DNA of 64,000 nt from an uncultured bacterium (GCA_964548195.1 CAZJQC010000007.1:3219-67218), one strand, 5' to 3'; counted from the first letter of the stretch, positions 1 through 64,000 are shown. A program made the numbers and translations. Notes: generated by a model from the letters alone, not told the origin.

Positions 1-1225
1 TTGCGGGATCGGCGAACCCTCCGGAAAAGGCGTAACTCGCCAGTATGCCGAATGCGACAGAGAGAACGGGTATCACCGTTGACATCATGCCCACACCTAT
101 GCCGCTTATGATCACGGTGGCAGGGCCGGTCTGCGCCTGATGCGCGATCCGTTTGGTCGGTGAATACGCATATGACGTAAAATATTCAGTTGATTTTCCT
201 ATTACTATACCGACACCCAGCCCTGTGATTATGGACCAAAATAGTCCGAAATTGCCGGGCATTATCATCTTAACAATAAAAAAAGAAGCGACCACGATCA
301 AAGCGGAACTGAGATAGACGCCTTTGTTAAGGGCCGCCAAAAGCTGGTTCTGATCGGCACCCTCCCGCGTCTTTACCGCGAATATTCCGATCACGGACAG
401 CAGTATTCCCACGGCAGCGATCACCAGGGGAAGGACGGCGCCGTTGAAGCCCAGTTTCGCCCCCACGCCCAGCGCGGCTGCTGCGAGTATGGAACCGCAA
501 TACGACTCGTACAGATCGGCGCCCATTCCGGCCACATCGCCCACGTTGTCTCCCACATTGTCCGCTATAGCCGCGGGGTTACGGGGATCGTCCTCGGGTA
601 TTCCGGCTTCTATCTTGCCGACAAGATCCGCACCCACGTCAGCTGCTTTGGTATAGATGCCTCCGCCCACTCTGGCAAACAACGCCTGAGAGGAGGCACC
701 TATGCCAAAACTCAGCATTATGGTAGTCACTTCGGTCAATTCCAGTCCAACGCCGTAATAAAGTACGCTGAACCATATTGAAATGTCAAGCAGTCCCAGC
801 CCGACCACAGTAAGCCCCATTACCGCACCGCTTCTAAAAGCGATCTTAAGGGCGCCGTTGAGGGATTCCCTTGCGGCGCTTGTCGTTCTGACAGAGGCCA
901 ATGTCGCGGTATTCATGCCTATGTAACCGGCCAGCCCGGAAAAGAAACCGCCGGTAATAAATGCAAAGGGGACCCAGGGTGACTGGACCTTAAGTACAAA
1001 AGCCAAAAAAGCGAAAAACACAAAAGCAAAAATAAAAAATATAGCCACAACCTTATATTGCTGTCTCAAATATGCCTGAGCGCCTTTTCTGACATGCCCC
1101 GCGATCTCCCGCATCCTGTCTGTGCCTGTATCGGCCTTTTTCATGTTTTTGAAAAAAAATGCGGCGAACGCCAAAGCTATGACCGCACTGACCGGCGCCA
1201 GTATAAAAAACATCCCGCTGACCAT
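1..1225 (-). CDS. hppA: Membrane-bound Na+/H+-translocating pyrophosphatase, N-terminal part (runs off the left edge; not in the ORF track)
   Basis: Manual translation from ATG 1225 (SD GGAGG) gives MVSGMFFILAPVSAVIALAFAAFFFKNMKKADTGTDRMREIAGHVRKGAQAYLRQQYK, a typical mPPase N-terminus. The frame stays open to base 2. The K+-dependence motif lies outside the window. Confidence 0.93.
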   Translation of the reverse strand, partial: MVSGMFFILAPVSAVIALAFAAFFFKNMKKADTGTDRMREIAGHVRKGAQAYLRQQYKVVAIFFIFAFVFFAFLAFVLKVQSPWVPFAFITGGFFSGLAGYIGMNTATLASVRTTSAARESLNGALKIAFRSGAVMGLTVVGLGLLDISIWFSVLYYGVGLELTEVTTIMLSFGIGASSQALFARVGGGIYTKAADVGADLVGKIEAGIPEDDPRNPAAIADNVGDNVGDVAGMGADLYESYCGSILAAAALGVGAKLGFNGAVLPLVIAAVGILLSVIGIFAVKTREGADQNQLLAALNKGVYLSSALIVVASFFIVKMIMPGNFGLFWSIITGLGVGIVIGKSTEYFTSYAYSPTKRIAHQAQTGPATVIISGIGVGMMSTVIPVLSVAFGILASYAFSGGFADPA

Positions 1226-1469
1226 AGAATTCAACCTCCCGATCGATATGTTGCCGCAGGCCGAACCCCTCAGTCGCACACTGCGGATGATTGCGCAGAC
1301 ACCGGAAACACAAAACTTATAGATTTCCGTTAAAAACGTGCCTGCAGAAAATATTATACAGACTCATCGGCTTTTTGCTTAAAATAATAAGCCCCGACCC
1401 CCGATTGGTATAATATAATTATAGGTTTTTGTCAATAAAATTATGCATTCGGAACAAAAAGAAGGTGAT

Positions 1470-3803
1470 TCATAATCTGACAACGGTGACTACGCCGCGG
1501 GCGGAATCAAGATCGAAGCCTTTGACCTGCCGCTGTTTTTCCAGGTATCCGTGCACAGCCTCACGCAGCGCGCCCGTGCCGATACCGTGCACCACACGCA
1601 CCTCGTCATAGCCTTTAAGGACGGCATAGGCGAGAAAACCCCGCAACCTTTCCAGTGCATCATCCACATCCAGTCCCACGACGACAAGTTCCGTGCCGAT
1701 AAACTTGTTCTGGGTCTCAAGGCTGTAAAAAGTATCGCGTTTTTCAGAAGGCTTCGCAGCGACTTTTCGTCCGATCATATCCTCAGCCGGGACCTTCAGA
1801 GAGATGCCGTTGCAGTCCACCTCATATACCCCTTTTCTTTCATCGAAGGAGACGATCACACCTGTGACGCCGAACTTCTCCAGCGAGACACGGTCGCCCC
1901 TGGACGGGTCTTTTATTTTTTCCATGCGCCTCTCGATTTCAACCCGCTCTTTGGAGACCTTTTTCAGCGTATTTTCAAGCCTTTTCTTCTTTTCCACGAT
2001 CTGCGCCTCGTCTATGCGGTCTTCCCTGGCTTCCCTCAGGACGCGGTTCAGTTCGTCCCTTATGTCATGGAACTCCTTTTCAAAATCCATAAGGGATTCC
2101 ATTTTTTTCCTATCCCTTTTCTTGGTTATCTTTTTTATCTCCGCTTCATAAAACTTCATCTTGGATTGAAGGGAGCGGTTTTCATCCTGAAGTCTTAACT
2201 TAAGTTTTTCAGTAGAGGTGAGTTCCCTTTCCAGCCTTGTTATAGTCTCCTCAAGCTTGACGTTATCAGTATTCATAAGGGATTTGGCCCGTTCTATTAT
2301 GGAGGCAGGCATGCCCAGCCTGCTGGCGACCAGCAATCCGTTGCTGGAACCCGGTATGCCGACCTTGATCCTGTAAAGCGGCTCTATTTTTTCATAATCG
2401 AACAGGCATGAAGCGTTTTCAAGCCTGTCATCGTCCATGGACTGTCTCTTCAACGCATTGTAATGGGTGGTGACTGCGACCACCGCCCCCTTGGAGAGAA
2501 AGTGTTCTATAAGGGACATGGCAAGGGACGCGCCCTCCTCCGGGTCAGTGCCCACGCCGACCTCATCAAGCAGTATCAGCGTCCTGCGGTTTACCTGTGA
2601 TGTGAAATCCCTCAGATTGACGATGTGGCCTGAAAACGTCGAGAGGTTCATCTCAATGCTCTGGAAATCGCCTATGTCGACAAAGATGTTCTCAAACACC
2701 GATATCTCTGACCATTCCTCGGCGGGTATGGCCATTCCGTACATCGCCATGAGTGTAAAAAGGCCTATTGTCTTGAGTGTGACGCTTTTTCCGCCCGCAT
2801 TCGGGCCTGTTATGATCAGCCCCTTTTTGCCGTCCTTTATCCACACATCCACCGGCACGACTTTATCCGGGTCAAGCAGCGGGTGGCGCCCATTGTATAT
2901 GGCTATGTTGCCGAGATCGTTTATCCGGGGCTTTGACGCGTTTATTTCGCATGAATATTTGACTTTTGCCATCAGAAAGTCGAGGTTATACAGTGTCTCC
3001 GCGGTCTCCATGACATCGTCTATCACATTTCTGACCTTTCGCCCGATATCGAGCAATATGCGTTTGCGCTCCTCCTCTATGGAGAATTTCACGGTTGTCA
3101 GCTGATTGTTCAGGTCCACTACCGACATGGGCTCCACGAATATGGTGTTGCCGCTGCCGGAACCGCCCTGGACTATACCCTTTATCTTTCTGGCATATGC
3201 CGATTTTACGGGTATGACGAACCTGCCGTTCCTTGTGGTGTAAAACTCCTCCTGAAGCATACCCTCGGCGGCATACTTTCTGACCGAAGAGGAAAGTTCC
3301 CTGTCCATGGCATTTGTCATCGAAGCTTCACGGTCGAGCAACTCCTTAAGTTTTTTCGAGGCATTGTCGCGTATGTTCCCCTCATCGTCTATCTTGGAAT
3401 CTATATAATCGGCGGTTTCCGTGCAGGGATGCAGTGTCAGCGCCAATTCCCTGACGTTACTCATCTCTTCGGGACGGGATGAAAGAAATTTTTTCAAACG
3501 GCCCGACTCCCGCAGTATATGCTGTATATGTTTATAATCGGACGGCATGTGATAAAAACCGCCCTTGGATATCTCATCAAGGACATCGGTCAGATCATAC
3601 AGGCCGTCTATACGCAGGTCGTCATGTTCGAGATAAACCGCAGTCAGGCCGCTCAGCAGGGACAGCCGCTCCTCCACCGTGGCCAGGTCTGTGGCAAAAT
3701 CGGTCTCACGCGCTATGTTACGGGCCCGCCCTGTCAATGCGTGCGCCTCGATGGCCGTCAATACATGTTCAAATTGAAGTTTTTCAGAATTAATGATATT
3801 CAT
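1470..3803 (-). CDS. mutS2: MutS2 family ATPase/endonuclease with C-terminal Smr domain
   Basis: RNGRFVIPVK, GRHPLL, Walker A TGPNAGGKS, STFSGHI, LILLDEVGVGTDPEEG, coiled coil, Smr motif VVHGIGTGALR. Confidence 0.95.
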   Translation of the reverse strand: MNIINSEKLQFEHVLTAIEAHALTGRARNIARETDFATDLATVEERLSLLSGLTAVYLEHDDLRIDGLYDLTDVLDEISKGGFYHMPSDYKHIQHILRESGRLKKFLSSRPEEMSNVRELALTLHPCTETADYIDSKIDDEGNIRDNASKKLKELLDREASMTNAMDRELSSSVRKYAAEGMLQEEFYTTRNGRFVIPVKSAYARKIKGIVQGGSGSGNTIFVEPMSVVDLNNQLTTVKFSIEEERKRILLDIGRKVRNVIDDVMETAETLYNLDFLMAKVKYSCEINASKPRINDLGNIAIYNGRHPLLDPDKVVPVDVWIKDGKKGLIITGPNAGGKSVTLKTIGLFTLMAMYGMAIPAEEWSEISVFENIFVDIGDFQSIEMNLSTFSGHIVNLRDFTSQVNRRTLILLDEVGVGTDPEEGASLAMSLIEHFLSKGAVVAVTTHYNALKRQSMDDDRLENASCLFDYEKIEPLYRIKVGIPGSSNGLLVASRLGMPASIIERAKSLMNTDNVKLEETITRLERELTSTEKLKLRLQDENRSLQSKMKFYEAEIKKITKKRDRKKMESLMDFEKEFHDIRDELNRVLREAREDRIDEAQIVEKKKRLENTLKKVSKERVEIERRMEKIKDPSRGDRVSLEKFGVTGVIVSFDERKGVYEVDCNGISLKVPAEDMIGRKVAAKPSEKRDTFYSLETQNKFIGTELVVVGLDVDDALERLRGFLAYAVLKGYDEVRVVHGIGTGALREAVHGYLEKQRQVKGFDLDSARGVVTVVRL

Positions 3804-3816
3804 AACCGCCCGGCAA

Positions 3817-4725
3817 TTATCTCTTTCTATTGTCCAGCATCCTGCTCAGAGACAAAGAGGCCCTTTGTATTATATCCTCATCAAGGGATATCTCATAGCG
3901 AAGGTGCGTCAGTGAATCAAGAATTTTTTCCGTCGTGATCTTTTTCATGTTGCTGCATGTGAACCTCCGGCCCATCTCAAAGAACTTTTTACCGGGATAA
4001 AGTGTCTGCAAACGGTATATCATGCCCTCTTCGGTACCGACAAGAAACTCATCCGCATCTGACCGGGCGGCAAAATGTATCATCTGACCTGTGGACAATA
4101 CATGGTCAGCCATATCAGCCACTTCCGCCGGAGCTTCCGGGTGGACCATGGAAACGGCCTCCGGATGCGCCTGTCGTCCCCGCAGCAGGTCCCCTTCCGT
4201 TATGCGGTTATGCACATAACAGAATCCGGGCCAGACCATGACGTCTTTTTTCGACTGCCTGCCCACCCACGTGCCCAGATTTTTATCCGGGAGGAAATAT
4301 ATCTTTTCGGATCTTACGGAATTCACGATCTCCAGAGCGTTTGAAGACGTGCAGCATATGTCGACTTCAGCCTTGACTTCGGCGCTGGAATTCACATAGG
4401 CCACAAATACCCGGTCCGGAAATTCCCTGCGAAGCCTTCTCACATCCTCGGCGGTGATCATATCCGCCATGGGACACCCTGCGTCCGGTTCCGGGATAAA
4501 GATCCTTTTGTCCGGAGAGATGATCTTGGCGCTTTCAGCCATAAACCTTACGCCGCAGAAAAGCACATTCTCTTTTTCCAGCCTCGCGGCCTTATTGGCA
4601 AGCTCCAGAGAATCACCCAGAAAATCGGCCACGTCCTGCACTTCCGGAAGCTGGTAATTGTGGGCGATTATCAGAAAATCCTTTTGTCTTTTAAGTTCCG
4701 TGATCTGTTCCCTGATACCGTTCAA
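3817..4725 (-). CDS. nadA: Quinolinate synthase A
   Basis: AHNYQ, FCGVRFMAE, and three Fe-S cysteines (GCPMA, GFCYVH, CSNMK); TTG start. Confidence 0.95.
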   Translation of the reverse strand: MNGIREQITELKRQKDFLIIAHNYQLPEVQDVADFLGDSLELANKAARLEKENVLFCGVRFMAESAKIISPDKRIFIPEPDAGCPMADMITAEDVRRLRREFPDRVFVAYVNSSAEVKAEVDICCTSSNALEIVNSVRSEKIYFLPDKNLGTWVGRQSKKDVMVWPGFCYVHNRITEGDLLRGRQAHPEAVSMVHPEAPAEVADMADHVLSTGQMIHFAARSDADEFLVGTEEGMIYRLQTLYPGKKFFEMGRRFTCSNMKKITTEKILDSLTHLRYEISLDEDIIQRASLSLSRMLDNRKR

Positions 4726-4726
4726 T

Positions 4727-5134
4727 TCACCCCTCCATAAGCTGTTTTAAAGTATAGGACTTCAAATATTCAATAATATGCATGTTCATACCCGTCCATA
4801 GTTTTTTGGCCGGGCACATCGTCATTTTGGAGGGGCACTCAAACTCCTCTGCAACGCAATCCACGACGGTTATAACACCTTCAAAGACGATATAAAGATC
4901 ATACATATTGATCTCGGCGGGGTCTTTTTTCAGGAAAACGCCGCCGTTTTTACCCCTGGCGCTCCCGATGATACCCTCTTTGCTGAGCAGCATCACCAGC
5001 TGTCTCAGGTAGTTGTTGGATAACGCCTGCCGCTCCGCGATCTCTCTTGTGCTGACCAGTCCGTTTCCGCCGTATTGGGCCAGGTCGATAAGGAAACGGA
5101 GCCCGTAACGCATTTTAGTGGATACTTTAAACAT
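4727..5134 (-). CDS. Rrf2 family (IscR-like) transcriptional regulator
   Basis: MFKVSTKMRYGLRFL, YLRQL, SARGKNGG winged HTH; C-terminal C-x6-C-x6-C. ATG 5134 preferred over the track start. Confidence 0.9.
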   Translation of the reverse strand: MFKVSTKMRYGLRFLIDLAQYGGNGLVSTREIAERQALSNNYLRQLVMLLSKEGIIGSARGKNGGVFLKKDPAEINMYDLYIVFEGVITVVDCVAEEFECPSKMTMCPAKKLWTGMNMHIIEYLKSYTLKQLMEG

Positions 5135-5164
5135 AGGACACACCCCTGTCTGATTATTTCTATC

Positions 5165-5192
5165 ACTATAGATTAACAGATTATTTTGTCAA
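5165..5192 (-). promoter_or_regulatory. Predicted sigma70 promoter for rrf2-nadA-mutS2
   Basis: TTGACA-N16-TATAGT. Confidence 0.65.
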
Positions 5193-5213
5193 ATGTTATT
5201 TTGCCATTGACAA

Positions 5214-6101
5214 TTAGAAATGTATATCATATCTCTTTAGATATTTTCTCATATTGTCGATGCCGCTGATATGTCTGTCATTCATGGGAAACAGCAATAT
5301 CCGGTCTATTGAGAACTCATGGCTGAGCTCCCTGGAATAATCTTCCTGTCCCGTCTTGTTTACGACCATCCTTTCGATATGGATGTTTATGTTTTCGAGC
5401 CTTTTTTTAAGCCTTTTCGCTTCGGCAAAAGACAACCGGTCGTAGTTCATCACAAGATTCACAAAGGTATCGTCTCCCGTGAAATGGCTGTTAAGAACGG
5501 AATTCCTTATGATGAGCCGATCCAGCTGAGACATGACCTTGTCGGTGTCAAATTCGCGTTTGCCGAACTGTATTTTTGACATTATCTCTTTTTTTTCTTT
5601 GATCTTTGTCCTTATCTTTTTCAATTCATTCAGCCACAACAGAGAGACAAAGGGGAGTGTGAAAAACTTCAGCGTAAGCGCCGTGGGCGGCATGTCGAGT
5701 ATGACGTGACGCACGGCGCCGTCATATTTGTTTATAATATCCTCATATGCCAGTATCAGGGCATATTCCTCGATCCCCGGTGAGTATCGCAGTATATTGA
5801 GATGGTCCTGCAGATTAAAGGCGCTTTGATAGGTATATGTGTCCTGAATGTGATCCTGCGTCTTTTTTAAGTATTTTTTGATCCAATAATCTTCGTCGAC
5901 TTCGATTACAGCGAGATTTTCACTGATGTTCACCGGTTTGCGGGAAAAATCGGTTTCAAATAGATCCCGCTGATTATGCGCCGGATCCATGGATACAAGC
6001 AAGGTCTTTTCGCCGGAATCGGAGATGTTGACTGCTGTCAGGGCCGATGTGGTGGATTTGCCGACGCCGCCCTTGCCTACAAAAAAATGATATTTTGCCA
6101 T
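5214..6101 (-). CDS. ArsA/Get3(TRC40)-family single-domain ATPase
   Basis: GKGGVGKSTT deviant Walker A, SMDPAHN switch I, LDMPPT switch II, VVNK; 295 aa with no cysteines. Confidence 0.9.
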   Translation of the reverse strand: MAKYHFFVGKGGVGKSTTSALTAVNISDSGEKTLLVSMDPAHNQRDLFETDFSRKPVNISENLAVIEVDEDYWIKKYLKKTQDHIQDTYTYQSAFNLQDHLNILRYSPGIEEYALILAYEDIINKYDGAVRHVILDMPPTALTLKFFTLPFVSLLWLNELKKIRTKIKEKKEIMSKIQFGKREFDTDKVMSQLDRLIIRNSVLNSHFTGDDTFVNLVMNYDRLSFAEAKRLKKRLENINIHIERMVVNKTGQEDYSRELSHEFSIDRILLFPMNDRHISGIDNMRKYLKRYDIHF

Positions 6102-6109
6102 ATTTCCCC

Positions 6110-6391
6110 TTACTCTATGTCAAGGACTGAAAAGAGCTCTCCCATCGGGTCGTGAGCCGTTCCGACTTTTTCAAGCATGATCTCCAGCTCGTCCTCCATG
6201 TACGGCATCAGTTCAAGTGTGAGCTGAAGAGGCGGAGAAGGCAATCCTATAAAAGAGCCCAGCACAAGCAATGCGAAGATGTTCTCCATCTCGCGGGTCT
6301 CATATTCGATCACATCCACGGCCTTTTGTTTATACACCGCGTCAATGTCTCTGAAAAACTCCCGTATGCCCTCAATGAACCGCTTTTTCAT
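6110..6391 (-). CDS. Small CstA-associated protein (cory-CC-star-like family, lacking the terminal CC)
   Basis: REMENIFALLVLGSFIGLPSPP motif; lies between cstA and the ArsA-like gene; start MKKRFIEG at 6391. Family name recalled, not searched. Confidence 0.7.
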   Translation of the reverse strand: MKKRFIEGIREFFRDIDAVYKQKAVDVIEYETREMENIFALLVLGSFIGLPSPPLQLTLELMPYMEDELEIMLEKVGTAHDPMGELFSVLDIE

Positions 6392-6830
6392 CGCCCTGCC
6401 CCTTGAACCTGAAGACACGTTTTTCGGAGTCCATGCGCAGCTTGGAGGGATAGTAATAATATGCGGCGTAAAAACCCATTATGACGATGGCAGTCATCGG
6501 TATGCGGTCCATTGATATCAGGTATGACAAAGGTATCAGATATACCGATACAAAAGCTATTTTAAGATACCGTTTTTGAAAACTCATGAAGATGTGCTCA
6601 TCGGTATATCCGTTCTTTGCGATCATCCTTTTCAATGTGAATATCTTGAACCACATGGGCAGTATGAGAGAAGACAATGCCGATACGATAAGCATGGCGG
6701 CGGTCAATGCCCGGTATCCCGACAGCAAAGAGAAGCGCGCGTCGTCCATTTTTAATACATATGCCGCTAAAAGCAATACCAGCACGGGGGCCAGACAGCG
6801 CAGATAACTTTTCTGAAGTTCGTTTTTCAT
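6372..6830 (-). CDS. Hypothetical membrane protein (about 4 TM helices)
   Basis: 152 aa with four hydrophobic segments; overlaps the downstream gene by 20 nt. Confidence 0.7.
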   Translation of the reverse strand: MKNELQKSYLRCLAPVLVLLLAAYVLKMDDARFSLLSGYRALTAAMLIVSALSSLILPMWFKIFTLKRMIAKNGYTDEHIFMSFQKRYLKIAFVSVYLIPLSYLISMDRIPMTAIVIMGFYAAYYYYPSKLRMDSEKRVFRFKGQGDEKAVH

Positions 6831-6854
6831 GCTGTTCCTTTCAAACGGATAAGG

Positions 6855-6880
6855 GCGGAGGCGCTTGACAGCGCCCCCGC
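6855..6880 (-). terminator. GC-rich hairpin just after cstA (weak U-tract; partial terminator or stability element)
   Basis: GCGGAGGCGC-ttgaca-GCGCCCCCGC on the + strand. Confidence 0.5.
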
Positions 6881-6888
6881 AAGTATTG

Positions 6889-8601
6889 TCACTCTTCGGT
6901 CTTGATCCTGAAGAAGGCTATTATTCCCTCTATGACGATTGCCACCACGATGATGATGACTATAGCATTGACGATGTAAAGCAATGCGTTCCCGCTTTTC
7001 ATGAACGAGGACTGATTCATCACGGTCGCCCAGATGGTCATAAACGACATGAACACGGCGGGCAGACCGGCGACAAGCCAGCCTCTTTTACCCCTTTTTC
7101 TTAAATAAAGGGTGATGACAATAAGCGCCAGCGCCGCAAGTGTCTGATTCACAGCCCCGAACAAGGGCCAGAGCTTCAAAGCGCCCTTTCCGTCCGCGCC
7201 CGTAGCAAATGTCAGCAAGGCTGCTGTAAGCACAACCACAAAGGTAGAGAAATACCTGTTTCTGAATATCTTTACCTTGAGGTCCAGGAAGAGTTCACTC
7301 ACCACGTAGCGTTGTATTCTGGTTGCGGTATCCAGCGTGGTGCCCGCGAAGGAGGCCACAAAAACACCCATGATGGCCAGAGCCCATTTGGCGGGTATGC
7401 CCACAGCCGCTATCATATTGGCGGAACCGCGTACAAACGCGTCAAGCTTTGAACCAAGGCCTGCCGCCGCGGCCCATGAGGAATAATGTGTAGTCCATGC
7501 ATTGATCCCTGTCAGGGTGATGCCGTCCTTGACATATCCCATTCCTATGCCGGCTGCCACAGCTATGACGACCAGTGTGGCCAAAGCGCCTTCCATCAGC
7601 ATGGAACCGTAGCCCACAAAAAGGGCGTCGGACTCATCGCTGACCTGTTTGGAAGTAGTGCCTGACGAGACAAGCGAATGGAAACCTGAGATGGCTCCGC
7701 ATGCTATTGTGATGAAAAGGAAAGGCCACATGGGCGGCGCTGCCGCCGGATGCATCTGCACCGCGGGGGCCACCAGATCAAGCCTTCCCGAAAACGCCGA
7801 CACGAATACCCCGATCACCAGGAGGGACATGGCCACAAGAAGCTCATGCGAGTTGATATAATCCCTTGGCTGCAACAGAGTGGTCACCGGCAGTATGGAG
7901 GCGATAAAAGCGTAGACAAGCAATATTATGGCCCATACTCCTATGGGCGGTATGCCCATTACCGTCCCCATGTTAATGGGGAAAAACACGCCTATGATGA
8001 CGGTGACATACATCGCTATGATGGCTACAATAGACCATATGGTGATGTTTGCGCCCTTTTTATAGACCATGTACCCCAGAAGCATCGCAATGGGGATCTC
8101 CATCCACACGGGAAACACGGACGCCGGATACAGCTGGAATATTATCGCTATTACCATGGCAAACACCGCTATGACTATCCACAGCTCGAGAAATACCACG
8201 AGGAAGAAGAGAAACCTTGTCCTCGGGCTTATGTATTTGCCGGTATATTCCGATATGGATTTGCCCTGATTTCTCATGGAGATAACCAGGGACCCGAAAT
8301 CATGCACAGCCCCCATTATTATACTTCCGACGAAGATCCAGATCAACGCCGGGACCCATCCCCATATGATGGCGATGGCCGGGCCCACGATAGGGCCGGT
8401 ACCGGCTATGGAAGTATAGTGGTGGCCGAATATGATCTCCTTCTTGGTCGGCACAAAATCGACACCGTCTTCAAACTCTTTCGCAGGCACCTTTGTGCCC
8501 TCCTTCAGCTTGAAGATCCTGCTGCCGATAAATCTGCCGTAGAACTTGTACATCAGTATGTAACCGATGAAAGACACGACCATGATCAGCAATGCGCTCA
8601 T
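6889..8601 (-). CDS. cstA: Carbon starvation protein A family transporter
   Basis: DGVDFVPT, FGHHYTSIAGTGPIVGP, GAVHDF, QPRDYINS, IACGAISGFHSL; start MSALL at 8601 with SD AAAGGAG. Confidence 0.95.
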   Translation of the reverse strand: MSALLIMVVSFIGYILMYKFYGRFIGSRIFKLKEGTKVPAKEFEDGVDFVPTKKEIIFGHHYTSIAGTGPIVGPAIAIIWGWVPALIWIFVGSIIMGAVHDFGSLVISMRNQGKSISEYTGKYISPRTRFLFFLVVFLELWIVIAVFAMVIAIIFQLYPASVFPVWMEIPIAMLLGYMVYKKGANITIWSIVAIIAMYVTVIIGVFFPINMGTVMGIPPIGVWAIILLVYAFIASILPVTTLLQPRDYINSHELLVAMSLLVIGVFVSAFSGRLDLVAPAVQMHPAAAPPMWPFLFITIACGAISGFHSLVSSGTTSKQVSDESDALFVGYGSMLMEGALATLVVIAVAAGIGMGYVKDGITLTGINAWTTHYSSWAAAAGLGSKLDAFVRGSANMIAAVGIPAKWALAIMGVFVASFAGTTLDTATRIQRYVVSELFLDLKVKIFRNRYFSTFVVVLTAALLTFATGADGKGALKLWPLFGAVNQTLAALALIVITLYLRKRGKRGWLVAGLPAVFMSFMTIWATVMNQSSFMKSGNALLYIVNAIVIIIVVAIVIEGIIAFFRIKTEE

Positions 8602-8641
8602 ACACTCTCCTTTCATAAACACATGACACAACATCCCTTTA

Positions 8642-8669
8642 ATTATATATTTCACGATTACCCTGTCAA
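8642..8669 (-). promoter_or_regulatory. Predicted sigma70 promoter of cstA
   Basis: Perfect TTGACA-N16-TATAAT; it overlaps the longer track start, which supports 8601 as the start. Confidence 0.8.
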
Positions 8670-8872
8670 CATAAAATTTTATAAAATTAGGTTGAATTTG
8701 ATTTTTCCTTACAAAACTAACAATAAGACTTTTTTATTGACTTCTTATTAAACGTTATTAACACAAACGATTGTATATATGAAAGCGAAAACTCTTGTTT
8801 TTCAAGGAGTACGGGGATTTGCATAAAAAACCGTGACGTGGATTGCGGCGGCGCTATCGCATAAGGCGAGAA

Positions 8873-8897
8873 AAGAGGGGGCGCCGCGCCCCCTCTT
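8873..8897 (-). terminator. Rho-independent terminator after the OmpP1/FadL gene
   Basis: 11-bp perfect stem AAGAGGGGGCG/CGCCCCCTCTT followed by a U-run on the minus strand. Confidence 0.75.
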
Positions 8898-8903
8898 GGG
8901 AGT

Positions 8904-10181
8904 TCAGAACGAATAACCTATGCCGATATCCCACTGGCTCATGCCTATGGTGATATCCCTTTCCAAACCCATAAAAGCTGATATGGGGTCGGGGCCGGTC
9001 ACTTCGTTTTTAAAGGCGTGTGTGACAGATATGTCTATTCTGTTGTCGCCCTCCGTCACAACAGACCAACCCATGCTCAGATGATGCTCGACCACACCGG
9101 GCGCCAGGATATTGAACAGCAGCTGGTCTTCCGACACAGGCTGCCTGGCGTATGAGTATCCGGCGATCAGCTCGTGTCTTTCTGAAATATTGTAAATCAG
9201 CCCCATTTTATACACAGTCATGTCATCCCATCCGAAACCGGCGCCCTCGTCATCGCCCAGCGGCACAAAATCAGGATTAGGGGACATGTCGGGCATCATG
9301 GGAAAGATGCGCGAGGGATCCATGCCGTTGCCTATGGCGCTGACGTCGCTGTAGTATATCATCTGCACATCCGTAAGCAATGTCAGCCGGCCGCCGATCT
9401 TATACGCGATGCCGGCAGTCCACGAAGCGGGGATGTCAAAGTCGCCCTGTTCCGCGAACAAGCCCTTATACTCGTCAAATCCGCTCATATTTATCCTGCT
9501 CTGGTAATACAGTCCCATGGATATGTTGCGGCTCAAAGCGCCGCGGTAGCCGACTTTAAACCCTAAGCCCGTCGCCGAAGAATAACCGTTGTCGTTGAGC
9601 GAATCGGGATACGCGGATGAATAGGCAAAAGCGCTCAACCCCTCCGCTTTAAACCTTTGATAGGCGAAGATGGCGGATACGCCCACAGAATGGTGCGGCG
9701 AAATAGCGGACGCATAAGTCAACCCGGTGAATATCTGAGCCAGGTCCACACCTGTTGTCTCTTCAGCTTCGATGCCGGTGGAAGGGTCCGGCACATAGGT
9801 GTTGACCGGATAATCAGTGTTCATGCCGCCGTTGCCGTAAACCGAAAGGTTCACCACCCCGTTCTTTCCGGCTATGAAAGACGCGCCCAGCGACGGCATC
9901 AGAAAAAATTCAGAGCCGCTTTTGACTGTCTCCTCGCCCTCCAGCGTATATTCCCTCGCAGGCATAAACGCGGCCAGTGACACCTCATAACCGCTTCCCA
10001 GTTCCGTTATCGCCGCGGGGTTGTTTGCGGAGCCCAGAAAACTCAGCCCCATAGCCGCCCCCGCCCCTGCGGCGCTCTTGCTTCTCATACCGTATCCGTG
10101 TGAAAAATACCCGTTGGTGGCTTCGGCCGCTGATACCAGCGCAAAGAGAGACACAAAAAGCACAATTACAGTCTTTTTCAT
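8904..10181 (-). CDS. OmpP1/FadL family outer-membrane beta-barrel transporter
   Basis: Signal peptide, TNGYFSHGYG...AGAG, NNPAA, YGNGGMNTDY, C-terminal aromatic residue (GIGYSF); start 10181 with SD GAGGAGG. Confidence 0.88.
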   Translation of the reverse strand: MKKTVIVLFVSLFALVSAAEATNGYFSHGYGMRSKSAAGAGAAMGLSFLGSANNPAAITELGSGYEVSLAAFMPAREYTLEGEETVKSGSEFFLMPSLGASFIAGKNGVVNLSVYGNGGMNTDYPVNTYVPDPSTGIEAEETTGVDLAQIFTGLTYASAISPHHSVGVSAIFAYQRFKAEGLSAFAYSSAYPDSLNDNGYSSATGLGFKVGYRGALSRNISMGLYYQSRINMSGFDEYKGLFAEQGDFDIPASWTAGIAYKIGGRLTLLTDVQMIYYSDVSAIGNGMDPSRIFPMMPDMSPNPDFVPLGDDEGAGFGWDDMTVYKMGLIYNISERHELIAGYSYARQPVSEDQLLFNILAPGVVEHHLSMGWSVVTEGDNRIDISVTHAFKNEVTGPDPISAFMGLERDITIGMSQWDIGIGYSF

Positions 10182-10215
10182 ATTTACCTCCTCATAGGCA
10201 TATATTGTTAGCAAC

Positions 10216-10243
10216 ATTATAACATATATTTTCAGTTATTCAA
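10216..10243 (-). promoter_or_regulatory. Predicted promoter of the OmpP1/FadL gene
   Basis: TTGAAT-N16-TATAAT with extended TG. Confidence 0.7.
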
Positions 10244-10280
10244 GCCTTTTGTAAGCATGCTGCTCACTATTTATTTTAAT

Positions 10281-10308
10281 TTGACTGCTCCGGTATTTTC
10301 GCTATAAT
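10281..10308 (+). promoter_or_regulatory. Predicted promoter of ffs-dnaX-ybaB-recR
   Basis: TTGACT-N16-TATAAT. Confidence 0.75.
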
Positions 10309-10319
10309 CAGTCGAGAGT

Positions 10320-10453
10320 CGTGTTGTTTCGGATACTTCGCGTGGATCCCGTGCGATGATTCCCCGTAAACCCCGCCAGGTCCGGAAGGAAGCAACGGTA
10401 GCGGTCAGTCTCATGCGCCGGAACGGTCTGCCCGGAGTATCCGAAAGAGCACG
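10320..10453 (+). ncRNA. ffs: Signal recognition particle RNA (small bacterial type)
   Basis: Helix-8 signature CCAGGTCCGGAAGGAAGCAACGG; about 20-bp closing stem 10320-10340/10433-10453; usual position upstream of dnaX. Confidence 0.92.
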
Positions 10454-10460
10454 GAGGATT

Positions 10461-12035
10461 ATGTCTTATCTTGCCATAGCACGCAAATACCGGCCGGCTT
10501 TGTTTTCCGAAGTCATAGGACAGGAACACATAGTAAGGACGCTCAGAAACGCCATAGACTCTCAGCGCATATCACACGCCTATATGTTTATCGGCCCGAG
10601 GGGCGTCGGCAAGACTTCGGTAGCGCGTATCTTTGCGAAATCCCTTAATTGCGAGGCCGGGCCGTCCGCAGACCCCTGCGGCGCCTGTTCTTCCTGCAAT
10701 GATATCGCCAACGGCAGCAGCATCGACGTGATAGAGATAGATGCCGCCTCCAACAGAAAAGTCGAGGAGATGAAGACACTGCTGGACAATGTGCAGTATC
10801 TGCCCGCGGAATCAAGATACAAAATATATATCATAGACGAAGTGCATATGCTTTCCACCCATGCCTTCAATGCCCTGCTCAAGATACTCGAAGAGCCGCC
10901 GGCGCACGTGATCTTTATCTTTGCCACCACAGAACCGGCCAAGATACCCGAGACCATACTTTCGAGATGCCAGCGTTTTATATTCAAACGCATGACCTGT
11001 GAGAACATCATCATACGGCTCATGTCCATAGTCTCGTCGGAGGGCAAGTCCATCGACAAAAAAGCAGCCGCCATGATCGCCCGTGCTGCGGACGGGTCCA
11101 TGAGAGACGCTGAGTCCCTGCTGGATCAGATCATCGCCTATTCGGAGGACGTCATATCCACCGAAGACGTGGAAGAGCTTACCGGCGCTCTTGAGGAAAA
11201 CATGGCCGCGCAACTTGCAGTCCTCATCGCGGACGGAAAGTTCGACGGTGTGCTTGATCTCGTGGATTCCATTGAATCCAAAGGGGCCGATTTCAACAAT
11301 ATCATGCAGAAGATGACAAGACTCTACCGTGATGTCCTGGTATATGGCATATCGGGCGGTTCCGCCCTGCTGTTTGGAACGGCGGATACGGCCACGCTGG
11401 AGCGCATATTCCGCGAGACCGGCGAATTGAAACTCACTTTGTTCAACGACATACTGTCAGAATCACAAAACCGGTTCAGGCATGTCAAAGACAAAAGGGT
11501 GTATTTTGAGTTCACTCTATACAAGCTTGTCAATGCGGAAGCCCTCTTTTCAGGTGAAACATCTGACGCAGCGGCGCCGCCGGAAAGCCGCCGCCCCGGA
11601 CAAGGCCAAAGCCCTCCCGCAAAACCGCCGAAAAACAACGCGCCCGCGAAAAAAGAAGCCTCTTCCAATACGCCGCCGGACAATGCTGACAAATTGAAGG
11701 ACGCGGTACTCTCATTCGCCGATGAAGGCGACACGCTCACGGCGATACTTGATACGGCGAGATTTGCCGTTAATGCGAAAGGCATACTTTACATAGGCTG
11801 GGAATCCGAATATTATTACAATCAGGGCAATAAAAGGCTTGAGGACATAGAGAAGCTGATAAGAAAATATGACGGCGGCATACCCTTCAAGTTATGCCAT
11901 ATCAAAAAAAAAACCGGTGAAAAGCGACAGCAGAAAAAACCCGGGGCCAATAACCTCATCTCAGAAAAAATACTGACTTTTAAAAACACATTTGAAGGCG
12001 AGATCATCGAACAAAGGAGGAATGAGGATGTTTAA
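10461..12035 (+). CDS. dnaX: DNA polymerase III subunit gamma/tau
   Basis: MSYLAIARKYRP, GPRGVGKT, zinc site, IDAASN, KIYIIDEVHML, SRC; start 10461 with SD GGAGG (the track start overlaps SRP RNA). Confidence 0.96.
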   Translation: MSYLAIARKYRPALFSEVIGQEHIVRTLRNAIDSQRISHAYMFIGPRGVGKTSVARIFAKSLNCEAGPSADPCGACSSCNDIANGSSIDVIEIDAASNRKVEEMKTLLDNVQYLPAESRYKIYIIDEVHMLSTHAFNALLKILEEPPAHVIFIFATTEPAKIPETILSRCQRFIFKRMTCENIIIRLMSIVSSEGKSIDKKAAAMIARAADGSMRDAESLLDQIIAYSEDVISTEDVEELTGALEENMAAQLAVLIADGKFDGVLDLVDSIESKGADFNNIMQKMTRLYRDVLVYGISGGSALLFGTADTATLERIFRETGELKLTLFNDILSESQNRFRHVKDKRVYFEFTLYKLVNAEALFSGETSDAAAPPESRRPGQGQSPPAKPPKNNAPAKKEASSNTPPDNADKLKDAVLSFADEGDTLTAILDTARFAVNAKGILYIGWESEYYYNQGNKRLEDIEKLIRKYDGGIPFKLCHIKKKTGEKRQQKKPGANNLISEKILTFKNTFEGEIIEQRRNEDV

Positions 12036-12342
12036 CAACGGAAACATGAAAAATATGATGAAGCAAGCCCAAAAGATGCAGCAAAAGATCCTCGAAGAGC
12101 AGAAAAAACTTGAATCCGAGACCATGGAGGCGCAATCCGGCGGCGGCATGATAAAGGTGACGGTAAACGGCAGAAAGGAACTGCTTTCCATAGAGATAGC
12201 CGATGAGGTGATCGACCCCGGCGATAAGGACATGCTGCAGGACCTCATTATAGCCGCTGTAAACGAGGCAAATTCAAAGATGGACGAATTCATCAGCGAA
12301 AAGATGGAAGAGATCGCGGGGCCGCTTGCCGGTTTGTTATGA
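12028..12342 (+). CDS. ybaB: YbaB/EbfC nucleoid-associated protein
   Basis: MMKQAQKMQ, SGGGMIKV, DMLQDLIIAAVNEA; between dnaX and recR. Confidence 0.93.
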   Translation: MFNNGNMKNMMKQAQKMQQKILEEQKKLESETMEAQSGGGMIKVTVNGRKELLSIEIADEVIDPGDKDMLQDLIIAAVNEANSKMDEFISEKMEEIAGPLAGLL

Positions 12343-12920
12343 CTGACTCGCTCGGCAGACTCATCAAGCTTTTGAGAATATTTCCCGGTGTCGGGGAAAA
12401 AAGCGCGAAACGGATGGCGTTTTTTCTTCTGAAACTGGATCACAAGATGATAGATGATTTTTCACAGGCTTTTATTTCCCTGAAAGACATGAAAAAGTGC
12501 CCGGTGTGCGGCATGTACACGGATGAAGACCTGTGTCATTTCTGTACCTCCGAACTGCGCGATGACAGGTCTATTTGCGTGGTGGAAGATTTTCAGGACG
12601 TCGAGGCCATTGAACAGACGGGCATATACAACGGACGTTATCACATACTGGGAGGCCATGTCTCACCCGTGGAAGGCGTCTTTTTTTCGGACCTTAACAT
12701 AGACTCATTGTTCGACAGGCTTGAAGGGGTCGAAGAGATCATCATCGCGACAAATCCCACCCTTGAGGGAGAGGCTACCTCGACATATATAGCCGAACAT
12801 CTGAGAGACCGCGGCGTAAAGGTCACGCGTCTTGCCACCGGTCTGCCCGCCGGAGGCGATCTCAGCGTGCTCAGTTCCACCACGGTAAGAAATTCACTTC
12901 AAAACCGCACGTCCAACTGA
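12339..12920 (+). CDS. recR: Recombination mediator RecR
   Basis: PGVGEKSAKRMAF, C4 zinc finger, YHILGG, TNPTLEGEAT, RLATGLPAGG. Confidence 0.96.
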   Translation: MTDSLGRLIKLLRIFPGVGEKSAKRMAFFLLKLDHKMIDDFSQAFISLKDMKKCPVCGMYTDEDLCHFCTSELRDDRSICVVEDFQDVEAIEQTGIYNGRYHILGGHVSPVEGVFFSDLNIDSLFDRLEGVEEIIIATNPTLEGEATSTYIAEHLRDRGVKVTRLATGLPAGGDLSVLSSTTVRNSLQNRTSN

Positions 12921-12923
12921 TAA

Positions 12924-13889
12924 TCAAAGGGATTCTATCGAATCAAACACCATTTCGGCGGAGATGCCTCGCAGGCATGTGTTCTCTTTCAGCCTGCACT
13001 TATGTCGTCCGCAACGCACGCATACTCCCGCAGGCCCGACCACCGCGGAGCTGGCGGAAAGAGGCCCCACGACCGCCGGGTCGGTGGAACCGAACAGTGC
13101 GACCGTCGGAACGCCCATTATGTCGGCAAGATGCATGGCGCCGTTGTCCACAGAGACAACAAAGCCGGCGTTTTTTATAAAGGCGGCGAGCTGTCCGACG
13201 CCGGTAAGCCCTATAAGGTCCTTATGAGGATAGCCGGCCTCTCGCAGTTTCACTGAAATGGCTTTGTCCGAGGGTGATCCCATAAAAACGGGGAGACAGC
13301 CCCTCTTATCATATATCATTCTCCCCAGCGAAAGCCAGCTGTCCATATCCCACATCTTCGAGGGCCTCGTAGTCCCGGGAAAAAGCAATGCGTACTTACC
13401 ATACGCGGCGCACGGTTTTTCCGGCCCCGCATTGATCTCAACTCCCGTATCGGGGAGAGAAATGCCCATCGCCTCCGCGTACTTGAGGGCTTTATGGGTA
13501 ATATGAACGGTATCCTCCCCCATGGGCACCTTGTCAATATGAAGGCCGCTTACGAGCGGGACGGATGAGGAAAAAACCCTTGCGGCGCCCGACTGCCTTG
13601 CCAATCTGTGCGTGAACTTCGAATTCCTCAGCAGCAGTATGGTCTCGGCCCCGAAATCCCGTATCTCCGAGGCGACTCTGGCGTAATTGAAAATATTGTC
13701 GCTGGCGCCTCTGAATATCCAGCGGTCCACACCATTGATGAGTCGGCGCACGCCCTTCCCCTTTTCCCCTGCGCAGACAGCCAGTCTTCCCGAAAAAGAC
13801 TGCCTGACCGCGTCGATCAGAGGAGCCGTCATAAGTATGTCGCCGAAATAATTAAGTGTTACGATTAAAATCCCTGATGGTCTTTTCAT
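12924..13889 (-). CDS. Glycosyltransferase family 9 (LPS heptosyltransferase-like)
   Basis: LNYFGDIL, PGTTRPSKMW, VDNGAMHLA, ALFGST. Confidence 0.88.
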   Translation of the reverse strand: MKRPSGILIVTLNYFGDILMTAPLIDAVRQSFSGRLAVCAGEKGKGVRRLINGVDRWIFRGASDNIFNYARVASEIRDFGAETILLLRNSKFTHRLARQSGAARVFSSSVPLVSGLHIDKVPMGEDTVHITHKALKYAEAMGISLPDTGVEINAGPEKPCAAYGKYALLFPGTTRPSKMWDMDSWLSLGRMIYDKRGCLPVFMGSPSDKAISVKLREAGYPHKDLIGLTGVGQLAAFIKNAGFVVSVDNGAMHLADIMGVPTVALFGSTDPAVVGPLSASSAVVGPAGVCVRCGRHKCRLKENTCLRGISAEMVFDSIESL

Positions 13890-14889
13890 ATGCCTCTATA
13901 GTCCTTTCATACATCGTATTCAATGAGAATCGCGACCTGTAATCCGAATAGGCCTCTTCCGCCATGCGGCCTCTTATGGAGGGATCGGATGCCCTTTTGA
14001 TGCACCCGGCAAGCGCCGCCGGGTCTTCAGGCGTAAAGAGAAATCCGTTCCTTCCGTCATCCACGATCTCAGCCAATCCGCCGGTCCTTGACGCTATTGC
14101 GGGAACACCCGCTGAAAAAGCCTCGATCACACTGAGGCCGAATCCCTCTTTGCGCGACGGTTGTATAAGGAGGTCGGATGCCGATATCTCGGACCTGACA
14201 TCCTCCATAAAACCCGCGAAGACGACCCTGTCGGCAATGCCAAGCTTGACGGCAAGGCGTTTCAGATCATCTTTTTCCGCGCCGGTCCCGGCCACGGTAA
14301 GTCTCCACGAAATATCCGGGATGGAGGACAGCGCCTGCAGCAGTATATCAACACCCTTTTCCCGTGAAAGCCGGCCGGCGTATATCATCTTCAAAACGCC
14401 GTCTTCCCCGGCGCGTCTCGGCTGCCCGGTCCATTCGGATACGCCGTGATATATGACAGTCACTCTGTCCGCACGGGCGCCCGAATGTATCAAACCCTTT
14501 TTCACATCTTCCGAGACTGCCAGCATATGGTCCACAAACCTGTAGTCTCTGAAACTGTTCATACCGTGAACTGACGCGACAGACGGGACTCCGAAGAGTC
14601 CGGCCGAGATGCCTCCGAGCACGGAGGCCTTTGAAAGGTTGGCATGGACTATGTCAATGTCATGTCTTCTGATCATGCCGCCGATATTGGCAATATGCAG
14701 GGGGGATATGCTGTTTTTTATCTTCACGATGCGGTCTTCAAGAGCGAATGGCATGTCATCGTTTTCGCCAAAACTGTTGCGGTAAAAACAGACAGTGTGT
14801 CCGCCATCGGCCGACATGCGTGCCAACATCGACACATAACGCTCCGCGCCCCCGAAGTTGGACGAGGATATGACAAATAGTATATTCAT
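13852..14889 (-). CDS. Glycosyltransferase family 4
   Basis: GGAERY, YAGRLSREKG, PSRKEGFGLSVIEA, GGLAEIV. Confidence 0.92.
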   Translation of the reverse strand: MNILFVISSSNFGGAERYVSMLARMSADGGHTVCFYRNSFGENDDMPFALEDRIVKIKNSISPLHIANIGGMIRRHDIDIVHANLSKASVLGGISAGLFGVPSVASVHGMNSFRDYRFVDHMLAVSEDVKKGLIHSGARADRVTVIYHGVSEWTGQPRRAGEDGVLKMIYAGRLSREKGVDILLQALSSIPDISWRLTVAGTGAEKDDLKRLAVKLGIADRVVFAGFMEDVRSEISASDLLIQPSRKEGFGLSVIEAFSAGVPAIASRTGGLAEIVDDGRNGFLFTPEDPAALAGCIKRASDPSIRGRMAEEAYSDYRSRFSLNTMYERTIEAYEKTIRDFNRNT

Positions 14890-14900
14890 TGGATTTGGGG

Positions 14901-14930
14901 AAAAAGCGGAGCGCCGAACGACGCCCCGCT
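14901..14930 (-). terminator. Terminator after the pilin gene
   Basis: AGCGGGGCG/CGCTCCGCT stem followed by TTTT on the minus strand. Confidence 0.65.
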
Positions 14931-14935
14931 AAAAA

Positions 14936-15331
14936 TCAACTTTCTGTCCAGTTACCGGTCGCGGAATCGTAGCTGACGCCAAGGCCAACCGCATTGCCTC
15001 CGGCGGCGCCGGAAGCTGAGATCACTACATTGTCAGCAGGCGCTGCGCCGCTGACGGTCACGCTGAAATCCCAGTTTGTATCCACAGCGGGATCAAGGTC
15101 CAGATTCAAGGTGCTCTCTATGGCAGCATCATCGGCACAAGCTGAAAAATAGTTATTTCTCTGTTTGTAGACCCTTTCAGCAGTATAGATAGCATCTATA
15201 GTAGCCTTTGCAGTGGCTCTTTTCGCATCCTTCACATAATTCAGATAAAGAGGCACCCCTGCGGCCGCCAGAATTCCCACGATCACAATAACGGTGATCA
15301 ACTCCAAAAGTGTAAAACCTTTTCTATTCAT
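14936..15331 (-). CDS. Type IVa pilin (prepilin with class III signal peptide)
   Basis: MNRKG|FTLLEL, with G-1, F1, E5 and P22; 126-aa mature chain; SD AAAGGAGG. Confidence 0.92.
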   Translation of the reverse strand: MNRKGFTLLELITVIVIVGILAAAGVPLYLNYVKDAKRATAKATIDAIYTAERVYKQRNNYFSACADDAAIESTLNLDLDPAVDTNWDFSVTVSGAAPADNVVISASGAAGGNAVGLGVSYDSATGNWTES

Positions 15332-15361
15332 ACAATCCTCCTTTTACAACATTGTCTCTCA

Positions 15362-15389
15362 ATTATATTTGATAAAACACATGAGTCAA
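15362..15389 (-). promoter_or_regulatory. Predicted promoter of the pilin gene
   Basis: TTGACT-N16-TATAAT. Confidence 0.75.
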
Positions 15390-15396
15390 GTCTTTT

Positions 15397-16458
15397 CTAC
15401 ACATTTTCTTTGTTTAGTTCCGCCAGAAGTTCCCTCGCTTTTTTCGATACCTTTTTTGGGACATTGATCTTAACGGATACAAATTGATCTCCCGATGAAT
15501 AACCCCTCTGCGAGGCTATGCCCTTGCCCTTCATGCGGAACACCTTTCCGCTTTCGGTGCCGGGAGGTATTTTCAGCTCCGCCTGCCCCGTAAGTGTGGG
15601 AACAGTCACTGTTGTGCCCATCACGGCATCGGGAAAACTGATACCGACCTCCACTGCGATGTCATTGCCTTCCCGTTTGAATATCTTATGAGGCTTGACC
15701 CTTATCTCGACGTAAAGATCGCCGTTTGAGCCGCCGTTTGAGCCGGCTTCGCCCTCGCCGCGAAGTTTAAGCACCGACCCGTTGTCGACGCCCGGAGGTA
15801 TATTGATCTCCAGCTTTTTTTCCTTGCGGACCCTGCCCGAACCACCGCAGGTCTTACAGGGGTCCGTTATCAGATGACCCGAACCGTGGCATCTGGGACA
15901 TGCACGGCTCATCATGAAAAAACCGTGGCTGACCTTTACCTGTCCCGAACCGCCGCATTCGGGACATGCCGGAGGCTGTTTGCCCTTTTCCATGCCTGTG
16001 CCTCCGCATGATGCGCAGCCGTCCATCTTCACAAACGATATCTTCTTAGCGGCGCCGTTCACGGCTTCCATGAAATCGATATTCACCGCATACTGAAGGT
16101 CGCGCCCCTTCTGTCCGCGGGAGGAGGCCCTCCTCCCGCCGAAAGAACCGAACAGGTCGCCGAACAGGTCGCCTACCACATCTCCAAGGTCGTTGAAATT
16201 CGAGTAATCGAACCCCCCGCCGTTAAAGCCGCCTTCAAACCCGGCATGGCCGAACTGGTCATACTGTTTTCTCTTGGCAGGGTCACTGAGGACCTGGTAG
16301 GCCTCAGTGACCTCCTTGAACTTTTCTTCGGCTTCCTTGTTTCCAGGGTTCTTGTCAGGATGGTATTTTATAGCCATCTTTCTGTAGGCTTTTTTCACCT
16401 CGTCCTGGGAGGCCGCCTTGTCCAGCCCGAGCAGCTCATAGTAGTCGTTTTTAGCCAT
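15397..16458 (-). CDS. dnaJ: Chaperone DnaJ
   Basis: J-domain HPD, G/F-rich region, four CxxCxGxG repeats. Confidence 0.97.
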
Positions 16459-16465
16459 GATTCAT

Positions 16466-18367
16466 TCAATCCACTTCTTTGAAATCTGCTTCCTGCACAT
16501 CGTCCTTTTTGCCCTCTTCATCATCCCCGGATGTGTTCTCCTGATTGGCCGCAGTCTCTTCCTGCACTTTTTTATATGCCTCTTCCGCAAGCTTAAAGGA
16601 AGCCTGCTGAAGCTCCTCGGAGCGTTTTTTTATCTCTTCCATGTCATCACCCTCGATGACTTCCTTCAGAGACGCTATCTTTTCCTCTATGGCCTTGCGG
16701 TCGTCGTCTCCGATCTTGTCCCCATATTCCTCAAGGGATTTTTCCACGCTGTATATCATCGTGTTGGCGCTGTTGATCGTGTCTATGCGCTCTCTCTTGA
16801 GTTTATCCTCATCCGAATGTTTCTCGGCCTCATCGACCATGCGTTTGACCTCTTCATCCGAAAGTCCTGACGAGGATTTGATGACGATGTTCTGCTCTTT
16901 CCCCGTTGCCAGGTCCTTGGCGCTTACGTTTAATATGCCGTTGGCATCGATATCGAAGGTCACTTCGATCTGCGGGACTCCGCGCGGGGCCGGAGGTATG
17001 CCTGTCAGCTCGAATCTGCCCAGCGTCATGTTGTCCGCGGCCATGGAGCGCTCCCCCTGCAGTATATGTATCTCCACGCCCGGCTGATTATTGGCCGCAG
17101 TGGTAAACACCTGTGACTTTTTGGTCGGGATGGTGGTATTTCTCTGTATGATGCTCGTCATAACGCCGCCCAGTGTCTCAAGTCCGAGTGAAAGCGGCGT
17201 GACGTCCAGAAGCACCATGTCCTTCAACTCGCCTTCGCCGGAGATTATCCCCGCCTGTATCGCCGCGCCTACGGCAACGGCTTCATCGGGGTTCACACTC
17301 ATATTGGGCTCTTTGCCGAAATATTCCTTTACTTTTTTCTGCACCAGAGGCACCCTTGTCGACCCGCCGATGAGTATTACCTCGTCCACATCGCTTTTCC
17401 CCAGCTTCGCGTCGGAAAGGGCCTTTCTGCAGGGTTCGAATGTCGACTCGACCATGTCATAGATCAGCTTTTCAAAATCCGACCTGGTTATGTCGATGCT
17501 CAGATGTTTGGGGCCGGACGCATCGGCTGTCACAAAAGGAAGGTTGATGTTGGTCACAGTGGACGTGGACAATTCCTTTTTTGCCTTTTCGGCCGCCTCT
17601 TTCAACCTTTGAAGAGCCATCTTGTCGTTTCTGAGATCGATGCCCTCCTGTCCCTTAAAGGTGTCGGCAATGTGATTCATCAATATCTGATCGAAGTTGT
17701 CTCCGCCGAGATGCGTGTTCCCGTTGGTCGACAGGACTTCAAGCACCCCGTCCCCCAATTCAAGTATGGAGATGTCAAAGGTCCCGCCTCCAAGGTCATA
17801 AACGGCTATCTTATGGGCATGACCGCTCTGCAGCCCGTAGGCGAGCGCGGCGGCGGTAGGTTCGTTGAGAATGCGTTTTACCTCAAGCCCCGCGATCTTT
17901 CCCGCATCTTTTGTGGCCTGCCTCTGCCTGTCGTTAAAATACGCCGGAACAGTTATGACAGCCTCCTTGACTTCGGTGCCGAGATACTTTTCCGCATCTT
18001 CCTTAAGCTTGCGCAGCACCATCGCCGATATTTCGGGCGGCGTGTGCTCGCGCCCCTCTATTTCCACGGCGACCACATTGTTCGTGCCTGATTTTACCTT
18101 GTAGGGCACCATGGTTATCTCTTCATTTACTTCATCAATAAACCTGCCCATGAACCTTTTGATCGAAAACACGGTGTTCTCGGGATTGGTCACAGCCTGA
18201 CGCTTGGCCAGCTCGCCGATAAGTCTTTCACCGTCTTTCTTAAAAGCAACTACAGAGGGAGTGATCCTGTTGCCTTCCGAACTGACTATGATCCTGGGTT
18301 GTCCGCCCTCCATGACAGCAACCGCGGAGTTTGTCGTACCCAGATCGATACCTATTATCTTGCTCAT
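16466..18367 (-). CDS. dnaK: Chaperone DnaK
   Basis: [24 protein letters not shown]; carries the diderm-type insert after SIKRFMG. Confidence 0.98.
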
Positions 18368-18379
18368 TTGCTCCTCCTT

Positions 18380-18979
18380 TTATTTAATCTTTTTTTTTGA
18401 TACTTTTACCCTGGAAGGCCTTATGACCGTTCCATACAACAGATAACCCTTCTGAAACTCCTCGGCGACCAGCTCTTCTTCCTCCTGGCATTCATCCTCC
18501 ACGACCATCATCGCTTCATGAAAGGCGGGATCAAAGGGCTTGCCCAACGCCTCTATGTGTTCGACCCCGTTTTTTGAAAGGATGTCCCTGAACTGCCTGT
18601 CGACCATCTCTATGCCTTTTTTGAAATTATCTATGCAGTCTTTTTCAACCGCGTCCCCGATGCTTTTCAGAGCAAGCTCAAGATTGTCCAGTACGGGGAT
18701 AAGATCCAACACAAGTGACGACACCGCCATCTTTTTATAGCGGCTGTTCTCTTCATGAGACCTTTTTCTGAAATTGTCGAAATCGGCCATGACCCGGGCA
18801 AGTTTGTCATAAAAGACATCCTTTTCGGCTTTAAGAGCCGCGTTCTCCTCCGTCAAAGCCCTGATCTCTTTTTCAAGCCTTTCCCTGACTGCGGCCCTCG
18901 CATTTGATCTCTTCTTTTCGTCTTTTGCCTTTGAGACACCGTCTTCCGCGGCATGTCCGTTGATCTTTTCGTCTTCCAT
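18380..18979 (-). CDS. grpE: Nucleotide exchange factor GrpE
   Basis: [29 protein letters not shown]. Confidence 0.95.
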
Positions 18980-18980
18980 C

Positions 18981-19994
18981 CTATTCCTCCCCAATGGTAT
19001 CCCTCAACATATCCTCAAGCACCTTGCCCGTATAATCAAGCAAGGCGATAATCTTACCGTAATTGACCCTCTTTTCACCCACTATCGCTATCTTGGCTTT
19101 TATGCCCTCTGGCATCTTCAGCTCCCTTGTGATCAATGTGTATTCCTCAAGCGCCGAGTCCCTGTTTTCGGCGCCGATCTTTATCATAAGGTTTTTGCCG
19201 TCGTCCGATTCGCCGACAGAAGTAAGCACCTCCGCAAGCATGTCTTCACTTAAATAAACCGAATCGCGCGGCAGTTCCGCGTTCTTCATATAATCCAGCA
19301 TGCCGCCGACATATATGCGCCTGTCCCGCTCGAGGCTGAGCGAAAGCTGCTCTTTTACCAGCGAAAATATGAAAGAGCTGAAATAAAAAAAGTCGGACTC
19401 CTTCATGCTCTTTAGCGCCTCCCCCACGGTCTTGCCGACAATAAACTCCGAAAAGTATCCGTTCAGCCTTTCAAGAGACGACCGCTCCAGAGGCTCCGTT
19501 ATCCTGAACAGATGCTCTTTGATCAGGCCGGTCCTCGTGACAAGCACCGCCAGGAGCTTGTTAGGGGAAACGGGGATAAAATTGAAACAGGTTATCATAT
19601 CCTGCTCCAGCTTGGGCACAAGGGCTATGCCGATCTTCTGCGAGATCTTCGACAGTATAAGCGACGTGTCTCTCAGCACATTGTCTATCTCATTTATGCG
19701 GTGATTATATTGATCCCGTATCTTGTTCTTTTCCTTCAGTGTAAGGTCCTGTATGCGCATCATGTTGTCAACATAAAAACGATACCCCGAATCCGAGGGT
19801 ATTCTGCCAGCCGAAATATGAGGCTGATAAATATAGCCCTTGTCCTCAAGATCGGCCATGACATTCCGGATCGTCGCCGGTGACAGGTCCATGCCCTGCC
19901 GCCTGGACAGACTCCTTGAACTTACAGGCTTCCCCGTATTGATGTACTCGGTGATTATATGGTTTAATATTTTCTTTTCCCTGTCACACAGCAT
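18981..19994 (-). CDS. hrcA: Heat-inducible transcription repressor HrcA
   Basis: [30 protein letters not shown]; start ATG 19994 directly after CIRCE. Confidence 0.95.
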
Positions 19995-19995
19995 A

Positions 19996-20022
19996 TTAGC
20001 ACTCACCCCGCTTGACTGCTAA
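19996..20022. promoter_or_regulatory. CIRCE element (HrcA operator), one mismatch
   Basis: TTAGCACTC-N9-GAcTGCTAA immediately upstream of hrcA; overlaps its ribosome-binding site. Confidence 0.92.
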
Positions 20023-20064
20023 TAAATTATCATGGACGTCAGGATTTGTCAAGTGATAAAGGGG

Positions 20065-20652
20065 TCAACGGGAGTCTTTTATGAGATTTTTTATCTTTTT
20101 CAATGCCATGCCGCGGTGGCTGATCAGGTTTTTTTCACGCTCATCCATCTCCGCCATGGTCATATTCCGGGAAATCACAAGAAAAAGCGGGTCATAGCCG
20201 AAGCCGTTAATCCCTGCCGGCGATTCCAGTATCAGCCCCTCGCAAATGCCTTCCGCGCTGATTATCCTTCCGTCGGGGAAAAAAACCACCGCGCATGTGC
20301 GGAACCTGGCAGTCCGGTTTTCGCGAGTGACCCCTTCCAGCTCACGCAGAAGTTTCCTGTTGTTTGATGCGTAGTCCGCTTCCGGCCCCGAATATCTGGC
20401 GGACCTGACGCCGGGAGCCCCGTCAAGAGCGTCCACCTCAAGTCCGGAGTCATCCGAAAGCGCCGGGAGGCCTGTATACTCCGACACCGAACGGGCCTTT
20501 TTAAGGGCGTTTTCATAAAACGTCGATCCGTCTTCGATCACATCAGGAAGATCGGGGCATATGATGAACTCCGGCCCGCCCCCGCCGAATATGTCCAGTA
20601 TCTCGCGGATCTTATCGGGATTTTTCGATGCTATTACGATCTTAGCTGACAT
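20065..20652 (-). CDS. rdgB: Non-canonical purine NTP pyrophosphatase (RdgB/HAM1)
   Basis: [45 protein letters not shown]. Confidence 0.95.
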
Positions 20653-21367
20653 GCTCGAATATTACCTTCCGCTGCAGCTGCGTAAGCTCTCCGATTCCTT
20701 TTTCCGCAAGGTCCATGAGCTCGTCCATAAGCTCCCTGCTGAAGGGTTCTTTTTCCGCGGTGCCCTGCACTTCGATGATACCGCCTGCGGCCGTCATCAC
20801 CACATTCATGTCGGTGTCGGCGGAAGAGTCTTCCTGATAGCACAGGTCCAGAACCGGCCTGCCCTCGACTATACCGACGCTGACGGCGGCAAGAAACTGG
20901 TCCATGGGCATCTCGCGGATCTTCTTCCTGTCATGCAATCCTTTTAGCGCAAGATACAACGCCACAAATGCACCGGTGACAGAGGCGACGCGGGTCCCTC
21001 CGTCAGCCTGTATGACATCGCAGTCCAGCAGCAGCGTCCTCTCCCCCAACAGTCTGAGATCGGTCACGCTTCTGAGGCTGCGGCCTATCAGACGCTGTAT
21101 TTCCATGGTCCTGCCGCCCTGCCTTCCCCGGGAACTCTCCCTTTGCATGCGGGAGTGGGTGGATCTTGGAAGCATGCCGTATTCAGCAGTCACCCAGCCG
21201 GAACCGCTGCCCTTAAGAAACGAGGGGATCTTCTCCTCAACGGTGGCGGTGACTATCACCTTGGTGTTGCCCCATTCTACAAGGGCGGAGCCTTCCGCGT
21301 GGGGAATAAAACCGGGTATGATCCTCACCTCACGCAGTTGATCGTCTTTTCTGCCGTCCGCTCTCAT
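20642..21367 (-). CDS. rph: Ribonuclease PH
   Basis: [36 protein letters not shown]. Confidence 0.97.
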
Positions 21368-21906
21368 TTCGCCTCCGGAAGTGTCAGCACGCTTATGTTA
21401 TTGTTTGTATATATGCATATGTCGGCAGCGACGGCCATCGACCGCCTGACGATCTCCTCGGCGTCAAGACCTGTCTCACGCAACAGGGCGTACGCCGCCG
21501 CCAATGCGAAACTTCCTCCCGAGCCTATCGCAAGCACGCCGTTTTCATCCTCTATCACCTCGCCGCTTCCTGAAAGCAAAAAGGACTCGTCGGCATCAGC
21601 GACTATCATCATGGCTTCAAGCCGTCTCAAATACTTGTCCGTGCGCCATTCCCTGGCCAGCTCCACAGAGGCACGCCTCAGGTTGTTCTTGTATGAATTG
21701 AGCTTTGACGTGAACCGCTCCACAAGCGCAAAGGCATCCGCGACGCTGCCGGCAAATCCGACCAGCACGTTCTCATTTATCATCCTGATCTTTACGGCAG
21801 TGCTTTTGACCTGTGTATTGCCCAGCGTGACCTGACCGTCACCAGCGATGGCGACCAGTCCGTTCTTTCGTACCATAAGGACGGTAGTTCCCTTGATATT
21901 TTCCAT
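21364..21906 (-). CDS. hslV: ATP-dependent protease subunit HslV
   Basis: [32 protein letters not shown]. Confidence 0.96.
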
Positions 21907-22797
21907 TTATTCTCCTTTTTCCCCGTTTTTTGCCCGGGGGTGGCAATCGCCGTATACCTTTCTCAGTCTGTCCATGGTGACATGGGTGTATATCTGCGTC
22001 GTGGACAGAGAGTTATGCCCCAGAAGCTCCTGCACCGATCTGAGATCCGCACCTCGTTCAAGCAGATGCGTGGCAAAAGAATGCCTTATCTTATGGGGCG
22101 ATATCCTCTTGGAGAGAGCGGCTCTTTTGACGTATGCATCCAAAATACGCCTTATGTCGCGCTCATGCAGCGGTTTCCCGTTCAGGCTCAGAAAAACGAT
22201 GCCCGGAACATGCCGCCTCTCCCCGAGATAATCCGTCAAAGCCGATGCGGCGCTGCCGTTTACGGGAAGCACCCGTTCTTTTCCACCCTTGCCGTATACA
22301 CGCAGTGAAGACCTGGCAAGATCGACAGCTTCTGTCCTCAGGGAGACGATCTCGCCCACACGCATCCCCGTGGCATAAAGAAGCTCCAGGATGGCGCGGT
22401 CTCTGACAGCCTTGGGGCTCCCGGCGGGAAACGACCCCAACAGCTCCTCCATCTCGTCAACGGTCAAAAAGACCGGCAGTCTTTTTGTCCTTTTCGCGGA
22501 AGAGATCTCTTCTGTCGGGTCGGTATCCATGATGCCTTCACGGTCCATGAATTTATAAAAACGCCTCAATGCAGACAACTTTCTGTTTATCGTGGCCCTT
22601 TTTCTGTCATTGTCGTAAAGATACTCTATGAACATGCGTATATCCTCCGGGACGACAGCGTCAAAATGCATATCGGCTATACGGAAAAACTCCTCAATAT
22701 CACCCGCATACGAGGAGAGGGTATGGGGAGAGTAACCTCTTTCAACATCACAATATCTTATAAAAGAATCCAATGCCTCGCGGTTACTCAGTGGCAT
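21907..22797 (-). CDS. xerC: Chromosomal tyrosine recombinase XerC/XerD
   Basis: R-K-H-R-H-Y set (GMRVGE, GKGGKER, HKIRHSFATH, LLGH, TQIY); topA-xerC-hslV context; start moved to 22797. Confidence 0.88.
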   Translation of the reverse strand: MPLSNREALDSFIRYCDVERGYSPHTLSSYAGDIEEFFRIADMHFDAVVPEDIRMFIEYLYDNDRKRATINRKLSALRRFYKFMDREGIMDTDPTEEISSAKRTKRLPVFLTVDEMEELLGSFPAGSPKAVRDRAILELLYATGMRVGEIVSLRTEAVDLARSSLRVYGKGGKERVLPVNGSAASALTDYLGERRHVPGIVFLSLNGKPLHERDIRRILDAYVKRAALSKRISPHKIRHSFATHLLERGADLRSVQELLGHNSLSTTQIYTHVTMDRLRKVYGDCHPRAKNGEKGE

Positions 22798-24979
22798 AGC
22801 CGCATCCCTTTCGGGAACAGACCGTTTTTTTGCCTTTCTCCACCAGATATTCACCACATTCGGGACATACTGCTCCGGTGGGTTTGTTCCAATCCACAAA
22901 ATCACATTGCGGATAACGGTCGCATCCGTAAAAATATCTGCCTTTTTTCGATTTTTTCCTCACCACATGACCGGTGCCGCATTTGGGGCATGTGACGCCT
23001 ATCTTCTCATCCACTTTTTTTGTGTATCTGCATTCGGGATAACGTGAGCACGCGATAAACTCTCCGAACCGTCCCCTTTTTTTCACAAGGCCGCTGCCGC
23101 ATTCCGGGCAAGTCCCCTCCACGGTCAGATTCCCCTCCACGGGCACCGGCTTCCCGTCCGTCATCTCAAAATCCATCGTGTTTTTACATTCGGGATAACC
23201 GCTGCATGCCAGAAACCTTCCGTTGCGTCCCCATCTGATTATCATGGGCATGCCGCATTTGGCACATTTTATCTCGGTCTTTTGTATCACGGACTCCTTG
23301 ATGGAGGGGATGTCCTTTTCCGCATCCTCAAGCCAGCCCGTCAGGTCGTCATAGAACTTTCTCAGGATCTCCTTATGACCGGATTCGCCGTTTTCTATGT
23401 CGTCAAGGTCGTTTTCCATATTTTCGGTAAATTCATAATCGACTATGCGCGGAAATAATGATCTTACCGTGTCATTCACGATCATGCCAAGATCCGTGCA
23501 GATCAGTTTCCTTGCCTCTCTCTGAACGTATTGCCTGTTTATAAGTACCGTTATTATCTGCGCATACGTGGAAGGGCGGCCTATGCCGAGCGCCTCAAGT
23601 TTTTTCACAAGGCTCGCGTCCGTGAAACACGCCGGCGGCTGGGTCTCTTTTTCATCGGGAAATATGCCGTCGCATGCCTTTTCCTTCCCGATCTCGAAAC
23701 CGCTTATATCCATCGGGGAATCATCCCTCGCGGCCCATCGGTAAATATTCTCAAAGCCGTCGAACACCCTCACTGCCCCTTCAGCCTCGAACAGATGTCT
23801 ACCGTTCAGAATGGACAGGACCGTGTTCTGATAAATGGCAGGCACCATCTGTGACGCCACAAAACGTTCCCAGATGAGCTTGTAAAGCCTGTGCAGGTCT
23901 TTTTCCATCATGTCCGACAAAGAATCCGGCGTTATAAAGACTGATGTGGGGCGTATGGCCTCATGGGCGTCCTGTATTTTTGTCCCCTTCTTTTTTGCGT
24001 AGAAATTCGGCTTTTCAGGCAGGTATCTCTCCCCGCGGTCCCGGGCTATAAAGGCGCGGGCGTCGTTCAGGGCTTCCTGGGAGACCCTGAAAGAATCCGT
24101 TCTCATGTATGTGATCAGGCCGGTATTCCCCCCCGGCAATGCGATCCCTTCATAGAGGCGCTGGGCCAGCATCATCGTCTTTTTTGCGGAATAGCCCAGT
24201 CTGTTATACGCCTCCTGCTGAAGCGTACTCGTTATAAAAGGCGGTTTCGCCCTTTTTTCCCTCTTTGCCGAATCGATGCTTTCAACGATAAAGCTGCCGG
24301 AAGAGAGCTCCTCCATCACCGTCAAAAAGTCTTTTTCCTCAGTTATGCGCGACCGTTTTCCATCCGTCTTGACCAGTTTTGCTGTCACATCTCCAAACGC
24401 GGCGGTGATCTCCCAGTATTTTTCCGGTATAAAACCGTCTATCTCGGCCTGCCTTTCGGCGATCAGCCTCAGGGCCGCGGACTGCACCCTGCCCGCGGAC
24501 AGCCCTTTGTACATGATACGCCACAATATGGGGCTGATCCTGTAACCCACAAGCCTGTCAAGTATGCGTCTTGTCTGCTGCGAATAGAACATGTTCATGT
24601 CAATATCGGAAAGCTCGTTCAGCGCCTCGTTGATCCCCTTTTCAGTTATTTCCGTGAACCTGGCCCGCTTGATCTCCACCCCGGAGTCAGCCAGTTTGCG
24701 CATGATGTGATAGGCGATCGCCTCGCCTTCACGGTCGGGGTCGGTGGCAAGTATCACCATGTCAGCCTTCTCTGATTTTTTCTTTATCTCGTTGATCACG
24801 GCGGCTTTACCCTTGATCGTGACATACTGCGGCTCAAGCGTGTCCGGATCTATACCCAGCTTTGACTTGGGAAGGTCTATCACATGGCCTACGGAGGCCA
24901 TGACATCATAATTTCTTTTGACTATCTTTTTTACCGTCTTTACTTTTGTGGGTGATTCCACGATGATAAGCCCCTTCAT
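22784..24979 (-). CDS. topA: DNA topoisomerase I
   Basis: IVESPTK, ATDPDREGE, AGRVQS, catalytic ITYMRTDS, C-terminal zinc ribbons. Confidence 0.97.
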   Translation of the reverse strand: MKGLIIVESPTKVKTVKKIVKRNYDVMASVGHVIDLPKSKLGIDPDTLEPQYVTIKGKAAVINEIKKKSEKADMVILATDPDREGEAIAYHIMRKLADSGVEIKRARFTEITEKGINEALNELSDIDMNMFYSQQTRRILDRLVGYRISPILWRIMYKGLSAGRVQSAALRLIAERQAEIDGFIPEKYWEITAAFGDVTAKLVKTDGKRSRITEEKDFLTVMEELSSGSFIVESIDSAKREKRAKPPFITSTLQQEAYNRLGYSAKKTMMLAQRLYEGIALPGGNTGLITYMRTDSFRVSQEALNDARAFIARDRGERYLPEKPNFYAKKKGTKIQDAHEAIRPTSVFITPDSLSDMMEKDLHRLYKLIWERFVASQMVPAIYQNTVLSILNGRHLFEAEGAVRVFDGFENIYRWAARDDSPMDISGFEIGKEKACDGIFPDEKETQPPACFTDASLVKKLEALGIGRPSTYAQIITVLINRQYVQREARKLICTDLGMIVNDTVRSLFPRIVDYEFTENMENDLDDIENGESGHKEILRKFYDDLTGWLEDAEKDIPSIKESVIQKTEIKCAKCGMPMIIRWGRNGRFLACSGYPECKNTMDFEMTDGKPVPVEGNLTVEGTCPECGSGLVKKRGRFGEFIACSRYPECRYTKKVDEKIGVTCPKCGTGHVVRKKSKKGRYFYGCDRYPQCDFVDWNKPTGAVCPECGEYLVEKGKKTVCSRKGCGYATE

Positions 24980-25374
24980 AGGGTGCCTCCGTCCTTGGTT
25001 ATTATTATCTCGGTCCTGCGGGATAATCCGGCCGAAGAGATCCGTATGACCGGGAAAGCGATGAAAAAAAACAATGCCGCGAATATCATGCCCGGAATCT
25101 CGCCCCCCGGGAATATGAGTTTCCCCGTAAAATAACCGGCGATAAGAAAGATCACCGGCAATAAATAAATAAGAAATACCAGCTTTTTATAATCAGTGAC
25201 TACCTCGACGATGACTCTGTCGCCGGCGCCGCAGTCCCAGTTGAAAGACTCGCGGGGGACCTCCATGTCCACACATGAACCGCACATATTGCATTTGGTA
25301 CACGCCTCATCGGCAAAAGTGGCCAACACGACGGTCTCCCCCTTCAATTCCTTTATCACACCCTTTTTCGTCAC
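24976..25374 (-). CDS. RseC/MucC family membrane protein
   Basis: CTKCNMCGSC cluster, GDRVIV, IYLLP, two TM helices; GTG start at 25374. Confidence 0.75.
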   Translation of the reverse strand: MTKKGVIKELKGETVVLATFADEACTKCNMCGSCVDMEVPRESFNWDCGAGDRVIVEVVTDYKKLVFLIYLLPVIFLIAGYFTGKLIFPGGEIPGMIFAALFFFIAFPVIRISSAGLSRRTEIIITKDGGTL

Positions 25375-25913
25375 CTGGCCGCCTTCCTCTTGTAAAATCC
25401 CATTATACAGCCCAGCGCCACCGACCATAATGCGGCCATGCCTATCCTGAGCGGGACCGGCATCAGAAACGTAAGGGTGTGGGCAGGTATCCAAAACCAC
25501 AATAATGTCATCAACGATCCCTTTATCCCGCCGTATCCGGCATGCCCGGAAATAATATTGTCCGAAAACCGGTGTAAAAACATCATCTGCGGGCCAAAGA
25601 GCAGGTTCATGAAACAGGATACCGCAAAAGCCCTGAGAAATCCGCCCGCGAATAGAGGCGGAAGAAGCTCCGCCGACAAAAGTCTGTCTGTAAAACCGAC
25701 AAACCCGGTAAATGCGAATTTTATCGTTATCCCCAGCATACCCCAGGCCGCGGCCTTCAATAAACCTGCCTTAAGACCAAAAGGTGCCCTGCTGGATGCC
25801 GAGGCAATAAAAGAACCAAGTATTTCCCCGATTGTCCCCAGCAAAGCAAACTGCAGAAATGCGGACAACAACACATGTTCAGTCACAAATCCAATGTAAA
25901 TATCCATAATCAC
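25371..25913 (-). CDS. Mpv17/PMP22-like membrane protein
   Basis: MNLLFGP, FWIPAHTLTF...LRI...WSVALG; multi-TM. Family recognised by eye. Confidence 0.6.
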   Translation of the reverse strand: MIMDIYIGFVTEHVLLSAFLQFALLGTIGEILGSFIASASSRAPFGLKAGLLKAAAWGMLGITIKFAFTGFVGFTDRLLSAELLPPLFAGGFLRAFAVSCFMNLLFGPQMMFLHRFSDNIISGHAGYGGIKGSLMTLLWFWIPAHTLTFLMPVPLRIGMAALWSVALGCIMGFYKRKAAR

Positions 25914-25944
25914 CGTCCCCCGACCAGTAAAATAACATGTGATT

Positions 25945-28900
25945 TCAATTAGTCAAGCCGGGACTTTTCCTCAAATGCCTTAAATGCCCCGTAATAAGCC
26001 TTGCCAGTATGTTAAGGAGGTTCGCCTCCACATAGGTGTATTCCTTCTTTTTTATGCCGCTTGAAAAGTATATGTGCAGATAGATCCCCTCTTCCTCGAT
26101 CGCCACAAGGAGGTCGGAGTTCATACCCTTCATATCCTCCTCATATTTCCAGTTGATGGCTATAAGCGATTCTTTAGTCCGCTTCGCATAATCTATGTAC
26201 TTGGCTATGGTCATGATCTTCGGGTCCCTGTACTCATACTCCTCCGTGCCGACCCTTATCTTGAAATCAAGGTGCTCATATTCCAGAAATCTGCTCAGCA
26301 TGCCGTGAAGGGTCCAGAAATAGCTTTTGACATCGGACGGTTCAAGCATGGTAAGCTCGATCAGGTTTCGTACTATATCCTCGGTCATAGCTATGTCACC
26401 GGTTATTATTCCGGCAAGTATGTCGTGTTTTCCCCGGTACAAGCCGTATTTTTCCTCCCAGAATATCAGCCCTTCACCCTCTTTTTTGGCCCTGTTCAGA
26501 GCTGAGACCCCTTTTGAAAGCACTATTTCCAGTTTTTCACCGTGGTCGGGCACATAACTCATACCCATGCTTACGGAAACATTTTTGTCCGACAGATAGG
26601 CATCCTGCCTTAATATCCTGAGCAGCTGTTCCGCCTTCTCCATAAGCTTTTTTTTCGTCACCCTGGGCACCGCCACCACAAATTCCTCCCCGAGATATCT
26701 CCCTATGATATCTCCGGGATCCGCATTGTCGCGCATGATCTGCGCGACTTTTCTGATAATGCCGTCACCCTCGATCTCTCCGTATTTTCTGTTCAAGTCA
26801 GACATGTGATCTATATCCGCTATAATAAAGCCGATTGTCTCATCTTTTCTTCTCTGGGCTATTTTCTTTTCAATGGCATTGAGAAAATAATACCTTGTGA
26901 ACACGCCGGTGAGGGGACAGATGATGATCTCGTCCCTTATCTCCTTATACCGTGTGAGAAGACCCATGTGCTGCACCAGAGGAAAGATGTATTCCGTCAG
27001 TTCCTTTTTGATGTTGTTGCAATATTTTTTTGTGTCCATATACAGGAATCCTCTGACAGCGTCGTTTAAATAGGTCTCCGTCAGGTCTTCTTCCTCAAAT
27101 TCCTCGGCAAAGCCGTAATCAAGCATGGGGAAGACGGCGGCCTTTACAATATTCGAGGAAAATGTGGAATAATCGCGTATGGTCATCATCCCCGGAGACT
27201 TGATGACGGTATAAAGCAGGTCGCTTCTGTACTCCTCATCGCCAAACACCTGTCTTTCAGTCACCTCCTGGACCTTTACAAACCGTTTCGACGAATCGCG
27301 TAAAAACAGCGTCACACGATCGGATTTTGAAAATTCAAGTATGTATTTAAGTATGTTCTTTATTGTCTCGCCTATGTTCATGTACGCGTAGTTCCAGTCT
27401 TCAATAAGTGCGAACATGTCCTTTTTATAAAATCTTGCCATGTTCGAGGAGTATTCTTCCTGCCACAGACCGCGCACAAAGTTGAACGTTATTTTCCCGG
27501 AGGGCACGCCCAGCATCTCGGCTATCGCCTTTTTACGTTCGGATATGTTCCTGTGTATATGTGTCTTTTGATGGAATCTGATATATCCTTTGGGGAAATT
27601 GTTTTTTATATGCTGTTCGTAAAACAGTATGTCGGTGCAGACCTCGTACAGCCGATAGTTAAATTGTTTTTTCTCATACAGTTTTGAGAGTTCTATAAGC
27701 ACGTCGACTATCTTACGGTTTTTCTTCTCTCTTTTATACCGGGATAACAGCCGTTCAAGTATCGCGATCTTTTCCTCATCGGTCCTGACAAAATAAATAC
27801 TGTGGAACTCAAGGTTTATGTCTCCCAGATCGGTCTGCCTGTCCGCGCTCAGTGTCTTCAGCCGGTTGAACAGGTCCCGTGCCTGCGTCTTCTTTCCCAT
27901 ATGGTTGAACAGTATGTCGACTTTCTTCAGAGAGATGTCAAAATACTCATAATTATAAACCCCGCGGGTCTCTGATTCCGACATCATCCTGTCATAGTAT
28001 TCCAGAGCCTTCGCGGGCTTGTTCCAATAATAATAGATGTCGCCCATGGATGCGTTGTATTCCTGCATGTACTGCCAGTAGTTCATCTCACGGGCCGTCT
28101 TTCTTATCAACGTGCACAGGTATCTTGATTTTTTAAAATCGCCCATCTGGACCAATATTCCAATGGCCTGTTTCAATACTATCAAATACTTCTTTTTGTC
28201 ATACTTTCCCACATAACGCATGGCTTCGGCAACGGTTGAATACGCTTCTTTGAACCTGAAACTCTCCGCATGGAGTTCCGCGATATTGGCCAGGGGGACG
28301 ACAACGCTCTGCAGGTCTCCGGCATGTCTGCCGATCGAAACAGATTTATTGAGCTCCTGAATGATCTCATCGGCGGAAAAGCCGATGAAATATTTAGAAC
28401 TCGCGATGTTGTTATGGGCTATGATCTGATCCCTGGGACTGTTTACGGAAGCCGCCGCCTCCAGAGCCGCGGTATAGGCTGATTTCGCCTTTGTGGCATC
28501 GCCCACGTTTAACAATATGTTTCCCTTCATCACCAGCGCGCTGATAAGCGTCTTCACAAAACTGGTCTCATCAACAGACAATACCGTCAATTCTTCTATG
28601 AAGGCATCTATCGCCGATTCGATATCCTCATATTCCCCTGACGTATATAGATGTGAAAAAGCATCGGCCCTTATCTTCGCTTTATACGGCGACATCGCAT
28701 GGGCAGTGTCTTTTGCCAGTTTTAACGCTGAAAGATGCTTGCTTTCCCCCTTTTCCATCAGAAAATCAAAATAATCCGACAAAAAAGCCCCCTCAGTCTT
28801 TATCCTCCCGCCGGCCGCAAGCTGGCGCAGTTTTCTTATCCTTTTCAGCGAATCCTTGTAAAGCTTTTTCAGACGTCCGTATGTCGTCGAGAGATAGTAC

Positions 28901-31005
28901 CACAACTCCGCGGATTCAACATTTTCAGCGCCCGCGACATACTCGGGGAAAATGCGTTCAACAAACGCCCATAACGCTTCAAGCTCATTCATGTGGTCAA
29001 GGATGATAAGCATGGACTTCCTGAAAAGCCAAAGGCGCCCGAAACTTTCCTTATAGTCGAAGACCTTCTCAAGATGTGTCTTGAGCGTCAGGTAGTCGGA
29101 ACGGCTCAGGGTGTAGCGCGACAACAGCTTGTCTATATACTGCAGCGCCTGAGGATATTTTTCACCGTCCATGGCCAGGTCTACAAGTGTCAGCAAAACA
29201 GTGGGGTCGTCGCTTTCCTGCTCCAGGAAGGCCACGTATTCCTTGACCAGATCCGTGCTTCCCACCTTATCGTAGGTCTTCACAAGGTCCTTTATGTCGT
29301 CCCTGACTATCCTGTAATATGCCTGGTCGTTTTCCCATATCTCGTCTATATAGGCGTGGCTTCGCAGAGAACCAAGATAACCCAGCACATCGTCTTTGCC
29401 CTTTTTCACAAGGCTTATGAGATCCGCCAGTGTGCATACCTTTCTGCTGTGTGCTATGTACCATAATATGCACATCTCCTCCGCCCGAAGAAACTGAAGT
29501 TTCTTTTCAAGCGTGTCATCTCTGGAGAGATAGTCTATGTTTTCCTCTATGGCAGCCTGGTCAAGACGTATCGCGCCGTCTTTGCCCGGATACGCAAGCT
29601 GTTTCTCAAACAGTTTCTGCACCATTCCCAGTATGCTGAGGGGCTGGTTCATGTCAAACCGCCCCAAAAACTCCATAAGCGCCGACATGTCATATTCCTT
29701 GCCTATTATCCCTTTTAAAAAGGCTTCGGTCTGAGACGCGTCAAGCGGAAGATATTCCTTCGTCACGATCTCAAACCGGGGATCCTTATAGAACACATTG
29801 AAGCGGTTTTTTTCCATGCCGGCGTCAAAAAGCAGGATCACATTGCCGTTATACTGCATATGCATCATCATATTGATAAATCTGTTTATCCTGTCATCCA
29901 TGCCGAGTACGTTTTCCACGTGAAGGACGATCTTCTTGGTTATGGAAAATTCAAACAGAAACTCAAGGAGTGAATTCTGCACCTTCAGCAGATATTGCTC
30001 GTAAAGCGTCTCGGTATAAAGTGTAAACTGACGCTCTATCATGCGGGAAAGATCCGGATTGACGCCATAATGCCTGATGCATTCAAAAAGATATTTCAGA
30101 AAGTCGTAAAAATCCTGTATCACGATCTCTATCTTCATGTACTTTTCCATCTTTAAAAATTCCAGAAAATCATGTATCAGTATGTTTTTAAAAGACCTGG
30201 AACTTCCCAGGAACATAAAGGCTATCTTCGAATTCCTCTTTATCTGAAAGGAATAGAGGTCTTTCAGTATTTCAAGATGCAGCGACTGACCCATCTCGTA
30301 AGAAGTCCAGTTTTTCTTTCGGTATATATATGAATACCGTTCCCCTCCGTACAGCCCGTCGGCTTTCATCATATCCAGCAGTGACTCTATATCCCCTGCG
30401 CCGGTCTTCCGCAGATATCCCGCATATTCTCCCATATCGGGGAAGATGTCCGCTGATATCCTTTCGATAAACGCGGCTGTGTTCATTACAAGTCTCTTAA
30501 AACCTGCGATGTCATAAACGGGGGAGAACTCTACATCCAGCATGTCCATCTTCAATGCCTTGCCGTCCGTGACAAAGATCTTTTCAGGATCGAACTCATA
30601 TACATACATCTTTCTCCCGTACAGGAAAAAGATCAGGTCCCAGAAGAGGTCCAGAAAGCGGCGGCAGTCCTCCGCCGAGAACCCGGGTTTCGCAGCGGCC
30701 GCGAGGAGGTCGTTGCCTATTATATACTCGCTGATCAGGACATAATAACTTGAATAGGTCAGATTTCCGTCGACCATCCAGATCTTTTCAAGATTATAGT
30801 ATTCGATCAGGTTCGGGTGCCTTATGTTCCAGGCGGCCTCATGTCTTTTTATGATCTCGGGTTTCCCCTCGTACATGTCAAAGATCTTGAGGAGCACGGT
30901 CTTGTTTTTAAAATTATCCTTCGCAACGTAATGGGAGACGGTTTCCTTGTCCGCCAGTCTCTTTAAAAGCAGGTATCTGTCGTTTATGGTCTTCATATGC
31001 ACCAT
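25945..31005 (-). CDS. Giant signalling protein: pseudokinase, degenerate STAND ATPase, TPR, GAF-like and degenerate GGDEF domains
   Basis: Kinase N-lobe (INDRYLLLKRL, HPNLIEYY), helical repeats, GGDEF fold (CPLTGVFTR, ADIDH, GRYLGEEF, VSMG); true start may be 30996. Confidence 0.75.
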   Translation of the reverse strand: MVHMKTINDRYLLLKRLADKETVSHYVAKDNFKNKTVLLKIFDMYEGKPEIIKRHEAAWNIRHPNLIEYYNLEKIWMVDGNLTYSSYYVLISEYIIGNDLLAAAAKPGFSAEDCRRFLDLFWDLIFFLYGRKMYVYEFDPEKIFVTDGKALKMDMLDVEFSPVYDIAGFKRLVMNTAAFIERISADIFPDMGEYAGYLRKTGAGDIESLLDMMKADGLYGGERYSYIYRKKNWTSYEMGQSLHLEILKDLYSFQIKRNSKIAFMFLGSSRSFKNILIHDFLEFLKMEKYMKIEIVIQDFYDFLKYLFECIRHYGVNPDLSRMIERQFTLYTETLYEQYLLKVQNSLLEFLFEFSITKKIVLHVENVLGMDDRINRFINMMMHMQYNGNVILLFDAGMEKNRFNVFYKDPRFEIVTKEYLPLDASQTEAFLKGIIGKEYDMSALMEFLGRFDMNQPLSILGMVQKLFEKQLAYPGKDGAIRLDQAAIEENIDYLSRDDTLEKKLQFLRAEEMCILWYIAHSRKVCTLADLISLVKKGKDDVLGYLGSLRSHAYIDEIWENDQAYYRIVRDDIKDLVKTYDKVGSTDLVKEYVAFLEQESDDPTVLLTLVDLAMDGEKYPQALQYIDKLLSRYTLSRSDYLTLKTHLEKVFDYKESFGRLWLFRKSMLIILDHMNELEALWAFVERIFPEYVAGAENVESAELWYYLSTTYGRLKKLYKDSLKRIRKLRQLAAGGRIKTEGAFLSDYFDFLMEKGESKHLSALKLAKDTAHAMSPYKAKIRADAFSHLYTSGEYEDIESAIDAFIEELTVLSVDETSFVKTLISALVMKGNILLNVGDATKAKSAYTAALEAAASVNSPRDQIIAHNNIASSKYFIGFSADEIIQELNKSVSIGRHAGDLQSVVVPLANIAELHAESFRFKEAYSTVAEAMRYVGKYDKKKYLIVLKQAIGILVQMGDFKKSRYLCTLIRKTAREMNYWQYMQEYNASMGDIYYYWNKPAKALEYYDRMMSESETRGVYNYEYFDISLKKVDILFNHMGKKTQARDLFNRLKTLSADRQTDLGDINLEFHSIYFVRTDEEKIAILERLLSRYKREKKNRKIVDVLIELSKLYEKKQFNYRLYEVCTDILFYEQHIKNNFPKGYIRFHQKTHIHRNISERKKAIAEMLGVPSGKITFNFVRGLWQEEYSSNMARFYKKDMFALIEDWNYAYMNIGETIKNILKYILEFSKSDRVTLFLRDSSKRFVKVQEVTERQVFGDEEYRSDLLYTVIKSPGMMTIRDYSTFSSNIVKAAVFPMLDYGFAEEFEEEDLTETYLNDAVRGFLYMDTKKYCNNIKKELTEYIFPLVQHMGLLTRYKEIRDEIIICPLTGVFTRYYFLNAIEKKIAQRRKDETIGFIIADIDHMSDLNRKYGEIEGDGIIRKVAQIMRDNADPGDIIGRYLGEEFVVAVPRVTKKKLMEKAEQLLRILRQDAYLSDKNVSVSMGMSYVPDHGEKLEIVLSKGVSALNRAKKEGEGLIFWEEKYGLYRGKHDILAGIITGDIAMTEDIVRNLIELTMLEPSDVKSYFWTLHGMLSRFLEYEHLDFKIRVGTEEYEYRDPKIMTIAKYIDYAKRTKESLIAINWKYEEDMKGMNSDLLVAIEEEGIYLHIYFSSGIKKKEYTYVEANLLNILARLITGHLRHLRKSPGLTN

Positions 31006-31007
31006 CC

Positions 31008-32165
31008 TTAAAGGGCAAGTCTGTAAATATTGACAATATCATTGAAATCAAGTCTCTTGAAAGAGCCTATGGCACCGTGTTCATCGACGATATTCGCCGC
31101 CATCTCGTCAACGGGAGCGTTACCGGCTCCCGCTTCCGAAAGGCTGCGGGGAAGCCCCAGTTTGCCGTAGTGATCCGTAAGCCTGTCTATGACTCCTTCA
31201 GGGTCTTCCGGAGCCAGCTCGCCCCACAGGGCGGCGCCCAGCCTTTTGAACTTCCAGCCGTTGTCACGGTCAAGCACATATTTCATCCAGGCCGGATAGA
31301 GCACGGAAAGGGATTCTCCGTACGGCACACCGCATTTCGCATTCAACTCATGCCCCAGCGTACGGACAGCCCTGTCGGGCCTTTTCCCGAGAGACAAAAA
31401 ACCGTTGCCGGCGACCGAAGCCGCCCACATCATCTCCCCCCTTGCCTCAAGATCGCTGCCATCCGCCCTGAGCCTTTTGGAAAGCCCCATCATCGTTCGC
31501 AGAACGGCTTCACACATATGGTCTGTGAATACCGATGTGGATCCGGAGGAGAAATATTGTTCAAAAACATGCCCTGTTATGTCAGATATCGCCGAAGCGG
31601 TGTTTCTTCGGTTGACTGAAAGCGTGTAGGACGGATCCATTATTGCAAATTTGGGTACTATGGCATCCGCGTATATCGCGCACTTGCGTCCGGTATCGCT
31701 GTTTGTTATCAGCGCGCAGCCATTGGCTTCCGAACCCGTCGCGGCATGGGTGAGTACCACACCCACCGGGACAGCCCTGGTGACGGTCTCTCTTCCCAGA
31801 AACATATCCCACACCCCCTGAGAGGAATGGACTCCCGCCGCAATGGCCTTCGCAGTGTCTATGACGGAGCCGCCGCCCACCGCCAGTATCAGATCCGCCC
31901 GGTGTTCTTTTACGGCCCTGACCCCCTCCTTCACCCTGCGCAACGTGGGGTTTCCCGTGATTCCGGAAAATTCGGCGCATGTGATGGCATATTTATTCAA
32001 TTCTCTTACGACATCTGAATAGATCTGATTCCGCTTTATGCTGCCCCCGCCATATACCAGCAGGACCCTGCTCCCGAATTTTGCGGCCTCTTTGCCCAGA
32101 TGTTTTACCTGTCCGCAGCCAAAAAAGACCTTTGTCGGGAGACAAAACTGAAAATCCGTCATCAC
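31008..32165 (-). CDS. Iron-containing alcohol dehydrogenase family (Bdh/YqhD-like); two metal His ligands appear substituted
   Basis: PTKVFFG, YGGGSIK, VGGGSVID, ATGSE, DITGH, LGHEL. Confidence 0.88.
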   Translation of the reverse strand: MMTDFQFCLPTKVFFGCGQVKHLGKEAAKFGSRVLLVYGGGSIKRNQIYSDVVRELNKYAITCAEFSGITGNPTLRRVKEGVRAVKEHRADLILAVGGGSVIDTAKAIAAGVHSSQGVWDMFLGRETVTRAVPVGVVLTHAATGSEANGCALITNSDTGRKCAIYADAIVPKFAIMDPSYTLSVNRRNTASAISDITGHVFEQYFSSGSTSVFTDHMCEAVLRTMMGLSKRLRADGSDLEARGEMMWAASVAGNGFLSLGKRPDRAVRTLGHELNAKCGVPYGESLSVLYPAWMKYVLDRDNGWKFKRLGAALWGELAPEDPEGVIDRLTDHYGKLGLPRSLSEAGAGNAPVDEMAANIVDEHGAIGSFKRLDFNDIVNIYRLAL

Positions 32166-32182
32166 CGCTCCTTTACATATCT

Positions 32183-32210
32183 ACTATACCCGCAATGACA
32201 AAAAAATCAA
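32183..32210 (-). promoter_or_regulatory. Predicted promoter of the Fe-ADH/giant-protein operon
   Basis: TTGATT-N16-TATAGT. Confidence 0.6.
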
Positions 32211-32235
32211 ATAAATACGGGGCGCCCCTTTCTGC

Positions 32236-32264
32236 TTGCAATGCTCTCTTTCGCCATTTATAAT
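32236..32264 (+). promoter_or_regulatory. Predicted divergent promoter of the M28-like gene (leaderless geometry)
   Basis: TTGCAA-N17-TATAAT; ATG follows 6 nt after the -10 box. Confidence 0.6.
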
Positions 32265-32270
32265 ATTTTC

Positions 32271-33716
32271 ATGAAAAGATCTTTCGCGTTTTTTTTACTG
32301 ATCACACTGTTCTCCTGCTCGGGAAAGGACCTTTTTCCCGAATACAGGAAGGCCATCGCTCAATACGACCCGTATAATGAAATAGAAAAGGACATTCACG
32401 GCATCATGAATGAAAACACCTCGGGACGCCTTCCGGGAACAAGAGCTTTCGACATAGCAGCTGATTACGTGGCTTTCGAGTTCCAGCAGTCGGGGCTCAC
32501 AAAACCCTATTTTTTGGATAACTATTTTCAGTATTTCTCTTTTGAAAACGGCGTGCTTTCCGCAAACGCATCCCTTTCCATAGGCGCGACAAAGCTTGAG
32601 GCAGGCAAAGATTTTGTGGTATGTCTTTCATCCGGCGGGACGGTATTGAAAAACGCCCCGCTCGCTTTTGCCGGATACGGGTTGTCCGAACCGGGAACGC
32701 GTTTCAACGACTACCTTTATACCAATGTCACGGGAAGAGTCGTATTGATGTTCAAGGAACTGCCCGCAGAATTTCTGATCAAATACCCGCGTTACAGCAA
32801 TGACGCCTACAGAGCATATATTGCAAAGAATCACGGAGCGCTGGGTGTCATCTTCATCGACACATCAAGTTACAACGCCAACGAATCAAAAAATTCGGCT
32901 TATGTGCCGGACCTTGTAAACATCGACAACTTTCCGCAAATGATCATAGGAGGCCGGACACTGGGAAAACTCCTTGAGGACGAAGGCATAGACCTGCTGG
33001 CCGCAAAAGAGGATATCGACCGCTCAAAAGACCCCTACCCCATTGACCTGCGGTCGAAGATCACCCTTTCCGTCCCGATCGTGCGGAAGACACACCGCAC
33101 GATGAATATACTCGGGTACATACCGGCTGACCGCGACGTCTCCATGCCAAGGAATATAATATTCGCGGCCAATCTTGACTCACTGGGCACACAGGGGGAA
33201 GAAAGTTATGAGGGCGCGGTATACAACGGATCAGGTGTAATAACCCTGTTGAACCTTGCCCGGCTCTTTACCGGCTTCAGGGAAAAAGGCTACAGGGCCA
33301 ATATCTGGTTTGTGGCATTTTCAGCCACGGAAGAGGGATTTAAAGGCGGATATGAGCTCTATGACACCCTTGAGTTCGACGGAAACAATACGGATATATT
33401 CATAAACATAGAGGGCACCGGAGCCACGGACAATGTGTTCGAGATCGGCGGGGGGCTGGACCATCCCGCCCTGTTCGAAGATCTGAACAATGCCAACGAC
33501 GACTTCGGACTGGGCCTTGACCTTGCAGTCTCACGCGGCTCTTACGGAGAAGGGCAAATATTTGCGGCCGCGGGCATACCGTCGCTTTATGTTTACGGAA
33601 AATCCGAAAAAAACAAAAACACCGTGGTCGACACGCCCGATAAAATACATAAAGAGGGCATTTCAAACATCACGAAACTGCTTTTTGCCGCTTTTCGCGA
33701 AAAGATCTATAAGTAA
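32271..33716 (+). CDS. M28 peptidase-family lipoprotein with PA domain; zinc ligands appear lost
   Basis: Lipobox LFSC, GRLPGT, PLAFAGYG, NILGYIP; motifs altered to ANLDS, GAVYN, ATEE, KNT. Confidence 0.8.
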   Translation: MKRSFAFFLLITLFSCSGKDLFPEYRKAIAQYDPYNEIEKDIHGIMNENTSGRLPGTRAFDIAADYVAFEFQQSGLTKPYFLDNYFQYFSFENGVLSANASLSIGATKLEAGKDFVVCLSSGGTVLKNAPLAFAGYGLSEPGTRFNDYLYTNVTGRVVLMFKELPAEFLIKYPRYSNDAYRAYIAKNHGALGVIFIDTSSYNANESKNSAYVPDLVNIDNFPQMIIGGRTLGKLLEDEGIDLLAAKEDIDRSKDPYPIDLRSKITLSVPIVRKTHRTMNILGYIPADRDVSMPRNIIFAANLDSLGTQGEESYEGAVYNGSGVITLLNLARLFTGFREKGYRANIWFVAFSATEEGFKGGYELYDTLEFDGNNTDIFINIEGTGATDNVFEIGGGLDHPALFEDLNNANDDFGLGLDLAVSRGSYGEGQIFAAAGIPSLYVYGKSEKNKNTVVDTPDKIHKEGISNITKLLFAAFREKIYK

Positions 33717-34857
33717 AATATAACATGGACAACATAAATATGCCGGAATACCAGAACACTATAAACGATCTTCCCGGCTGAAAATGCAGTATGAACCTGC
33801 TGTCATCGAATATAGCGAGATAACCCGTAAAAAGGGCGGCGGCTTTTTCCGAAAGCGGCACGATAAAAGCGGCAGCCCAATGCGGCATAGGCAGCAGCAG
33901 CATCAGCCCCAGCAACACAAGCGGATAGAGAAATATAAGTGAAAAGATGTTCATGACAGGGGACATGACATTGTACTTGCCGAAAAATACGCATATCAAC
34001 GGAAAAACCGCTGCCTGGGCGGACAATGTGACCAGCAGCATCCTGAGAAGGATGTTGCCTGTCTTTCTGATCACATCAGCCATAAGTATTATACCCAGCG
34101 TCGCAGTCATGCTCAGCCAAAAACCCAATGAGTGAAAATATGATGGGTTGACGGCTATCATCACCATGCCTGATAATGCCCAGATATTGACCGGGTGTGA
34201 CGGACTTTTTAACAACCGCGAGAGCAGAAAAAACATGATCATGAGATATGCGCGAAAAGACGAGACATAAAAATCGGTGACAAACAAATAAAGTGTCATA
34301 AAAAACATCATCATCACTTGTCTTATATTATATGCGATTTTTTTCAACAAAACCCCGAATATTGTCATTACCATGCCGAAATGCAACCCGCTTATGGCGA
34401 TCAGATGATAACTTCCCGTGTTTGAAAAGAGCTCCTTTGAGTCGGCGGAAAGGAAATCCCGTTTGCCGGTGGCAATCGATTTAACGATGCCGTATAGCTC
34501 GCCGCTTGAAAAATATCCGGCTTTTTCCACCAAGAACCTCTTGAGAAAAAACGGATCGTGAAAAAACACGCCACGATATACGGAATAATAGGCGGCCGAT
34601 GCGAAGAAAAGAGCCGTCAGTGTGAAAAAAAGGCGCGGCATCCTGCCACGAGCGAGCAGAGACAATACACAGGCCTGTAAAGATAAAACACCCGCCGTGA
34701 AAAAAGGCGGGCGTAAAAAGAAATCAAACATAAGAGGCAGAGACATCACAGCGTATATCAACGCCGAATCATACACTCTGATCCCTACGCGCGGATAACG
34801 GGAGGCCGAAAGCCCCGCAACTGTTACAGACCCAGTCGTCTGCCTTCCTTGTCGCAC
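33670..34857 (-). CDS. comEC: ComEC/Rec2 competence protein (core domain only; start uncertain, possibly 34746)
   Basis: TGSYHLIAISGLH, SSFRA, NP...SLGFWLS, LSAQ, SPVMN. Confidence 0.85.
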   Translation of the reverse strand: MRQGRQTTGSVTVAGLSASRYPRVGIRVYDSALIYAVMSLPLMFDFFLRPPFFTAGVLSLQACVLSLLARGRMPRLFFTLTALFFASAAYYSVYRGVFFHDPFFLKRFLVEKAGYFSSGELYGIVKSIATGKRDFLSADSKELFSNTGSYHLIAISGLHFGMVMTIFGVLLKKIAYNIRQVMMMFFMTLYLFVTDFYVSSFRAYLMIMFFLLSRLLKSPSHPVNIWALSGMVMIAVNPSYFHSLGFWLSMTATLGIILMADVIRKTGNILLRMLLVTLSAQAAVFPLICVFFGKYNVMSPVMNIFSLIFLYPLVLLGLMLLLPMPHWAAAFIVPLSEKAAALFTGYLAIFDDSRFILHFQPGRSFIVFWYSGIFMLSMLYFTYRSFREKRQKAVS

Positions 34858-37121
34858 CTGTAAGCCACATCCTCTCTCAGGTACGCACTTTTGGCTCTCT
34901 GTGTCGGTATTTTGACCTTATACCACGAGAGTCCGTCCCCTTCAAAAAGTTCTTTGTTCTTAAGCTCCATGACCTCGCCCACAAACATGGGCTGCTGATG
35001 TTTCACAGCGTCCATGGCAGGCTCGTATCGCAGGAATACCGCATTTCCCCTCGTAAGTATACTCACTTCGGGATGCGCGGCCTCAGCCTCTATCCTGACA
35101 TAATAATGCGCACGCAAAAAGGTGTCATAGACAATAACTCCCGCCGTGGAAACGAGAAGAAAGATGATGATCGTGGTTATGATATTTGTGCGCTTGCGCT
35201 GCTGACGCTTAAGATAAGTCATTCTCGCGGCTTTTCTGCGCTGCACGTCAATACGTTTTCTCGAGGTGTTTCTCTGCGAGTCAAATACCGTGGAGACGTC
35301 TTCTATCCTTATGTTCCAGCCCATATTTTCAAACTGCGAACCCAGTGTCTCCGCTTCAGTCTGGTTCTTGACCCTTAGTTTCACGACAGGCTGTGAGACT
35401 ATACCGGCCGCGATCTCGGGTGTCATGTTGGGGTAGATCTCCACTATCGCTTCGGCCAGCTTTTCCCGCACCACCCAGTTACGCCTGTCGACGCCGGAAA
35501 GTATGAGATACTTCGGCGCCTCCTCGGAAGGCACGCCGACCGGTTTTTCTTTTTTGACGCGTACTTCAGGAGCCGGCTTCCCGGTGACTTCCTCAGCCGC
35601 CTTTTCCGGAATATCATGTATATGTTCGGACATCTGTCCTTTGTGTTCTATGATCTGTGTTATGCACCCAAGCCTTGATATGATCTTCTGAAGGTCCCTC
35701 GCCGAATCTTCGCTTTCCATGGGTATTCTCTTTGATTCCGCCGCCGCGATCTCATATGCGGTGTTCTCTTCCATCTCGGGTATCATAAGCATAAGCATCT
35801 TTACAAACTTGCTCTTCCATGAATCATCATGGCCTTCCATGCCCTTTATCAGCAGGGAATATCCCGATACCGGCCTCTGATCTTCCTGTTCCGAGTCTTC
35901 GTCGGCATCCGCATCCGGCGCTCCTGCCACGGACTCGCTGATCTTCTCAACCGTACAGTCAAGGTCCTCCAACTCCGATTTAAACGAATCAAAATCCTCG
36001 GATTTTATGTCGACAACAAAGATATTATTGTTCATCAGCATCTTCAATTCGCTTTCGCTGACCTCCGGATTGAGCTCCTTGATCTTGTTGAAGACAAATT
36101 TATACTGGAATTTATTATTATTGTCAAAATTTATCTTGGACTTATAGACAAGGCCGCTGTATAAGGCCTCGCCGGCAGTCTCATCTCCGGAAGTCCCGAC
36201 GACGTCCGCCTCTACTGCCTCTGCAGCTCCGTCCGTTGAAAACCTGGAACCGCATACCATGCAGAAACGCGCATTGGGAAGGTTTTCAAACCCGCATTCC
36301 GGACATTCCCTGAAAGAGGGCTCTTCCCCGGTTTTTTCCGGCTCAAGCTGCGTTCCGCATCCCAGACAAAACCTTGCTATGCCCGGGTTTAAAAATCCGC
36401 AGTTGCCGCATTTGCGCCCCTCCGGGCTTCCGGACTGCTCCCTTTTCTGGCTTGCGGCAGGCACATCCTGAATGCTCATATACTGCACTTCTTCCTGATG
36501 GCCTATGGACAATCCCTGCCCGGACTCCGCAGCCATATCCGCCGATTCGTCCGGGGAGCCGCTGAGATCGTCTTCTTCGGGACTCAAAGACGAGTCCCCC
36601 TCAAAGGCATCAGCGCTTTCTGAAACGCCGTCATCCTCTGAAACATCTGATCCGATGGAGCCGTAATGGACTCCACTTGCACCGGAAATCGGCTCCTCTT
36701 CCGTGGAGAACTCCTCAATGCCCCGGTCGTAGTCAAATGTATCTTCTATGATCTCATCTTCCGAATAATCGTCTATGATCTCTTCGACCTCTTCTTCATG
36801 GCCGAACACCTGCGGCGATGCGGCGTCAAAAGCCGAGGACATGATGTCCGCGCTTTGGGGGACGTTCGATATGACTTCCCTGCCCCCAATGCCATACGTC
36901 TGAGATGACGCATCGGTCTTTGGGGTGCCGGACTCACCGGCACGGGTATGGTCCGTGCTTTGAGGAGCGCCGCAAAGGCTGCAGACAGTCTCGCCCGCCA
37001 TTATATCCCGACCGCACGAAACACATTTTTTCAATTTGATCTCATAACCGCAATATTCACAACGGTTTCCGTTTTCGGTCTCAATATCGGCTCCGCATTG
37101 CGGACAAATAAAATAAGACAT
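34824..37121 (-). CDS. Multi-zinc-ribbon bitopic membrane protein of unknown function
   Basis: Eight CxxC pairs, acidic linker, three alpha/beta repeats, one TM helix, SH3-like C-terminus; SD GGAGG. Confidence 0.8.
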   Translation of the reverse strand: MSYFICPQCGADIETENGNRCEYCGYEIKLKKCVSCGRDIMAGETVCSLCGAPQSTDHTRAGESGTPKTDASSQTYGIGGREVISNVPQSADIMSSAFDAASPQVFGHEEEVEEIIDDYSEDEIIEDTFDYDRGIEEFSTEEEPISGASGVHYGSIGSDVSEDDGVSESADAFEGDSSLSPEEDDLSGSPDESADMAAESGQGLSIGHQEEVQYMSIQDVPAASQKREQSGSPEGRKCGNCGFLNPGIARFCLGCGTQLEPEKTGEEPSFRECPECGFENLPNARFCMVCGSRFSTDGAAEAVEADVVGTSGDETAGEALYSGLVYKSKINFDNNNKFQYKFVFNKIKELNPEVSESELKMLMNNNIFVVDIKSEDFDSFKSELEDLDCTVEKISESVAGAPDADADEDSEQEDQRPVSGYSLLIKGMEGHDDSWKSKFVKMLMLMIPEMEENTAYEIAAAESKRIPMESEDSARDLQKIISRLGCITQIIEHKGQMSEHIHDIPEKAAEEVTGKPAPEVRVKKEKPVGVPSEEAPKYLILSGVDRRNWVVREKLAEAIVEIYPNMTPEIAAGIVSQPVVKLRVKNQTEAETLGSQFENMGWNIRIEDVSTVFDSQRNTSRKRIDVQRRKAARMTYLKRQQRKRTNIITTIIIFLLVSTAGVIVYDTFLRAHYYVRIEAEAAHPEVSILTRGNAVFLRYEPAMDAVKHQQPMFVGEVMELKNKELFEGDGLSWYKVKIPTQRAKSAYLREDVAYRCDKEGRRLGL

Positions 37122-37133
37122 ATATCCTCCCAC

Positions 37134-37418
37134 TTATCGCCCGGATCTTGATCTATACTGCCAGAAAACGACAAAGGTATAAAACAAGATGAAAAACCCA
37201 CCTACAAGCGCTTTGATTCCGAGGGAAATCGAGCCCTGAAGGACATGCACCGTATCCAGTATAAGGTTCCACCCGAAAACCAGGACAAGAATATAAACGA
37301 GCCCGTTTCGGAGCCTGACTTTAATATCATCGGTAATGTCCAACTTTTTTATGCCGCTCAAGCCTGCAATATAAAGCAAAACATATAAGATCAACAGTAT
37401 AAGCACCTTATACTCCAT
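37134..37418 (-). CDS. Small hypothetical membrane protein (3 TM)
   Basis: 94 aa, hydrophobic, preceded by its own promoter-like motif. Confidence 0.65.
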   Translation of the reverse strand: MEYKVLILLILYVLLYIAGLSGIKKLDITDDIKVRLRNGLVYILVLVFGWNLILDTVHVLQGSISLGIKALVGGFFILFYTFVVFWQYRSRSGR

Positions 37419-37424
37419 GGGAAT

Positions 37425-37452
37425 ACTATACTCCTCTTATAATGATTGTCAA
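37425..37452 (-). promoter_or_regulatory. Predicted promoter
   Basis: TTGACA-N16-TATAGT; ATG 6 nt downstream. Confidence 0.6.
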
Positions 37453-37470
37453 ACATTTAATAAACGGAGA

Positions 37471-39285
37471 CTACCCGTGAAGTTCTTCCCATTCATCAAG
37501 ATAACCGTCTATAAGATGGGATATACGCTCCCTTTTGTCATGAAATTGCTGCAGTTTATCAAGGTCCTCTGTCGAAAGCATCTCCCTGTCAACCGCGGCA
37601 AGGTCAGATTCCAGCCGGTTTATCTCCTCTTCAACCTTCTCAATGCGCTCCAGCCGTTTTTTTTCCGAGTTCTTCTCTCGTTTGGACTTCGAATATTCGC
37701 GGCTCTCGCCGTTCGAGGAGGCCGCCCCGGAAGAAAGCGGCTCAGCGCCGTCAAACACAGAGATATCGTCTGAAAAGAGGCAGCCGCCTCTGTCAATACG
37801 CATATACTTTTTGCAGACGTTTTTCAAAAAATACCTGTCATGGGATACCATAAGCAAAGTGCCGTCGAATCTCCGGAGCCCCTCCTCCAAAACCGATATA
37901 AAATCCATGTCAAGATGGTTTGTGGGTTCGTCCAAAATTATGACATTGGGCCTCTGCAGCGTCAGCGTCAGCAGTTTAAAACGGGAGCGTTCTCCCCCGC
38001 TAAGCGTGGCGATCACTTTAAAAGCGTCATCTCCTTTAAAGTGGTATTTCCCGAGTATCTCACGCCCCTCAAACTCATCCAGGTCATGATATCTGTTGAG
38101 ATAGCCTGTTAACGTGATATCCTCCTCGTTCAGGGACAGCGTCTGGTCAAAATAGGCGATCTTTACATTGTGCCCCCAGCGTACCCCGGGCTCCTCTCTG
38201 TAAATGCTTCGCAGAAAAGAGGTCTTCCCGGAACCGTTTGGCCCCGCTATCCCCAGACGATCGCCCTTTCTAAGCAACAGACCGTCCACCGTGAAAAAAC
38301 CCATTACGTCGAGCCCTTCCACGCGAAGCACGTCATTGCCGCTGTCGGATGCGCTTTTGATGTCCAGATGGAGGCTGTAGTCAAAGGATGACGGCCGCTC
38401 GGCCGGTTCGATCCTGGAAAGGGCGTTTTCGCGGCTTTTGGCCATGGTCGCCCTGTTTCCGGACTTATATTTCCTGACATATTCCTCAAGCTTGTTGATC
38501 TTTTTCATCCGGGCCTGATAAGATCTCAGGCTGTGCTCATATTCAGATTTTTTCACCCTCTCAAAATCCCCGTAGCCGCCTTTATAATATTTCAATCCGC
38601 CGTTGTCCATCTCATATATGCCCCGCACCACCATGTCTATCAAATATCTGTCATGGGATATCATAAGTACTGTAGCCCGGGACCTGCCGATGAATTCCCC
38701 GAGCCATTTGACGGAGTCCATGTCAAGATGGTTTGTCGGTTCGTCCAGAAGCATGATGTCAGCGTCTTCCAGAAGTATTTTCGCAAGCGAAAGCCTCATG
38801 CGTTCACCGCCGCTGAGCACCTCAGTCTTGCGGTCCTCAATGTCCTTGAGGTTCAGGCCGGTCAACACTCTCTTGATCTCGGTCTCGTACTTAAGCCCGC
38901 CCTGATGCTCGTAACTGTCCCATAATCGTTCATACTCCCTGACAGCGCTTTCATCCGCCCCCATCCTTGCAGAGACTCTTTTTATCTCCTCATACAGTTC
39001 GAAAAGATGTGTAAAATTCGTAAGGAGCTCTTCTTTGACGGTCTCACCCGCAGGTTCCGGTATGGTCTGTCCGAGATAGGCCGTCTTTTGCCCCCCGGCG
39101 ACGTTCACATTCCCGGAATCAGGCGACTCCAGCCCTGCGAGTATCCTGAACAGTGTCGATTTGCCCGCGCCGTTTCTCCCTATAAGGGCATACTTGCCCC
39201 CCTTTTCAAGGGATAAAGCCACATCTTCAAAGATGACATATCCGTTATATGTCTTTGATATATTATCCGTCGATATCTGCGCCAT
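37471..39285 (-). CDS. ABC-F family ATPase (ribosome-associated)
   Basis: Two nucleotide-binding domains (GRNGAGKS, GPNGSGKT), LSGGE twice, DEPTNHLD twice, no TM domain, C-terminal coiled coil. Confidence 0.93.
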   Translation of the reverse strand: MAQISTDNISKTYNGYVIFEDVALSLEKGGKYALIGRNGAGKSTLFRILAGLESPDSGNVNVAGGQKTAYLGQTIPEPAGETVKEELLTNFTHLFELYEEIKRVSARMGADESAVREYERLWDSYEHQGGLKYETEIKRVLTGLNLKDIEDRKTEVLSGGERMRLSLAKILLEDADIMLLDEPTNHLDMDSVKWLGEFIGRSRATVLMISHDRYLIDMVVRGIYEMDNGGLKYYKGGYGDFERVKKSEYEHSLRSYQARMKKINKLEEYVRKYKSGNRATMAKSRENALSRIEPAERPSSFDYSLHLDIKSASDSGNDVLRVEGLDVMGFFTVDGLLLRKGDRLGIAGPNGSGKTSFLRSIYREEPGVRWGHNVKIAYFDQTLSLNEEDITLTGYLNRYHDLDEFEGREILGKYHFKGDDAFKVIATLSGGERSRFKLLTLTLQRPNVIILDEPTNHLDMDFISVLEEGLRRFDGTLLMVSHDRYFLKNVCKKYMRIDRGGCLFSDDISVFDGAEPLSSGAASSNGESREYSKSKREKNSEKKRLERIEKVEEEINRLESDLAAVDREMLSTEDLDKLQQFHDKRERISHLIDGYLDEWEELHG

Positions 39286-39862
39286 TTAGCATCACTCCGT
39301 TGATCCCCTGTTTTTTAAGCCGTCTCATCGTCTTTTCAGCCGTTCTCCTGTCGTAAGGTCCCAAAATGACTTTGTAGAATCCGTCAGCCCTGTATAAGCG
39401 GGCCCCCTCGTCTTTCAGCCGCCGCGCTTCCTTTACGGCATTTTCGCGTACACGAAAACTCCCCGTTCGTATGTAATATGCGGATCCCAGCCCCTTTTTC
39501 CCGATATCATCCGTCCGAATTGATTCTATGATCACACGGGCCGTACCCCGCTCCTTTATACCGAGAGCTTTTGCCGCCCCGCGGGAAAGGTCTATAATAC
39601 GCCCTTTCACAAAAGGGCCGCGGTCGTTTATCCTTACACGAACTGTTTTCCCCGTGTCTATGTCAGTGACATCCACGATCGTGTCAAAAGGAAGCGTCTT
39701 ATGCGCGGCCGTCATATCATCCATGTGAAAGACCTCGCCGCTGGCGGTCTTCCTGCCGTCGAAACCCGGTCCGTACCATGACGCATATCCGCTTTCACGA
39801 TATGCGAACGCGTACTGGGATAAAGCGAAAAACAGCGATATGAACAGAAAAAACAAGCGCAT
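39263..39862 (-). CDS. rlpA: Septal-ring lytic transglycosylase RlpA with SPOR domain
   Basis: GYASWYG, TAAHKTLPF, INDRGPF, RIIDLS; SPOR-like tail; no lipobox Cys. Confidence 0.92.
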   Translation of the reverse strand: MRLFFLFISLFFALSQYAFAYRESGYASWYGPGFDGRKTASGEVFHMDDMTAAHKTLPFDTIVDVTDIDTGKTVRVRINDRGPFVKGRIIDLSRGAAKALGIKERGTARVIIESIRTDDIGKKGLGSAYYIRTGSFRVRENAVKEARRLKDEGARLYRADGFYKVILGPYDRRTAEKTMRRLKKQGINGVMLNGADIDG

Positions 39863-39869
39863 TATATAT

Positions 39870-40850
39870 TCAAAGCCTTTCAAACACCCCGGCAACCTTC
39901 GCTATGTCACCATCATACCGCCCCAAAGCAAGCATAAGAAGTATTCTCGCCTTGATCCCGCGAAGGTCGTATGAAAAGATCACCCCTATTTTGTGAAGAT
40001 GCTCGCCGCCGCCTTCATATGCGTAGTCGCCCAATACCCTGCCCATGTAACAGCGCGACGAGATGACGACAGCCACTCCCCTGTCAATGGCCTTTTGTAT
40101 ACTGCCGACTACCCAGTCCGGAAGATTGCCTCTGCCGAAAGCCTCTATGACAATACCTTTGTAGCCCATATCGACCAAAGCGTCTATGATGTCGGAATCC
40201 ATGTCGGCGTATGCCTTTATAAGGGCCACCTTTTCTTCTATGGCATCCGTGTGTATTTTAATCCGTTTAAACGGTTTGAAATAAAAGGTCACCTGATCGT
40301 TGTCCACGAGGCCCACCGGGCCGAAAAGCGGGGAGCGGAAGGTCGCGACGTTAGACGTATACGTCTTGGTGACATCCCTCACAGCATGTATCTCGTCGTT
40401 CAATACCAGCGTCACCCCCATATCCTCGGTGTAATCATCCGAGACTACGGTCTTCAGGGCACCCCAGATATTTCTCGGGCCGTCGCCGCTGAGTTCATCC
40501 AGCGTCCTCATTGCCGCTGTCAGCACGACCGGTTTTGAAGTTTTCAGCATCAGCTCGAGAAAAAAAGCAGTCTCCTCAAGCGTATCCGTGCCATGGGTTA
40601 TCACCACGCCGTCAAAACCGTCGGCAAGACGTCTGTCGACAAGATTTGCAAGCGATTTCCAGAGTTTCACGTTCATATAAGGGCTGGGTATATTTGAAAA
40701 GGTCTCGATCTCAAGTTCGGAAAGCCCTTTTACCTGCGGCAAATAACGCACCAGGTCATCGGCCTGCAGAGATGGGACGGCGCCCCCTTTTTTCTTGTCG
40801 ATCTTCATTGCGATCGTGCCGCCGGTTGTTATAAGAAGTATTTTTTTCAC
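39870..40850 (-). CDS. L-asparaginase (cytoplasmic type)
   Basis: TTGGTIAM, HGTDTLEET; no signal peptide. Confidence 0.93.
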   Translation of the reverse strand: MKKILLITTGGTIAMKIDKKKGGAVPSLQADDLVRYLPQVKGLSELEIETFSNIPSPYMNVKLWKSLANLVDRRLADGFDGVVITHGTDTLEETAFFLELMLKTSKPVVLTAAMRTLDELSGDGPRNIWGALKTVVSDDYTEDMGVTLVLNDEIHAVRDVTKTYTSNVATFRSPLFGPVGLVDNDQVTFYFKPFKRIKIHTDAIEEKVALIKAYADMDSDIIDALVDMGYKGIVIEAFGRGNLPDWVVGSIQKAIDRGVAVVISSRCYMGRVLGDYAYEGGGEHLHKIGVIFSYDLRGIKARILLMLALGRYDGDIAKVAGVFERL

Positions 40851-41512
40851 AGTCTCTCCTTGGCAAACCTGTCTATATTCAGGTTGTTCCCTACGATTAT
40901 CAGCGTATCGTCGGCTTCGATCACATAGTCCGAATCCGGGATGACAGTTGTCTCACTTTCATTGTTTTTCTTTATGGCAACGACATTGATGGAGTAACGT
41001 TCCCTCAGTCCCGTATCTTTGAGCATCTTCCCCACCAGATATTCGGGAGACTTAAAATGCACTATTGAATTGCCGTCGGTGAGAGGAACGGCTTCCTCCA
41101 CGCTTCTTCTGAGCAATGTGTTTGCCATCTTCTTCCCCATTTCGACTTCGGGGAAGACCACCATATCGGCCCCCACCTTTTTCAGTATCTTCTCTTCTAT
41201 GACAGTCGAAGCACGGGCAATGACTTTTTGCACGCCCATCTCCTTAAGTATTACAGTGGTAAGAAGGTTTTTTTCAAAATCCTCCCCCATGGTCACGATC
41301 GCCGCGTCAAGTTCCTCAAGTGGAAATTTTTTTAACGCGGCTTCGTTTGTCGCATCAAGTATCACGGCGTTTGCCACCTTTGACTGTATTTGACGTATCA
41401 TCTCCTCATCATTGTCAAAAGCCATCACTTCGGCTCCGCCGTCAATAAGAGTGTCAAGGACACTCATGCCGAATCTTCCCAATCCTATGATCAAATATTT
41501 GCCTTTAGCCAT
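40847..41512 (-). CDS. ktrA: KtrA/TrkA regulatory subunit of K+ uptake
   Basis: IIGLGRFG, LKKVGADMVVFPE, RCK_C domain. Confidence 0.92.
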   Translation of the reverse strand: MAKGKYLIIGLGRFGMSVLDTLIDGGAEVMAFDNDEEMIRQIQSKVANAVILDATNEAALKKFPLEELDAAIVTMGEDFEKNLLTTVILKEMGVQKVIARASTVIEEKILKKVGADMVVFPEVEMGKKMANTLLRRSVEEAVPLTDGNSIVHFKSPEYLVGKMLKDTGLRERYSINVVAIKKNNESETTVIPDSDYVIEADDTLIIVGNNLNIDRFAKERL

Positions 41513-41521
41513 AATATACTC

Positions 41522-43219
41522 CTATCCGACCATAATACTGGTCTCTTCAGGGTAGTTCACAGGTGCGGTCTCGGGTCTGCTTAACGCCATGGCAAGGGTC
41601 ACCGGGCCAAGGCGGCCGACGAACATCGTCAGCATGATAATAATCTTGCCGGCAGTGGAAAGAGATGCCGTGATCCCGGTGGAAAGACCCACCGTTCCAA
41701 ATGCGGACATCAGCTCAAACAGAAGGTCGGTCACATTAAGGTCTTCCGACATTATCAATATCATGAACACCGTAAACAGATAGCCCGCCGAGATCACGAT
41801 CAGCGATACGGCCTTATGTATGATCCTTGCCGGTATGCGGCGGTAAAAGACATCGACGGATTCCCTGTTTTTCATCGTGGCCCACACCGTGGCTATTAAA
41901 ATGCCGAATGTCGTCGTCTTTACCCCGCCGCCGGTGGAGCCGGGCGAAGCGCCTATGAACATAAACACCATCGTCATGAGCAACACCGGAAGGCTGAATC
42001 CCGCCGTATTCAGTGTATTGAACCCCGCGGTACGCGGAGTCACCGAGTGGAAAAACGAGGCGAGTATCTTCTCTTTAAGCCCCATTCCGGCCATCAGACC
42101 GTCACTCTCAAGGAAAAAAATGACCACGGCACCCAACAATATCAAACCGGCGGTAGTAGCCAGCACTATCTTTGACTGGAGCATCAGCAGTTTTTTCCGT
42201 CCGCCGGAAGGCTGGAAAAGGTCAACGATCACCACAAAACCCAGCCCGCCGATCACGATCAGAAACATCACGGTCAGATTGACGGACAGATCTCCCCTGT
42301 AATCCATAAGGCTGTTGGAGAATGTCGAAAAGCCGGCGTTGCAGAAGGAGGAGACCGCGTGAAATACCGAATGAAACAACGCTTCCCCCAGGGTCTTGAA
42401 GCAGGAATGCCACTTTGTGAAAAGCAATGCCGCGCCAAGAGCCTCTATCGTAAAAGTTATAGTCAGTATCTTCCCTATGATCTTCTGCACATCCAGGGCG
42501 AAATCAGCGCTCAACATATCGGACATAAGAAAACGTTCCCGGAATGACATGGTCTTGAAAAAGAAAATGGACAAAAATGAGGTGAATGTCATCAGCCCGA
42601 GTCCGCCGATCTGTATCAGTATCAGTATTACGATCTTGCCGAACATGGTGAAATAAGCGGCCGTGTCGACTACAATAAGCCCGGTCACGCACACGGCTGA
42701 AGTGGATGTAAACAATGCGTCGGTATAGGGCATGCTTCCGGGTAAAACGGTCGCTCTGGGCAGAGAAAGCAGCAGGCTGCCCAGTATTATGAGCCCTACA
42801 AATGTTATGATAAACATCTGTTCCGGTTTAAGTCTTATGGCGGAAAACGCGGTCCTGTTGATCTTTGACATCTTAAACAAGAACATATAGAATATATATA
42901 TCTCGGCGATCGTGTAATAATGGCCGGAATGGCCGTATAAACCCGCCCGTATGACCAGGAACTGCAGCATCAGCAGGAAGGTCACAAAATAGAGAGTCTT
43001 GTGCTTTTTCAGCACGTCCGCCGGCCCCCCGTCAATAAAAAGCATTGCCAGGTTGTCAAGCAGCAGCAATCCGAATATGACAAAACTTCCCTTGCATATC
43101 ATCGACCTTACACCATCGGATAATATAAACCCTTGGTCGGCTATGAAGGCGAGAAGCGCAGCGGAAGCAGCCAGCAGCAGCAGGGAGTCGAGGAATTTGA
43201 TTATTCGTTCCTTTAACAT
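41522..43219 (-). CDS. ktrB: KtrB/TrkH K+ translocating subunit with extra N-terminal 4-TM module
   Basis: Four pore loops with Gly (CVTGL, CNAGF, RTAGF, GTVGL), MFVGRLG. Confidence 0.92.
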   Translation of the reverse strand: MLKERIIKFLDSLLLLAASAALLAFIADQGFILSDGVRSMICKGSFVIFGLLLLDNLAMLFIDGGPADVLKKHKTLYFVTFLLMLQFLVIRAGLYGHSGHYYTIAEIYIFYMFLFKMSKINRTAFSAIRLKPEQMFIITFVGLIILGSLLLSLPRATVLPGSMPYTDALFTSTSAVCVTGLIVVDTAAYFTMFGKIVILILIQIGGLGLMTFTSFLSIFFFKTMSFRERFLMSDMLSADFALDVQKIIGKILTITFTIEALGAALLFTKWHSCFKTLGEALFHSVFHAVSSFCNAGFSTFSNSLMDYRGDLSVNLTVMFLIVIGGLGFVVIVDLFQPSGGRKKLLMLQSKIVLATTAGLILLGAVVIFFLESDGLMAGMGLKEKILASFFHSVTPRTAGFNTLNTAGFSLPVLLMTMVFMFIGASPGSTGGGVKTTTFGILIATVWATMKNRESVDVFYRRIPARIIHKAVSLIVISAGYLFTVFMILIMSEDLNVTDLLFELMSAFGTVGLSTGITASLSTAGKIIIMLTMFVGRLGPVTLAMALSRPETAPVNYPEETSIMVG

Positions 43220-43227
43220 ACGAGTAA

Positions 43228-43255
43228 AGTATATATTCAACGCTGTGATTGTCAA
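43228..43255 (-). promoter_or_regulatory. Predicted promoter of the ktrB operon
   Basis: TTGACA-N16-TATACT; ATG 8 nt downstream, no SD. Confidence 0.7.
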
Positions 43256-43260
43256 GATTT

Positions 43261-43290
43261 AAGAGACGGGGCTATACGCCCCGCCTCTTT
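43261..43290 (-). terminator. Hairpin terminator after cassette copy 2
   Basis: AAGAG-CGGGGC/GCCCCG-CTCTT interrupted stem. Confidence 0.6.
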
Positions 43291-43295
43291 CAGGA

Positions 43296-44426
43296 TCATA
43301 CGAGAAACAGGTCTATGATAAAATCAAAGCCCATCATCTTGAAGACGAGAGCCAGAAGAAGTACAAAAATAAGGGTGCCCTTTATCAGGTCCTGCGCTTT
43401 TAATGTGCCCAGCAGCAAAGGTTCCCTGCTGAGATACGCAGACGCCGCGTAAAGTTCCTCGCCTATCAGCGTATAATCACAAGCCGCTATGAAGAACGGA
43501 AGCTGTGACGTGGAGTCGGTGCCGGCGATCTGTATGGCGCCCACAGTATTGGCGGTCTCGGCCATCATCAGAGATTCGGCCCAGAACATGCCCAGCAGAA
43601 ACACCGTGGCAGGCCGTTCCCTTACCATCGCCCCGTTTACGGCTGCGGCATAGTCAAACTGCCCCACCGACGCGAGATAGACCATGTTTTCTTCAAAAAG
43701 GTCGATCCTGCCGGCTGCCATATACGCTTCTTTCACAACATCCTGAGCCACGGTAAGGACAACCGGGTCCTTTATGGGGACGGAAAAGGGAGTCTCATAC
43801 GTGGCGATCTGTTTTGCGACGGGACGCAGTATATTAAGCGATGCAAGCGTGGCAATGTCATCAATGGTGGATGTCCCCGGTATGTAAAACACAGGGCGCC
43901 CCATCTCGGTCGCTCTGCCGACTGCGTCGTCAATAGCGTCAAGGCCGGCTATTTTCCTGATAAACAGGGATTTGCCTTTTTTTGCCTGTCCGATGAGTAT
44001 CACTATGAGTATGACAAATGCAAGACACCAGAAGAAGGACCTGAGCCTGTCCGAGTATATATACTGCGTGACAGACTGGGTCTCACGTGTCAAAAACGGC
44101 CCCACACGGTTGCCGTCCGCGTCGATGGCAAAGGCCTCGACCTTGACGGCCGCTCCGCTTTTGCCTGTCCCTATGGTGTTTATATACAAAGCTCCGGCGT
44201 TTTTCACATCCAGAGTGTTCTTAAACTCTCCATCCACATATATGTCCAGATGAAATCTCCCGAACTCCTCGACCGAGCTGACCGGTTTGAATTCAAGCTC
44301 TACGGACACGCCGTTGTCATCGGGGGTGTCGTATACGCTGAGTTCAGCCTGAGGGACTACGGGTCCCTGGGCATAGGCCACACACGACGCTATCAATGCT
44401 ATTGTTAAGATCAGTAATTTCTTCAT
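43296..44426 (-). CDS. Cassette copy 2, gene D: DUF6754-like protein (signal peptide, Ig/FN3-like domain, TM, alpha/beta domain, TM)
   Basis: IRKIAGLDAIDDAVGRATEMGRP, QLPFFIAACDYTLIGEELYAASAYLS; paralogue of 46928-48055. DUF name recalled, not searched. Confidence 0.8.
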   Translation of the reverse strand: MKKLLILTIALIASCVAYAQGPVVPQAELSVYDTPDDNGVSVELEFKPVSSVEEFGRFHLDIYVDGEFKNTLDVKNAGALYINTIGTGKSGAAVKVEAFAIDADGNRVGPFLTRETQSVTQYIYSDRLRSFFWCLAFVILIVILIGQAKKGKSLFIRKIAGLDAIDDAVGRATEMGRPVFYIPGTSTIDDIATLASLNILRPVAKQIATYETPFSVPIKDPVVLTVAQDVVKEAYMAAGRIDLFEENMVYLASVGQFDYAAAVNGAMVRERPATVFLLGMFWAESLMMAETANTVGAIQIAGTDSTSQLPFFIAACDYTLIGEELYAASAYLSREPLLLGTLKAQDLIKGTLIFVLLLALVFKMMGFDFIIDLFLV

Positions 44427-44428
44427 GC

Positions 44429-45136
44429 TCACCCTCCTATAGTCTGTTTCAACAGAGGCCACCAGTCATTGAAAATGAAGTTGATCCTTCCGATGAAAAG
44501 ACTGATACGGCCCATGAAAGTGTATCCGAACGAGGCGCCAAAACCTATCATAAGATAGGTCAGCGCGGGTTTGTTCGCAAATCTTACCGCCCTGTTCGTA
44601 CCCTTAAGTGAGAAGAAGAAGTATATAAGCACGACTATCACGCCGAATACAAGCAACGGGCCGTTGACAGCTTTCAAAAATGTCCCGAACGCCGGATGTC
44701 TGAAAAACTCGGCGATGTTCGAACCGTTGAGCATCGGCTGCCCGAACTCATCTATTACCGTGCCGTGTATTTGAGTGACGATATTTGTCTTAAAAGATGT
44801 CACGATCGCATAACCGCTCCAGAAACCCACGGTTATGGCTATCGGATAACGGCTAAGCCATTCGGATTTTCTTGAAAACCTCGCAAGGTACAGCATACCG
44901 ATCAAGGTCGCGACTATCAATGAGGCGACTTTTATCACTTCGCCCGCCCCTACGGCTATTGTAAGCGGATCCACGATCTTCCTCATTATGATCTGAGAAA
45001 ACGTCACAACGACAAAATACCCCACCATGGTCCCTATGAAAAGATGTTCGGCAAATTTATACAGCGGATTATCTTTCCAAAGGAAAGAAAAAATGGCAAG
45101 TGTTAAAATTACGGCTATCGTATACCAGAACAACAT
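44429..45136 (-). CDS. Cassette copy 2, gene C: polytopic membrane protein
   Basis: FSFLWKDNPLYKFAEHLF, FGASFGYTFMGRISLF; paralogue of 48069-48785. Confidence 0.85.
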   Translation of the reverse strand: MLFWYTIAVILTLAIFSFLWKDNPLYKFAEHLFIGTMVGYFVVVTFSQIIMRKIVDPLTIAVGAGEVIKVASLIVATLIGMLYLARFSRKSEWLSRYPIAITVGFWSGYAIVTSFKTNIVTQIHGTVIDEFGQPMLNGSNIAEFFRHPAFGTFLKAVNGPLLVFGVIVVLIYFFFSLKGTNRAVRFANKPALTYLMIGFGASFGYTFMGRISLFIGRINFIFNDWWPLLKQTIGG

Positions 45137-45148
45137 GACTTACCCCCC

Positions 45149-46144
45149 TTACCTTTTTTTCTCTGCTTTGCGTTTGAAAAAATAACCGACATTGCCCACG
45201 ATGATAAGCAGTATCACATAGAAATGGGAAAATACCTGCGAACTCATGCCTCTGCGGGCCGTGAACCTTGAGCTCATATGTTCTTTCAGTTCCTCGTCCT
45301 CAAAACCGGGCTCGAAGACCGTTGAGTCGTATGATATATCCCGGCTGTCGTACAATCCGGCCATATGCCCGGCGACATCGTCGCCGATCAAATCTTCTTC
45401 CAGACGGCCGACAAGTTCTTCATATTCGGCTGCGCCTCTCAGTCCGCCCATCATGCCTATCATCTGCTTTGTCTGCAGGAAGGGATAAAACTCCGCGGCT
45501 GAAACGGCGGTAATGCCGGTCGCGATCTTCTTGCCGTAAAGCGTATTGGCGTATGTGACCCAGAATCTCGGATATGAAGTCCCGGATACGGTGACGATAA
45601 GGCCGATCTGTTTGTAGTTGTTGATCTTGTTAAGCAGCGGCAGCTCCGTACTCAGATTGCCGTAATAATCCTTTACAAGAAAAGCCCTGATATCCGTCCC
45701 GAAAGCTATGACCGCGGCATTGATGGGATAAGGATATCCCATAAAAACGAAATCCTCGCCGTATACGGCGCCGAACTCCTTCGCGATATAAGCGGTCACT
45801 CTTCTGGCGAGGTCTATGGAATCTATAAAACCGGTCCATGTGACCACAGGCACCTTTCTCAGGAAGGCATGTCTGAGAACCGACATCGTCATGGGATCCA
45901 GCTCGGCATTGGTGGACGGGCTGTAATCGAATGTCACAAGCAGGCCCATGGGCTGCTCCGTGTTGCTCAGGTTATATTGATATATGTTTTCGATCTCGTC
46001 ATAGATATTCCTGACTTCAGGAGATACCGTGGGCTTATATGTCATCTTCAGCAAAAAGGGGATGATGACCACGATAAACATTATGAGATACAAATATTTT
46101 TTCTCTATGGAAATAAGTTTATCAAACCATTTTGTATTCATCAT
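45149..46144 (-). CDS. Cassette copy 2, gene B: TM, alpha/beta domain, TM protein
   Basis: ELDPM..LRHAF, YPFLQT.QMIG.MGGL.GAAEYE; paralogue of 48794-49795. Confidence 0.85.
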   Translation of the reverse strand: MMNTKWFDKLISIEKKYLYLIMFIVVIIPFLLKMTYKPTVSPEVRNIYDEIENIYQYNLSNTEQPMGLLVTFDYSPSTNAELDPMTMSVLRHAFLRKVPVVTWTGFIDSIDLARRVTAYIAKEFGAVYGEDFVFMGYPYPINAAVIAFGTDIRAFLVKDYYGNLSTELPLLNKINNYKQIGLIVTVSGTSYPRFWVTYANTLYGKKIATGITAVSAAEFYPFLQTKQMIGMMGGLRGAAEYEELVGRLEEDLIGDDVAGHMAGLYDSRDISYDSTVFEPGFEDEELKEHMSSRFTARRGMSSQVFSHFYVILLIIVGNVGYFFKRKAEKKR

Positions 46145-46764
46145 TCACCGCCTCCCAGATATGATCTTTCTATACCGAGCACTATCTTTATCGAAGTGGC
46201 TACAATACCGAGGCCCACGCCTATCAGCACGCCTCTCATGGCGGCCGTCGTGGGTACGTTCATAAGCCATGCCGTGAGATCGTCAAAGAAAAGCAGGGGG
46301 CCGAATGCCACCCGTCCGATCATGACGACGACTCCGGACACGAGCAATATCGTTGCCAGCCACGTACGGGCTCTGAAGGCCCTGTATGCCGCTGATGTTA
46401 TATAAAAAGCAAGCAATGAGAACATTGTTGCATCCAATGGCACCCTCACATAATTATACATGTTTTCAAATAACTGCTGAAAGACGCTCTCCGGCCTGAA
46501 ATAACCCACAAGGCCGATGATCATCATAAAAAACATAGCCACGAACGTGACATAACTGTAAAAAACATCCTTCTGTTTTCTCCTGATCTTTGACATATGA
46601 TGCCTCGTAAGACTGGCAATACCTATCGCCAGCGCAAAAGAGGCTATGATCGCCATCCAATCAAGCATGGAATCCAGCAATCCTTTTAAAGCCGGAACCA
46701 TCTGCACACACACACCGATGATCCCGAAAATGAAAGCCAGTGCCAAGGGCAAAGTTCGCTTCAT
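46141..46764 (-). CDS. Cassette copy 2, gene A: polytopic membrane protein
   Basis: LLAFYITSAAYRAFRARTWLA, GIERSYLGGGE; SD GAAGGAG; paralogue of 49792-50418. Confidence 0.85.
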   Translation of the reverse strand: MKRTLPLALAFIFGIIGVCVQMVPALKGLLDSMLDWMAIIASFALAIGIASLTRHHMSKIRRKQKDVFYSYVTFVAMFFMMIIGLVGYFRPESVFQQLFENMYNYVRVPLDATMFSLLAFYITSAAYRAFRARTWLATILLVSGVVVMIGRVAFGPLLFFDDLTAWLMNVPTTAAMRGVLIGVGLGIVATSIKIVLGIERSYLGGGE

Positions 46765-46797
46765 ATCATCAACTCCTTCCGATCTGTTGCGTTCCTG

Positions 46798-46832
46798 TGC
46801 ATGGAATATACGGGCAAATTCCGTTCCATGCA
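46798..46832 (-). promoter_or_regulatory. Predicted promoter of cassette copy 2 overlapped by a perfect 9-bp inverted repeat
   Basis: TGCATGGAA-N17-TTCCATGCA; minus strand TTGCAT-N17-TATATT. Confidence 0.55.
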
Positions 46833-46895
46833 ATAATAAAAAAAATGGTACTTTCAATAATACGGAGGAAGCGGATAATGTTTCCGCCGTTACGT

Positions 46896-46918
46896 AAAGG
46901 GGGCGCCGAAGCGCCCCC
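46896..46918 (-). terminator. Terminator after cassette copy 1
   Basis: GGGGGCGC-UUCG-GCGCCCCC-UUU on the minus strand. Confidence 0.7.
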
Positions 46919-46927
46919 CGGGAATAT

Positions 46928-48055
46928 TCATAGGCTTGGATTGAGGAATATTTCCATGAACAGGTCCACCCCGAACATCCTTAACACAACGGCGACTATA
47001 AAGACCGCAAGCAGCACGCCCTTCAATACATCCTGCGCTTTCAGAGTCCCCAAAAGCAGCGGTTCCCTGCTCATGTAGGCTGAAGCCGCGTAAAGCTCTT
47101 CGCCTATGAGAGTATAATCGCAGGCCGCGATAAAAAACGGTATCTGCGAAGAGGCATCGGTCCCCGCGATCTGTACGGCCCCTATGGTGTTGGCCGTCTC
47201 GGCCAGGATCAGAGACTCGGCATAGAACATGCCCAGCAAAAAGACCGTGGCGGGTTTTTCCCTCACCATGGCGCCGCTCACGGCTCCGGTGTATGCGAAC
47301 TGTCCCAAAGCCGCAAGATAGGCTATGCCGTCGTCATACAGGTCGGGCCTTCCCGCAGACATATAGGCCTCCTTGACCACGTCCTGAGCGACCGTTACCA
47401 CGATGGGATCCCGGACCGGGACGGAAAAGGGAGTCTCATACTTGGCCACCTGCTTTGATACATGGCGCAGTATGTTAAGGGATGCCAATGTGGCCACGTC
47501 CGACATGGTGGAGGTGCCGGGTATGTAAAACACCGGTTTTCCCATCTCCGTCGCGCGCCCCAGCGCGTCGTCTATGGCCTCCAGCCCCGGTATTTTCCTG
47601 ATAAAAATAGGCATGCCGCGCTTGGCGCGGCGCACATACAGTATGATGAGCCCTATGAAGACCAGGGCCAGTATAAACGGTTTGATCATTTCAGTGTCTA
47701 TGAACTCTCCCCTGCTCACGATGGACAGCTCGCGCAGCAACACCCGCTCCCCCTCACCGGTCACGGCGTAGAGAGACGCGTCGACGACGCTGCCGGCTCC
47801 CGGTGTGATCACCGGGATACGGACAAGGGTGCCGCTGTTGACTATCTTTTTTTCTTCGACGAACTCGCCGTCGACACTGATGCTGATCAGGAAGACAGCC
47901 GCGGAATCGGTATCCGCATGCGGTATAAGTTCAATATTGACCTTCTTGCCCGGGTCGTTCGGTTCGTCGACCAACCGGAACTCCGCTGTTTCCTGAGCGC
48001 CCGCGGACAATGCCGCGCCGATCAACAGCCATATCAACAATATTGTCTTTTTCAT
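46928..48055 (-). CDS. Cassette copy 1, gene D: DUF6754-like protein
   Basis: IRKIPGLEAIDDALGRATEMGKP, QIPFFIAACDYTLIGEELYAASAYMS. Confidence 0.8.
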   Translation of the reverse strand: MKKTILLIWLLIGAALSAGAQETAEFRLVDEPNDPGKKVNIELIPHADTDSAAVFLISISVDGEFVEEKKIVNSGTLVRIPVITPGAGSVVDASLYAVTGEGERVLLRELSIVSRGEFIDTEMIKPFILALVFIGLIILYVRRAKRGMPIFIRKIPGLEAIDDALGRATEMGKPVFYIPGTSTMSDVATLASLNILRHVSKQVAKYETPFSVPVRDPIVVTVAQDVVKEAYMSAGRPDLYDDGIAYLAALGQFAYTGAVSGAMVREKPATVFLLGMFYAESLILAETANTIGAVQIAGTDASSQIPFFIAACDYTLIGEELYAASAYMSREPLLLGTLKAQDVLKGVLLAVFIVAVVLRMFGVDLFMEIFLNPSL

Positions 48056-48068
48056 AAACTCACCGGTC

Positions 48069-48785
48069 CTATCCGCCCACTGTACTTTTAAATATGGGCC
48101 ACCATTCCTGAAATATGAAGTTCATCCTTCCCACAAAAAGACTGATACGGCCCATGAAAGTGTAACCGAACGAGGCGCCGAAGGCTATCATCAGAAAAAG
48201 CAGCGCCGGATTTCTGGAATATTTCACGACCTTGTTGTCATTTTTAAGGGAAAAGAAAAAATAGACGATCACGGTAAAGACCCCGATCACAAGCAGGGGC
48301 CCCATCAGGGCGTCATAAAAAAATGTCTTGAACGAGGGGTTTTTCAGAAAGACGCCGATATTCCTGATGTTCAGCAGCGGCTGCCCCTTGGGGTCGACCA
48401 CAGTGCCGTACAACTGGAGGAATATACGTGTTTTCAGGCTGGGTATGATCGAATATCCGGTGCCGAATCCCACGGTGATGCATATCGGATAACGGCTGAG
48501 CCAGGCATGCCTCCCGGAAAACCTGGAAAAATAAAGTATGCCTATCATTATACCCAGTAAAAGCCATACGGCGAGAAGATAATTTCCCGCGCCCAGCGCC
48601 CGTCTCATGGGATTCCAGACACGGGGAAGAAACAAAGTCGTATAACTGACATATATGGAATAGCCGACGGACACACCTACAAAAAGGTGTTCTGCAAACT
48701 TATAGACCGCATTGTCGCGGAACAGAAATGAAAATATCGCCAGGGTAAGCAGCAAGGCGACTGTCATCCAGATAAAAAGACCCAT
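48069..48785 (-). CDS. Cassette copy 1, gene C: polytopic membrane protein
   Basis: FSFLFRDNAVYKFAEHLF, FGASFGYTFMGRISLF. Confidence 0.85.
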   Translation of the reverse strand: MGLFIWMTVALLLTLAIFSFLFRDNAVYKFAEHLFVGVSVGYSIYVSYTTLFLPRVWNPMRRALGAGNYLLAVWLLLGIMIGILYFSRFSGRHAWLSRYPICITVGFGTGYSIIPSLKTRIFLQLYGTVVDPKGQPLLNIRNIGVFLKNPSFKTFFYDALMGPLLVIGVFTVIVYFFFSLKNDNKVVKYSRNPALLFLMIAFGASFGYTFMGRISLFVGRMNFIFQEWWPIFKSTVGG

Positions 48786-48793
48786 GACTCCTC

Positions 48794-49795
48794 CTATTTC
48801 TTCTTTGATTCCCTGAGTTTGGCAAAATAAGCGACATTGCCTATGATGATCAGTATTATCACGTAAAAATGGGCGGTGGCCTGCGGCGCCATCCCCTTTC
48901 TTGCCATGCTGCGCCTGGCTATGCTCAGGCGTATCTCCTCGTTTGAAAAGGATGGCGTATAATAGCGTGATTCATACCGGCCCGTGTCCCTGCCGTCATA
49001 TAATGCCCTTAGGTAACCTTCAACGTCGTTTCCGGACAACTCGGTCTCAAGACGTTCCACCATCTGCTCATATTCTGCGGCTCCCTTGAGCCCGCCCATC
49101 AGGCCTATCATCTGATTGGTCTGAAGAAAAGGATAATACTTGGCGGCGGAGACGGCGGTCGAGCCGACCGCGACCTTTTTTCCGTACAATCCGTTGGCAT
49201 AAGTGACCCAGGATTCGGGATAGGAGGTCCCTGATATCGAATATACGAGCCCTATGGAATTGAAGTTATAGTATTTTTGAAGTATCGGCAGTTCGGCGGT
49301 GTCGTTTCCAGCCTTGTCATTGGCGAAAAAGGTCTTCACATCCGTTGCAAGCGCTATGACCGCCTGCACAAAGGGGTATCCGTAACCGAGGAACACATAA
49401 TCCTCGCCGTACACGGCAGCGTAGTCCTTGGCGATATAATGCATGTCTGTGTCGCCGAGGTCTATCCCTGTTGTGAGCCCGGACCATCCCAGCACGGGAA
49501 TATCGCGCAGAAAGGCATGCCTCAATATCGCGAAGGCCATCGGGTCCAGTTCCGCCATCGTCGCGGGATCAAAGTCAAATGCGATGAATATGGCTTTTTT
49601 GTCACCCGGGTTTTCGGTGTTGTGACGGTAAATAGCCTCCATCTCATCGTATATGTTTTTCACTTCGTCTGTGACATAAGTGCTTATATGCATATTAAGA
49701 AGCAGTGGGAGTACCACCACAAGCAGCATGCCGAAATATAATACGCTTTTCGGTATGGCCAGCAGCCTGTCAAACCATTTTTTGCCCGCCATCAT
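48794..49795 (-). CDS. Cassette copy 1, gene B
   Basis: ELDPMAFAILRHAF, YPFLQTNQMIGLMGGLKGAAEYE. Confidence 0.85.
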   Translation of the reverse strand: MMAGKKWFDRLLAIPKSVLYFGMLLVVVLPLLLNMHISTYVTDEVKNIYDEMEAIYRHNTENPGDKKAIFIAFDFDPATMAELDPMAFAILRHAFLRDIPVLGWSGLTTGIDLGDTDMHYIAKDYAAVYGEDYVFLGYGYPFVQAVIALATDVKTFFANDKAGNDTAELPILQKYYNFNSIGLVYSISGTSYPESWVTYANGLYGKKVAVGSTAVSAAKYYPFLQTNQMIGLMGGLKGAAEYEQMVERLETELSGNDVEGYLRALYDGRDTGRYESRYYTPSFSNEEIRLSIARRSMARKGMAPQATAHFYVIILIIIGNVAYFAKLRESKKK

Positions 49796-50418
49796 TCACC
49801 ACCTCCCAGATATGAGCGCTCTATGCCGAGCATTATCTTTATGGACGTGGCCACCATGCCGAGCCCCACGCCAAACATTATGCCTCTCATAGCCGCGGTA
49901 TTGGGGACAAGCATAAGCCAGTTTGTGACCTTTCCGAATATCATCAGCGGCCCGAAAGCGACGCGCCCCACCATGACGATAAAACCGGCGACCAGCATGG
50001 TCCCCGCCAGCCATGTACGGGCCCGAAAGGCCCTGTATGCCGCGGATGTGATATAGAAAGCCAGAAGAGCGAACATCGTGGCGTTAAGAGGCACAAGCAC
50101 AAAGTTGTAAATGTTCCTGCCCAACAGCTGCCACATCGAACCGGGATTGTAAAAACCGACGATGGAGACCGAGGTCATGACGATCAACGCTATGAAAGTG
50201 ACATAACTGTAGAACATATCCTTGTGTTTCCGGCGGATCTTCATCGCATGATGCCTGGTCAGACTGGCAAGTCCGATGATGACGGCGAAGGAGGCGATGG
50301 AAGCGATCCAACTGTTTACCGGATCGATGAACCTGTCCTTCAGCATCGGAGACAACTGCAGTATTATTCCGACGGACGCGAAAATAAATGTGATTATTAT
50401 CGGTATCTGCCTTTTCAT
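49792..50418 (-). CDS. Cassette copy 1, gene A
   Basis: LLAFYITSAAYRAFRARTWLA, GIERSYLGGGE; start MKRQIP at 50418 with SD AAAGGAG. Confidence 0.85.
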   Translation of the reverse strand: MKRQIPIIITFIFASVGIILQLSPMLKDRFIDPVNSWIASIASFAVIIGLASLTRHHAMKIRRKHKDMFYSYVTFIALIVMTSVSIVGFYNPGSMWQLLGRNIYNFVLVPLNATMFALLAFYITSAAYRAFRARTWLAGTMLVAGFIVMVGRVAFGPLMIFGKVTNWLMLVPNTAAMRGIMFGVGLGMVATSIKIMLGIERSYLGGGE

Positions 50419-50445
50419 AAATCTCCTTTCGGGTATCCTATTGTC

Positions 50446-50473
50446 AGCATAACAAAATGAGCCGCTTTTACAA
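50446..50473 (-). promoter_or_regulatory. Predicted promoter of cassette copy 1
   Basis: TTGTAA-N16-TATGCT with extended TG. Confidence 0.55.
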
Positions 50474-50536
50474 GGAAAAATTGAAAGAAAGCCTTGATAT
50501 GGTCGACGTTTTTCGAAGAGCACCGTTTCAGGAAGC

Positions 50537-50570
50537 GCCCGGAAAGCCGTCATATGAAGGCTTTCCGGGC
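50537..50570. terminator. 12-bp perfect hairpin downstream of pmbA
   Basis: GCCCGGAAAGCC-N10-GGCTTTCCGGGC; no clear U-tract. Confidence 0.6.
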
Positions 50571-50583
50571 AATACCCTGTATG

Positions 50584-51882
50584 TCAGAACAATGTCTTGC
50601 TGCTCAGGTAGAAATCCCGTACCAGCAGTGACGGGGCGTAGACGGAATACCACTTGTTCAAAGAGCCCGTCCCTTTTCCCAGCCCCCCAAGGTCATGGAG
50701 CATGCGCAGGGGCGAATCGTTCCAGCGGAAGTGGTTCGCGCCGCTTACCACCTTCCCGTCCTCCACATAGAAGAATCCGTTCCTTGTCATGCCTGTAAGG
50801 GTGAAATCCTCCATGCGCACCATGCGTATATACCAGAAATCCTTGATATAAAAGCCCCTTTTCACCTTTTTCAGCAGCTCTTCATCGGATTCATCCCCGT
50901 CGCTTATGATGACATTCCTGGCCGACCAGGGCTCATAGCCCTTTTTGTCGGCCCAGTATCTTCCGCAGGGCATGTCCTTAAGGACGCCCTCGCTGAATAT
51001 GTCCCTATTAGGTATGACAAGCCCCTCACCGTCAAACGGGACTGACGGCGCGGCCGCAAAAGAGGGGTCCGTGCCTATGCTTATCTTACTGTTCAGCAGT
51101 TGCTTCCCCATTTTTCCGGAATAGGGTGAATATCCCTCATCCACCGCCCGCCTGTCCGCCCCGAAAAATCCGAGCCAGACAAAAAGTTTGGTGGCGGCCT
51201 GAGCGGATATGACCACGTCATAACGTCCGGGTTCAAATTCACGCCTGTTCTGAAGCATCACGGCATCGCCATGCGCCCTGTTGAAATCACCTTCCGGGTC
51301 CACGGCCGCAAAACCAGTGCCGTTTGAAAATGAACTGCCCTTTTCTCCGTTGAGGTCCACGGTGTTGGAGTAACCCGCCCCCGTTGCCCTGTAACACCTG
51401 TACAGTCCGTTTTTGGTATAGACGCCTGTGGTACCGACAGACCCGTACACTGTGCCGAAGACCTTGACGCCCTCGCGCGAAGCCCTTGCTATGGCATCGG
51501 CGGCGATGGCAGCCCTGTAGTCAGGAGTCATGCCGGTCACGGAAGCGTCCTCGTTGTCGGCCGCTTTTACACCGTCCGGAGCGAGCGAGGGCATGTATTC
51601 CCTGTCAACGACCGATATGGCGGCAGCGGATTCACAGCGCTCTATCAAAGAGACAATACTCTCTTCGGAAAGATCGGCCGTGGAGACAGTGGCCTTTTTG
51701 CCGCCCACATACGCCGTCAATGAGATCCTGTCCTTTAGTGTATCCACATTCTGTGTGATCTTGTTGTCGGCAAACCGTGTCAGGGCCTCGTTATCACTGC
51801 GGTATTCGACCACGTAATCATCAGCCTTGCATCTGTTTTTAATCAAATCGGCTATTTTTTCAAACCGTCTGTCATCAGCCAT
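50584..51882 (-). CDS. TldE/PmbA family protein
   Basis: TRFADNKITQN, EPGRYDVV, PFDGEG, TGMTRNG, NHFRWN; no HExxxH. Confidence 0.9.
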   Translation of the reverse strand: MADDRRFEKIADLIKNRCKADDYVVEYRSDNEALTRFADNKITQNVDTLKDRISLTAYVGGKKATVSTADLSEESIVSLIERCESAAAISVVDREYMPSLAPDGVKAADNEDASVTGMTPDYRAAIAADAIARASREGVKVFGTVYGSVGTTGVYTKNGLYRCYRATGAGYSNTVDLNGEKGSSFSNGTGFAAVDPEGDFNRAHGDAVMLQNRREFEPGRYDVVISAQAATKLFVWLGFFGADRRAVDEGYSPYSGKMGKQLLNSKISIGTDPSFAAAPSVPFDGEGLVIPNRDIFSEGVLKDMPCGRYWADKKGYEPWSARNVIISDGDESDEELLKKVKRGFYIKDFWYIRMVRMEDFTLTGMTRNGFFYVEDGKVVSGANHFRWNDSPLRMLHDLGGLGKGTGSLNKWYSVYAPSLLVRDFYLSSKTLF

Positions 51883-53320
51883 TCAAAGCACCTCCCACAT
51901 CAATGTTCCTGAACCGCGCCGGAGCCGAGCCATGTGTCATCTGCTGTGTCTGGCTGGGTTCGCCCTTTCCGCAGTTTAAAACGCCGTACGGTTCCCAGAA
52001 ACGTTCGTCACAGACCGCATCGCAGGCATTCCAGAACTCGGGGGTGATCGCCTGATATATTACGTCCTTCAGCGGTCCGGTCACTTTTCCGTTTTTTATC
52101 TCATGGAACATGTCTCCGCCGAACTGAAAATTGTAACGCCGCTGATCGATGGAGAAACTGCCCATGCCGTCGATCAGTATGCCGTCTTCGGTATCCGCGA
52201 TCAGCTCATCAAGCGACAGGCTCTCTTTGCCGGCCATCAGGCTGAGGTTCGGTATGCGGTTTATCGGCTGGCTCGCGAAGGAATCCGCCCGGTTGCAGCC
52301 GCGGCTGGACTCATCCCCGATATAATGCGCTGTCTCCCTTGTGGTCCCGTAATTGACCAGTATGCCGTCCTGTATGATATGCCACCTTTCGCCGGGTATG
52401 CCGTCGTCATCCCATCCCCATGTTGCAAGTCCACCTTCAAGGGTGTTGTCGGCGACAAGGTTGACTATGGGGGAGCCGTAACGGAAAACCCCTCTTTTTT
52501 CCGGTGTCGCGAACGAAGTGCCCGCAAAATTAGCCTCCCAGCCAAGCACACGGTCAAGCTCGGTGGGATGGCCCACAGACTCGTGTATGGTAAGGGCCAG
52601 ATGCGACGGAAGAAGTATCAGGTCCTTTTTGCCGTGCGGCCCCTTTTTCGCCTTCAGTTTCATTACGGCTTCCTCGGCGATCTTTCCCGCCTTTTCCACA
52701 AGCGGCAGCGATTCTATCCACTCATAGCCCGTGGTCTTGGGATATTCGGCAAATGTCCTTGTCTGAAAATCGCCGTTTCCGACCGCGGTGGCGGTATACG
52801 ACGCCGAAGAGGTCAATATCTCGTTCTCAAGGTCCGCGCCTTCGGTGGACATCATGATCTGATGCATTTTTTTGAAACGCATCGCCCCTGTGACCTTTTT
52901 GATCTCCTTGAACCGCCTCATCTCTTCATAAACGGCAAAAAAAGTCTCCGCCTTTTCGCTCACCGGCACACTGAAAGGGTCCCTTGACGACTTCGTCCTG
53001 AAAACAGCGGTCCTGCCGCTGTTTGCCGTAAGCATGATGGGGTCCTGCACCGAGACAGAAGCGGCTTTTGCGATTGCCACGGCCTTGCGCACGGCCTGCG
53101 CCACCGATGCTCTGTCAAGCGACGGCGTCGCGGCGAATCCCCACCGTCCCCCGATAAGTACCCTTATGCCGATACCGCTCTCGCCGAAATCGTCAAAGTC
53201 CTTAAGCACATCGTTTTGAGTCATAACAGACTGATAATCCGTACGCCTGAATCTGACATCCCCGTAATCGGCTTTTTCTCCGCTTATCAGGTCCAGCGCA
53301 TAACGCACAATTTCCTTCAT
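51875..53320 (-). CDS. tldD: TldD family metalloprotease
   Basis: HESVGHPTELD zinc motif, WDDDG, RIPNL, CGKGEP.Q....HGS. Confidence 0.93.
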   Translation of the reverse strand: MKEIVRYALDLISGEKADYGDVRFRRTDYQSVMTQNDVLKDFDDFGESGIGIRVLIGGRWGFAATPSLDRASVAQAVRKAVAIAKAASVSVQDPIMLTANSGRTAVFRTKSSRDPFSVPVSEKAETFFAVYEEMRRFKEIKKVTGAMRFKKMHQIMMSTEGADLENEILTSSASYTATAVGNGDFQTRTFAEYPKTTGYEWIESLPLVEKAGKIAEEAVMKLKAKKGPHGKKDLILLPSHLALTIHESVGHPTELDRVLGWEANFAGTSFATPEKRGVFRYGSPIVNLVADNTLEGGLATWGWDDDGIPGERWHIIQDGILVNYGTTRETAHYIGDESSRGCNRADSFASQPINRIPNLSLMAGKESLSLDELIADTEDGILIDGMGSFSIDQRRYNFQFGGDMFHEIKNGKVTGPLKDVIYQAITPEFWNACDAVCDERFWEPYGVLNCGKGEPSQTQQMTHGSAPARFRNIDVGGALNG

Positions 53321-53448
53321 AGCATCACTCCTTTTATTTCGTTATACTAAATAATTGTAATGCGGCCCGGGGATAAATCAAGTAAAAAATAACGGGCGCG
53401 AAAAGCTGAGGGGGACGCCGTAATACGATCTATGCGCCGCCCTTTTCC

Positions 53449-54933
53449 TTACCGCGCCGCATTCATAAATTCCATCATCCTTGCGGGTATCTCAGTATTG
53501 TCATGGCATGTTGAAAATACCGCAGCGCCCGCGCCGGATGCAAACACCGGAACGGGGACCCCCGTGTGGGAATAGGTGGTCCAGGCTATGCCGGCTTTGT
53601 TGTCCGCAATACGGGTAATGGCCATCGTGAAGGGGTCGTAGCCCCCGTACATCACATAATCATGGCCGGCACCGCCGCCCTCGATGGAACGGGCATAGGC
53701 CTTGCGCAGCAGCTCCGCCTCGTGGCCGCTGATCGTTTTCCGAAGTCTTTTTTCAGCGTCGCGGTCTCCGCCCTCGGCCTTCTTTTTCAGGGACTCTTTC
53801 TCCCTGTCGGTACAGAGCAGAAGTCCGAAATATCCGGCAGATTCCCTCATGACGCGGTCAAAGTCATATTTCTTTTCTTTCATAGTGGAAAAAAGCGCGT
53901 AAAAACTCTGATATGACCCTTTACGCCCGTATATGTCGCTGTAATAGGTGTCGTAACCGGTCTCCGCGTATCCGACGCTCATGCCTCCGCATTCATGGTC
54001 GGCCGTCACCACTATAAGGGTGTCATCCGGATGTTCCTCCATAAACCTGACGGCCTCACCCACAGCCCGGTCAAAGGCTATCACTTCCAGTATAGCCCCG
54101 GCGGCGTCGTTCGCATGACAGGCCCAGTCGATCTTACCGCCTTCCACCATCATAAAAAATCCGTTTTCATCGTTGTCAAGCAGTTCTATCCCCTTTTGGG
54201 TAAACTCCGCAAGGGATATGTCCCCTTTTTTTCTGTCTATCTCATAGTGGAGAGCGGCGTTTCCATCCAGATGCGCGTCAAAAGTCATTACCCTCCCGGC
54301 ACCCGGCCGGAGGGACTCAAACGCATCACGGCCCTCGGCAAGGGTGAATCCCTTTTTAACGGCTGCCTCCATCAGGTCTGCGCGGCCTTTTCTGTATTTG
54401 TCCTTGTTTCCCTTCAGCCCCCCGCCGCCGAAATAATCAAAACCGCTTTCCGTAAGCTGCAGACCGATATCATAATAGTCGCCGCGGTCCGGTTCATGGG
54501 CGTAAAAACACGCCGGCGTCGCATGGTCCAGGGAGACACTTGAGACAATGCCGACTTTCATCCCGTTCTCCCTGGCGCAGGAAGCCAGAGACCGGTACTC
54601 ATGAGCGCCGGAAGGGTCCATGGAGACGACTCCCGATGCTGTCTTGCGGCCCGACGCAAGCGCGGTGCCCGCTGCGGCGGAATCCGTGATGAACGAATCC
54701 AGCGAATGGGTGTTGACAAAGCCCCTTGTCTCCATGCGCGTCATATAAAGCAGATCGCCGCCTTCATTTTTACCGTCCGCCGAAGCCGCATAGATCTCCG
54801 CGCAGCGCACCTGAGCCGGGCCCATCCCGTCGCCGATAAAAAGAAACACATATTTCGGTGAAGCCGACACACATGACGCGGCCAGAAATATCAGCCATAA
54901 AAGCATGCAGGTCTTTTTTACAAGATCTTTCAT
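53449..54933 (-). CDS. Alkaline phosphatase (PhoA family), secreted
   Basis: IGDGMG, TDSAAAGTA active Ser, VEGGKIDWACH, TADHE, HTG. Confidence 0.93.
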   Translation of the reverse strand: MKDLVKKTCMLLWLIFLAASCVSASPKYVFLFIGDGMGPAQVRCAEIYAASADGKNEGGDLLYMTRMETRGFVNTHSLDSFITDSAAAGTALASGRKTASGVVSMDPSGAHEYRSLASCARENGMKVGIVSSVSLDHATPACFYAHEPDRGDYYDIGLQLTESGFDYFGGGGLKGNKDKYRKGRADLMEAAVKKGFTLAEGRDAFESLRPGAGRVMTFDAHLDGNAALHYEIDRKKGDISLAEFTQKGIELLDNDENGFFMMVEGGKIDWACHANDAAGAILEVIAFDRAVGEAVRFMEEHPDDTLIVVTADHECGGMSVGYAETGYDTYYSDIYGRKGSYQSFYALFSTMKEKKYDFDRVMRESAGYFGLLLCTDREKESLKKKAEGGDRDAEKRLRKTISGHEAELLRKAYARSIEGGGAGHDYVMYGGYDPFTMAITRIADNKAGIAWTTYSHTGVPVPVFASGAGAAVFSTCHDNTEIPARMMEFMNAAR

Positions 54934-54952
54934 ATTATACCTCCCTCATAAC

Positions 54953-54980
54953 ATGATAGATCCTATTTCGTTTTTGTTAA
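54953..54980 (-). promoter_or_regulatory. Predicted promoter of the alkaline phosphatase gene
   Basis: TTAACA-N16-TATCAT. Confidence 0.5.
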
Positions 54981-55001
54981 CCATTTTTTCCGTTCAAAAG
55001 C

Positions 55002-55030
55002 AAAAAAAAAGGCGGCCGCAAAGGGCCGCC
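55002..55030 (-). terminator. Terminator after groEL
   Basis: GGCGGCC/GGCCGCC stem plus U9. Confidence 0.8.
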
Positions 55031-55057
55031 TCATATTCATATATGGCTGATGTCCTA

Positions 55058-56707
<1,650 letters not shown>

Positions 56708-56710
56708 TTA

Positions 56711-56983
56711 TTAATCAATACGGGCGAGCACGTCGCCTTTATTAAGAATCAGATAATCTTCGTTCAGGATCTTGATCTCGGTCCCCGCATACTTTGCGAA
56801 TATTACCTTGACCCCCTTCTTGATCCCCATCTTTTCAAAATCCTCGCATGTGCCGACCTCGACGATCTCTCCCTGCTGTGTCTTCTCCTTGGCAGTGTCG
56901 GGCAGATAAATGCCGCTCTGCGTCTTTTCCTCGGTAAGCTCGACCTTTACCAGTACTCTTTCTTCCAAAGGCATAACTTTCAT
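56711..56983 (-). CDS. groS: Co-chaperonin GroES
   Basis: PLEERVLV, TQSGIYLPDTAKEK, KYAGTEIK; short roof loop. Confidence 0.95.
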   Translation of the reverse strand: MKVMPLEERVLVKVELTEEKTQSGIYLPDTAKEKTQQGEIVEVGTCEDFEKMGIKKGVKVIFAKYAGTEIKILNEDYLILNKGDVLARID

Positions 56984-57019
56984 AATTGTATCTCCTTTCT
57001 TTAAAAAGATATTACCATA

Positions 57020-57046
57020 TTAGCACTCACCAAGAATGAGTGCTAA
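57020..57046. promoter_or_regulatory. CIRCE element upstream of groES
   Basis: Perfect TTAGCACTC-N9-GAGTGCTAA. Confidence 0.97.
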
Positions 57047-57084
57047 TATTTAATACCATATATTCCCGGAGAATGCAAGCTTTT

Positions 57085-57117
57085 TTTTAAAAAAAAAGAG
57101 GCCGCCCGAAGGCGGCC
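57085..57117 (-). terminator. Terminator after gcvT
   Basis: GGCCGCC-UUCG-GGCGGCC plus U-run. Confidence 0.8.
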
Positions 57118-57120
57118 CGG

Positions 57121-58230
57121 TCAATTTTTATATGATTTTTTATAGAATGGCGTCTTGACGATAACGGCTTTTTTAAGCTTGCCTCTGACATCGATGAATA
57201 TCTCATTGCCCATTTTATGATGCGGCTTGTCTATGTAGGCAAGGCCGAGGTTTTTTTCCAGAAACGGGGCATATGAACCGCTTGTGACATAGCCGATCTC
57301 ATTGCCCTCCGCATCGCATACTTTCATGCCGTGGCGCGGGATGCCCCTGTCGGTCATCTCGAAGCCTCTTAACATCCTGCCGGTACCTTCCGCTATCTGG
57401 CGGGAGATGACCTCTTTACCGTTGTAAGAGTCCTTCTCGTCGTCGATGAAGAACTTCAGCACAGCCTCCACCGGAGTCGTGGTGTCGTCTATGTCATTGC
57501 CGTAAAGGGGAAGTTTCGCTTCAAACCTCAGCGTGTCCCGGGCGCCGAGGCCGCAGGGCTCTATTCCAAATTCTTTTCCGGCCTCCATGAGCATGGTCCA
57601 GACGGCAGGCGCGTCCTCGTTTTTCACCATGATCTCAAAGCCGTCCTCGCCGGTATATCCCGTCCTGGATATCATGGGCGCATTTATACCGTCTATGGCG
57701 GCATTATGCAGCAGATAGAAAAAACCCAGCTTGTCGAGGTCGTCCCCGACCAGTTTCTGAAGCGTCTTCTCCGCGAAAGGCCCCTGAAGAGCTATGAGCG
57801 ACACCTCGTCTGAAAAATTTCTGAATATGTCAAGCTCCATGCCTTTCGCATTATCCTGCACCCATTGCCAGTCCTTATCCACATTGGAAGCATTGACTAC
57901 AAAATAAAAATGGTCTTCGGCCAATCTGTAGCAGAGTATATCGTCGACTATGGTGCCGTTTTCATAACACATGGGCGTGTAAAGGACCTGAAACAGGTCA
58001 AGTGTGGCCGCGTTATTCGTTATGAGCTTCTGTATCAGCTTCAACGCGTCCCGCCCTTTGATCTCAAATTGTCCCATATGCGAGACATCAAACAGTCCGA
58101 CCTTCTCCCTTACAGCCATATGCTCGGCTATGGTGCCTTTTCCATACTGTACGGGCATCTCCCATCCGGAAAAATCAACCATCTTTCCGTTTAATTCCCT
58201 GTGTAACGAGTTCAGCGCAGTGAGTCGCAT
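57121..58230 (-). CDS. gcvT: Glycine cleavage aminomethyltransferase T
   Basis: FSGWEMPVQY, GLFDVSHMG, SRTGYTGEDGFE, GLGARDTLRFEA. Confidence 0.96.
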   Translation of the reverse strand: MRLTALNSLHRELNGKMVDFSGWEMPVQYGKGTIAEHMAVREKVGLFDVSHMGQFEIKGRDALKLIQKLITNNAATLDLFQVLYTPMCYENGTIVDDILCYRLAEDHFYFVVNASNVDKDWQWVQDNAKGMELDIFRNFSDEVSLIALQGPFAEKTLQKLVGDDLDKLGFFYLLHNAAIDGINAPMISRTGYTGEDGFEIMVKNEDAPAVWTMLMEAGKEFGIEPCGLGARDTLRFEAKLPLYGNDIDDTTTPVEAVLKFFIDDEKDSYNGKEVISRQIAEGTGRMLRGFEMTDRGIPRHGMKVCDAEGNEIGYVTSGSYAPFLEKNLGLAYIDKPHHKMGNEIFIDVRGKLKKAVIVKTPFYKKSYKN

Positions 58231-58266
58231 AATATGCCTCCTTTGTATCACGGACTTCTTAGACAC

Positions 58267-58294
58267 ATTCTATGTCCCAATAATCCGTTGTCAA
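58267..58294 (-). promoter_or_regulatory. Predicted promoter of gcvT
   Basis: TTGACA-N16-TAGAAT. Confidence 0.7.
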
Positions 58295-58329
58295 TGATTT
58301 TCATGCCCTTTTCATCCCTCAAAAAAAGC

Positions 58330-58357
58330 TTGACAAAAAAATTGGCTGTGTTATATT
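58330..58357 (+). promoter_or_regulatory. Predicted promoter of the tRNA pair
   Basis: TTGACA-N16-TATATT with extended TG and an A-tract upstream. Confidence 0.75.
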
Positions 58358-58371
58358 TTCCCACGCATAAT

Positions 58372-58442
58372 TGGGGAGTCGTCTAATGGCAGGACAACGG
58401 ACTCTGACTCCGTTGGTGAGGGTTCGAATCCTTCCTCCCCAG
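58372..58442 (+). tRNA. tRNA-Gln(CTG)
   Basis: Acceptor TGGGGAG/CTCCCCA, anticodon arm ACGGA-CTCTGAC-TCCGT, T-loop TTCGAAT; CCA not encoded. Confidence 0.96.
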
Positions 58443-58446
58443 TTAC

Positions 58447-58519
58447 GGTCCCATCGTCTAGTGGCCTAGGACATCGCCCTCTCACGGCGGAGACAGGGGT
58501 TCGACTCCCCTTGGGACTA
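58447..58519 (+). tRNA. tRNA-Glu(CTC)
   Basis: Acceptor GGTCCCA/TGGGACT, anticodon arm TCGCC-CTCTCAC-GGCGG, T-loop TTCGACT; CCA not encoded. Confidence 0.96.
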
Positions 58520-58521
58520 TC

Positions 58522-58549
58522 AAAAGCCCGTTTCTAACGGGTTTTTTTT
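58522..58549 (+). terminator. Terminator after the tRNAs
   Basis: GCCCGTT-TCT-AACGGGT stem followed by a T-run. Confidence 0.8.
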
Positions 58550-58766
58550 ATATCATGCGCCGGCATCCGTCCGGGCCCGCACCCCAAAGACCCGCCTGGC
58601 TCACCCTTTCACCCTACCCCCGGCCCTCACTTCACGCTCAGGATAAATCACATCCTGGTTTAAATAACCGGTTTGGCAGATGATTAGGCAAATCAAGGAG
58701 AGAATAACAAATTTTTCTTGATTTTTATGTAATTTCAATTTAAAATACCTCAAAGTGAGGTCGTAT

Positions 58767-59333
58767 ATGTCTCTTGTTTTTCTTCTGATATCTGATGTGC
58801 TTCTGTTTATGATACTGCTGGTCCTCATCAGACAGCGAAAAAGCGGGGATGACGGCATCGCTTCCCGCCCGGTCACCACCGAGCAGGGCGAGAGGATACT
58901 TCGCCACACGGCAATACTCCCTCTGGGCATAAACAACGCATGGGCGCTTTTCTCTTCTGCTTCCGGCTTTCGTTCCTTTCTTTCCCCCATAGCGGACATA
59001 CAGATACGGGTCGGGGGCATGCTCGAGGCGAGTTTTGAGGAAAACGGACGCATCGGCTCATCCGACAACCTTGCGCTTGAGATCACAAGCTATCTCCCCC
59101 GGGAGATGATAGCAATGCGCATAGTGTCAACGCCTCAGGGTTTTCCTAATCCGGAGATCGCGAAACATCTCATCATAGTGATACAGCTTATACCTCTCAC
59201 GGACGGCAGAACAGAGATCGTCTATTCGATGCTGGGCTGGAAAGAAGGCCGCGTCTGGAACGACTTTTACGAGTTCTTCGATTACACGAACCAGCTGATA
59301 CTCCAGAACATACTTGAAAAAGCCTCGGCCTGA
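58767..59333 (+). CDS. SRPBCC/START-fold (AHSA1-like) protein with N-terminal TM anchor
   Basis: AW..F......F, VGG, SYLP, GW..G..W and a C-terminal helix; hydrophobic N-terminus. Confidence 0.6.
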   Translation: MSLVFLLISDVLLFMILLVLIRQRKSGDDGIASRPVTTEQGERILRHTAILPLGINNAWALFSSASGFRSFLSPIADIQIRVGGMLEASFEENGRIGSSDNLALEITSYLPREMIAMRIVSTPQGFPNPEIAKHLIIVIQLIPLTDGRTEIVYSMLGWKEGRVWNDFYEFFDYTNQLILQNILEKASA

Positions 59334-59364
59334 GGCCTCACGGCCTTTCAAGCCAAAGTTAAAC

Positions 59365-59392
59365 TTGCGTTCTGACGTGATTTATGTATAAT
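59365..59392 (+). promoter_or_regulatory. Predicted promoter of lptFG (leaderless geometry)
   Basis: TTGCGT-N16-TATAAT; ATG 6 nt downstream, no SD. Confidence 0.6.
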
Positions 59393-59398
59393 CCCCAC

Positions 59399-60703
59399 AT
59401 GCGTCTCTATTCTTCATTGAACAGATATATCATCAGAAAAATACTGCCCGTATATCTCATAAATCTTTTGATACTCACGACCCTGCTCATATTGGACAAG
59501 GTCTTTGAGATAGCGGACCTGGTGATAGCCAAAGGCATCCCGTTTATCATGGTCATGGAGCTTCTGGCCTACATAATACCCTCCCTGCTCTCACTGACAA
59601 TACCGATGTCCATCGTGATAACATATCTCATGGTCTACGGCGAGCTGGCGGGCAATCAGGAGATCATCGCCTGCTACAGCGGGGGCATACACCCCTACAG
59701 GCTGTTCAGACAGCCGTTCCTTTTCGCGGCCTTGATCACCGTGTTCCTGCTGTTTTTCAACACTACCGTGATGCCCCGGTCAAACTTTTCCGCGAAAAAG
59801 ATGCTCTTTGACATCAATGTCAAAAAACCGGCCGCAAATATCATCGAACACACCTTTGTGGATGATATAGAGGGGTACCGTCTCTATATTGAAAAGATAG
59901 ATTTTAAAAAAGGCACCTTAAAAGACATACTCATATACGACCAGGCCGACGACAACACCCTGCGCACCATTGTAGCCCGCAGCGGGCGGCTTATATCGGA
60001 CACAAAAAACGGACTCCTGACCTTTATACTCAATGACGGCTCCATATATGAGACCGACAAAAACGACAAGGCGAAATTGATAAAAATCGATTTCAACGAG
60101 CAGGCGATCACCATAGCATACGAAAATGGAAATAAAAAGAACTGGGCCGCGAAAGGCGACAGGGAACTTACAAACAGCGAGATCGTCGAAAGCATAAAAA
60201 AAATAGAAAAATTGCTCGGCCCGGTCGAACAGGAGGAACAAAAATACCGGAAACAGCTGGCGGAATCCGGACTGGACCCCGAAGAGATGCGGCGCATAGA
60301 AGTGTTTTACCAAAAGCTTAAAAACAATATACAGAGCCAGTACAAGAAAATAAACAAACTGCTCATAGAATATCACAAAAAGTTCGCCCTGTCTGTTTCC
60401 CCAATCATATTCGCATTTATCGCTTTCCCTCTGGGAATAATAACAAGACGGAGGCAAAAGGGTTACTCATACGTGATAAGCATAGTCGTCTTTCTTTTTT
60501 ACTGGATATCCCTGATCGGAGGAGAAGCGCTGGGCGACAGAGGCTACATCAGCCCGTTTCTTGCCATGTGGTTCGCCAATATAATCCTTGCTGTTTTCGC
60601 AGTATACCTTAATTACCTTATTCTTCGGGGCCATTTTTATTTTACATTCGCCTTCTGGAATAAAGCCGGGGAGAAAATAATTGCTGTCTTTAAAAAAAAT
60701 TGA
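59399..60703 (+). CDS. lptF: LPS export permease LptF/LptG family
   Basis: LTIPMS, YGEL..NQEIIA..SGGI, EYHKKFALS, cytoplasmic-membrane TMs plus beta-jellyroll. Confidence 0.85.
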   Translation: MRLYSSLNRYIIRKILPVYLINLLILTTLLILDKVFEIADLVIAKGIPFIMVMELLAYIIPSLLSLTIPMSIVITYLMVYGELAGNQEIIACYSGGIHPYRLFRQPFLFAALITVFLLFFNTTVMPRSNFSAKKMLFDINVKKPAANIIEHTFVDDIEGYRLYIEKIDFKKGTLKDILIYDQADDNTLRTIVARSGRLISDTKNGLLTFILNDGSIYETDKNDKAKLIKIDFNEQAITIAYENGNKKNWAAKGDRELTNSEIVESIKKIEKLLGPVEQEEQKYRKQLAESGLDPEEMRRIEVFYQKLKNNIQSQYKKINKLLIEYHKKFALSVSPIIFAFIAFPLGIITRRRQKGYSYVISIVVFLFYWISLIGGEALGDRGYISPFLAMWFANIILAVFAVYLNYLILRGHFYFTFAFWNKAGEKIIAVFKKN

Positions 60704-61790
60704 CCTGTACGTCTCTTCCATTTTCTGGAAGATATTCGCATATACTGCCATCAGCTTTCTGCTGATCAATATCATAGTCGATCTTTTCGACCGGCTTAAG
60801 ATGTTCCTGGACAATCACGCCGCGTTCTATTATTATTTTTACTACTATCTGATAAAGAGCCCCTATCTGCTCAATTTCATACTGCCTATCGCCACCATAT
60901 TCGCGGCCATAGTCACCATGCACCGTCTTATAAAAAACAATGAGATCATAGTGATGTTCAACGCCGGCCTGAGCTATGTAAGGATAGCCATTCCCGTTAT
61001 CATATCCGGTTTTGTGATCAGCATAGGCGGGTTTATATTGAGCGAGATCATAATACCCGGGGCAAATTATAAAGTCGACGAAGTCGAGGCACGCATCAAA
61101 AAGAAGGCCTTTGTAAGAAAAGGCGATAAAGACGATTTTTCCTACAAGGGGAAAAAAGGGCTGATATACAGCATCAGCCATTACGACAATGACCTTCGCC
61201 AGATCAGCGGAGTGCTTATCGAAAAATGGGACCACAACGCCATCAGCTACCGCGCGGATATTGCAAAGGCGACATATGCGGACGGATACGGCTGGCTATG
61301 CGAACAGGTGTATATAAAACTCTTTGATGAAGCCGAAGAAGAGCTGCCGGTATCCGTTGAACAGCCTATTGAAAGGATCATACTGAAAGTCTCCGAAGTC
61401 CCGGGCGATTTTGCAAAGAACGTGAAAAAATACGATGAGATGAACTTCATGGAGCTCAACCGCTTTATAAACGCCGGCAAAAAGTCCGGTATAGATGTCA
61501 AAAAATTCCTCGTGGAACTGTATATGAAGTTTTCCTTCCCGCTCATATCCTTTCTTGTCACGCTGCTCGGACTGGGAATAACCATAATAAACCCCAGGAT
61601 GAGCCTTTCCACCATCATAGGCGTGTCGCTGGGACTCAGTTTTATGTTCTGGGGATTCATAGCGACCTTCAAGTCGCTCGGCATGTCGGGGCGCCTTGCT
61701 CCCCTTCCCGCGGCGTGGCTTCCGGATATATTTATGGTGCTTATGAGTCTGTACCTCATACTCTCAAAACAGAGAAGCACCTTCAAATGA
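60681..61790 (+). CDS. lptG: LPS export permease LptG
   Basis: KIDLYV, NNEIIVMFNAGLS, LYMKFSFPL, AAWLPD. Confidence 0.85.
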   Translation: MLSLKKIDLYVSSIFWKIFAYTAISFLLINIIVDLFDRLKMFLDNHAAFYYYFYYYLIKSPYLLNFILPIATIFAAIVTMHRLIKNNEIIVMFNAGLSYVRIAIPVIISGFVISIGGFILSEIIIPGANYKVDEVEARIKKKAFVRKGDKDDFSYKGKKGLIYSISHYDNDLRQISGVLIEKWDHNAISYRADIAKATYADGYGWLCEQVYIKLFDEAEEELPVSVEQPIERIILKVSEVPGDFAKNVKKYDEMNFMELNRFINAGKKSGIDVKKFLVELYMKFSFPLISFLVTLLGLGITIINPRMSLSTIIGVSLGLSFMFWGFIATFKSLGMSGRLAPLPAAWLPDIFMVLMSLYLILSKQRSTFK

Positions 61791-61841
61791 TAATATTGAC
61801 ATGCGCATACCGTTGAGTTATTCTAATCCTGAAAGGATTCT

Positions 61842-63557
61842 ATGAAAGAGATCAGGCATTTGCTGAAATATCTGAGGGGATACGAAGCTTACTATCCCGT
61901 GGCAATCATATTCATGCTGGTGCTGGCGGCAAGCCAGAACCTCCTCGCCATCATCATAAGGGATTTTATCGACCTTGCCCTGGATGACGTAAACATGCTG
62001 AGATCCATTATATTCATAGGCGCCATAAACGCATTGATACTCTTTTTCTCGAAGTTCGGTCAGGATTATACGCTCAACTTCCTGGCGGAGAACCTGCTGG
62101 TCAGGCTGAAAAACGACGTGCTGGGAAAGATCTTGTACCTTCCCATGAAATTCTTTAAAAACTCACAGTCGGGCGACATCATATCCCGCCTTACAAACGA
62201 CGTATCCAATATACAGAACTTCATGCGGCGCGGCGTCGTCGACATCGTCATGAACGTCTCAACGCTGGCGGGCGCAATAGCCATAATGATATTTATGAAT
62301 GCGAGACTTTTTCTGATCATGCTGGGAGTGCTTCCCGCCATCGTCATCATCATATACTTTTTGGGCATCTTTGTAAAAAAATATACCCTGATCACCCAGG
62401 CTCTCATGTCCCGCACCGTCTCCATACTTCAGGAAATAGTACAGGGCATGGAGGTTGTAAAGATATTTTCCTCCGAGAAAAAGGAAAGCAAGCGCTATCG
62501 CAGCGCCAATTCGGAATATCTCAGCAAAAAACTGAAAGAGATACGGGTGACCGCCATGACACTGCCGATCATGGAAGTGCTCGGCTACACCGCCCTGCTG
62601 CTTATTTTCTGGTTCGGCGGCAAAGAGGTCATCGCCGGCAAGATGAACGTGGGTGAGTTCATGGCCTATCTTGTGGCTGCGGCAAACGCCTCAACTCCTA
62701 TAAGAAGGCTTTCATCCCTGCACATAGTGCTTCAGAGGACAGCCGCTTCCGCCGAAAGGCTTTTCGAGATCATGGACGTGGACAATCCCATACTTAAAAA
62801 CGAAGGTGAATACGAACCTGATTCCATAGACGGTACCGTTGAGTTCAAGGATGTCTCTTTCTGCTATACCGACGGCGAAAGCACACTCGCTGAGATCAGC
62901 ATAAACGTGAAAAAAGGCGAAGTCGTCGCCCTTGTGGGGCCGAGCGGAGGAGGCAAAACGACACTTGTCAACCTTATACCCCGCCTTTACGATACAAACA
63001 CCGGCGCCATCTTCATAGACGGCACCGACATAAAACAGTTCAAGCTGTCGAACCTCCGTTCACATATAGCCATGGTAAGCCAGTCAAACTATCTCTTCTC
63101 CGGTTCCATACGCGATAATATCTCATACTCAAAACCGGACGCTTCAGAAGATGAGGTCATAAACGCCGCGAAAGCTTCTTACGCCCATGATTTTATACTC
63201 CACCTTCCCCACGGCTATGACACCGAGATCGGCGAACGCGGTGTAAAACTCTCCGGCGGTCAACGCCAGCGCATAGCCATAGCGCGCGCCATAATGAGAG
63301 ATCCCGCCATACTGATCTTCGACGAAGCCACCTCTGCCCTTGACAGCGAATCGGAAAAATTCGTGCAGGAGGCCATTAACAACCTTATATCAGAGAGGAC
63401 CACGTTTATAGTCGCGCATCGGCTCTCAACCATTCAAAACGCGGATAAAATAGTCGTGATCGACGATGGAAAGATCGATTCCGTGGGAACGCATGAAGAA
63501 CTGATACGTGTCTCCCCGCTATACAAGAAACTGTATTCCATACAGTTTCAGCTTTGA
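61842..63557 (+). CDS. msbA: ABC transporter, fused TMD-NBD (MsbA-like lipid flippase)
   Basis: GDIISRLTND, GPSGGGKT, LSGGQRQR, DEATSALD; follows lptFG; its own predicted promoter TTGACA-N17-TATTCT. Confidence 0.8.
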   Translation: MKEIRHLLKYLRGYEAYYPVAIIFMLVLAASQNLLAIIIRDFIDLALDDVNMLRSIIFIGAINALILFFSKFGQDYTLNFLAENLLVRLKNDVLGKILYLPMKFFKNSQSGDIISRLTNDVSNIQNFMRRGVVDIVMNVSTLAGAIAIMIFMNARLFLIMLGVLPAIVIIIYFLGIFVKKYTLITQALMSRTVSILQEIVQGMEVVKIFSSEKKESKRYRSANSEYLSKKLKEIRVTAMTLPIMEVLGYTALLLIFWFGGKEVIAGKMNVGEFMAYLVAAANASTPIRRLSSLHIVLQRTAASAERLFEIMDVDNPILKNEGEYEPDSIDGTVEFKDVSFCYTDGESTLAEISINVKKGEVVALVGPSGGGKTTLVNLIPRLYDTNTGAIFIDGTDIKQFKLSNLRSHIAMVSQSNYLFSGSIRDNISYSKPDASEDEVINAAKASYAHDFILHLPHGYDTEIGERGVKLSGGQRQRIAIARAIMRDPAILIFDEATSALDSESEKFVQEAINNLISERTTFIVAHRLSTIQNADKIVVIDDGKIDSVGTHEELIRVSPLYKKLYSIQFQL

Positions 63558-63564
63558 GCCGCCT

Positions 63565-64000
63565 TCAGTTACCGGAGTTCGGAGATATCCAGTCCACGGA
63601 CATGTTCGGTATCATCATCTCAGAGATATAGACATCTTTGTTTATTATGAAGAACACGGCTTCAGCCACGGAAAAAGGCGATATCAGGCTTTCCCGGGAG
63701 GGCTTTCTGCGCATACCCTCGATAAATGAGGTGTCCGCCATGCCCGGATAGATCTCACTCACCCTTATGCCGTTTCGGCAGTTTTCCCTTCTGACGGTAT
63801 CGGCAAACCCTCTCATGGCAAACTTAAACGGGGAATACAAAGCGCCGTAGGCGCTGGTCTCAAGCCCTGACCTGGAATTGATATTGATGATCCAGCCTCT
63901 GCCTTTTTTTCTCATCGCATCGACCGTTTTACTGATAAGCATGGCCGGGACCCTGAAATTGGAAAGATATGACATATCCATGCTCTCCTCGTCAAAGTCA
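63565..64000 (-). CDS. SDR family oxidoreductase, C-terminal part (runs off the right edge)
   Basis: ININS, YSPFK (YxxxK), YPGMADT; frame open to the window end. Confidence 0.85.
   Translation of the reverse strand, partial: DFDEESMDMSYLSNFRVPAMLISKTVDAMRKKGRGWIININSRSGLETSAYGALYSPFKFAMRGFADTVRRENCRNGIRVSEIYPGMADTSFIEGMRRKPSRESLISPFSVAEAVFFIINKDVYISEMMIPNMSVDWISPNSGN

Follow-up and report, generated by a model that had tools for sequence, protein, structure and literature searches.

Organization of the locus

The window analysed here is a 64,000-nucleotide stretch of DNA from an uncultured bacterium, in which alignment confirms that three adjacent genes encode enzyme-fold proteins with broken active sites. 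A sequence-only reading of the region had claimed substitutions at catalytic or metal-binding residues in all three, and these were seen in the M28/PA lipoprotein, the Fe-ADH and the giant protein when each was aligned. The ORFs described there as full length and uninterrupted are indeed all open (25945-31005 on the minus strand, 31008-32165 on the minus strand, and 32241-33716 on the plus strand), and three of the neighbouring enzymes named there carry the intact motifs attributed to them (PhoA TDSAAA, asparaginase TTGGTIA, and TldD HESVGH). The features of the locus are as follows.

24976..25913, minus strand: pair of small membrane ORFs immediately after the giant gene (translations, PF04246)
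within 24976-25500, minus strand: RseC/MucC-like protein with CTKCNMCGSC (PF04246)
25371-25913, minus strand: 180-aa multi-helix protein (translation)
25945..31005, minus strand: giant cytoplasmic protein, 1683 aa from the probable start (ATG 30996) or 1686 aa if counted from the first ATG
31008..32165, minus strand: group III (Fe-type) ADH fold, two of four metal ligands replaced (PF00465, PF25137; probable start ATG 32162)
32166..32270, between the divergent genes: promoter region (consensus scan)
32271..33716, plus strand: M28/PA-fold lipoprotein without zinc site, 481 aa from MKR, ORF opening at 32241 (PF04389)
33670..34857, minus strand: minimal comEC, Competence domain only (PF03772)

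The Fe-ADH gene had been placed 2 nt upstream of the giant gene, which holds for the first ATG of the giant ORF; the probable start at ATG 30996, however, reads MKTIN, matching the orthologues, and lies 11 nt past the Fe-ADH stop. On the other side of the giant gene, the two small membrane ORFs are followed by topA, xerC, and hslV. The same pair of small ORFs lies downstream of the giant in genomes G004, G006, and G008 (the RseC-like identity of the second ORF by Pfam pertains to the window's genome, G000, and to G008 only), and G005 has a single 160-aa ORF there. Elsewhere in the order, the stable neighbours of the giant are a small membrane ORF, RseC-like where scanned, and then topA. The order is represented by about 10 genomes, all of them drafts of 70-400 contigs and several incomplete.

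The giant protein

Orthologues of the giant protein are full length in 7 genomes and present as pieces in 2 more, with zero stops. Its regions, all encoded on the minus strand, are listed from the N-terminus.

30316..30996, aa 4-230: pseudokinase domain (PknB profile match, Foldseek, hhalign)
29506..30300, aa 236-500: NTPase-like beta-alpha-beta domain (AF2 secondary structure, pLDDT mostly 75-90)
27526..29208, aa about 600-1160: helical TPR region (weak Pfam TPR_12, TPR_1, and TPR_MalT matches, all below cut-off)
26986..27408, aa about 1200-1340: GAF-like domain, then a long helix (AF2 model)
26446..26952, aa 1352-1520: degenerate GGDEF domain (PF00990, E 1.2e-27)
25948..26445, aa 1521-1686: C-terminal alpha/beta domain of unknown type (AF2, pLDDT mostly 75-92)

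The kinase fold of the N-terminal domain is recognisable from an orthologue profile that matches S. aureus PknB/Stk1 (E 1.2e-8), from Foldseek matches of the AF2 model to PknB-type kinases (E about 1e-8), and from an hhalign probability of 98% against a paralogue that matches Pfam Pkinase. Its Gly-loop reads ADKETVSHY in place of GxGxxG and its catalytic loop YEFDPEK in place of HRDxKxxN, with Phe138 at the HRD Asp and the Asn gone, and both loops are degenerate in all aligned giant orthologues. Lys40 stands at the VAIK position in the window's giant but is Arg in 6/8 aligned orthologues; Asp154 is invariant among them, and can be equated with the Asp of DFG only by opening a gap of one residue against the paralogues.

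We designate the second domain NTPase-like, a putative assignment drawn from predicted topology and faint matches only: the predicted beta-alpha-beta order fits a three-layer NTPase fold, and the Pfam matches are faint (AAA_7 0.058, PhoH 0.081). A sequence-profile search returned no PDB match for this domain, and Foldseek matches of the N-terminal model were dominated by kinases, with nothing informative on the second domain. The Walker-A-like stretch (GSSRSFKN) departs from GxxxxGK[ST] by a bulky residue instead of Gly before the Lys in all orthologues, and in the Walker-B-like stretch (VLHVEN..GMDD) the position of the acidic residue is E, Q, or K among orthologues. This domain is the most conserved portion of the N-terminal half. 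The GAF-like region has as its best Foldseek match the GAF-GGDEF protein Dcsbis (4zmu, E 1.3e-12), and the C-terminal domain (aa 1521-1686) had zero family matches in the Pfam search.

The fold of the GGDEF domain is evident from its PF00990 score (97 bits vs a cut-off of 23.8) and from Foldseek matches to SadC, WspR, and PleD with a TM to target of 0.8. Its signature, RYLGEEF at 1436-1442, contains LGEEF and not GGDEF, and fails a GG(D/E)EF test that tolerated A or S at the first position; the eight orthologues covering this region all have [LM]G[DE]EF, the first position always being L or M. An altered first Gly is not in itself proof of an inactive cyclase, AGDEF being active in V. cholerae VCA0965 (PMC3974145). 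In alignment with SadC and 3ign, Ser replaces the Lys of DxDxFK (DIDHMS, 1397-1402) and Glu replaces the Arg in the C-terminal GRN (KEGEG). This Lys and Arg are phosphate and transition-state contacts in diguanylate cyclases. The metal-binding Asp/Glu and the guanine-binding Asn/Asp are present (Asp1397, Glu1440/1441, Asn1405, and Asp1414), and there is no RxxD I-site (DPGD at 1429-1432). The domain thus retains its guanine and metal residues, while three residues for catalysis are gone (first Gly, Lys, and Arg). Instead of making c-di-GMP, it would most likely bind a nucleotide or form a pair with an active paralogue through the latter's GGDEF domain.

Selection was estimated as omega on the closer pair G002/G004, alongside protein-tree branch lengths, because dS exceeds 2.4 when the window's genome is compared with its relative of the same genus, which makes dN/dS unusable there; even for the closer pair the values are rough, since dS is near saturation (1.2-1.9). 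The giant has an omega of 0.052, and by domain the values are 0.022 (GGDEF), 0.034 (C-terminal), 0.035 (NTPase-like), 0.051 (TPR region), and 0.123 (pseudokinase). In the same genome, 10 of the 14 GGDEF proteins retain R[YWI]GG[DE]EF, three of the four giant paralogues being among these 10, and those three also match Pfam Pkinase; a ~1700-aa paralogue was found in every genome carrying the giant. In 185,579 species genomes, the scan for the giant's relatives turned up nothing but a cyanobacterial GGDEF match that is unrelated. The giant is an old, functional, and probably non-catalytic protein, whose loss is order-wide (orthologues in 9 genomes) and which is under strong purifying selection. 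It would be an old inactive member of a family of paralogues of about 1500-1700 aa (kinase-like, NTPase-like, TPR, GAF, and GGDEF), presumably acting as a cytoplasmic scaffold or sensor.

Degenerate GGDEF proteins such as PelD, PopA, LapD, CsrD, and GdpS are receptors or regulators, and the GEDEF domain of Caulobacter PdeA senses GTP. The giant resembles them in keeping a broken-signature GGDEF fold under selection, a fold used in those proteins for binding or regulation. It differs in having no RxxD I-site, EAL partner domain, or membrane anchor, and its GGDEF domain ends a kinase-like/NTPase-like/TPR/GAF chain. None of the NCBIfam matches comes near its cut-off. Fusions of a Hanks-type kinase with an NTPase and a TPR region are found in M. 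tuberculosis PknK-like and MalT-like STAND proteins. The giant shares their domain order (kinase, nucleotide-binding-like, TPR) and has a weak TPR_MalT match, but it lacks the kinase catalytic loop and Gly-loop, has non-canonical Walker motifs, and carries an extra GAF-GGDEF output.

The M28/PA lipoprotein

The lipoprotein has an LFSC lipobox with an invariant Cys. Its M28 fold is well recognised (PF04389, 54.6 bits vs a cut-off of 21.3), and the PA domain, although below cut-off (18.6 vs 23.9), is covered by full-length alignment with PA-M28 proteins. Compared with the 2ek8 aminopeptidase and intact PA-M28 relatives, the protein has Asn311 for a ligand His, Tyr328 for the bridging Asp, Thr363 for the catalytic Glu, and Asn460 for the last His; it retains Glu364 and has Glu391 at the remaining Asp ligand. 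It thus lacks three of five zinc ligands as well as the catalytic Glu. None of the 10 orthologues has the bridging Asp, the last His, or the catalytic Glu, and the first ligand His survives only in G005 and G007. The nearest relatives outside the orthogroup (23-27% identity) retain all motifs, and the orthogroup itself is limited to 4 clusters among 1.84 billion representatives, the score dropping from 669 to 254 bits after these clusters.

With an omega of 0.105 for this gene, dN/dS is below 1 for both the lipoprotein and the giant, a check that the sequence-only reading had proposed, and the measurements support order-wide constraint on the two (omega about 0.05-0.1). Recurrence of the substitutions in relatives, also proposed there as a check, is seen in the order-wide orthologues of these two proteins; the Fe-ADH substitutions do not recur in the sister genus. 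The M28 protein is an old, functional, and probably non-catalytic protein with an order-wide loss (10 genomes), under strong purifying selection. Because it has kept its fold and pocket, this old non-peptidase, located outside the cytoplasmic membrane, is probably a binding protein.

The order of domains, with a PA insert in the M28 fold, is that of the PA-M28 aminopeptidases, to which it aligns over its full length (Aneurinibacillus 2EK8, B. subtilis BSAP/YwaD, Legionella LapA, and P. aeruginosa PaAP); the window's protein differs from them in its zinc site and catalytic Glu and in being lipid-anchored. In eukaryotic non-peptidase M28 relatives, the transferrin receptor and nicastrin-type folds, an M28/PA architecture that lost its zinc site has been turned to binding. 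There is no direct relationship with these, the window's M28 being an independent loss within a bacterial order.

Genus-restricted loss of two metal ligands in the Fe-ADH

The Fe-ADH fold is firmly recognised (PF00465, 169 bits; PF25137, 94 bits). Its best structural relatives are the NADP-dependent aldehyde reductases B. subtilis YugJ (7W9X), E. coli YqhD (1OJ7), and T. maritima TM0820-type (1VLJ), with E values from 1e-80 to 1e-54, the YugJ alignment (E 1.4e-80) being gap-free across the ligand regions. The fold, the GGGS motifs, the Asp, and the first His are common to these enzymes and the window's protein, which scores 216 bits against PRK15138 (cut-off 645). YugJ binds its metal through Asp194, His198, His267, and His281 (PMC8836905); at these positions the window's protein has Asp195, His199, Arg268, and Tyr282.

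Orthologues in the sister genus and in other families retain D, H, H, and H together with GGGS, and the ligands were lost only in the window's genus. In the protein tree, the stem of this genus measures 0.43, against 0.16 in the sister genus. The tip of the window's genome (0.19 substitutions per site) is of normal length, close to that of the intact G003 (0.18), and the tip of G001 reaches 1.67; the corresponding giant tips are 0.30 and 0.35. Intact Fe-ADH copies have an omega of about 0.06. The loss of two ligands in the Fe-ADH is thus confined to the stem of this genus, after which the protein resumed a normal slow rate in the window's genome, with its NAD(P) motifs retained. It is probably a metal-free NAD(P)(H)-binding protein.

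The Fe-ADH might instead have remained an enzyme, its metal site either rebuilt or missing, and lie upstream of the giant for expression only, in which case only two of the three proteins would be pseudoenzymes. Both GGGS motifs (residues 39 and 97), Asp195, His199, and His272 are retained, the tip is as short as that of intact orthologues, and the protein is 54% identical to the intact sister-genus protein. Tyr can act as a metal ligand, and some members of the fold, the maleylacetate reductases, need no metal, so that part of the chemistry may persist in the Fe-ADH. Arg does not bind metals, however, and it is one of the two replacements among the four ligands. The burst of change on the genus stem and the further loss of GGGS and more ligands in a same-genus orthologue also speak against an enzyme, and YugJ stripped of metal is inactive (PMC8836905). 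We regard continued catalysis as rather doubtful.

Relaxed selection, with at least one of the three genes becoming a pseudogene, was a further explanation and had been named as a refutation of reuse. The G001 Fe-ADH is suggestive of it, with a tip about nine times that of the window's genome and a G001-G000 identity of 39% vs 63% for the giant. That gene nevertheless retains a 382-codon open frame despite very heavy change, which neutral drift would not permit, and every ORF is intact in every genome. Decay is rejected for the window's genome by the intact ORFs, the low omega of the M28 and giant genes, and the normal Fe-ADH tip, and relaxed selection is very improbable overall. As none of the three is decaying there, non-catalytic reuse of enzyme folds is a sensible reading for all three proteins.

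Linkage of the three genes

The sequence-only reading had combined the trio into a single signalling module: an outer M28/PA ligand binder, a cytoplasmic Fe-ADH binder of NAD(P) or alcohol, and a TPR/GGDEF giant as output. The recurrence it proposed to check was found in one family, where five genomes from two genera carry the trio side by side and all three genes are constrained. In the two other families of the order, f2 and f3, all three genes exist but have other neighbours, being either far from one another or on separate contigs. The lack of conserved linkage that had been named as a refutation is thus seen in two of the three families. The sister genus has the same gene order with its Fe-ADH intact in all four ligands.

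The roughly 100-nt divergent promoter region is conserved as well, and it could be taken in favour of the module. A consensus scan places a minus-strand promoter for the Fe-ADH and giant genes (TTGATT-16-TATAGT) beside a plus-strand M28 promoter (TTGCAA-17-TATAAT) ending 7 nt before the M28 ATG. What is conserved in the five genomes is both hexamer pairs and the Fe-ADH ribosome-binding site, with no shared operator visible between the divergent genes. The proposed coupling of the outer lipoprotein to cytoplasmic signalling finds no membrane-spanning link in the trio, and the stable order-wide neighbour of M28 is not a signalling gene but the minimal comEC, which is convergent with M28 over a 47-nt overlap, as it also is in families f2 and f3. 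Because the breaks differ in age and adjacency is restricted to one bacterial family, a single three-part module is unlikely.

Only the Fe-ADH and giant genes look coupled, lying on the same strand 8-14 nt apart in 5/5 genomes behind a shared conserved promoter. This conserved spacing leaves room for a real two-gene unit, and also for a role of the divergent M28 gene in that family. The proposal is thus partly supported, the trio being real pseudoenzymes and a module only in part. We think it fairly probable that three separate catalytic-site losses of three different ages lie side by side in one family.

Possible roles and implications

The Fe-ADH, putatively co-transcribed with the giant, could feed redox or aldehyde information to it. 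A loose precedent for such a pair is the Pseudomonas aeruginosa ErcA-ErcS system (PA1991/PA1992; Hempel et al. 2013, J Bacteriol 195:3925, as reported in PMC12997753), in which the gene for a group III ADH-fold protein with a regulatory function lies beside that of a cytoplasmic signalling protein. The window's Fe-ADH scores 157.5 bits against NF041833, below the cut-off of 550, and is missing two metal ligands, and its partner is not a histidine kinase. As a long shot, the metal-free Fe-ADH would be a dedicated NAD(P)H/aldehyde sensor subunit of the giant, and the giant a fully non-catalytic hub that pairs with its active kinase-like/GGDEF paralogues and thereby controls how much c-di-GMP is made. 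The pseudo-M28 lipoprotein, independently of this, would be an extracytoplasmic partner of the minimal ComEC channel. If this is true, the window's genus shows the birth of a pseudoenzyme subunit, while the sister genus still has the intact enzyme.

Much less work has been done on pseudoenzymes in bacteria than in eukaryotes. Every recognisable catalytic domain of the giant (kinase, NTPase-like, and GGDEF) is non-canonical, yet the gene is among the most constrained measured and is conserved order-wide, and the locus also supplies a bacterial M28/PA protein that has no zinc site and is retained as a lipoprotein. Three broken enzymes in a row are not necessarily one machine. In essence, the dehydrogenase series at one genomic position in related genera, comprising an intact enzyme, a constrained form without the metal site, and a fast-diverging form, is a tidy system for asking how an enzyme turns into a non-enzyme.

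Three Intact Genes With Altered Catalytic Sites

Orthologues of all three genes were retrieved by whole-genome searches from one same-genus, three sister-genus, and five other-family genomes (two families), the comparison base being about 10 draft genomes of the order. The genes are:

25945-31005, minus strand: giant protein, 1686 aa; uninterrupted ORF with Pfam GGDEF and weak TPR matches
31008-32165, minus strand: iron-type alcohol dehydrogenase (Fe-ADH) fold, 385 aa; uninterrupted ORF directly upstream of the giant, with Pfam Fe-ADH N- and C-terminal domains
32241-33716, plus strand, divergent: M28 peptidase fold, 491 aa; uninterrupted ORF with Pfam Peptidase_M28 and sub-threshold PA matches

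None of them reached an NCBIfam equivalog cut-off. The sequence-only reading had described three full-length ORFs with substitutions at catalytic or metal-binding residues, beside enzymes that keep their motifs. The ORFs are indeed intact, the substitutions are real in M28 (against 2EK8), Fe-ADH (against YugJ), and the giant (GGDEF and kinase domains), and PhoA, asparaginase, and TldD of the same window, used as controls, have intact catalytic motifs. The proposed 2-nt gap between Fe-ADH and the giant holds from the first ATG (31005) but becomes 11 nt from the probable start, the second ATG at 30996 (MKTIN, common to all orthologues). AAGGA lies 8 nt upstream of this ATG, within the Fe-ADH stop region (window 30996-31010).

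The Giant Protein and Its Paralogues

In the giant, RYLGEEF stands in place of the GGDEF signature, Ser replaces the Lys of DxDxFK, and Glu replaces the Arg in the C-terminal GRN. The acids that bind metal are retained, as are the Asn and Asp that bind guanine; the domain has no RxxD inhibition site. An active cyclase with AGDEF is known (PMC3974145), so caution should be exercised in reading the changed signature as dead. The N-terminal 230 residues form a kinase fold: the orthologue profile matches S. aureus PknB (E 1.2e-8), the AlphaFold model (mean pLDDT 76.7) matches bacterial PknB-type kinases in Foldseek, and hhalign aligns the domain (98% probability) with a same-genome paralogue matching Pfam Pkinase. 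It lacks the Gly-rich loop, HRD Asp, and catalytic-loop Asn; Lys40, which is Arg in most orthologues, falls at the VAIK position, and Asp154 is present and invariant. Residues 236-500 are predicted to fold as a beta-alpha-beta domain in which GSSRSFKN resembles Walker A; sequence support for a P-loop fold is faint. In the model of the C-terminal part, a GAF domain is followed by a long helix, the GGDEF domain, and another alpha/beta domain; its best structural match is the GAF-GGDEF protein Dcsbis.

[LM]G[DE]EF and a degenerate kinase loop are found in every giant orthologue. The dN/dS of the giant between genomes G002 and G004 is 0.052 overall (GGDEF 0.022; NTPase-like 0.035; pseudokinase 0.123) and that of M28 in the same pair, the closest usable, is 0.105, all rough values because dS is high (1.2-1.9). 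These values agree with the expected ratio below 1, and because dN is only a small fraction of dS, M28 and the giant are long-standing, functional non-enzymes.

The 1.9-Mb genome of the window encodes four further giants of 1454-1696 aa, each kinase-like at the N-terminus and carrying GGDEF at the C-terminus:

C1:85663-90774
C8:17895-22316
C12:38001-42749
C51:1048-5418

GG(D/E)EF is kept in 10 of the 14 GGDEF proteins of this genome, three of these four paralogues being among the 10; the same three match Pfam Pkinase. In the three giants tested (C1, C8, and C51) the kinase domain is shortened, as the Pkinase match ends near position 155 of 263. The genomes carrying the giant also conserve a paralogue of roughly 1700 aa. 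Most likely, the giant is the inactive representative of a paralogous family in which the others appear active, and it probably serves as a non-catalytic scaffold or sensor of STAND type. Since GGDEF domains work as dimers, an obvious option would be for the giant to pair with an active paralogue; alternatively, the retained guanine pocket could sense nucleotides.

Loss of Fe-ADH Metal Ligands

The closest solved relative of the Fe-ADH is B. subtilis YugJ (7W9X, E 1.4e-80), in which nickel is held by Asp194, His198, His267, and His281, and which is inactive when demetallised (PMC8836905). The corresponding residues, in an alignment ungapped around the four ligands, are Asp195, His199, Arg268, and Tyr282, and neither GGGS motif is altered. 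Tyr is able to ligate metals, which tempers the apparent loss of the site. The substitutions expected to recur in related genomes do so order-wide in M28 and the giant but not in Fe-ADH, where ligand loss is confined to the window's genus; orthologues of the sister genus and other families keep the four ligands and GGGS (omega ~0.06).

The syntenic copies form one clade in the protein tree, with a stem of 0.43 for the window's genus versus 0.16 for the sister genus. The tip of the window's genome is 0.19, similar to that of an intact orthologue (G003, 0.18), and the tip of the same-genus relative G001 is 1.67 substitutions per site, as compared with giant tips of 0.30 and 0.35. The G001 copy (L031:1501-2649; contig C128:3284-4432) lies at the same position with 39% identity to the window's; GGGS has become GDGA and almost all metal ligands are gone, with the 382-codon frame open. 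The branch pattern is most simply explained by a functional change along the genus stem, followed by renewed constraint in the window's genome and by strong relaxation or further change in G001. The protein is probably free of metal, binds NAD(P)(H), and would be expressed together with the giant. Pseudomonas ErcA-ErcS (PMC12997753) offers a precedent of a dehydrogenase-fold regulator adjoining a signalling protein, although the ErcA family does not include the window protein.

Stepwise Dismantling of the M28 Zinc Site

M28 was compared by alignment with the aminopeptidase 2EK8 of Aneurinibacillus and with the closest intact relatives among 1.84 billion representative proteins. Asn311 stands at the position of the first ligand His, Tyr328 at that of the bridging Asp, Thr363 at that of the catalytic Glu, and Asn460 at that of the last His; Glu364 is retained, and Glu391 occupies the position of the remaining Asp ligand. 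The bridging Asp, catalytic Glu, and last His are absent from all 10 orthologues of the order. On leaving the order, scores fall from 669 to 254 bits, and the relatives there have every catalytic motif. Two orthologues of another family, f2 (L042, L043; G005, G007), have the first ligand His (THLDG) without the other catalytic residues, so the site was dismantled stepwise. For comparison with the Fe-ADH tips, those of M28 in the protein tree are 0.26 and 0.68.

A signal peptide from MKR (32271) is followed by the lipobox LFSC, whose Cys is invariant among orthologues, and we infer a binding lipoprotein. The promoter is TTGCAA-17-TATAAT (window 32236-32273). A spacing of 7 nt separates the end of its -10 box from the ATG at 32271, and the TATAAT recurs in five genomes, so that a leaderless mRNA is probable.

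Two Conserved Blocks Joined in One Family

The three genes adjoin one another in five genomes, which belong to a single family; in them, 8-14 nt separate the Fe-ADH stop from the start of the giant. Two sigma-70-like promoters and the ribosome-binding site of Fe-ADH are conserved in the 100-nt divergent region, and no further element is shared there among these genomes. The linkage that the sequence-only reading proposed to check thus stands in this family but is absent from the two other families of the order, where rpsA and nth, a WG-repeat gene, or glycosyltransferases precede the giant, and the Fe-ADH and M28 genes lie mid-contig on other contigs. That the three form one signalling module, as had been proposed, is favoured by the adjacency and the divergent promoters, but we consider it improbable: adjacency is limited to one family, all three genes are broken in only one genus, and the trio contains no membrane-spanning component that could join an outer lipoprotein to a cytoplasmic protein. 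The pseudoenzyme interpretation survives without the three-part module; each protein represents a known kind of pseudoenzyme in a new form, and a two-gene Fe-ADH-giant unit is plausible.

Across the order, the giant is followed at once by a small membrane ORF and then topA-xerC-hslV. Two small ORFs follow it in the window's family and f3, a membrane protein of about 180 aa and a second one, RseC-like by Pfam in the window's genome and G008; G005 (f2) has a single 160-aa ORF. In the window (24976-25913) the pair comprises a 180-aa multi-helix membrane protein (no family match) and an RseC/MucC-like protein with CTKCNMCGSC, and an equivalent pair of ORFs follows the giant in G004, G006, and G008, the second of them confirmed as RseC-like only in G008. 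Because the two ORFs as listed share 130 nt, the RseC start probably lies further inside its ORF.

The order-wide neighbour of M28 is a convergent minimal comEC (Competence domain only, 371-395 aa) that runs 42-54 nt into the 3' end of M28 in each of the three families:

Window 33670-33716: convergent M28/comEC overlap
L042:1489-1542: the same, f2 locus
L046:1489-1530: the same, further orthologue locus

As the comEC and topA-side neighbours are order-wide and the trio is not, the trio consists of two conserved blocks joined in one family. The M28-comEC linkage is much older than the trio, and this conserved partnership is worth attention.
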